In this document: positions 1 through 64,000 of the stretch, piece after piece
Position numbering within the stretch: the first letter of the stretch is position 1
How the letters are laid out: every line of letters begins with the position of its first letter
Origin: Pecten maximus
Lineage: Eukaryota
Reading direction: 5' to 3'
Assembly (NCBI RefSeq): GCF_902652985.1
Contig: NC_047018.1
Span: 12,834,001-12,898,000, forward strand
Length of the DNA stretch: 64,000 nt
Made by a program: the position numbers and the translations under genes
Notes under the pieces: model-generated
The model's input: the letters and a program-made list of their open reading frames with translations, nothing else
Told to the model about the DNA's origin: nothing
Databases searched by the model: none

Positions 1-13158: not shown

Positions 13159-13912
13159 CTATGTACAGTTTGAACAGGCTGTAACATTATATTTATATCT
13201 AAGGTCTAAATTTTGAAAAAGACGGTCCAAACATCTCTGCAATATCAGCACTATGATTCATACGATCCTTTTATTAATTTATTTACAATGGAATCATTTT
13301 GGGAATTCTCACCACTGACCTAATTCTATACATTCAGATCATCATGAGATTTCCACTCCTTCAAGCCCAGAGAAGATTCCTGACTGGTTAATTTAGATGA
13401 CACGTGAATCACCATGGTAATACTATACCCACTTTTTATTGAGTTCTGGCCTTTTAAAATGCCCATGAGAACTGTAGGTGTGCACAAGTTCTTCTGTTTA
13501 ATTCCATTAACCCAGCTCCACAATGACAGCTGTTGAGTTTCAAATGACAGTTAAGGCTTGGAGACAGTACACCATGGCAACATCTATCTGGCAATAATAG
13601 TCCAGTTGCTATCTGTAGAGATTTCTCTACTGTTGAAGACAAGCCTAAGGGTTTACCCTTGTGAAACAAACGTATTCATGTTCATTATATCTGTTTCAAA
13701 ATCTTTCAGAGTACATGTACTTTCCCCCAAATCCTAATCACTCCACACACTAAGGAACTTGTTCAATTCCTAATCACAAAAGAATCTCAAAAAGAACAGA
13801 TTTCTAATTTGGAGGCATATTTCATTACGTTTTGTAGCAGTAACAGATTAATGTACTTTAGTACGTAAAATCCTGTCCAACCTCTCTCAGTTTTTCTGTT
13901 TTATGTACAAAT

Positions 13913-14218
13913 TAACTTACCATGAATCTACGGTACCAGTCTTTTATATACAAACTTACCATGAATCTACGGTACCAGTCTTTTATATACAAACTTACCA
14001 TGAATCTACGGTACCAGTCTTTTATATACAAACTTACCATGAATCTATGGTACCAGTCTTTTATATACAAACTTACCATGAATCTACGGTACCAGTCTTT
14101 TATATACAAACTTACCATGAATCTATGGTACCAGTCTTTTATATACAAACTTACCATGAATCTACGGTACCAGTCTTTTATAATAAACTTACCATGAATC
14201 CACGGTACCAGTCTTTTA
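13913..14218. repeat. 39-bp minisatellite duplicating the exon 1 / intron donor junction, 8 copies including the real one
   Basis: Unit AAACTTACCATGAATCTACGGTACCAGTCTTTTATATAC. Confidence 0.95.
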
Positions 14219-14303
14219 TTTCTGCTTTTGAGAACTTTGTGTTGTTTACTAAAAACTCCAAATCCTCCTTTGGCAGTTTCTTGCTTGAAGATTTGTTTCC
14301 CAT
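14193..14303 (-). CDS. ncs-2: Neuronal calcium sensor 2-like, coding exon 1 (MGNKSSSKKLPKEDLEFLVNNTKFSKAEIKDWYRGFM)
   Basis: Manual translation from the ATG at 14303; this exon is missing from the ORF track. It has an MGxxxS myristoylation motif and an NCS-type N-terminus (KLxKEDLEFL...IKxWYRGF). The donor is ATG|GTAAGT at 14192. A pyrimidine-rich acceptor (ttcttttctaattttccag) ends at 14315, so the exon begins at 14314 with 11 nt of UTR. Confidence 0.93.
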
Positions 14304-14509
14304 TGTTCTTTATGCTGGAAAATTAGAAAAGAAGTAATGTGTTAAACATAAACAATTAAAAGACAAACAATAGTAATGATCAGGGACTGATCACAGATAT
14401 AATAAGTGTATAAAGGGATTCTCATACAAAGTCAGCAGAGTGAAGAGCAAGGACATTTTATTTATAGTAACAGTGACCTCTCTCTATGACCTCCATGACT
14501 CTTTGTGAG

Positions 14510-14810
14510 GGATAACAAGCCTGCATTGCTCAACTGGTATTCACTTCTTTGATTCTAGGCCTTTCAGTTAATCAGATATCTTTTGAGCATTTTAACAAAT
14601 ATGACCCCTGTGACCTTGAATATGTGTCATTTCTTTTTTGAAGTTTGCTGGAATTCATCCGAGGAACCCTATATAGCTAATAATGATTATAGGCTTTTAA
14701 TGAATCAGAAGCAGTAATTCAAGTGTTTAAACAAATTGGATTTCTTTGACCTTGAATATTGGTCAAGGTCATTTCTTTTTGTCAGACAACCTCCCAGGAA
14801 TCTTGGCCCT
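14510..14810 (+). mobile_element. Degenerate HINE-like internal monomers
   Basis: Two monomers about 140 bp apart with TGACCTTGAATAT..GTCAAGGTCATTTCTTTT motifs. Confidence 0.45.
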
Positions 14811-15217
14811 TTTGGCTAGGCTGGTTGTTAAGTTGAGATATATATTCATTCTACAATATAACTGGTTTGGTTGGAAAGAATTTTGGAACTTAAACTAAAG
14901 TTAAAATTGGACTTACACAAAGGTGTACAGCTAATAATCAGGATGACATTTATATGGTGGTCTCCAATCCCCCAATTATTACTTTTTATATATCAGAACT
15001 AAACAACAGTAATGTTGTAACAGTAAACAAAAATGATCATCTGAGACAGACAGGAAATAGATATCTGTACATTATGTAACCAATTGTTATTGTTTTACTG
15101 TCGGGGAAACAGACCAGAAAATAACATGCAATCAGACATGTACTCAATTTCTGAATCAAGCTGTGTACATATTTATAGGTCCCTGACCACCATCTGTATG
15201 CTGGGCCTCCTGTACAA

Positions 15218-15444
15218 GGGGCCACAGTGGCTGAGTGGTTAAAGTGTACCGACACTTTATCACTAGCCCTCTGCCTTTGGGTCAAGAGTTCGAAACCCAG
15301 GTGCGGCAGTTGCCTGAAATTGACCCTAGGGAGTTGGTTTTCCTCCAGGTATTCCGGCTTTCCTCCACCTCCAAAACCTGGTATGTCCTTATATAACCCT
15401 GGCTGTTACTACACACTGTAGGACATTAAACAAAACAAACAAAA
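15218..15444 (+). mobile_element. Full-length tRNA-derived V-domain SINE with target-site duplication
   Basis: A box TGGCTGAGTGG, B box GAGTTCGAAAC, V-core GGTTTTCCTCCAGGTATTCCGGCTTTCCTCCAC and an (AAAC)n tail. It is flanked by CCTCCTGTACAA (15206-15217) and CCTCATGTACAA (15445-15456). Confidence 0.85.
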
Positions 15445-15464
15445 CCTCATGTACAAACCAGTTA

Positions 15465-17537
15465 AGTGGGCTGTAGGTATGACAGGTCAGGTTACTAGAC
15501 CTCCTGTACATACAGACTTAGTGGTCTGTAGGTATGACAGGTCAGGTTACTAGACCTCCTGACAGGTCAGGTTACTAGACCTGTACATACAGACTTAGTG
15601 GGCTGTAGGTATGACAGGTCAGGTTACTAGACCTGTACATACAGACTTAGTGGGCTGTAGGTATGACAGGTCAGGTTACTAGACCTGTACATACAGACTT
15701 AGTGGGCTGTAGGTATGACAGGTCAGGTTACTAGACCTCCTATACATACAGACTGAGTGGGCTGTAGGTATGACAGGTCAGGTTATTAGACCTCCTATAC
15801 ATACAGACATAGTGGGCTGTAGGTATGACAGGTCAGGTTACTAGACCTCCTGTACATACAGACTTAGTGGGCTGTAGGTATGACAGGTCAGGTTACTAGA
15901 CCTCCTATACATACAGACTTAGTGGGCTGTAGGTATGACAGGTCAGGTTACTAGACCTCCTATACATACAGACTTAGTGGGCTGTAGGTATGACAGGTCA
16001 GGTTACTAGACCTCCTATACATACAGACTTAGTGGGCTGTAGGTATGACAGGTCAGGTTACTAGACCTCCTGTACATACAGACTTAGTGGGCTGTAGGTA
16101 TGACAGGTCAGGTTACTAGATACATACAGACTTAGTGGGCTGTAGGTATGACAGGTCAGGTTACTAGACCTCCTGTACATACAGACTTAGTGGGCTGTAG
16201 GTATGACAGGTCAGGTTACTAGACCTCCTGTACATACAGACTTAGTGGGCTGTAGGTATGACAGGTCAGGTTACTAGACCTGTACATACAGACTTAGTGG
16301 GCTGTAGGTATGACAGGTCAGGTTACTAGACCTGTACATACAGACTTTAGTGGGCTGTAGGTATGACAGGTCAGTTACTAGACCTGTACAATACAGACTA
16401 AGTGGCTGTAGGTATGACAGGTCAGGTTACTAGACCGCCTATACAATACAGACTTAGTGGGCTGTAGGTATGACAGGTCAGGTTACTAGACCTGTACATA
16501 CAGACTTAGTGGGCTGTAGGTATGACAGGTCAGGTTACTAGACCTCCTGTACATACAGACTTAGTGGGCTGTAGGTATGACAGGTCAGGTTACTAGACCT
16601 GTACATACAGACTTAGTGGGCTGTAGGTATGACAGGTCAGGTTACTAGACCTGTACATACAGACTTAGTGGGCTGTAGGTATGACAGGTCAGGTTACTAG
16701 ACCTGTACATACAGACATAGTGGGCTGTAGGTATGACAGGTCAGGTTACTAGGCCTCCTGTACATACAGACTTAGTGGGCTGTAGGTATGACAGGTCAGG
16801 TTACTAGACCTGTACATACAGACTAAGTGGGCTGTAGGTATGACAGGTCAGGTTACTAGACCTCCTGTACATACAGACTTAGTGGGCTGTAGGTATGACA
16901 GGTCAGGTTACTAGACCACCTGTACATACAGACTTAGTGGGCTGTAGGTATGACAGGTCAGGTTATTAGACCTCCTGTACATACAGACTTAGTGGGCTGT
17001 AGGTATGACAGGTCAGGTTACTAGACGACCTGTACATACAGACTTAGTGGGCTGTAGGTATGACAGGTCAGGTTACTAGACCTGTACATACAGACTTAGT
17101 GGGCTGTAGGTATGACAGGTCAGGTTACTAGACCTCCTGTACATACAGACTTAGTGGGCTGTAGGTATGACAGGTCAGGTTACTAGACCTCCTATACATA
17201 CAGACTTAGTGGGCTGTAGGTATGACAGGTCAGGTTACTAGACGACCTGTACATACAGACTGAGTGGGCTGTAGGTATGACAGGTCAGGTTACTAGACCT
17301 CCTATACATACAGACTTAGTGGGCTGTAGGTATGACAGGTCAGGTTACTAGACCTCCTGTACATACAGACTTAGTGGGCTGTAGGTATGACAGGTCAGGT
17401 TACTAGACCTGTACATACAGACTTAGTGGGCTGTAGGTATGACAGGTCAGGTTACTAGACCTCCTGTACATACAGACTTAGTGGGCTGTAGGTATGACAG
17501 GTCAGGTTACTAGACCTCCTGTACATACAGACTTAGT
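15465..17537. repeat. Minisatellite, 52/55-bp unit, ~38 copies
   Basis: Unit GTGGGCTGTAGGTATGACAGGTCAGGTTACTAGACC(TCC)TGTACATACAGACTTA. Confidence 0.95.
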
Positions 17538-17649
17538 GTGCAATAGCTCTTTTTCCAACAACACAATTTTACTGTGTGAAATGACACAGCTCTCCTCTCA
17601 ACAACACAGTTTTATTGCTACAAGGACCAAAGAGACACCAGTTGAAATT

Positions 17650-18270
17650 GAGACTGAGAAGACACCTGAGAAAACTGGGACTGAGTAGATACTTTTGAAG
17701 ACTGGGATGGAGGGACAACTGTGAAGACTTGGGCTGAGAAGACACCTGTGAGGACTGGGACAGAGAAGACACCTGTGAGGACTGATGGAGAAGACACCTG
17801 TGAGGACTGATGGAGAAGACACCTGTGAGGACTGTGATGGAGAAGACACCTGTGAGAACTTGGACTGAGAAGACACTTGTGAGGACTGTGATGGAGAAGG
17901 CACCTGTGAGGACTTGGACTGAGAAGACACTTGTGAGGACTGTGATGGAGAAGACACCTGTGAGAACTTGGACTTAGAAGACATCTGTGAAGACTGGGGC
18001 TGAGAAGACACCTGTGAGGACTGTGATGGAGAAGACACCTGTGAGAACTTGGACTTAGAAGACACCTGTGAGGACTGGGACTGAGAAGACACCTGTGAGG
18101 ACTAGGACTGAAAAGACACCTGTGAGGACTGGGACTGAGAAGACATCTGTGAGGACTGGGACTGAGAAGACACCTGTGAGGACTGGGACTTAGAAGACAC
18201 CTGTGAGTACTAGGACTGAGAAGACATCTGTGAGGACAGGGACTGAGAAGACACAGGTGAGGACTGGGAT
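17650..18270. repeat. Minisatellite, ~27-bp unit
   Basis: Unit GAGAAGACACCTGTGAGGACTGGGACT and variants. Confidence 0.9.
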
Positions 18271-18734
18271 CAAGGAGACACCCAAAAACATCTACAAAGA
18301 CTTGGATCCAGGAAAAGTGTCTCCAGGTTTTCTTCCTATCATCTGTCCAGTTTCCTGATCAGCATTTCCATAGTCTCAATTAGAATAAATCATACCAACT
18401 TATTTGAGTATAATCAGTTAATCATCGTTTCAGTGCTGTTAATTAGTATTGGGAAATGGACTGAGCTATGCAAGGATCAATTGTAAAGTCTCATCATTAC
18501 TTCATACAAACCCAATATCCCACGGCCCTGTAGTAACCCCCTGTGTAAAGCAGACACCATCAGACCACCAAGCAGCCTTGAATACGATAATCGACTTAAC
18601 TTGTTGTCCTTTTGTAAGAGTAAAGACACAGAATCCATCATAAACACCTGTACCAGTATTGGTCTTGTAATATTCTACCTGGCAACAACCTATACCAATT
18701 ATTACCAGTAAACTACCACACCTCTACATATTAT

Positions 18735-19350
18735 TACCTACACATATATACTCATGCCTCACCTGTACACATCCTTACCTACACACATATACTCATGCCT
18801 CACCTGTACACATCCTTACCTACACATATATACTCATGCCTCACCTGTACACATCCTTACCTACACACAAATAGTCTTGCCTCACCTACACACATTCCTA
18901 CCTGCATACAAATATTCCTGTCTCACCTGTACACATTCTTACCTACACACAAATAGTCTTGCCTCACCTACACACATTCTTACCTGCATACAAATATTCC
19001 TGTCTCACCTGTACACATTCTTACCTGCACACAAATATTCCTGTATCACCTGTACACATTCTTACCTGCACACAAATATTCCTGTCTCACCTGTACACAT
19101 CCTTACCTACACACAAATATTCCTGTCTCACCTGTACACATTCTTACCTGCACACAAATATTCCTGTCTCACCTGTACACATTCTTACCTGCACACAAAT
19201 ATTCCTGTCTCACCTGTACACATCCTTACCTACACACAAATAGTCTTGCCTCACCTACACACATTCTTACCTGCATACAAATATTCCTGTCTCACCTGTA
19301 CACATTCTTACCTGCACACAAATATTCCTGCCTCACCTGCACACATTCTT
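18735..19350. repeat. Minisatellite, 41-42-bp unit, ~15 copies
   Basis: Unit CCTGTCTCACCTGTACACATTCTTACCTGCACACAAATATT. Confidence 0.93.
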
Positions 19351-20142
19351 ATAAGTTCTAACCAACATAAAACAAAAATTCTGTAAAAAACTATTTCTTC
19401 ACACACCTGTAAACCAAATCTTGACATTTATATAAATCCTTCTTTCTCTTACCTGTAAGCAGTGTATCGGATAATATACTAATTATGCTTGTTTCCCTCT
19501 CTGTTTGAACTAGAAATGGTGTTTTGTACCTGTCATCAACACATCAATCATTTATACAGCATGTGTATCAGGTACAGCAAACCTATATCTTTATTATCTA
19601 TACTGTCATTAGTTCTCATACACCTTAATTACTCCGGTATATAATTGATTTTTAACACTGTAAACACACAGTGACACTGTAGTGTGCCAGACTACTACAG
19701 ACATTAACAACAACGGTCAGATATGTACGATACATTCAGATGAGTGACAGAAATATCTAGCTGGACCTGGTACAGATCTAAAATACTATGTAGAAACATG
19801 TGTTTGGCCCTGACAAATATGTTCTGGAGTACAGTACCTTGTGTCTGGAGAATGATCAGTAATAATCCTAGAAATCACACAGAAAGCACAGGCTGATTGA
19901 TGCACACAACTGATACATATACAGACAGCTCGCTTTAAATTCCAGGGAGTATAAGTGTAGAGCAATGTTCCTCTGCTGTGTGCTGCCTACAGCTCCAGTA
20001 CTGAGATACTGTCAATGTGTGCGGCTTATCACTTTACCTGGCTTGTCAACCATTCATGACAAGACAGCTGCTCACCAAACCCTAACACTAGCTACACCTT
20101 AGGAGTCAGGGTAGTCCATCTCAAGGTATCACCAAAGTTAGG

Positions 20143-20712
20143 TGTCCCAGACAGTTGTTACTAGTGTTCTGTCTGTCTAGACAGTTGTTACTAGTGTTCT
20201 GTCTGTTTAGACAGTTGTTACTAGTGTTCTGTCTGTCTAGACAGTTGTTACTAGTGTTCTGTCTGTCCAGACAGTTGTTACTAGTGTTCTGTCTGTCCAG
20301 ACAGTTGTTACTAGTGTTCTGTCTGTCCCAGACAGTTTTTACTAGTGTTCTGTCTGTCCATACAGTTGTTACTAGTGTTCTGTCTGTCTAGACAGTTGTT
20401 ACTAGTGTTCTATCTGTCCAGACAGTTGTTACTAGTGTTGTCTGTCCAGACACTTGTTACTAGTGTTCTGTCTGTCCCAGAGAGTTGTTACTAGTGTTCT
20501 GTCTGTCCAGAGAGTTGTTACTAGTGTTCTATCTGTCCAGACAGTTGTTACTAGTGTTCTGTCTGTCTAGACAGTTGTTACTAGTGTTCTGTCTGTCCAG
20601 ACACTTGTTACTAGTGTTCTGTCTGTCCCAGAGAGTTGTTACTAGTGTTCTGTCTGTCCAGACATTTGTTTCTAGTGTTCTGTCTGTCCAGACATTTGTT
20701 TCTAGTGTTCTG
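20143..20712. repeat. Minisatellite, 30-bp unit, ~19 copies
   Basis: Unit AGACAGTTGTTACTAGTGTTCTGTCTGTCC. Confidence 0.93.
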
Positions 20713-21070
20713 ACCTAAGTAACTAGGGTTGTCTGTCCCAGACCTAAGTAACTAGGGTTGTCTGTCCCAGACCTAAGTAACTAGGGTTGTCTGTCCCAGA
20801 CCTAAGTAACTAGGGTTGTCTGTCCCAGACCTAAGTAACTAGGGCTGTCTGTCCCAGACCTAAGTAACTAGGGCTGTCTGTCCCAGACCTAAGTAACTAG
20901 GGTTGTCTGTCCCAGACCTAAGTAACTAGGGTTGTCTGTCCCAGACCTAAGTAACTAGGGTTGTCTGTCCCAGACCTAAGTAACTAGGGTTGTCTGTCCC
21001 AGACCTAAGTAACTAGGGTTGTCTGTCCCAGACCTAAGTAACTAGGGTTGTCTGTCCCAGACCTAAGTAA
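20713..21070. repeat. Minisatellite, 29-bp unit, ~12 copies
   Basis: Unit GACCTAAGTAACTAGGGTTGTCTGTCCCA. Confidence 0.93.
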
Positions 21071-21594
21071 CACAGTATTGTGTCTTTAAGGTGTCCCAAA
21101 TTAAAGATTTTCATAACAGCTGTTGGGAGCACACAAATTGTCATCATATAAAAACTTCAAATAACTTATCAAATAAATTTTTTTTTTTAGAATACTTGAT
21201 CTCCAACATAATAAGACTGCCTACCTAACTTGACTTTATCACTGTTTGCGTGACACTTGTAGAAATATCTAAGATATCTACGGTTTTAATAGATTTCTCT
21301 ATATATTCCACTGACAAGCTAACAATGCTGATGCTACCAAGAGCATAGAGCTTTGAATGGCAGCAGTTGTCCGACTCTAATTGACCTAGAAAGCATGATA
21401 TATAACACAGACTTTCTACGATTCAAACACTACCACAAATAGATAAAATAAAAATACTAAGCGTAATTGTGTATTGATATAAATACAGGGAGCTGACATC
21501 TCCATTGAGAATTATGTCATTATCTGTAATGTATACCTATCTATGTTATACCTAGCTACTCATCAGTCATACTCCACAGTCAGCAGGCTCACAT

Positions 21595-22980
21595 AAAGTA
21601 GGGTGAGCTTACTCAAGTTAGTATTGGAGTACACTAAACTCACACACAAGTAGAGTGAGCTTACTCAAGTTAGCATTGGAGTACACTAAACTCAAACACA
21701 AGTAGAGTGAGCTTACTCAAGTTAGTATTGGAGTACACTAAACTCACACGCAAGTAGACTGAGCTTACACAAGTCATTATTGGAGTACACTAAACTCACA
21801 CAAAAGTAGAGTGATATTGATCAAGTTAGTATTGGAGTACACTAAACTCAAACACAAGTAGAGTGAGCTTACTCAAGTCAGTATTGGAGTACACTAAACT
21901 CACACACAAGTAGAGTGAGCTTACTCAAGTTAGTATTGGAGTACACTAAACTCAAACACAAGTAGAGTGAGCTTACTCAAGTTAGTATTGGAGTACACTA
22001 AACTCACACACAAGTAGAGTGAGCTTACACAAGTCATTATTGGAGTACACTAAACTCACACACAAGTAGGGTGAGCTTACTTAAGTTAGTATTGGAGTAC
22101 ATTAAACTCACACACAAGTAGAGTGAGCTTACTCAAGTTAGTATTGGAGTACACTAAACACACACAAGTAGAGTGAGCTTACTCAAGTTTGTATTGGAGT
22201 ACACTAAACTCACACACAAGTAGAGTGAGCTTACACAAGTCATTATTGGAGTACACTTAACTCACACAAAAGTAGAGTGATATTGATCAAGTTAGTATTG
22301 GAGTACACTTAACTCACACACAAGTAGAGTGAGCTTACACAAGTCATTATTGGAGTACACTAAACTCACACACAAGTAGAGTGAGCTTACTCAAGTCAGT
22401 ATTGGAGTACACTAAACTCACACACAAGTAGAGTGAGCTTACACAAGTCATTATTGGAGTACACTAAACTCACACACAAGTAGAGTGATATTGATCAAGT
22501 TAGTATTGGAGTACACTAAACTCACACACAAGTAGAGTGAGCTTACACAAGTCATTATTGGAGTACACTAAACTCACACACAAGTAGAGTGAGCTTACTC
22601 AAGTCAGTATCGGAGTACACTAAACTCACACACAAGTAGAGTGAGCTTACTCAAGTTAGTATTGGAGTACACTAAACTCACACACAAGTAGAGTGAGCTT
22701 ACTCAAGTCATTATTGGAGTACACTAAACTCACACACAAGTAGAGTGAGCTTACTCAAGTCAGTATTGGAGTACGCTAAACTCACACACAAGTAGAGTGA
22801 GCTTACACAAGTCATTATTGGAGTACACTAAACTCACACACAAGTAGAGTGAGCTTACACAAGTCATTTTTGGAGTACACTAAACTCACACACAAGTAGA
22901 GTGAACTTACTCAAGTCAGTATTGGAGTACACTAAACTCACACACAAGTAGAGTGAGCTTACTCAAGTCAGTATTGGAAT
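21595..22980. repeat. Minisatellite, 52-bp unit, ~26 copies
   Basis: Unit GAGTGAGCTTACTCAAGTTAGTATTGGAGTACACTAAACTCACACACAAGTA. Confidence 0.95.
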
Positions 22981-24661
22981 ACAAAAGGCTCGATAACTAT
23001 TGGAATAAAGTGGAGTTCATATGAAATAATACTGACAAAAAGTGAGGTTCACAAAAATACAACGGCAATGAAGCAGAGCTCTGGCTCACACAAAACATAG
23101 TGGAATGGCTCACAATAAATAATATTAAGACTGACAAGTGGTCTTGAAGTATATGGGGGCTCACATAAGATAAATCCTAGAGTGGGACTCACACAAAATA
23201 ATATTGAAGCAGTATCCCCATAATGTAAGTGGCCCCATAACATTGCAGATAGATTGGGAACACCTAAATTACACAAAAGTTCAGGGGGCTCACATGAAAT
23301 AAGCTGTAGTGTAGAATCAATGAGCTTGTGTATGATGCAATGTTGAATCAATGAGTCCCTAGCTGTAGTATAGAAGCTGTAAAGATGGTGTATACTATAT
23401 CCAGAAAACTCAAATTCACGAAAGCTGCCTCAATCTATTGATCCTGAAAAAGCATAGCAGAAACGTCATCTAAAAAACATTTTATGGACCATTGCAGGAA
23501 ACTGAATGTTGCTTCAGGCACTGTTGTGTCTCTATAACTAGGAAGACAAATTTAGGTATAAACTAAATTCAGAAATCTAAATTTCTATTCAGTTTTTCCT
23601 TTCAATTGAATAAATCTTATTGAAAACCAAATATATGCAAATTGGAAGTTAACTGTAATTTGCATTTCTTTGAATTTCCATCTTTAAATGTGAAGTCTAT
23701 ACCTCAACAAGATCACATACATATTGCCTCCATCAGTGCAGGAAACTCATACAGCCAAGGGAATGTCAAAGAAACTTATACAGTGTAGGAAGCTTGAAAT
23801 CAGAAAAGCTTGTTTCTAATGACTTGACATATCTTGTAGCTATACAAAGGAAGTGTACAAGGTAAAAAACAGCCCAAGTTCTTTTCTGCAGTGGTACACT
23901 TGACCTTGAAATAATGATTGTGACCTTACCATTTTAGACCTTTTAGTAGATAAATAAACTGGTCTTCAGAACCAATTTATTCCATGAAAAAAATATATGA
24001 ATCAAGTATATATACGACATTGACCTATTAACCTTCCATCCTGCTGTTCCATACCTGTACAAAAGCTATCTATTGGATGAACAGCTCCAGGTAAAGAGAA
24101 AATCACATTTACTGCATGAAACACATTGAATCTCCTGTTTTAGCAGAGGTGACCCTGACCTTTGATATATTGAATTCCAAAACAACTTGTTCATTGGGAG
24201 TTACTAAATAATGCTTGTGTACCCTAGGCAACCCCATTCACTTTGTATGGCACAAAAACCAAAAATCAATTGTACATGGCATATCGTATAGCAATCCCAT
24301 ACATGACGATTCATTGCTCAGTATCCAGGGCGACCAACTTTGTTTTAACTTGATGAATAATGGCACAAATTACTTCCCATTCTGAGATAACAGTGGAAAA
24401 TAAACCTGTTTTGGAAAACTGTAAAAAAAAACATCCTTCATTGATTTGGAGATCTCCAACTGAAAAACACAATGGGAAAAATGGTAGTGTTGAATCTATC
24501 ATTTTGAGTTTCTCAATCACAATACACATTATCATGTTGGGATAACCTATGACCTTTTAACACACTCACGCTGCTGTCTGGGGAATTTGGTGTAACTTTG
24601 CTGTGGATACCACTGACATGAGGCATCACAAGGAACTTCACATGATGATTTCCAAACTTAA

Positions 24662-25287
24662 TAACAACTCTCTCCAGAGATACCTGAAGTAGCTAGCCGT
24701 TAACAATCTTTACTCTCTCCAGAGATACCTGAAGTAGCTAGCCGTTAACAATCTTTACTCTCTCCAGAGATACCTGAAGTAGCTAGCCGTTAACAATCTT
24801 TACTCTCTCCAGAGATACCTGAAGTAGCTAGCCGTTAACAATCTTTACTCACTCCAGAGATACCTGAAGTAGCTAGCCGTTAACAATCTTTACTCTCTCC
24901 AGAGATACCTGAAGTAGCTAGCCGTTAACAACTCTCTCTAGAGATACCTGAAGTAGCTAGCCGTTAACAATCTTTACTCTCTCCAGAGATACCTGAAGTA
25001 GCTAGCCGTTAACAACCCTCTCTAGAGATACCTGAAGTAGCTAGCCGTTAACAATCTTTACTCTCTCCAGAGATACCTGAAGTAGCTAGCCGTTAACAAC
25101 CCTCTCTAGAGATACCTGAAGTAGCTAGCCGTTAACAATCTTTACTCTCTCCAGAGATACATTATTGTACCTGAAGTAGCTAGCCGTTAACAATCTTTAC
25201 TCTCTCCAGAGATACCTGAAGTAGCTAGCCGTTAACAATCTTTACTCTCTCCAGAGATACCTGAAGTAGCTAGCCGTTAACAATCTT
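24662..25287. repeat. Minisatellite, 45-bp unit with shorter variants, ~14 copies
   Basis: Unit CTCTCCAGAGATACCTGAAGTAGCTAGCCGTTAACAATCTTTACT. Confidence 0.93.
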
Positions 25288-25611
25288 TTATGCTATACAA
25301 TGAATGCTTGCAAATGAATTTCAAAGATTTCTTGAGTTTGTTGCAAATCTCCAAGCAGTTTTTTTACTGAACTAATTTGTTAACAGATCTGAGAAGGAAT
25401 TTTTGGTTAATGCCTTTAAATGGAAGCTTTCCACCTTTCCTTTTAAACTTTGTAATCTAAGACATTCACAATACATTGATTTTCCTTGTCTTATAACCTT
25501 TTACTTCTACAAAGTTTCAGGTGACCTAAAAAAGCAATGGAGAGCAACACACTTCACTGTTTGCTTGTAATTTTACAACTTTGCATAAGTGACTGTTATA
25601 TCACAATAACA

Positions 25612-25990
25612 CCACATGATGAAGTCATGGTTACATGGCAAGAACCAAGGTCACATGATGAAGTCATGGTTATATGGCAAGAACCAAGGTCACATGATGA
25701 AGTCATGGTTATATGGCAAGAACTAAGGTCACATGATGAAGTCATGGTTATATGGCAAGAACCAAGGTCACATGATGAAGTCATGGTTATATGGCAAGAA
25801 CTAAGGTCACATGATGAAGTCATGGTTATATGGCAAGAACCAAGGTCACATGATGAAGTCATGGTTATATGGCAAGAACCAAGGTCACATGATGAAGTCA
25901 TGGTTACATGGCAAGAACTAAGGTCACATGATGAAGTCATAGTTATGTGACAATAATTTAAAGGTCACATGACAAAGTCATGGTTATGTG
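25612..25990. repeat. Minisatellite, 39-bp unit, ~9 copies
   Basis: Unit CACATGATGAAGTCATGGTTATATGGCAAGAACCAAGGT. Confidence 0.93.
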
Positions 25991-26094
25991 ACCATGGCTT
26001 ATATCAGGTTATGCGATTAAACCCAGACTGAGAAAATACTATTATATTTTTCTACAAATGGAGATATTGATCTACCTGTAGCCAGATCCTTAAT

Positions 26095-26390
26095 CAGAGG
26101 CCACTTAAGCTCACCAAACAGGAATAAATTCAGAATTAGTTTTTTTTAAATGTAGGTCAAATGTCACAGTCAAGGTCAGTAGATCCTCAAATGTACCAAA
26201 AGAAAGGCCTTGTCACAAGGAATTTATATGTCTAATATGAAAGGTCTACCTCATATGGTTATCAGAGTGACCAAGGTTACAGATTTTTAAAAGAAGGTCA
26301 AAGGTCAAAGTCATGGTTAACAGGTCTACAAATGTAGTACCAACGGAAAGGTCTTGTCACAAGGAACACATCTCAAATAAGTAAGGTGTA
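26095..26390 (+). mobile_element. HINE/satellite-like element with two ~140-bp monomers
   Basis: Two copies of AGGTCAAA.GTCA.AGTCA.GGT...GTACCAA..GAAAGG.CTTGTCACAAGGAA, resembling monomers embedded in bivalve Helentron elements. Confidence 0.55.
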
Positions 26391-27588
26391 TCCTCATTAA
26401 TATTGACACAACACAATTTTATCAAAACTTTAACCAATCTATCTACAGACAACACTGATCCTGGGGGTATAGTAATCGCTCCCATTAACTTCATCCTGGC
26501 GAGCTAAAATCATATCACAAAGATTTCTGTGTATGACCATAAGTCTTTTGGGTCTGAGTTGCAATATCGTACATAACATTACTAGAGAGCTCTCATGTAA
26601 CAGAGCTAAATAAAACTGGAAATCAGAAGCATTAAGACACATTGAATGTTCGCTTAATAAATGTAGAATGTGTCTTGATGTGGAGTTTGTAAGAAATGGG
26701 GCACAAACTCTCAGAAATCTTCATAGGATGACCAGCCTTTTCTGTTAGTGATGTTAGCAGTTCTTTACTGGGAATCGTTTAAGTTGATGTTGTTATGATT
26801 GTGTTAAACAGATATGATTATATTACTCTTTAATATGTTCCTATAAAGTGTCATCTAACATAAGTTTCCTATAAAACTGTTGCTTATAACATTTGTGCAG
26901 GTGACCATGACAATTACAAAAGGACGTGTAGCTTGTTTGAAAGGATAAATGTACGTCAGTAACCACAATAAAATATGGCTGTGACGTTATTGGGGTATCG
27001 AGTTGCCACTGACAACAATAGAGGGGTGTAACGTAAACTGAATCAGCATTTCTATGTTTAGAAGGGGGGGTCAGTGCATGTCTATAAAAGGAGTCAACCA
27101 AGGTATAATCTTTCACCTGAAGCATGCAGAAATCTTATGTGTATTGTAATATAGCAGAAATGCTGCCAGGCCATCTCACAAGATCATCATCTAGTGTGAA
27201 ATTCCAAATTCCATAAAAAAGCAAAATGTATATATGTCACCAGCCAAGGTATGGGAGATAATATTAAAACACGAATCAGTGTATAACTACAGAAAATATC
27301 ATTTCAGAATATATTATAGAAACCTTTATACAAATAAAACTCGGCAACAGGCAAAGCCTATCAAAGCCACATTTAAAATACCACACTTGTACCTTAGTAT
27401 AGGCCATCTTTACTTTTACAAATGATTTATTCAGATTTTCAAATATAATCACAATATTTATTGCTTGTCTAAAGCTTAAGATACTCATTTTACTTTGAAA
27501 TTGAAAGTATACATTCTTTGAAGCTCTTCGGGCTCATCACATATTGTTAAAAGTCTACGTTGTAAAATATGTCTTTGATTCTCAAATA

Positions 27589-27700
27589 AAACAAGAGATC
27601 TCCAGGGCCTACATCACTCACCTGGATATTTCAGTAATCATGCCAAAATATTTCAAGTTACATTACAATTATTTTGCTTTTTTTCCCCTTCTCATTTTTT

Positions 27701-27738
<38 letters not shown>

Positions 27739-27750
27739 GGGGTCAGAGTC
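27589..27750 (+). mobile_element. 5' fragment of the same HINE-like family, ending in a G35 run (27703-27737)
   Basis: AACAAGAGATCTCCAGGGCCTACATCACTCACCTGGATATTTCAGT aligns by eye with the head at 9757-9800. Confidence 0.55.
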
Positions 27751-27833
27751 ATCAGTTCTAACAGTGTATCTCAGTTCTAACAGTGTACCTTAGTTCTAAC
27801 AGTGTACCTAAGTTCTAACAGTGTACCTCATGA

Positions 27834-29826
27834 TCATACAGACTATTGTCTATAAAATCATACAGACTACTATCAAAAACCTCATACAGACTACTATCCA
27901 AAACCTCATACAGACTACTGTCCAAAACCTCATACAGACTACTGTCCAAAACATCATACAGACTACTGTCCAAAACATCATACAGACTACTGTCCAAAAC
28001 CTCATACAGACTACTGTCCAAAACATCATACAGACTACTATCAAAAACCTCATACAGACTACCTTCCAAAACCTCATACAGACTACTGTCCAAAACCTCA
28101 TACAGACTACTGTCCAAAACCTCATACAGACTACTGTCCAAAACATCATACAGACTATTGTCCAAAACATCATACAGTCTACCGTCCAAAACCTCATACA
28201 GACTACTATCAAAAACCTCATACAGACTACTGTCCAAAACCTCATACAGACTACTGGCTAAAACATCATACAGACTACTGTCCAAAACCTCATACAGACT
28301 ACTGTCCAAAACCTCATACAGACTACTGTCCAAAACCTCATACAGACTACTGTCCAAAACATCATACAGACTACTGTCCAAAAACTCATACAGGCTACTG
28401 TCCAAAACCTCATACAGACTACCGTCCAAAACCTCATACAGGCTACTGTCCAAAACCTCATAAAGACTACTGTCCAAAACCTCATACAGGCTACTGTCCA
28501 AAACCTCATACAGACTACTGTCCAAAACATCATACAGACTACCGTCCAAAACCTCATACAGGCTACTATCCAAAACCTCATACAGACTACTGTCCAAAAC
28601 ATCATACAGACTACATACAGACTACCGTCCAAAACATCATACAGACTACATACAGACTACCGTCCAAAACCTCATACAGACTACTATCCAAAACCTCATA
28701 CAGACTACTGTCCAAAACCTCATACAGACTACTATCAAAACCTCATACAGACTACTATCAAAAACCTCATACAGACTACTGTCCAAAACCTCATACAGAC
28801 TACTGTCCAAAACCTCATACAGACTACCGTCCAAAACATCATACAGACTACTGTCAAAAACCTTATACAGACTACTGTCCAAAACCTCATACAGAGTACC
28901 GTCCAAAACCTCATACAGACTACTGTCAAAAACCTCATACAGACTACCGTCCAAAACTTCATACAGACTACTATCAAAAACCTCAAACAGACTACTGTCA
29001 AAAACCTCATACAGACTACTATCAAAAACCTCATACAGACTACTGTCCAAAACATCATACAGACTACTGTCCAAAACCTCATACAGACTACTGTCCAAAA
29101 CCTCATACAGACTACTGTCCAAAACCTCATACAGAGTACCGTCCAAAACCTCATACAGACTACTGTCCATAACCTCATACAGACTACTGTCCAAAACCTC
29201 AGAGACTACTGTCCAAAACCTCATACAGACTACTGTCCAAAACCTCATACAGATTACCGTCAAAAACCTCATACAGACTACTGTCCAAAACCTCATACAG
29301 ACTACCGTCCAAAACATCATACAGACTACATACAGACTACCGTCCAAAACATCATAGACTACTGTCCGAAACATCATACAGACTACTGTCCAAAACATCA
29401 TACAGACTACTGTCCAAAACATCATACAGACTACTGTCCAAAACCTCATACAGACTACTGTCCAAAACCTCATACAGACTACTGTCCAAAACCTCATACA
29501 GACTACTGTCCAAAACCTCAGAGACTACTGTCCAAAACCTCATACAGACTACGGTCCAAAACCTCATACAGACTACTATCAAAAACCTCATACAGGCTAC
29601 TGTCCAAAACCTCATACAGACTACTGTCCAAAACATCATACAGACTACTATCAAAAACCTCATACAGACTACTATCAAAAACCTCATACAGACTACTGTC
29701 CAAAACCTCATAAAGACTACTGTCCAAAACCTCATACAGACTACTGTCCAAAACATCATACAGACTACGGTCCAAAACCTCATACAGACTACTGTCCAAA
29801 ACCTCATACAGACTACTGTCCAAAAC
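27834..29826. repeat. Minisatellite, 24-bp unit, ~80 copies, preceded by a short ~19-20-bp array at 27755-27828
   Basis: Unit TCATACAGACTACTGTCCAAAACC. Confidence 0.95.
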
Positions 29827-30571
29827 ACAGGAATAAAGCAAGGTGAAATCTGTACTGAGAGAATCTGCAACTACTTTCTATCAATTAAGATTAACAACTT
29901 GGCAATAATTCAAATACTTTTGACAGATCTGTGAGCAAAATGCTAGAATTGAAATTGTCCACATTGTGACTGTAACACATGCATCCCTACTAAGAACTTC
30001 ACTTTTCTCACCATTTTACAACAAACTCACACTAATTTAACCTGTAATGTTTAGAAGACAGAATGTGTGATCCTGTCACAAAGGCAGGAGAGTCCACCAG
30101 CTCTCCAGTAAGGGTTAGGGGCAGGGATGAGGATCTGTCATCTCCAGTAGAAGGGATGAGAAGGTTTGAACTCCAACGGGAGGGATATGTAACGCACAGC
30201 AGACATGTAATAATGAAGAACTGGTTTTGTATAGCTGGAAGATTTCCAATCTCTTCTATGAATTCATTCATGTTGTATATTGTAGACAACAGCTTAGGGC
30301 CTATTATTTATATTTGGATGGCAAAGCCATGATATAAACAAACTACATAGCATTTTAATGACACCCAAATCGTGGCATCATTCACTGTGTATGAATTTAT
30401 TTTATTTGCGCACAACAGAGCCATTTAATGATCAAAATTTTGAGATGTAACAAATTAATATTTATATCCAAACACAGAAACTTTTTTCTTTGGTGAGGTC
30501 ATAAAATAAGACGGTATCACAGGGATAATCACTATAGTATGACTTTCCATACGCTTGAGTGATAGAGAAAA

Positions 30572-31665
30572 CAGACCTTCCCTAACCCCCAGACCCTACC
30601 TCTCCCGTGGACCCTACCTCTCCCCCAGACACTACCTCTCCTCCAGACCTTCCCTAACCCCCAGACCCTACCTCTCCTCCAGACCTTCCCTAACCCCCAG
30701 ACCCTACCTCTCCTCCAGACCTTCCCTAACCCCCAGACCCTACCTCTCCCGTGGACCCTACCTCTCCCCCAGACACTACCTCTCCTCCAGACCTTCCCTA
30801 ACCCCCAGACCCTACCTCGACCCCAGACATTCCCTACCCCCAGACCCTACCTCTCCTCCAGACCTTCCCTAACCCCTAGACCCTGCCTCTCCTCCAGACC
30901 TTCCCTAACCCCCAGACCCTACCTCGACCCCAGACATTCCCTACCCCCAGACCCTACCTCTCCTCCAGACCTTCCCTAACCCCCAGACCCTACCTCTCCC
31001 CCAGACATTCCCTACCCCCAGACCCTACCTCTCCCCCAGACATTCCCTACCCCCAGACCCTACCTCTCCTCCAGACCTTCCCTAACCCCTAGACCCTACC
31101 TCTCCCCCAGACATTCCCTAACCCCCAGACCCTACCTCTCCTTCAGACCTTCCCTAACCCCCAGACCCTACCTCTCCTCCAGACCTTCCCTAACCCCCAA
31201 ACCCTACCTCTCCCTCAGACATTCCCTAACCCCCAGACCCTACCTCTCCTTCAGACCTTCCCTAACCCCTAGACCCTACCTCTCCTCCAGACCTTCCCTA
31301 ACCCCCAGACCCTACCTCTCCTCCAGACCTTCCCTAACCCTCAGACCCTACCTCTCCTCCAGACCTTCCCTAACCCCCAGACCCTACCTCTCCTCCAGAC
31401 CTTCCCTAACCCCCAAACCCTACCTCTCCCCCAGACATTCCCTAACCCTCAGACCATACCTCTCCTCCAGACCTTTCCTAACCCCCAGACCCTACCTCTC
31501 CTCCAGACCTTCCCTAACCCCCAAACCCTACCTCTCCCCCAGACATTCCCTAACCCCAGACCCTACTTTCCCCCCCAGACCTTTTCTAACCCCTAGACCC
31601 TGCCTCTCCCCAGACCTTCCCTAACCCCCAGACCTTTCCTAACCCCTAGACCCTGCCTCTCCCTT
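30572..31665. repeat. C-rich minisatellite, 36-bp unit (two related 18-mers), ~30 copies
   Basis: Unit CCAGACCTTCCCTAACCC+CCAGACCCTACCTCTCCT. Confidence 0.93.
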
Positions 31666-32414
31666 TTCCCTAGATCTCTCTCTCTCTCTTCAGACCCTCA
31701 TCATTCCCAGAGGTCATTAGATGTTTGAGGTATTTGGTGGATATTCATGAATTTTTGGAATCATGAATATCAATAGATGGAATGTCAGTTCTTAATTAAG
31801 TCATATATCATAGTGTTAGGATGTTCTTACTTCAGAGGAAGATGTTTCTATTTTGATTTTTGTAGTACAGTGTATATATGATAAATGAGTTTATGAGCTT
31901 CTTTGTTGGGTGTATACTGAGAACCATTCCCTGTAATGATCTACAAAGGCCTGTGTGTATAGGTATTGTTGATACTGTGTCTATCTACCAATGCTGTGTG
32001 GAATAACTCTACTCTGGTATTGACCACTCTTAGACTAGTAAAAGTACACAATGAAGTCAAACTCCAGAAGTCAAGGTCACAAGTCATATTTCAATGGTCA
32101 AGGTCATGAGTCATATTTCAGTGGTACTGAGATTATCTGCTGGGAACAGATTCTACCTCTCATCCCAGCATCAGTGCATGTCCTACAGTGGACCATGAGT
32201 TATGTCAGTCCGACTAATCATGAAAAAATCCATATTTTATGTATTAAGAATTAATCTGTTAGCAATAAAACCTTGGACTCCTATTCTTATCATTTATGCA
32301 TGGGGTGACATTACATTTCCTAATGCTAGATTATATTGGCTAAAATAGTGACATATAGCAATTGATCTGGTCCATAAAAATCCAGTTAATTTTTCATAGC
32401 AAGACAAAGTAGTT

Positions 32415-33115
32415 GAAGTACAGGAATCACAGCCATGTTTAATATTAATACACAGAGAGAGGGAAAAGTACAGGAATCAAAGTCATGTCTACTGTCAATA
32501 CAGAGGTGAGGAAAAGTACAGGAATCACAGTCATGTCTACTGTCAATACAGAGGTGGGGAAAAGTACAGGAATCACAGTCATGTCTACTGTCAATACAGG
32601 GGTGGGGAAAGTACAGGAATTATAGCCATGTCTAATGTCAATACAGGGGTGGGGAAAGTACAGGAATCACAGTCATGTCTACTGTCAATACAGAGGTGGG
32701 GAAAAGTACAGGAATCACAGTCATGTCTACTGTCAATACAGAGGTGGGGAAAAGTACAGGAATCACAGTCATGTCTACTGTCAATACAGAGGTGGGTAAA
32801 AGTACAGGAATCACAGCCATGTCTACTGTCAATACAGGGGTGGGGAAAGTACAGGAATCACAGCCATGTCTACTGTCAATACAGGGGTGGGGAAAGTACA
32901 GGAATCACAGTCATGTCTACTGTCAATACAGGGGTGGGGAAAGTACAGGAATCACAGTCATGTCTACTGTCAATACAGAGGTGGGTAAAGTACAGGAATC
33001 ACGGTCATGTCTACTGTCAATACAGAGGAATCACAGCGATGTCTACTGTCAATACAGAGGTGGGGAAAAGTACAGGAATCACAGTCATGTCTACTGTCAA
33101 TACAGAGGTGAGGAA
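32415..33115. repeat. Minisatellite, 47-48-bp unit, ~14 copies
   Basis: Unit AAAGTACAGGAATCACAGTCATGTCTACTGTCAATACAGAGGTGGGGA. Confidence 0.93.
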
Positions 33116-33166
33116 ATCATATTCTGTTTCCTGATTAGTGAGTGAACTGATTGCTTCTTCCAGGCA

Positions 33167-33370
33167 ACTGGTTGGTTAATAGGTTAGCTGGTTGGTTCTG
33201 GATGACTGGTTGGTTCATAGGTCAGCTGGTTGGTTCTGGGTGACTGGTTGGTTCATAGGTTAGCTGGTTGGTTCTGGGTGACTGGTTGGTTCATAGGTCA
33301 GCTGGTTGGTTCTGGGTGACTGGTTGGTTCATTGGTTGGCTGATTGGTTTTAGTTGACCAGCTGGTTCTT
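33167..33370. repeat. Minisatellite, 38-bp unit, ~5 copies
   Basis: Unit ACTGGTTGGTTCATAGGTTAGCTGGTTGGTTCTGGGTG. Confidence 0.88.
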
Positions 33371-34449
33371 TTGGTGGCTAGATGTATCTCTGGTTAAGGT
33401 CTCTGGGTTCAAACTAAAACTGGCTGGATCTTTGGTTGGGTGTTTGCTCCCTTTGACAGCTGTATTCTTTGGATAATAAACAGTCATATGAAGGGCCAGA
33501 TATAGGGTGTTCAATGACTAGAGAATGCTTTTTTGGCAGATATATTGTTTATATATATATGGTTATAAAGCCTTTCTAATATATGATCATATGATGAAAT
33601 GCTCCATCATAGGTTTCCCATTTTGCTTTTTGACTATTTGGTTTGTAAAAAATAAACCATATTCTTTGAAAACTCTAAAGTACAAGCTTACAAGACCATT
33701 ATCAGTTGTCTACTGTTTATGTTCTAAATAGTTTGTTGTAAACATTGCAAATGTAAAGGTAAGGTCACTGTGCTAGGATATAAGGGCGGTAACCTTTATG
33801 GGCAGAAGAAATATATCTACACTAACATACAGATACCAACTGTGTCTCCTGGTGTCACAAAACATCAGCTAAAAGCGACCATTACTAGCCACCATTATCC
33901 TATGTGAAGAGAGCTGAAATAACGCGGCTGAAGAGCTTGATCTTCTCAATTGTGTATGCTTGTCGCTGTCTATACCAGACTTCCAGGAACATAAATATGC
34001 AATTAAATTACTGACCCGTTTGAGAGGCTCCACACTTTGGGCCCCATTTGGTCCCATTTGCCTGCAGCTTGGCTGAACGATCCTTGAAAGTTGTCAAGCC
34101 TCTGTCCTGATGCAGAGCTATCGATAACTGTCCAGATTTGATGTTGTTTTGTTCCTTTTCATTCAAAGCAATTTCTGTAAATAACTTTATTAGAGAGCAA
34201 AATGTTGGGCTACTTCACAACAAATAGCTTCAATTATTCATTCACAAAGCTTTATATCAACCTGAGTACACTAGGGTCACAAGAAAAGGGATACGTCTCA
34301 CTATATCAGGGGAAAGCTTTCTTTTCAATAAAGGGTAACAACCCAGTAGCCTGGAGACAAACAAATTCTTTATTTGGTCACCAAACTTCATGACAAAAGA
34401 AAATCATTACTTAATCCAAAAATGTGACGAGATGTCCTTACCCTGTCAT

Positions 34450-34880
34450 CTCAGGACCAAAGACGTCCATAGTCCATAGATATCGGAGCTAATACATGTG
34501 ACATGTCCTTACTTACATGGACTAACCTCAGGACTAAAGACGTGCATAGTCCATAAATATCGGAGCTAATACATGTGACATGTCCTTATTTACATGGACT
34601 AACCTCAGGACCAAAGACGTGCATAGTCCATAAATATCGGAGCTAATACATGTGACATGTCCTTTCTTACATCGACTAACCTCAGGACTAAAGACGTGCA
34701 TAGTCCATAAATATCGGAGCTAATACATGTGACATGTCCTTACTTACATGGACTAACCTCAGGACTAAAGACGTGCATAGTCCATAAATATCGGAGCTAA
34801 TACATGTGACATGTCCTTACTTACATGGACTAACCTCAGGACTAAAGACGTCCTTATGTCCATAAACCTCAGGACTACAA
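34450..34880. repeat. Minisatellite, 77-bp unit, ~5.5 copies
   Basis: Unit CTCAGGACTAAAGACGTGCATAGTCCATAAATATCGGAGCTAATACATGTGACATGTCCTTACTTACATGGACTAAC. Confidence 0.93.
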
Positions 34881-35648
34881 CATTGTGTATTGTATTTCAT
34901 CACATTTTCCTTCTGTTATCCACTGAATTCATCCCGAGTAATATTTTTTCATATGTCATATGTGTGTAATATATACAATGGATCATTTTACATTGGCAGC
35001 ACCAAATAGATACTAATTGTGATAATATAGACAATACTGACGTTATGACTTGTGAATGGAGCAACAAGATGTCTGTCTCCGTTTGATACAGTCCTCCACT
35101 CTTTGACTTTGAAACTTGTCAAAATATAAGTTTTCTGATTTATTTGATAAAAAGTACCCTAAATTTTTGCATTTCATATGGAATTTTATAAAATCAATTT
35201 GCTTGCTAAGGTTATAATGACTGCTTCTAAGACTTGATTCATAGAGTCTAATATGAAATGAAAACTCATTCAAGATCCTATATGTATGAAACAGTTGGTA
35301 ATATTAGAGTGGCATAATATAAAGTTATCACGATATGTTTACCTGTGACTCATAGTAGTAAAATCATATAGACCACATTTCTATCGATCTGAGACAGTAA
35401 CCCCATTTACAATGTCATTCGATATGTGTTTTGATGAGAACAAAAGCTTTTAACTGATCAGTATTTCAGATTAAATACTTCTGGTAATAATTAATACAAA
35501 AAGCTATCAATACAAATGTTCCAGTCATCATGACAGAATTTAGTCTTTTATTAGACAACCAGTAAAAATTGTCTAAATTCAGGTACAATGTATCCACTAG
35601 TACAGCTGAATAAATCAGCAGTGAAATAATAACATCTATTATGACACC

Positions 35649-36110
35649 TTCTACCACAATACCCTGTGTTATTCAACTCTCAGACCATCAGTTAATCATT
35701 ACAGCTGTTGATTAACAATCTGTTTATACCACACGTGGTATAAACTCTGTACGCATTTCGATTGGCTAACACGGTGAACTTTGACCCAAGCTGCAATTGT
35801 TATTGACGTCATCAATAATCTAATGACGTCACATCACCGGGTCCGGGACGTCACCGGTACACTTTATTTGCATACGCGAAATTATACTTGGCCACGTTTC
35901 CCTTTGATTCAAGCCGATATTATTGTGGTAGAAACAGGTCACACGACTCGAAATTGTTGGATATGGAATTTATTTCACACTCGTAAGTAATTTTTTAAAA
36001 GTTGCAAAAAACACTCGCTAAAGCTCGTGTCTTTTGTAACTTTTAAAAAATAACTTACTCGTGTGAAATAAATTCCATATCCAACAACCACTCGTTGTGT
36101 AACCTCTATA
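35649..36110. mobile_element. CpG-rich non-coding element with nested inverted repeats and a 168-bp hairpin (probably a non-autonomous DNA transposon; Crypton-like assignment tentative)
   Basis: 13-bp inverted repeat at 35649-35661 / 35921-35933, palindrome at 35722-35745, and a long inverted repeat at 35937-36104 centred on 36020/36021. CpG density is sharply higher than in the flanks. Confidence 0.6.
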
Positions 36111-36227
36111 TACACAATAAAACAGGAGAATAACAGGAGATAATGGGGTGATAAGTCAAAATGACCTTCATCTAAAACACTCAACACCTAGATAACTGAC
36201 CTGCCTATTGTCAGTTTTACGGAGTCG

Positions 36228-36545
36228 ACCTTGAACAGAGGAACAGGCTATCAGTGACCAATGTTTGACCTTGTATAGAGGAACAGGCTATCAGTAACCA
36301 ATGTTTGACCTTGTACAGAGGAACAGGCTATCAGTGACCAATGTTTGACCTTGTATAGAAGAACAGGCTATCAGTGACCAATGTTATACCTTGTATTGAG
36401 GAACAGGCTATCAGTGACCCATGTTTGACCTTGTATAGAAGAACAGGTTATCAGTGACCAATGTTTGACCTTGTACAGAGGAACAGGCTATCAGTGACCA
36501 ATGTTTGACCTTGTATTGAGGAACAGGCTATCAGTGACCAATGTT
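36228..36545. repeat. Minisatellite, 40-bp unit, ~8 copies
   Basis: Unit GACCTTGTATAGAGGAACAGGCTATCAGTGACCAATGTTT. Confidence 0.93.
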
Positions 36546-37094
36546 TTTCGATTGATCACTGATTCCTTATCAGCCAGGGCTGCAGCCTCTCTATCTGGAC
36601 TAACATGTACACAGTTACATCACAAACCAGCTTTTAACATTTCCTTTGCTGACATTTTACATCTATTTACAGATTTTTACAGTTATCTTGGAAAAGGATT
36701 CCAGCTATCCAAGAAGCCATGTGAAACAGCAGGTATGAGGCTGTATTGATTTCACTGTACACCGAAAACCAGTTTGTGAAACAACTCTAGTGTCTACACA
36801 GTATTAAAATCCAGTATTGTGAAACATTTCTACAGTATACATGAAACTCTAACATATGTTTCTGTAAATTTATATTTCAACAGTAATTTTATTTCAACAA
36901 TGCTGAAATCATTACAATTAATTATAATTGCACCAATTAAAAGTTCTGTGGCAACATAACTTCCATTGTTCTGTATTACATGTAATTATGGTTTTCTAAA
37001 TCCATCAATGCCCAATAAAATCTGATAATGTAAAATAAACTCACTTTTATTAATTGCTCAAATTAAGGCACTGAAGATTTATTTCAAGCTAGCC

Positions 37095-37540
37095 AAACAG
37101 ATAACCCATAACATCCGATATAACCAATCAGATATCCCAAAACATCCGATATAACCAATCAGATATCCCAAAAAATCTGATATAACCAATCAGATATTCC
37201 ATAACATCCGATATAACCAATCAGATATTCCATAACATCCGAAATAACCAATCAGATAACCCCCATAACAACCCGAAATAACCAGTCAGATAAACCATAA
37301 CATCCCCATAACCAATCAGATATTCCCTAACATCTGAAATAACCAATCAGATAAACCATAACATCCCAATAACCAATCAGATATTCCATAACATCTGAAA
37401 TAACCAATCAGATAAACCATAACATCCCAATAACCAATCAGATATTCCATAACATCTGAAATAACCAATCAAATAAACCATAACATCCCCCATAACCAAT
37501 CAGATATCCCATAGCATTCCAAATAACCAATCAGATAATG
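37095..37540. repeat. CCAAT-containing minisatellite, ~30-bp unit, ~14 copies
   Basis: Unit ATAACCAATCAGATATTCCATAACATCCGA. Confidence 0.9.
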
Positions 37541-38284
37541 GTGTGCTTATCTGCATTTTCTAGTCCATTGATATACAATATCAGAGATGATATCATCAGA
37601 CTTAGGACTGGCATTCTCATCTGTTATTTGACACCAGTACCATCCCCACCCTGTATAACCCTGCTTCCAAACTGACCCATCTATTTCTTTGATCTGGCAG
37701 GATCCAAACAGTTCTGTAGAATTTTGAGAGTAGCCAGATAATTAATTCTCCAGCAACAACTGTAACAATTAGAGTAGTTTTTCCTTTACATTAGAGTAGT
37801 TTTTCCTTTGCTCTATTTAAATGTAGATTTATAGAGTAGTAATCAAAGAGAAGAGGTCAGAAAATACAAGGAATGGTTCTGTTCTATCCAGGGGTATAAA
37901 GTAACAAAGGATTCTCATCAATATCTACAACATGATGAATGGTCCCTCTCCACCAGGAATTGTTTTCATATCAATAAAACTGTATGCCATATCAAAAACC
38001 TACAGGAACCCAGTCACTGGAAATATACACATCCAATATGCAATCAGAAAAAACTGATGGAAAGGCAAATGTTGAGAGGAGTTTCGACTGTCCAAGATGA
38101 TATCAATTAATGGCATTACATTTCAGATGAGTTTCTCTCCATGATTTAAGACACAGAGACCAGTAGTATTCCTAATTACACAGGCTTGTCAAGATCCATA
38201 ACTGATGGATCAAATACACTACAGGGGAACTGAACCATCTCTCTCACTCCGAAATATATGGCAAGGATCTCCCAAAGGTTTGTT

Positions 38285-40585
38285 ATCCATCCTCCCCTCA
38301 CCACGTTTTGTAATCAATCATCCCCTCACCAAGTTTTGTAATCAATCCTCCCCTCACCAAGTTTTGTAATCAATCATCCCCTCACCAAGTTTTGTAATCC
38401 ATCCTCCCCTCACCAAGTTTTGTAATCAATCCTCCCCTCACCAAGTTTTGTAATCAATCCTCCCCTCACCAAGTTTTGTAATCCATCTTCCCCTCAACCA
38501 AGTTTTGTAATCCATCTCCCCTCACCAAGTTTTGTAATCAATCCTCCCCTCACCAAGTTTTGTAATCAATCCTCCCCTCACCAAGTTTTGTAATAAATCC
38601 TCCTCTCACCAAGTTTTGTAATCCATCTTCCCTCAACAAGTTTTGTAATCCATCTCCCCTCACCAAGTTTTGTAATCAATCCTCCCCTCACCAAGTTTTG
38701 TAATAAATCCTCCTCTCACCAAGTTTTGTAATCCATCTTCCCTCAACAAGTTTTGTAATCCATCTCCCCTCACCAAGTTTTGTAATCAATCGTCCCCTCA
38801 CCAAGTTTTGTAATCAATCGTCCCCTCACCAAGTTTTGTAATCCATCTTCCCCTCAACAAGTTTTGTAATCCATCTTCCCCTCAACAAGTTTTGTAATCA
38901 ATCCTCCCCTCACCAAGTTTTGTAATCCATCTTCCCCTCAACAAGTTTTGTCATCCATCTCCCCTCACCAAGTTTTGTAATCCATCCTCCCCTCACCAAG
39001 TTTTGTAATCCACCTCCCCTCACCACGTTTTGTAATCCATCCTCCCCTCACCAAGTTTTGTAATCCATCTCCCCTCACCAAGTTTTGTAATCCATCCTCC
39101 CCTCACCAAGTTTTGTAATCTATCCTCCCCTCACCAAGTTTTGTAATCCATCTTCCTCTCACCAAGTTTTGTAATCCATCTCCCCTCACCAAGTTTTGTA
39201 ATCCATCTTCCTCTCACTAAGTTTTGTAATCCATCTTCCTCTCACTAAGTTTTGTAATCCATCTTCCTCTCACTAAGTTTTGTAATCCATCCTCCCCTCA
39301 CCAAGTTTTGTAATCCTTCCTCCCCTCAACAAGTTTTGTAATCAATCCTCCCCTCACCAAGTTTTGTAATCTATCCTCCCCTCACCAAGTTTTGTAATCC
39401 ATCTTCCTCTCACTAAGTTTTGTAATCCATCCCCCTCACCAAGTTTTGTAATCCACCTCCCCTCACCAAGTTTTGTAATCCCCCCCCGCGCAACCAAGTT
39501 TTGTAATCCATCCTCCCCTCACCAAGTTTTGTAATCAATCCTCCCTCACCAAGATTTGTAATCCATCTCCCCTTACCAAGTTTTGTAATCCTTCCTCCCC
39601 TCACCAAGTTTTGTAATCCACCCCCCAACCAAGTTTTGTAATAAATCCTCCCCTCACCAAGTTTTGTAATCCTTCCTCCCCTCACCAAGTTTTGTAATCC
39701 AACCTCCCCTCACCAAGTTTTGTAATCCATCCTCCCCTCACCAAGTTTTGTAATCCATCTCCCCTCACCAAGTTTTGTAATCCATCCTCCCCTCACTAAG
39801 TTTTGTAATAAATCCTCCCCTCACCAAGTTTTGTAATCCACCCCCCCCCCCCCCAATCAAGTTTTGTAATCCACCCCCCAACCAAGTTTTGTAATCCGTC
39901 CTCCCCTCACCAAGTTTTGTAATCCATTCCCCCCTCACCAAGTTTTGTAATCCATCTCCCCTCACCAAGTTTTGTAATCCATCCTCCCCTCACCAAGTTT
40001 GTAATCAATCCTCCCCTCACCAAGTTTTGTAATCCATCTCCCCTCACCAAGTTTTGTAATCCATCCTCCCTCACCAAGTTTGTAATCCATCTCCCCTTAC
40101 CAAGTTTTGTAATCCTTCCTCCCCTAACCAAGTTTTGTAATCCACCCCCCAACCAAGTTTTGTAATAAATCCTCCCCTCACCAAGTTTTGTAATCCTTCC
40201 TCCCCTCACCAAGTTTTGTAATCCAACCTCCCCTCACCAAGTTTTGTAATCCATCCTCCCCTCACCAAGTTTTGTAATCCATCTCCCCTCACCAAGTTTT
40301 GTAATCCATCCTTCTCTCACTAAGTTTTGTAATAAATCCTCCCCTCACCAAGTTTTGTAATCCACCCCCCCCCCCCCCAATCAAGTTTTGTAATCCACCC
40401 CCCAACCAAGTTTTGTAATCCGTCCTCCCCTCACCAAGTTTTGTAATCCATCCTCCCCTCACCAAGTTTTGTAATCCATCTCCCCTCACCAAGTTTTGTA
40501 ATCCATCCTCCCCCTAACCAAGTTTTGTAATCCACCCCCAACCAAGTTTTGTAATCCACCCCACTTCCCAGTTTTGTAATCCACC
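38285..40585. repeat. Minisatellite, 27-28-bp unit, ~80 copies
   Basis: Unit CACCAAGTTTTGTAATCCATCCTCCCCT. Confidence 0.95.
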
Positions 40586-42232
40586 CTCCATAATTCCCTG
40601 ACTTTTGTCACCAGTACCCCAGTTTATGTTGTTGTTATTACTGTATAATAGTTTGCCCTTATGACTTGCCCATGGTGTCTGACCAGACTAGTGGTCATCC
40701 TCAGCCAGTGTTAAGTGACCAACATCCTTTGTATTGTAATCAATTATGTGGAAGACCTGTCACACATGTTCACACCAATTTACCCTTGGCTCCACAGACA
40801 TCTCATCCTGTCTACAATCAACTGTACAAGGTTATAATCCTTCAGCAGTCCAAGTAATGTTTCCATGTAAACACATTTCATCTACTTTGTTTGTTTTCAC
40901 CTCTTGTTTACAGCAGTTTACTGTTGGCTCAGCAGACATCATAATCATGTCCCCAATTAACACTACACAGAGATAATCAGTTGTAATCCATCAGCAGTCC
41001 GACTTACAGCCCCAACAGTTATAGCTATGAGAGCACTGTCTTCCCCTAGATAACCCCCACTACTGGATTTTTTCATGGTTATCATCCATTTTTTTCTTTC
41101 AGTTTATATAACAGATGAAATATTTCATAATAAATAAACTTTATTAATTGTAAACAAACCCATCGATGTCTACTGATCAACCTGTTTTTAACATGTTTTA
41201 ATGAAGTCTTTGGAAGTGGGATTCTGGGAATGTGTAGGCCTGAACATGTGGCTTGCCTTATCTACACTGAAGAGGAGAGCAAAAAACCCCAACATGATTC
41301 CATCATGTCTTTTGGTCATTTAGAAAAAAAAGTATTGGGAAGGAGAATGTGAGAATGCAATGATTTTACATGCCAAAGATTGTGTTTCTTGTTGTACATT
41401 AGTATGGGGTGTTAGCTATAGGAGCTGTGTGTTATTTCCTGGGAATGTGTGCCTTATCTGTATCAGGTGTTTGAATGGCTACATTATCACGTGGGTATTT
41501 TTCACTTCCTTTGATCTCCCACACTACAACAGTACATTACCACTGCTAAAGTGGGCCTAAAACCTGTCATAGTGTCACTGCATTCTACCCCTTAACACTA
41601 AATACTTCACCAAACTACCCACAAAAATAGGGATCCTCCAAAACATGGACCCTCCAAAAACAAGGATCCTCCAAATAGATACCTTTGAAATAGGAATCCG
41701 CCCCAAAACATGTATCTCATTCATTGTTGTGATTAATGGAATTATAGAACAAACACAATAACATTGGTCCCCACCAAATGCTTCAATTATACAGTAAGAT
41801 GATCATAAGGCCTCTTTCAAACATCAACTATTTACTATAATCAGATTGTTAAGTCTAATGTGATTACATATGAACAACCACCAATCACTGCCGTGCTTCC
41901 AAATGGACTAGATATGTGTATTGTAATTCTTCTTGTTTCTCTACACATGCACATTACATGTCACCAAAGTGAGTTCACTTCTATGTAAGTTTAACCTTAG
42001 TCACTATAGAAGACAATTGAAGTAGGCCTAAGTATACCGTTTACTATATGAAGGCTGCAGATCAAAATATTATTATTGCAATCATATAAAGACACATCTA
42101 TCACGACTGCTGTAATATTTGTGTGATGTTTCAAATGAAATATAAACACAATTTTTTCAGCAATTTTATTTTTAGTTCTCCAGTATCATTTGAGAGATAC
42201 CAGGGTTGGGTTTTCTGGATTCATCTCCCTTA

Positions 42233-42378
42233 CAAAATGTCATTTCACACAGGAGCCCTGGGTTCCTCTCTCTAACAAAATGTCACCTCACACAGGAGCC
42301 CTGGGTTCCTCTCTCTAACAAAATGTCACCTCACACAGGAGCTCTGGGTTCCTCTCTCTAACAAAATGTCACCTTACA
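42233..42378. repeat. Short tandem array, ~43-bp unit, 3 copies
   Basis: Unit ACAAAATGTCACCTCACACAGGAGCCCTGGGTTCCTCTCTCTA. Confidence 0.85.
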
Positions 42379-42509
42379 GAGGTCTCATTCTCATATTGTA
42401 CTTCTGTACTTTTGTGTCTTATTGTTTTCTTTTCATTCCTCAATTCTCCATTTTTCATTCTGAAATGTTTGTGTATAGTTTGTATGAGATGTCACATAAA
42501 AACATTTAT

Positions 42510-42830
42510 ATAGATGTTTTTGATGAATCTGTAAACAAACTGTTTAAAGCCTAATGAAATTTTTTAAATGAACCTGTACACAAACTGTTTAAAGCCTAAT
42601 GAAATGTTTTAGATGAACCTGTAAACAAACTGTTTAAAGCCTGATGAAATGTTTTAGATGAACCTGTATACAAACTGTTGAACCTGTATACAAACTGTTT
42701 AAAGCCTGATGAAATGTTTTAGATGAACCTGTATACAAACTGTTGAACCTGTATACAAACTGTTTAAAGCCTAATGAAATGTTTTAGATGAACCTATATA
42801 CAAACTGTTTAAAGCCTGATGAAATGTTTA
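42510..42830. repeat. Minisatellite, ~45-bp unit with partial copies
   Basis: Unit GATGAACCTGTATACAAACTGTTTAAAGCCTGATGAAATGTTTTA. Confidence 0.88.
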
Positions 42831-43309
42831 AGTGTTGGTCAGTCCCTACTGAGTGCCAGCAGTAAGAGTCGGCCCAAGTATTAGTACATTTAACACCGTA
42901 AGCATCTGAGTCACCACATTAATATTTCATGATATTACTCATTCAATTTTTTAAATACATCAGACAGGTTTTATTCATTAAGGACACATCACCTGACTCC
43001 TCTTCCCAGTATTCTGCAGCTTTCTAAGACTTTCATCTTCATGACTCAACAATTTAATCACCGACCATCTAAAACCTCACAAAGATTTCTCCTTATAGAG
43101 TACTGACCATTTCTACCTGGCTGTGACCACAGTTGTTGATAAAACATATTAACCAATGTAAAACCAAAACCAAATTTGCTTTATAACTTTACAGTCCATT
43201 GCTGCTGAATTATCTCGTCTTCAAATTTGAGGTTGTTTTCTCCCCTTTAACAAACCATACTTACATTGTCTACGGAGTTCTCCCTTTTAACTTTACCCAC
43301 TGTTAAGCA

Positions 43310-43760
43310 CTGAGTTATCTCCCCTTTCACTATTGACCCTTTCTCTCGAGTTATCTCCCCTTTCACTATTGACCCTTTCTGCCGAGTTATCTCCCCTTTC
43401 ACTATATTGGCCCGTTCTCCCGAGTTATCTCCCCTTTCACTATTGACCCTTTCTCTCGAGTTATCTCCCCTTTCACTATTGACCCTTTCTCTCGAGTTAT
43501 CTCCCCTTTCACTATTTACCCTTTCTCCCGAGTTATCTCCCCTTTCACTATATTGGCCCGTTCTCCCGAGCTATCTCCCCTTTAACTATTGATCCGTTCT
43601 CCCGAGTTATCTCCCCTTTCACTATTGATCCGTTCTCCTGAGCTATCTCCCCTTTCACTATATTGACCCTTTCTACAGAGTTATCTCCCCTTTCACTATA
43701 TGGAACCTTTCTTCCGAGTTATCTCCCCTTTCACTATATTGACCCTTTCTACAGAGTTAA
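43310..43760. repeat. Minisatellite, 36-38-bp unit, ~12 copies
   Basis: Unit GAGTTATCTCCCCTTTCACTATTGACCCTTTCTCTC. Confidence 0.9.
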
Positions 43761-44992
43761 CTCCTCTTGTACTTCTGACTACCTAACAGAAGATCACTAT
43801 CCCTTTACAGTAAGTTTTAACATGATTGTGTACTTGAAATTTTAATAGCTTACTTTATAGCTGACCAAATGAATCTTAAAAACAAGGCAGACAGGTTGTT
43901 ACATTATATATATATATCTATTTCTAGTAATACGCATCCAACATTTGTTTGTTAGAATCCAGTACCTATATTGGTTTATACCGTCGTTATTACTTACTAG
44001 ACCCTATATATATATTATAACTGTATCGGAAGAATCCATGAAAACAGACTAATTTGTATCTCATGTAGGCGGACATGTAAGGTCCTTGCTAGATAGGTTT
44101 TTCCAAATAAATTCCAGCCTTTTAAAGGCTTTTGAATGTCACAGACAGTAAGGTAAGGTTAAAACTGAGTAAACAGTAACTTGATGCTATGTTGGAATCT
44201 GTATTTAATGTTTTTAATTATTTCAACATATATTCTAAGTCACAATATATCTTTCTGACTGATGTGACAAATCCAAATTAAAGATCACGATATACATCTC
44301 TTACTAGTCTGACAAATATAACACTTAATGATGTGACAAAGCCAGATTACTCCAAGGAAATGACTAATTCCACACATTAGGGAATAAAGTTATTTAAGAT
44401 TCCTACAATTATCAAGAAACACACTGCATTGATTTGGACATTCTAGAGAAGATGAGAGTGTTATGGCGCTATTGTTATAGTGGAGAAAACAATAGAATTG
44501 CCAGGAAAATTGTCATTGAAAAAGTGATCGTGACAACAGGGTTGACAGAACATGCCACCATGTAGATTTCCATCATGTGGGCTGGCTATGTTCAGGTCCT
44601 TACATTATCCAGTTTATCTGATAGAAACAGCAGAGAAACATGCATCACCTGTATATTATCTCACAGTAAACACAATGCTGGTCCCCTCAGATCGAACAAC
44701 ATTCAATTTCGGGCCACGAACAAATGCAAATACATGGAGCCAAATGTAAAATGGGGTCGTGATTAAGTTATTTTGAGGAAGATTGAACAAATCTTATCTG
44801 TACATGCACAAAGAATAAAAGAAGTGTCGACATCACTGCCTATATATAGAACATCATACATGTATTTCAGAGAGAGTATATCACAATCCTAAAGATTTTG
44901 TTACCAAAATTGTATACATTGTTTTATTATTATACTGATGATAAAACCTCATCTAAATTCATAGTGATGCTGAACATTTACGGCCACAGTCT

Positions 44993-47415
44993 GTAACACA
45001 TTGAGGGCCTGTAGTCTGTATAAGGCTACATCGTAACACATTGAGGGCCTGTAGTCTGTATAAGGCTACATCGTAACACATTGAGGGCCTGTAGTCTGTA
45101 TAAGGCTACATCGTAACACATTCAGTGCCTGTAGTCTGTATAAGGCTATATTGTAACACATTGAGGGCCTGTAGTCTGTATAAGGCTACATCGTAACACA
45201 TTCAGTGCCTGTAGTCTGTATAAGGCTACATCGTAACACATTGAGGGCCTGTAGTCTGTATAAGGCTACATTGTAACACATTCAGTGTCTGTAGTCTGTA
45301 TAAGGCTATATTGTAACACATTCAGGGCCTGTAGTCTGTATAAGGCTATATTGTAACACATTCAGTGTCTGTAGTCTGTATAAGGCTACATTATAACACA
45401 TTCAGGGCCTGTTGTCTGTATAAGGCTATATTGTAACACATTCAGGGCCTGTAGTCTGTATAAGGCTATATTGTAACACATTCAGTGTCTGTAGTCTGTA
45501 TAAGGCTACATTGTAACACATTCAGTGTCTGTAGTCTGTATAAGGCTACATTGTAACACATTCAGTGTCTGTAGTCTGTATATGGCTACATTGTAACACA
45601 TTCAGGGTCTGTAGTTTGTATAAGGCTACATTGTAACACATTCAGTGTCTGTAGTCTGTATAAGGCTACATTGTAACACATTCAGTGTCTGTAGTCTGTA
45701 TAAGGCTACATCGTAACACATTCAGGGCCTGTAGTCTGTATAAGGCTATATTGTAACACATTCAGGGCCTGTAGTCTGTATAAGGCTATATTGTAACACA
45801 TTCAGGGCCTGTAGTCTGTATAAAGCTACATTGTAACACATTCAGGGCCTGTAGTCTGTATAAGGCTATATTGTAACACATTCAGGGCCTGTAGTCTGTA
45901 TAAGGCTACATTGTAACACATTCAGGGCCTGTAGTCTGTATAAGGCTATATTGTAACACATTCAGGGCCTGTAGTCTGTATAAGGCTATATTGTAACACA
46001 TTCAGGGCCTGTAGTCTGTATAAGGCTACATTGTAACACATTGAGTGCCTGTAGTCTGTATAAGGCTACATTGTAACACATTCAGTGCCTGTAGTCTGTA
46101 TAAGGCTACATTGTAACACATTGAGGGCCTGTAGTCTGTATAAGGCTACATTGTAACACATTCAGTGCCTGTAGTCTGTATAAGGCTACATTGTAACACA
46201 TTCAGGGCCTGTAGTCTGTATAAGGCTACATTGTAACACATTCAGTGTCTGTAGTCTGTATATGGCTACATTGTAACACATTCAGGGCCTGTAGTCTGTA
46301 TATGGCTACATTGTAACACATTCAGTGTCTGTAGTCTGTATAAGGCTACATTGTAACACATTCAGGGCCTGTAGTCTGTATAAGGCTATATTGTAACACA
46401 TTCAGGGCCTGTAGTCTGTATAAGGCTACATTGTAACACATTCAGTGTCTGTAGTCTGTATAAGGCTACATTGTAACACATTCAGGGCCTGTAGTCTGTA
46501 TAAGGCTACATTATAACACATTCAGGGCCTGTAGTCTGTATAAGGCTTCATTGTAACACATTCAGGGCCTGTAGTCTGTATAAGGCTACATTGTAACACA
46601 TTCAGGGCCTGTAGTCTGTATAAGGCTACATTGTAACACATTCAGGGTCTGTAGTCTGTATAAGGCTACATTGTAACACATTCAGGGTCTGTAGTCTGTA
46701 TAAGGCTACATTATAACACATTCAGGGCCTGTTGTCTGTATAAGGCTATATTGTAACACATTCAGGGCCTGTAGTCTGTATAAGGCTACATTGTAACACA
46801 TTCGGTGTCTGTAGTCTGTATAATGCTACATTGTACGTAACACATTCAGTGTCTGTAGTCTGTATAATGCTAGATCGTAACACATTCAGTGCCTATAGTC
46901 TGTATAAGGCTACATCCTAACACATTCAGGGCCTGTAGTCTGTATAATGCTACATTGTAACACATTCAGTGCCTATAGTCTGTATAAGGCTACATCCTAA
47001 CACATTCAGTGTCTAGTAGCTTGTATATATATATAAGGCTATATTGTAACACATTCAGGGCCTGTAGTCTGTATAAGGCTACATTGTAACACATTCAGGG
47101 CCTTTGGTTTGTATAAAGCTACAATGTTACACATTCAGTGTATAGTAATCTGTATAAAGCTACATTGTTACACATTCAGTGTCTGTAGTCTGTATAAAGC
47201 TAAATTGTAACACATTCAGTGTATAGTAATCTGTATAAAGCTACATTGTAACACATTCAGGGCCTGTAGTCTGTATAAAGCTACATTGTAACACATTCAG
47301 TGTATAGTAATCTGTATAAAGCTACATTGTAACACATTCAGGGTCTGTAGTTTGTATAAAGCTACATTGTAACACATTCAGTGTATAGTAATCTGTATAA
47401 AGCTACATTGTAACA
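44993..47415. repeat. Minisatellite, 40-bp unit, ~60 copies
   Basis: Unit TTGTAACACATTCAGGGCCTGTAGTCTGTATAAGGCTACA. Confidence 0.96.
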
Positions 47416-48199
47416 TATCTCATTGTCTGAACATTGTAACCTTTCCTCAGTTTATTTGATTTTCCAAGCTGTAGAGCAGTCAGCAGTTGACATGGTTTCT
47501 ACACAAACACAACATATTCATGTTGAAGTTGTGGCAATGAGCAACGAAAAAGGCATAAATTTTGTGAGCTATTCTACTAAATTGTCGTAAACTCGTTGCT
47601 CCTAGTGTTACTTGAAATTAACATCTATTTCAGCATGTGTATTGCCAACAGGGAACCCAGAATAAAAATAAAACTTTCATTTATGAAGACGGCATTTCTA
47701 CAGTCACAAATGTAGCCTACATAGCATTTATTGATTTTTCACATAACTTTTGTAGGACTCTAACACCTATAAATATTCACATCCGTTCATGTAATTCAAA
47801 CAAGCTCTGTTACATTTTCATTGGTAGGTAAAAAACCTTTGCATATTTTGAAGGAAGACTCTTTTGGTTAATGAGGTAATTCCACAGATTTTGGGAGCCT
47901 GGCTTGGCATAGTCAATACTTTGTAGTCTGATATGTAGAATGTACATGTATCAAGACTGACATAGGATTCCCCTAGTGAGGGTCCACATTTTGAAAGTGG
48001 AATTAAATTATACTATTAAAATAAGCAGATTCTATACTCTTATGGGGGCAGTTATAAACACTTTAATACTCATTATTTCATTTCAATATTTCAGCATCAT
48101 TTAGTACATAAATCACTTAAATGTAACAAGCTGAAAAATTGACAGTTAAACTTCATTTTCGTGAAGTCACTTGGATCCAGCTTCAAGATATCCTTAGTA

Positions 48200-48725
48200 T
48201 TCAAGATAACTAAGTATATTTTATATATAGTCAAGATAACTAAGTATATTTTATATATAGTCTGTAACTAAGTATATTTTATATATAGTCTGTACCATCA
48301 CACTGGTTTTTACTTTGATTCAAGATAACTAAGTATATTTTATATATAGTCTGTACCATCACACTGGGTTTTTTACTTTGATTCAAGATAACTAAGTATA
48401 TTTTATATATAGTCAAGATAACTAAGTATATTTTATATATAGTCTGTAACTAAGTATATTTTATATATAGTCTGTACCATCACACTGGTTTTTTTACTTT
48501 GATTCAAGAAAACTAAGTATATTTTATATATAGTCTGTAAATATAAGTATATTTTATATATAGTCTGTACCATCACACTGGTTTTTTACTTTGATTCAAG
48601 ATAACTAAGTATATTTTATATCTAGTCTGTACCATCAGACCGTTTTTTTTACTTTGATTCAAGATAACTAAGTATATTTTATATATAGTCTGTACCATCA
48701 GACCGTTTTTTTTTACTTCGATTCA
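48200..48725. repeat. AT-rich compound minisatellite (~30-bp and ~62-bp units)
   Basis: Core TAACTAAGTATATTTTATATATAGTC with or without TGTACCATCACACTGGTTTTTTACTTTGATTCAAGA. Confidence 0.9.
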
Positions 48726-49767
48726 AGCTTGCAGAGTCCTTCTGTTATCAGAGATTGAAATCACAAAGTTTGACCTTTTATTTTTAATTTGAAAGTATGT
48801 CAAACCTTGATTTGTACTTCCAGTTAGCATAGAATTATATATGGTGCTCATGTCCTTCTGTACTGATGTATGAACCAGAGTTATGTGACAGACAGAGTCA
48901 CTTCACCACACGTCCTGTTACAGTACATCACACTCCCATCAACACACAACTCAGAGCACCGTCATGCATGGACCAAACTTATGTTTGGAATAAATAGCAA
49001 GTATATTTGTGAGCCAGCCTCATCATCATTCATGGACCGACAGTAAGCTCATGGCTTGCTATCTTTGTGAGGGCCAGATCCCACTAGCTGATGTACTGGA
49101 CATTGGCCCCTTATATATTCTTTAATTCATCTGAAGAGATGAAAATTCCAGAAATGATTTTAACATAAACTCTGAGATACCAAACCTAATTGGCCACACA
49201 AACCTATTTCTGTAAGTGATGAACAGTGCCCTAGAACTGTAAACAAGGTGCACCTTTTATCATGGAGAATCCTGTAAAATACACAGATATAAAATAATAC
49301 TATTATACCTAGGATCACGCTGCCCTTCCTCATCATAGGACCTCACTGTCGGCCACGCTGTATGATCTAAACGTGGAAATCCTTTTGATTGATCAAGCAA
49401 AAAACCTAGATACAAATATGGCATTTTTATGAAATAGATATTTCCAGTTTTATATTTTCCGTTAGTACACTATTAAATCAACAGTTGTTTTGATCGATCA
49501 GCACAAAGCAACTGAAGGTACCGTAATAAATCTAATGTGCCTTCTCTTCATAACAGTGTTACACAGAGATGCCTTCTTCCTACCCCTGCTCGGCAGACAA
49601 ATAAAAGATAATATACATTAACTGGAAGGCAACTTAATATACAATTGAATGGCACAGTGTCAAAGCCGTTAATTCTTAGTAATGCTATATTTATTTGAAG
49701 ATGCCAACAGAAATTGTATGTGTTGTGAGGTTAATCAATATGGTATTTATAAACACCAAGATAGGAA

Positions 49768-51460
49768 TAAGACTTCTTCACCTAGCCAGTCTGAATCACC
49801 AATAGGCTGTTACCAATAATTAACCAGATATGGACAAGACTTCTTCACCTAGCCAGCCTGAATCACCGTTAGACTTTATTCCTGGTCAGTACCAATAATT
49901 AACCAGATATGGACAAGACTTCTTCACCTAGCCAGCCTGAATCACCGTTAGACTTTATCCCTGCTCAGTACCAATAATTAACCAGATATGGACAAGATTT
50001 CTTCACCTAGCCAGCCTGAATCACCAATAGGCTGTTACCAATAACTAACCAGGTACGGTCAAGACTTTGCCAGCCTGAATCACCGTTAGACTTTATCCCT
50101 GCTCAGTACCAATAACTAACCAGATATGGACAAGACTTCTTCACCTAGCCAGCCTGAATCACCGTTAGGCTTTATCCCTGCTCAGTACCAATAACTAACC
50201 AGATATGGACAAGACTTCTTCACCTAGCCAGCCTGAATCACTGTTAGGCTTTATCCCTGCTCAGTACCAATAACTAACCAGATATGGACAAGACTTCTTC
50301 ACCTAGCCAGCCTGAATCACCATTAGGCTTTATCCATTCTCAGTACCAATAACTAACCAGATATGGACAAGACTTCTTCACCTAGCCAGTCTGAATCACC
50401 GTTAGACGTTATCCCTGCTCAGTACCAATAACTAACCAGATATGGACAAGACTTCTTCACCTAGCCAGCCTGAATCACCATTAGACTTTACCCATTCTCA
50501 GTACCAATAACTAACCAGATATGGACAAGACTTCTTCACCTAGCCAGTCTGAATCACCGTTAGACTTTATCCCTGCTCAGTACCAATAACTAACCAGATA
50601 TGGACAAGACTTCTTCACCTAGCCAGCCTGAATCACCGTTAGGCTTTATCCCTGCTCAGTACCAATAACTAACCAGATATGGACAAGACTTCTTCACCTA
50701 GCCAGCCTGAATCACCATTAGGCTTTATCCATTCTCAGTACCAATAACTAACCAGATATGGACAAGACTTCTTCACCTAGCCAGTCTGAATCACCGTTAG
50801 ACGTTATCCCTGCTCAGTACCAATAACTAACCAGATATGGACAAGACTTCTTCACCTAGCCAGCCTGAATCACCATTAGGCTTTATCCATTCTCAGTACC
50901 AATAACTAACCAGATATGGACAAGACTTCTTCACCTAGCCAGTCTGAATCACCGTTAGACTTTATCCCTGCTCAGTACCAATAACTAACCAGATATGGAC
51001 AAGACTTCTTCACCTAGCCAGCCTGAATCACCGTTAGGCTTTATCCCTGCTCAGTACCAATAACTAACCAGATATGGACAAGACTTCTTCACCTAGCCAG
51101 CCTGAATCACCATTAGGCTTTATCCATTCTCAGTACCAATAACTAACCAGATATGGACAAGACTTCTTCACCTAGCCAGCCTGAATCACCATTAGACTTT
51201 ACCCATTCTCAGTACCAATAACTAACCAGATATGGACAAGACTTCTTCACCTAGCCAGTCTGAATCACCGTTAGACTTTATCCCTGCTCAGTACCAATAA
51301 CTAACCAGATATGGACAAGACTTCTTCACCTAGCCAGTCTGAATCACCGTTAGACTTTATCCCTGCTCAGTACCAATAACTAACCAGATATGGATAAGAC
51401 TTTGCCATATGCAGCCTGAATCACCATTAGACTTTATCCCTGACCAGTACCAATAATTAA
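49768..51460. repeat. Minisatellite, 79-bp unit, ~21 copies
   Basis: Unit CAAGACTTCTTCACCTAGCCAGCCTGAATCACCGTTAGACTTTATCCCTGCTCAGTACCAATAACTAACCAGATATGGA. Confidence 0.95.
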
Positions 51461-52289
51461 ACAGTTTGAATCATACAAAATGTTCTAACCTACATTTTAT
51501 CTACTGAAGCAGGAAATGTAGTCAGCATCAGAAACATGTAAACAGTAGAGCACATATAGGTGTAACTTCTTGACCCCTATGGATGGACAGATAGACAGAC
51601 GGACAGATGGATGGACAAACCTATTTCTATAACCACCACCCATTTCTATACCTGCTGCCATGAACTACATAGAGCAAGGAAAATATTAGACTGGCCCCCT
51701 GTCTCTAGAATATTGAAATTATAAATAAAATTCAGCTTCATGAATTTGGTCTCTAGGATATGTCTGATCCTAAGCTTCAAACTAGGGGGAGATAATCTAG
51801 TATTAGAATTTAGCTTGACAATTCTTAAGAAAAAGAACTTAGGGTCTGGCTGGCCAGTCTAGGAAAATATCTGGCACTCCAATTTCACTAGACACCATGA
51901 TGCAGCCTCCTTCAGACAAAATAAGACAAAATGGCACCGATACCTTATTCTATCTACCACCACCCAGGATCCGCAGCTCAGGATCTGTAAGTTTGGGTGA
52001 TTATGGTAAAACAGTATGGCTTCTATTATACATCATTAATTCTGTAAAATAGAAGACACTGGTTTCTATTATACATCTTTAATTCAGAATAAGAATGCGT
52101 TTTCATCAATCAAGTGAATTGGAGATAAAACTATACACATGAGTGATTGCTCTCCCACGATCTTCTGTCAGATTATAGCTAGGATAGAACTGAAGAATGA
52201 AAGGCATTTGAAATCAGTCCCATAAGTATGAAGAGAAAGTATTATTGATTCAGAAGTTGATTTATCAACATATATATCAGAATGTACAA

Positions 52290-53740
52290 CCTATTATCAT
52301 TGTGTGTACCGTTAACAGTATCTGACTGTACACCCTATAACCGTTGTGTGTATCTGACTGTACACCCTATAACCGTTGTGTGTACCGTTAACAGTATCTG
52401 ACTGTACACCCTAAACCGTTAACAGTATCTGACTGTACACCCTATAACCGTTGTGTGTATCTGACTGTACACCCTATAACCGTTGTGTGTACCGTTAACA
52501 GTATCTGACTGTACACCCTATAACCGTTAACAGTATCTGACTGTACACCCTAGAACCGTTGTGTGTACCATTAACAGTATCTGACTGTACACCCTATAAC
52601 CATTGTGTGTATCGTTAACAGTATCTGACTGTACACCCTATAACCATTGTGTGTACCATTAACAGTATCTGACTGTACACCCTATAACCATTGTGTGTAC
52701 CGTTAACAGTATCTGACTGTACACCCTATAACCGTTAACAGTATCTGACTGTACACCCTATTACTGTGTGTATCTGACTGTACACCCTATAACCATTGTG
52801 TGTACCATTAACAGTATCAGACTGTACACCCTATAACCGTTGTGTGTACCGTTAACAGTATCTGACTGTACACCCTATAACCGTTAACAGTATCTGACTG
52901 TACACCCTATAACCATTGTGTGTACCGTTAACAGTATCTGACTGTACACCCTATAACCATTGTGTGTACCGTTAACAGTATCTGACTGTACACCCTATAA
53001 CCGTTATGTGTACCGTTAACAGTATCTGACTGTACACCCTATAACCGTTGTGTGCACCATTAACAGTATCTGACTGTACACCCTATAACCGTTGTGTGTA
53101 TCTGAGTGTACACCCTATTACTGTGTGTATCTGACTGTACACCCTATAACCGTTGTGTGTACCATTAACAGTATCAGACTGTACACCCTATAACCGTTGT
53201 GTGTATCGTTAACAGTATCTGACTGTACACCCTATAACTGTGTGTATCTGACTGTACACCCTATAACCGTTGTGTGTACCATTAACAGTATCAGACTGTA
53301 CACCCTATAACTGTGTGTATCTGACTGTACACCCTATAACCGTTGTGTGTACCATTAACAGTATCAGACTGTACACCCTATTACTGTGTGTATCTGACTG
53401 TACACCCTATCACCACTGTACACCCTATTACTGTGTGTATCTGAGTGTACACCCTATTACTGTGTGTATCTGACTGTACATCCTATTACTGTGTGTATCT
53501 GAGTGTACATCCTATAACTGTGTGTATCTGACTGTACACCCTATAACCGTTGTGTGTATCTGAGTGTACACCCTATAACTGTATGTATCTGACTGTACAC
53601 CCTATTACTGTGTGTATCCGAGTGTACACCCTATTACTGTGTGTATTTGAGTGTACACCCTATAACCGTTGTGTGTACCGTTAACAGTATCTGACTGTAC
53701 ACCCTATAACTGTGTGTATCTCAGTGTACACCCTATCACC
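52290..53740. repeat. Compound minisatellite (44/31/28-bp variants)
   Basis: Core TATCTGACTGTACACCCTATAACCGTTGTGTG(TACCGTTAACAG). Confidence 0.93.
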
Positions 53741-54349
53741 ATTGTAAATGTGTGTATCGATCATGCAACAAGGTCTGATTATCTATACCTACATTATATA
53801 ACATCACTTTGGTATGTTATACTGAAAAACATTCTACCAAGTACCAATAAGAAAAACATACAAATCTTTACCATATGATCATTTCACACCCGTACAACAT
53901 GTGATCCTAGACTACAATAGAACCATGTCACTGTCTAATAGGTACCAAACACAGCCATCAATTACAGGTACATATAACGAGCCCATCTAGTGGCAGTATA
54001 AAAGGGGGTTGTTTGGGGGTACACACTTTATTAATGAAACAACAATCTTGTAGTGCTCTGATGTTCTACAAGAGATATACAAGAGCAAAAGGCATTGTAG
54101 TATATCCTTACACTCAATCAAGTGTTCTGATGTGGAAGTTATTCATAGTACCAACACGCTCCATCAACAAAGTGCTTAGTTACACTATTAGTGTGAACAA
54201 GACAAACGGACCAGACCGTGGATAATTTAAATCATCGGAATCAGTAGCCATTGTGACTTTTGCCAGCTGACAATTAGGTTTGGTGCTTGGCGAGTAGGAG
54301 TGATTAGTTCGGTCAATGGGCAGCGGTCAACGGCAGCGTATGCTAGCCT

Positions 54350-55800
54350 CACCTGATTATGATGTTACTGTACTTATAGGGTATGTGAGTGAATCGTCTC
54401 CACTCCTCATCTGATTACGATGTTACAGTACTATAGGGTATGAGTGAATCGTCTCCACTCCTCATCTGATTATGATGTTACAGTACTATAGGGTATGAGT
54501 GAATCGTCTCCACTCCTCATCTGATTATGATGTTACAGTACTATAGGGTATGAGTGAATCGTCTCCACTCCTCATCTGATTATGATGTTACAGTACTATA
54601 GGGTATGAGTGAATCGTCTCCACTCCTCATCTGATTATGATGTTACAGTACTATAGGGTATGAGTGAATCGTCTCCACCCCTCATCTGATTACGATGTTA
54701 CAGTACTATAGGGTATGAGTGAATCGTCTCCACTCCTCATCTGATTACGATGTTACAGTACTATAGGGTATGAGTGAATCGTCTCCACTCCTCATCTGAT
54801 TACGATGTTACAGTACTATAGGGTATGAGTGAATCGTCTCCACTCCTCATCTGATTATGATGTTACTGTACTATAAGGTATGAGTGAATCGTCTCCACTC
54901 CTCATCTGATTACGATGTTACAGTACTATAGGGTATGAGTGAATCGTCTCCACTCCTCATCTGATTATGATGTTACTGTACTATAGGGTATGAGTGAATC
55001 GTCTCCACTCCTCATCTGATTATGATGTTACTGTACTATAGGGTATGTGAGTGAATCGTCTCCACTCCTCATCTGATTATGATGTTACTGTACTATAGGG
55101 TATGAGTGAATCGTCTCCACTCCTCATCTGATTATGATGAATCGTCTCCACTCCTCATCTGATTATGATGTTACAGTACTATAGGGTATGAGTGAATCGT
55201 CTCCACTCCTCATCTGATTATGATGAATCGTCTCCACTCCTCATCTGATTACGATGTTACAGTACTATAGGGTATGAGTGAATCGTCTCCACTCCTCATC
55301 TGATTACGATGTTACAGTACTATAGGGTATGAGTGAATCGTCTCCACTCCTCATCTGATTACGATGTTACAGTACTATAGGGTATGAGTGAATCGTCTCC
55401 ACTCCTCATCTGATTACGATGTTACAGTACTATAGGGTATGAGTGAATCGTCTCCACTCCTCATCTGATTATGATGTTACAGTACTATAGGGTATGAGTG
55501 AATCGTCTCCACTCTCATCTGATTACGATGTTACAGTACTATAGGGTATGAGTGAATCGTCTCCACTCCTCATCTGATTACGATGTTACTGTACTATAGG
55601 GTATGTGAGTGAATCGTCTCCACTCCTCATCTGATTATGATGTTACAGTACTATAGGGTATGAGTGAATCGTCTCCACTCCTCATCTGATTACGATGTTA
55701 CAGTACTATAGGGTATGAGTGAATCGTCTCCACTCCTCATCTGATTATGATGTTACAGTACTATAGGGTATGAGTGAATGTCTCCACTCCTCATCTGATT
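54350..55800. repeat. Minisatellite, 55-bp unit, ~27 copies
   Basis: Unit GAGTGAATCGTCTCCACTCCTCATCTGATTATGATGTTACAGTACTATAGGGTAT. Confidence 0.95.
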
Positions 55801-55830
55801 AGACAACATGTAAACATCTTATGTCCTTAC

Positions 55831-55922
55831 CTTCTGTCCTCAGCCAACAATGCCACTTATAATCACACTTGGTCCCAATCAAACTGTCACTTCAGTGGCA
55901 TCAATGGATCACCATACACAAT
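55831..55922 (-). other. Candidate non-coding 5'UTR exon of the NCS gene (92 nt)
   Basis: A unique island between two arrays, bounded by acceptor ctctgttttatag| and donor AAG|gtaagg, with stops in all three frames. Confidence 0.3.
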
Positions 55923-55949
55923 CTATAAAACAGAGACGGTGACATTATA

Positions 55950-56240
55950 GCAAAACATACAGGGAGCATTACAACACCATACAGGACATAACATACGGGG
56001 GGATTACAATATCATACAGGACAAAACATACGGGGGGATTACAAAACCATACAGGACATAACATACAGGGGGGATTACAACACCATACAGGACAAAACAT
56101 ACAGGGGGCATTACAACACCATACAGGACATAACATACGGGGGGATTACAATATCATACAGGACAAAACATACAGGGGGATTACAATACCATACAGGACA
56201 TAACATACAGGTGGGATACAGGACACAACATACAGGCACA
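55950..56240. repeat. Minisatellite, ~35-36-bp unit, ~8 copies
   Basis: Unit CATACAGGGGGATTACAACACCATACAGGACAAAA. Confidence 0.88.
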
Positions 56241-56559
56241 TCCCCAACCCCCTCACCCTCAGGAACCCCCTTTTCCTCAAACCTCAGTAACCCCCTCCCA
56301 ACAATCCATTCAATACAGGCCACCATTCAAAAATTGTCCAAGAGTACACACATGGGTTTCAGCCTGTGAGGATGTACTCTACTTTTGTACTGCTAACGTT
56401 AATGAGCTTGTTTCATGTTTGCCTTCAATCCTACAGGTGACCTTCTGCCATAAAACATACTGCTGACCCTACCCCTCCTACAGCTGCATTAACCTTACAA
56501 GTAACTAAGTGCATCATGCATACAAACTACCACAGCACACAATACACCTCAACAGAAAA

Positions 56560-59125
56560 CACACAATCTGTACAGACAACACACGATCTGTACAGACAAC
56601 ACACAATCTGTACAGACACCACACAATCTCTATAGACAACACACAATCTGTACAGACAACACACCATCTGTACAGACAACACACAATCTGTACAGACACC
56701 ACACAATCTCTATAGACAACACACGATCTGTACAGACAACACACCATCTGTACAGACAACACACAATCTGTACAGACACCACACAATCTCTAGACAACAC
56801 ACAATCTGTACAGACAACACACGATCTGTACAGACAACACACCAGACAACACACCATCTGTACAGACAACACACCATCTGTACAGACAACACACAATCTC
56901 TATAGACAACACACAATCTGTACAGACAACACACAATCTGTACAGACAACACACAATCTGTACAGACAACACACCATCTGTACAGACAACACACCATCTG
57001 TACAGACAACACACTATCTGTACAGACAACACACCATCTGTACAGACAACACACAATCTGTACAGACAACACACAATCTCTATAGACAGCACACAATCTC
57101 TATAGACAACACATCATCTGTACAGACAACACACCATCTGTACAGACAACACACAATCTGTACAGACAACACACCATCTGTACAGACAACACACAATCTG
57201 TACAGACAACACACCATCTGTACAGACAACACACCATCTGTACAGACAACACACCATCTGTACAGACAATTATCACACAATCTGTACAGACAACACACCA
57301 TCTGTACAGACAACACAACATCTGTACAGACAACGAAAAAAAATGTAAGACAACACACAATCTCTATAGACAACACACAATCTGTACAGACAACACACGA
57401 TCTGTACAGACAACACACAATCTGTACAGACAACACACAATCTGTAAAGACAACACACAATCTGTACAGACAACACACAATCTGTACAGACAACACACAA
57501 TCTCTATAGACAGCACACAATCTCTATAGACAACACATCATCTGTACAGACAACACACCATCTGTACAGACAACACACAATCTGTACAGACAACACACAA
57601 TCTGTAAAGACAACACACAATATGTACAGACAACACACCATCTGTACAGTCAACACACAATCTGTACAGACAACACACAATCTCTTTAGACAACACACAA
57701 TCTGTACAGACAACACATCATCTATACAGACAACACATCATCTATACAGACAACACATTATTTGTACAGACAACACACAATACACCTCTACCCACAATAC
57801 ACCATCTGTAAAGACAATACATTATCTGTACAGACAACACACAATCTCTACAGACAACACACAATCTGTACAGACAATACACAATCTGTACAGACAACAC
57901 ATTGTCTGTACAGACAACACACAATATGTACAGACAACACACAATATGTACAGACAACACACAATACACCTCTACCCACAACACACAATCAGTACAGACA
58001 ACACACAATCTGTACAGACAACACACAATCTCTACAGACAACACACAATCTGTACAGATAATACACAATCTGTTCAGACAACACATTATCTGTACAGACA
58101 ACACACAATATGTACAGACAACACTCAATACACCTCTACCCACAACACACAATCTGTACAGACAACACAAAATCTGTACAGACAACACACAATCTGTACA
58201 GACAACACACAATCTGTACAGACAACACACCATCTGTACAGACAACACATCATCTATACAGACAACGCACCATCTCTATAGACAACACACAATCTCTACA
58301 GACAACACACAATCTGTACAGACAACACACAATCTGTACAGATAACACATTATCTGTACAGACAACACATTATTTGTACAGACAACACACAATACACCTC
58401 TACCCACAACACACAATCTGTACAGACAACACACAATCTGTACAGACAACACACAATATGTACAGACAACACACAATATGTACAGACAACACACAATACA
58501 CCTCTACCCACAACACACCATCTGTACAGACAACACACAATCTGTACAGACAACACACAATCTGTACAGACAACACACAATATCTATAGACAACACACAA
58601 TCTGTACAGACAATACATCATCTATACAGACAACACAACATCTGTACAGATAACACACGATATGTACAGACAATGCACCATCTGTACAGACAACACACAA
58701 TCTGTACAGACAATACATCATCTATACAGACAACACACGATCTGTACAGACAACACACGATCTGGACAGACAACGCACCATCTGTACAGACAACACACCA
58801 TCTGTACAGACAACACATCATCTATACAGACAACACATCATCTGTACAGACAACACATCATCTGTACAGACAACACACAATCTGTACAGACAACACAAAA
58901 TATGTACAGACAACACATTATCTGTACAGACAACACACAATATGTACAGACAAAACATCATCTGTAGACAACACACTATCTGTACAGACAACACACAATC
59001 TGTACAGACAACACACAATCTGTACAGACAACACACAATATGTACAGACAACACACAATATGTACAGACAAAACATCATCTGTAGACATCACACAATCTG
59101 TACAGACAGCACATCATCTCTACAG
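56560..59125. repeat. Minisatellite, 20-bp unit, ~125 copies
   Basis: Unit ACACAATCTGTACAGACAAC, which contains the perfect palindrome TCTGTACAGA. Confidence 0.96.
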
Positions 59126-59335
59126 GCAGACTACCTCTCCTCTATAGACAATATATCATCTCTGAACTATACAGATCATATGCACATTCCTTGCCTGTAA
59201 TGTTATACATACATACATACAAAATCAACATCAGACCACGACCTCATTTTAATGTATAATAACACATTCTGATACAGAATTAGCAAGAAGGCCATGAACC
59301 TGAATCAATGTGACATACTGTTTTATTTAGAATAA

Positions 59336-59745
59336 TAACCCTGTAAAACCCTGTATTGTCTTTAACCCTATATTGTGTTTAACCCTGTAAAACCCTGTAT
59401 TGTCTACAACCCTATATTGTGTATAACCCTGTAAAACCCTATATTTTTGTATAACCCTGTAAAACCCTATATTTGTGTTTAACCCTATAAAACCCTGTAT
59501 TGTCTATAACCCTATATTGTGTATAACCCTGTAAAACCCTATATTTGTGTATAACCCTGTAAAACCCTATATTTGTGTTTAACCCTATAAAACCCTATAT
59601 TGTGTATAACCCTATAAAACCCTATATTGTATACAACCCTATAAAACCCTATATTGTGTATAACCCTATAAAACCCTGTTTTGTGTACAACCCTATAAAA
59701 CCTGGTATTGTGTATAACCCTGTATAACCTTGTTTTGTGTATAAT
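59336..59745. repeat. AACCCT-rich minisatellite
   Basis: Unit approximately AACCCTGTAAAACCCTATATTGTGTAT. Confidence 0.88.
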
Positions 59746-61659
59746 TTAAGATTTAAGGCCCCGTACAAAGACTCACTGACCAGTTTGTAGAGATCCTGAG
59801 AGACAACTGTTTCTAGGACAATGAAGACAAATGGTGCCTTTCCCGGCTGTGATATCCACTGATTTGGAGCACAACCGTTCACCAGTGAAACACCTAATTT
59901 GTGACATTTTACCAATGGATTCTCTTTCCCTACACACAAAACACAGGGTTTCTGGTGCATGTAATCATATAGAGACATGTATTGTTTGGGAATATTTGAC
60001 ACTGAATACCTTCTTCACTGGACACCAGTCGTGGACACCAGTGAAAAGGCAAATTAAGTTACATTTTCCATAGCTCTGTTCCTGTTACAAGTGATCTTTG
60101 ATGTGTTCCTGAGATATTGAGACAGAAGTTGATATAAATTCCAAATACCATGGATAATTAAAATTAATGGGGTTTCTCCCTTCAAACTTCATATAGGTCC
60201 TTAAAAACAGAACGATTGATTTGATTCCAGTAGTCTATAGTGTGTAACATATAATTCCAATCAAGAATATCTGACTAGTGGGATTGGCCTTTAGGTGTCT
60301 AGCGAGTGTAAAAACTACAAGCTTTTTATGGTCTCTTGAGGTTATTAATCACTTCACCACTGTGAAATTAGACATGTTTATAATATTTGTGGATTCACAT
60401 CTATTATACACAATATGTTGATACAATTCTACAAAGATGGATATGTAAGGAAAGCATGGATAAGTTCTTTGAAATAAACTTGTAAACTTCCTTGGTAGAT
60501 ATATTGTTTTTGAAAATTCTTTTACTGTGTAAAATTAATAGACTTTTTATAGATTTATATCAATTTTCCCTGGCCCTATTTCATCCTTTAGGGTCTACAT
60601 CAGTTGCATAAATTCCTATTCTCGGGGAGTAGTCAATAATATTATAAACCATAGTGTTCCTGATTTCTGATCATGAGCTCGTCAGCCCAGCCCTGGAATA
60701 ATCTAAAGGTAGGTTACACCATTTACTTATTGAGTTTCCCTTGGCCGATATATTTCTCCTCTGGTCTCAGAAATCAATTCCTATGTATAATCTACATTTT
60801 TATGGTTTCATCGTCTAGGCCACATGTAAGAGGTTAGTAAGATGGAGGTGCTACACCAGACCCCTGTGTTTCCCCATGTGACGCCTAGAAAGGCCAGTAA
60901 TTGGGTGCACACATTCAGTGGTAAATACTCCTATTAAACAGCATATCTCTAATGCACACACAAAAATAAACACAGACAAAATCTTTGGCAACACCTGCCC
61001 CAAACCTGACAATGATTCATAAACAAATATAAACAACATGTGGTTTAGTACAGACAATCCTTCTATACATCAAAACTACACTTCTCAGCTCCTTGTTTGT
61101 GTAAAGGCAGAAAAGACATATGTTTAAAGAAATAAATACAATACTGACGCAAACTTATTCTTTTTTGACATCTGAATCATCGAGATTTTAGGTGTAATGT
61201 CCAAATTATCTTTTCTTCAGCAGGTTCTCCTGCTGTATTGAGTATTAGGCCTCAGTAACCGGAACAGACATGTTTTTTTCTGTCTCCTATCTGTATACCT
61301 TATCCATACAAATCAGTTGCCATTGAAATCAGTTCACTTTTACATAGACGAGTTGCTATGATAAGTCATCATGATGACGATCAACGGCATGATAACAATT
61401 TGGCAATGAGCCTTTTTAAATGTCAAAACTGACAGAACATTATTGAATCGAGGCCTTTCATGACCATCTGCTTTAACACCTGAGCCATACAACAAATTTA
61501 CTAATCTAATCGTTTGTCCCGAGTAAATAATTGTCCTCCTTCTAGATTCTGATTATCCTTACTGTAGCCACTCAATGATATGGTTCCCCAACTTGACTTC
61601 TCAACCTCGGCTCTCAAACTGAGAATCCTCAGAACCTGGTTCCCCAACCCAGACTCCTC

Positions 61660-63132
61660 AACCCTCTGGCTCCCCAACCTCAGCTCTCAAACCCAGACTT
61701 CCCAAACCTCAGCTCTCAAACCCAGACTTCCCAAACCTGGCTCTCAAACCCAGACTTCCCAAACCTGGCTCTCAAACCTAGCTCTTAAACCCAGACTTCC
61801 CAAACCTGGCTCTCAAACCTCAGCTCTTAAACCCAGACTTCCCAAACCTGGCTCCCCAACCTCAGCTCTCAAACCCAGACTTCCCAAACCTGGCTCCCCA
61901 GCCTCAGCTCTTAAACCCAGACTTCCCAAACCTGGCTCTCAAACCCAGACTTCCCAAACCTGGCTCCCCAACCTCAGCTCTCAAACCCAGACTTCCCAAA
62001 CCTGGCTCCCCAACCTCAGCTCTTAAACCCAGACTTCCCAAACCTGGCTCCCCAACCTCAGCTCTTAAACCCAGACTTCCCAAACCTGGCACTCAAACCT
62101 CAGCTCTCAAACCCAGACTCCCCAAACCTGGCTCCCCAACCTCAGCTCTCAAACCCAGACTCCCCAAACCTGGCTCTCAAACCTCAGCTCTTAAACCCAG
62201 ACTTCCCAAACCTGGCTCTCAAACCTCAGCTCTTAAACCCAGACTCCCCAAACCTGGCTCCCCAACCTCAGCTCTTAAACCCAGACTTCCCAAACCTGGC
62301 TCCCCAACCTCAGCTCTTAAACCCAGACTTCCCAAACCTGGCACTCAAACCTCAGCTCTCAAACCCAGACTCCCCAAACCTGGCTCCCCAACCTCAGCTC
62401 TTAAACCCAGACTCCCCAAACCTGGCTCTCAAACCCAGACTCCCCAAACCTGGCTCTCAAACCTCAGCTCTCAAACCCAGACTCCCCAAACCTGGCTCTC
62501 AAACCTCAGCTCTCAAACCCAGACTTCCCAAACCTGGCTCTCAAACCCAGACTTCCCAAACCTGGCTCTCAAACCCAGACTCCCCAAACCTGGCTCTCAA
62601 ACCCAGACTCCCCAAACCTGGCTCTCAAACCTCAGCTCTTAAACCCAGACTCCCCAAACCTGGCTCTCAAACCCAGACTCCCCAAACCTGGCTCTCAAAC
62701 CTGGCTCTCAAACCCAGACTTCCCAAACCTGGCTCTCAAACCTCAGCTCTCAAACCCAGACTCCCCAAACCTGGCTCTCAAACCTCAGCACTCAAACCCA
62801 GACTTCCCAAACCTGGCTCTCAAACCCAGACTCCCCAAACCTGGCTCTCAAACCCAGACTCCCCAAACCTGGCTCTCAAACCTGGCTCTCAAACCCAGAC
62901 TTCCCAAACCTGGCTCTCAAACCTCAGCTCTTAAACCCAGACTCCCCAAACCTGGCTCTCAAACCTGGCTCTTAAACCCAGACTCCCCAAACCTGGCTCT
63001 CAAACCCAGACTCCCCAAACCTGGCTCTCAAACCTGGCTCTTAAACCCAGACTCCCCAAACCTGGCTCTCAAACCCAGACTCCCCAAACCTGGCTCTCAA
63101 ACCTCAGCTCTTAAACCCAGACTCCCCAACCC
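61660..63132. repeat. C-rich modular minisatellite (13-15-bp subunits forming 28/42-bp units)
   Basis: Subunits AAACCCAGACTTCCC / AAACCTGGCTCTC / AAACCTCAGCTCTC. Confidence 0.93.
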
Positions 63133-64000
63133 TGATATGAATAATGGAAGTATATTTACACCGTCAAAAAGAATATGTTGACATAATTTTACAATTGATT
63201 TTACATATTTCATATTTAGTGAAATTGGTATTATCATTTTATTTGTATTCAATAAAGCATCTTATTTTCATATCTAGTGAGATTTTTTTTATTATTGTTT
63301 TATTTGTAATCATTAGCGGACTCCATTGATTATCTCCCATAGTAGTGGTTCCATTGTAAAAGACAAAGTGACAATTACCACGGATGACTATTGACAATGA
63401 CATCGTAATCTAATAACTCCTTAGCTTGTCACATGTTCCACAATTTACGCAGATAATTTAGCATGCCCTCATTACAAATATCAATTTTCTTACAGAAAAT
63501 AGTCTCTTAGTAATACACAGGTTAGACTGTCTAAATCAACTGTTACACAAATGCATCTTACCTCCAGGGTTTTGCTATGTAAAATGAATTTTTATTTTTT
63601 TTTAACCTCTGTTGGTTTATACCATTGCTGTACTGTTGTATAAGCTAATTTTATAAAGATCCAATAATGTTGTATTACAAATACATCTGTGTATATTTTT
63701 GTTCTCCATTCCTTTCTGTACTACAGAATAACCCAATTCATCATTTCATGTACTTTTCGGTTTTTTCCCCCCAAGCTCAATTTGTATTGTAGGAGCTGCT
63801 GTGGAATTAAAGTACATCCAGCCAGAGTTTACCTCTCCAAGGATGTCCCTGTGAAACCTAGATTTCTAAAACAAAGTACAGCAGCATAGATACCAGCTGA
63901 CGCATGTTGCTCGTGTCAGCAGGCTAATCACTCAAAGAGGAGCTCTGGCAGTTTTCATTATTTCAAAAAAAGTTCAAACATTTCTATAAATATTGTCGGT

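Follow-up and report, generated by a model that had tools for sequence, protein, structure and literature searches.

How does an exon keep to its own 5′ splice site when nearly exact copies of that site follow it in the intron? The question is raised by a neuronal calcium sensor 2-like (NCS-2-like) gene of the scallop Pecten maximus, which lies in the 64,000 nucleotides of DNA analysed here (the window). At the end of the first coding exon, TRF reports a minisatellite on the minus strand (13914-14219, period 39, 7.9 copies, 97% matches), and the minus strand of the window carries eight copies of the donor word ATGGTAAGT (ATG/GTAAGT), all within this array, with exon ends at 14193, 14155, 14116, 14077, 14038, 13999, 13960 and 13921. 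The first spacing between donors is 38 nt and the other six are 39 nt. Each unit consists of the last 27 exon bases and 11-12 nt of intron, arranged head-to-tail; the first copy holds the authentic junction, and the remaining copies are intronic, with the donor consensus intact in all seven. Two variants of the unit alternate along the array. The extra donors are identical to the authentic one from -8 to +8 (six copies) or to +7 (the last copy); all seven carry a G>A change at -9 that is absent from the authentic exon, and two of the seven a further G>A at -11. A 29-nt pattern drawn from the unit has eight matches in the 918-Mb genome, every one of them at this array, and we therefore reject a mobile-element origin of the unit.

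Four exons of the gene were placed (Table 1). The second coding exon matches a scallop protein of 192 aa, named neuronal calcium sensor 2-like, at 100% identity, the first is identical to the first 37 residues of scallop NCS-2-like entries, and there is an EF-hand_1 Pfam match (E 1.8e-15). The predicted product is an NCS-2-like protein by its length of ~190 aa, its N-terminal MG, CPxG in EF1, its EF-hands and best matches named NCS-2. RNA contig letters beyond 14316 map uniquely to 55833-55862 in two runs. The exon bearing the ATG, which a preliminary description of this DNA had called coding exon 1, is thus internal, and lies behind a 41.5-kb intron (14315-55830) and a 5′UTR exon. Within that intron, a 41-bp array (18719-19351) contains 27 AG/GTRAG donor-like motifs in sense orientation, and RNA contigs splice across it. 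The 5′UTR exon itself carries two short upstream ATG frames and has arrays 30 bp from both of its edges (54347-55801 and 55951-56217).

Table 1. Exons of the NCS-2-like gene and parts of the donor array, in positions of the window
Feature	Position	Strand	Basis
Upstream 5′UTR exon	55831..55922	-	3′ end from RNA contig letters; probable 5′ edge from an AG
First coding exon, NCS-2-like gene: 122 nt, internal, ATG 14303, 37 codons, phase-0 donor	14193..14314	-	RNA contigs; protein identity
Authentic donor GTAAGT (14192-14187) and 38-nt first extra unit with TAA	14155..14192	-	Sequence; junction 14193 to 12262 in 4/4 runs
Six 39-nt units, stop-free in their own donor frames, each with G>A at -9	13921..14154	-	Sequence
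Last donor, then the beginning of unique intron with ATAAAA at 13904-13899	13899..13920	-	Sequence; putative role in origin
Second coding exon: 273 nt, two EF-hand matches	11990..12262	-	RNA junction; Pfam
Last coding exon to stop codon, then 3′UTR	9336..9530	-	Matches C-terminus of P0121; putative junction

What would the use of an extra donor do to the protein? The first extra unit contains an in-frame TAA at 14180-14178, such that every downstream donor reads VSLL and then TAA from the ATG at 14303; a slip to any of them thus stops translation at codon 42. All seven are frameshifted as well (+38+39n), and the hypothetical exons that they would end are 160-394 nt long. A single 39-nt unit in its own donor frame is open and reads VSLYIKDWY[R/H]RFM. 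All seven extra donors are therefore nonsense because the first unit is short, at 38 nt, the 39-nt units being open. These results uphold the preliminary description on three points: eight tandem donors, spaced by a 38-nt first unit with an in-frame TAA and six units of 39 nt; a unit copied from the last ~27 nt of the exon and the first intron bases; and the consequence of choosing a downstream donor, which is a premature stop and not an insertion of 13 aa. Among 120 homologues, the 95 that matched a W..F-CPxG pattern could be scored at the junction (the 25 without a match being left unscored), and none had the 13-aa insert; 94 of the 95 had the normal 3-residue spacing, and one (P0083) has a spacing of 38 residues. 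Isoforms with a 13-aa insert were likewise rejected, with none in six cluster members or in the 95 pattern-matching homologues.

The repeat unit appears in DNA sequencing runs. Both DNA runs examined, one of which may be the source of the assembly while the other is a different sample, yielded a 69-nt contig on the array, as expected if a 39-mer cycle collapses at k=31. Its depth was 29.7 and 264.4, as compared to about 8 and 49-75 for neighbouring pieces; depth is not a valid measure of copy number, and we rejected it as such. Neither DNA run covered the authentic exon, which proves nothing. An assembly artefact, in the array itself or in its length, had been named earlier as a possibility. 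No contig spans the array, and the contigs give no copy number; against an artefact, however, stand the unit contig at raised depth in two samples and the alternation of the units between two variants, and we regard this explanation as scarcely credible.

Which donor is used in RNA? From 24 sequencing runs listed, we examined two of the four DNA-type and six of the 18 RNA-type runs (five studies; the RNA-type label was guessed for five runs and on record for one), working with contigs throughout (Logan). The stretches compared with the runs were 14120-15100 and 14120-14345; both contain the exon together with two extra copies, the first ones, and splicing at any of the downstream donors would leave 14155-14192 in the mRNA. 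A single contig on the exon was present in each of the six RNA-type runs and ends at 14193, and depth is zero over 14120-14185; the same array stretch caught unit contigs in both DNA runs. The RNA contigs cover 14193-14316 without mismatch in five runs, and 14193-14262 in the sixth. Beyond 14193, the unaligned letters equal the opening 30 nt of exon 2 in 4/4 runs in which they could be told from dispersed repeats, giving the junction 14193 to 12262. In these contigs, the only donor seen joined to acceptor 12262, the acceptor for which the preliminary description had proposed a junction count, is that at 14193. None of the six RNA-type runs produced a contig entering the array, in contigs that drop rare variants, at depths of 4-117 and with no NMD block.

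Taken together, these data show the assembled mRNA to be spliced at the first donor, and they make it very probable that the array is a tolerated passenger, likely derived from local tandem duplication between two ATAAAA hexamers. One such hexamer at 13904-13899 matches another at 14219-14214, and they lie at opposite ends of the repeated stretch. Such a pair is what a microhomology-guided duplication of 43 nt, the likely origin, would leave behind. One deletion and one substitution would suffice to turn the 16-nt unique linker into either the first linker (11 nt) or the inner one (12 nt), so that the first unit did not have to arise by mutation of a 39-mer. Minisatellites are very dense in this genome, and some of them begin at splice donors.

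The preliminary description had also stated that the sequence does not explain how the first donor wins. The outcome is the usual one for arrays of this class, and it fits an internal exon, because the first donor is then the one nearest the exon's own acceptor. On this basis the exon would be defined from the acceptor at 14315, and the first strong donor met, with the whole 122-nt exon upstream of it, would be committed before or over the copies. A preference for the downstream site has been reported for donors separated by >40 nt (Eperon 1993, cited by PMC5933811), and the 38-39 nt spacing here would fall just under that limit of ~40 nt. A rare slip would stop at codon 42 and be lost or degraded, and for that reason selection against the array would be weak. 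Concealment of the copies by RNA structure was rejected: all eight donors are predicted to be mostly paired (mean unpaired 0.05-0.29), and the authentic one sits in the strongest predicted hairpin (-7.9 vs -4.8 to -5.2 kcal/mol for the copies). This 7-bp predicted hairpin, at 14185-14210 on the minus strand, is weakened in every copy by the G>A at -9. The array is most likely without function, its extra donors likely being silent passengers. The proposed mechanism of donor choice draws on human work rather than on molluscs, and some points speak against it: the donor of the human F7 array, discussed below, is weaker (CV 74) than that of the NCS-2-like gene, near-perfect downstream F7 sites did compete, and a second scallop array (L012) repeats the pattern, which could reflect selection.

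Alternatively, the extra donors might be used at a real rate and their products destroyed, with copy number setting how much of the mRNA is productive. The donors have the same strong core, the premature stop lies 296-530 nt ahead of the last junction for all seven downstream donors, and forms that are rare or degraded by NMD would escape contigs, such that there may be a small NMD leak; set against this are the six RNA-type runs described above. The premature stop also falls only 123 nt after the ATG, a zone near the start in which NMD is often weak in mammals. Two observations from human genes keep the idea alive at low odds, namely the association of CBS repeat number with lower activity (as cited in PMC5188458) and the activation by heat shock of latent donors behind stops in human cells (PMC3510495); in F7, by contrast, copy number is described as having no effect on donor choice (PMC1557585). 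We consider such leakage unlikely, and the earlier proposal that copy number tunes productive mRNA finds no support either in the RNA-type runs, six of six of which lack a downstream form in their contigs, or in F7, where 1-12 copies had no effect. The bolder version, in which leakage of the extra donors is greatest under heat stress, array length is a heritable NMD-based dial on NCS-2 dose, and the one-base offset of the first unit, which arose independently in an NCS paralogue (L012, below), is a selected safeguard turning in-frame EF-hand insertions into nonsense, strikes us as decidedly improbable. If this version were true, the genome, with likely hundreds to >1000 arrays of varied spacing and frame, would constitute a natural screen of tandem-donor choice.

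A further possibility is that the copies are suppressed by the stop that precedes them (the SOS model) or by the UAG that the G>A change creates shortly ahead of each extra donor, an hnRNP A1-type core. A stop does lie ahead of all seven extra donors, and the G>A at -9 separates all seven copies from the exon; one founding mutation copied during expansion would, however, explain the latter. According to PMC9634572, motifs containing UAG are bound by hnRNP A1, which shifts splicing towards distal donors, but UAGAU is not among the high-affinity motifs given there. For CBS, a single change in the second repeat is reported to block alternate splicing; in-frame pseudo-sites of F7, on the other hand, are described as unused without any stop (PMC1557585). 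Downstream donors that are in-frame and stop-free also exist elsewhere in the scallop genome, at 18 of 18 positions in one array (L092) and at one of six in another (L090). We judge suppression of this kind very improbable, and return to the passenger reading.

Does the stop in the first unit reflect a rule? An NCS paralogue (L012, 998-1520; G000:C5, about 46.944 Mb, minus strand) has an independent donor array at the end of an EF-hand exon, with 12 donors, open 45-nt inner units and a 46-nt first unit that stops after 8 codons; it was the only one of 11 other NCS-like loci examined to carry a donor array. This parallel suggests that the first-unit stop is a selected safeguard, a view opposed by L092 and L090 and by the escape of edge units from homogenisation that PMC3087553 describes for amphioxus 'mirages'. 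L090 has an in-frame, open first unit. We rejected the rule that the first unit is always frameshifted if inner units are 3n and open: two arrays are for it (the NCS-2-like array and L012) and two against (L090 and L092), while L078 (phase 2, immediate stop) and L081 (no certain frame) are uninformative. Because L092 and L090 have open in-frame extra donors, the stop is not a rule, and such arrays can persist in the genome with no stop behind the first donor.

Several of these loci merit separate mention. L092 (G000:C1:3244737-3245770, minus strand) is an EGF exon followed by a 57-nt array, and its reading frames make it the best natural case in which to ask whether the first donor has priority even with no stop behind it, or else a candidate source of coding repeats that vary. 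L046 is a UCK-like exon followed by a 61-bp array that copies its end. A second NCS-like gene lies ~105 kb from the NCS-2-like gene (G000:C4:12741357-12741626), on the same strand and with 54% identity over exon 2; no array was found within 1.5 kb of this exon. Other NCS-like genes occur in pairs on C4, C5 and C17.

How unusual is such an array in this genome? The window holds 37 merged minisatellite arrays, and 65 arrays were found in 20 stretches of 10 kb elsewhere (200 kb; 32.5 per 100 kb), so the mere presence of a minisatellite is within background; extrapolation from these 200 kb gives ~300,000 arrays genome-wide. TRF arrays of any kind cover 53% of the window, in which no other coding gene is evident from open frames. 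Triples of donor words 28-58 nt apart gave 12,647, 9,195 and 7,220 matches, as compared to 1,136, 3,197, 2,426, 3,142 and 2,227 for five control words of the same composition, all of these being matches rather than arrays. Among the 17 donor-word arrays first listed on contig C1, 15 of which had a frame long enough for scanning, six begin where an exon with an above-cut-off Pfam match ends (trypsin, cupin, two EGF, CUB and HYR); three further arrays look exonic by eye, and one sits in an integrase fragment. Neither of the two control-word arrays scanned had a Pfam-matching exon. At the start of G000:C1, L080, L082, L085, L090 and L091 are donor-spanning arrays at trypsin, cupin/JmjC-like, EGF, CUB and HYR exons. 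If this region of C1 is typical, the genome contains hundreds to >1000 donor-spanning arrays; random seeding predicts ~650-2,000 such births for an assumed 100,000-200,000 donors. As this already yields comparable counts, the enrichment over controls does not prove a donor hot spot, and that claim was rejected. Donor-spanning arrays are common in Pecten maximus, and that of the NCS-2-like gene is an ordinary new example.

Alone, the NCS-2-like array matters little, its class being published and its assembled RNA normal. It is of use as a natural experiment, one among many, on tandem-donor choice, an old question tested so far mostly in human minigenes. A comparison of junctions across arrays, with spacings <40 vs >40 nt and with open vs closed frames (L092 vs the NCS-2-like array), would separate upstream priority, stop-dependent suppression and NMD masking.

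The array belongs to a known class, that of the human donor VNTRs (F7, CBS and 6-16) and the amphioxus 'mirages'. No donor-spanning array in a scallop was found among the 20 of 83 literature matches listed, and the consulted part of PMC10078293 contains nothing specific on such arrays. The closest relative is the 37-bp VNTR of F7 intron 7 (Borensztajn et al. 2006, PMC1557585), the first unit of which spans the end of an internal 124-nt exon. In F7 minigenes the most upstream donor alone was used, and the next one took over upon its mutation; donor choice did not vary over 1-12 copies, and pseudo-sites in frame were passed over as well, although downstream sites of near-perfect or perfect consensus did compete. 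The two arrays share a unit of 37-39 bp, a first copy over the exon-intron boundary, an internal exon of 122-124 nt, and 5-9 identical donors of which the most upstream alone is used. They differ in that the F7 unit has 4 exon bases and the scallop unit 27, and in that the NCS-2-like donor is closer to consensus and its extra donors are all nonsense. The donors of CBS and 6-16 (IFI6) are likewise described as repeated 15-25 times behind the authentic one; there, however, two pseudo-sites are used (as cited in PMC1557585), whereas none was seen in use for the NCS-2-like array. The 31-bp VNTR of CBS intron 13 is the sole member of the class, as far as these sources go, with a link to copy number, activity being lower where repeats are more numerous (as cited in PMC5188458). 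Further human relatives are the arrays of lamin B2 and PDGF (PMC1557585).

Latent 5′ splice sites behind in-frame stops, which are stress-activated and are discussed as 'suppression of splicing' (PMC3510495), resemble the scallop copies in being intronic consensus donors with a stop ahead that are normally unused; those are scattered single sites, whereas the NCS-2-like gene has exact tandem copies of its authentic donor. The 'mirages' of amphioxus (BflGb6/BflGb9 globins, Adh3, troponin C and PGBD5), described in PMC3087553 and PMC3902484 as leaving regular splicing undisturbed, are the relatives from another marine invertebrate. They too are minisatellite-like duplications of exon-intron boundaries; the NCS-2-like array differs in lying in a bivalve genome, and on the donor side.
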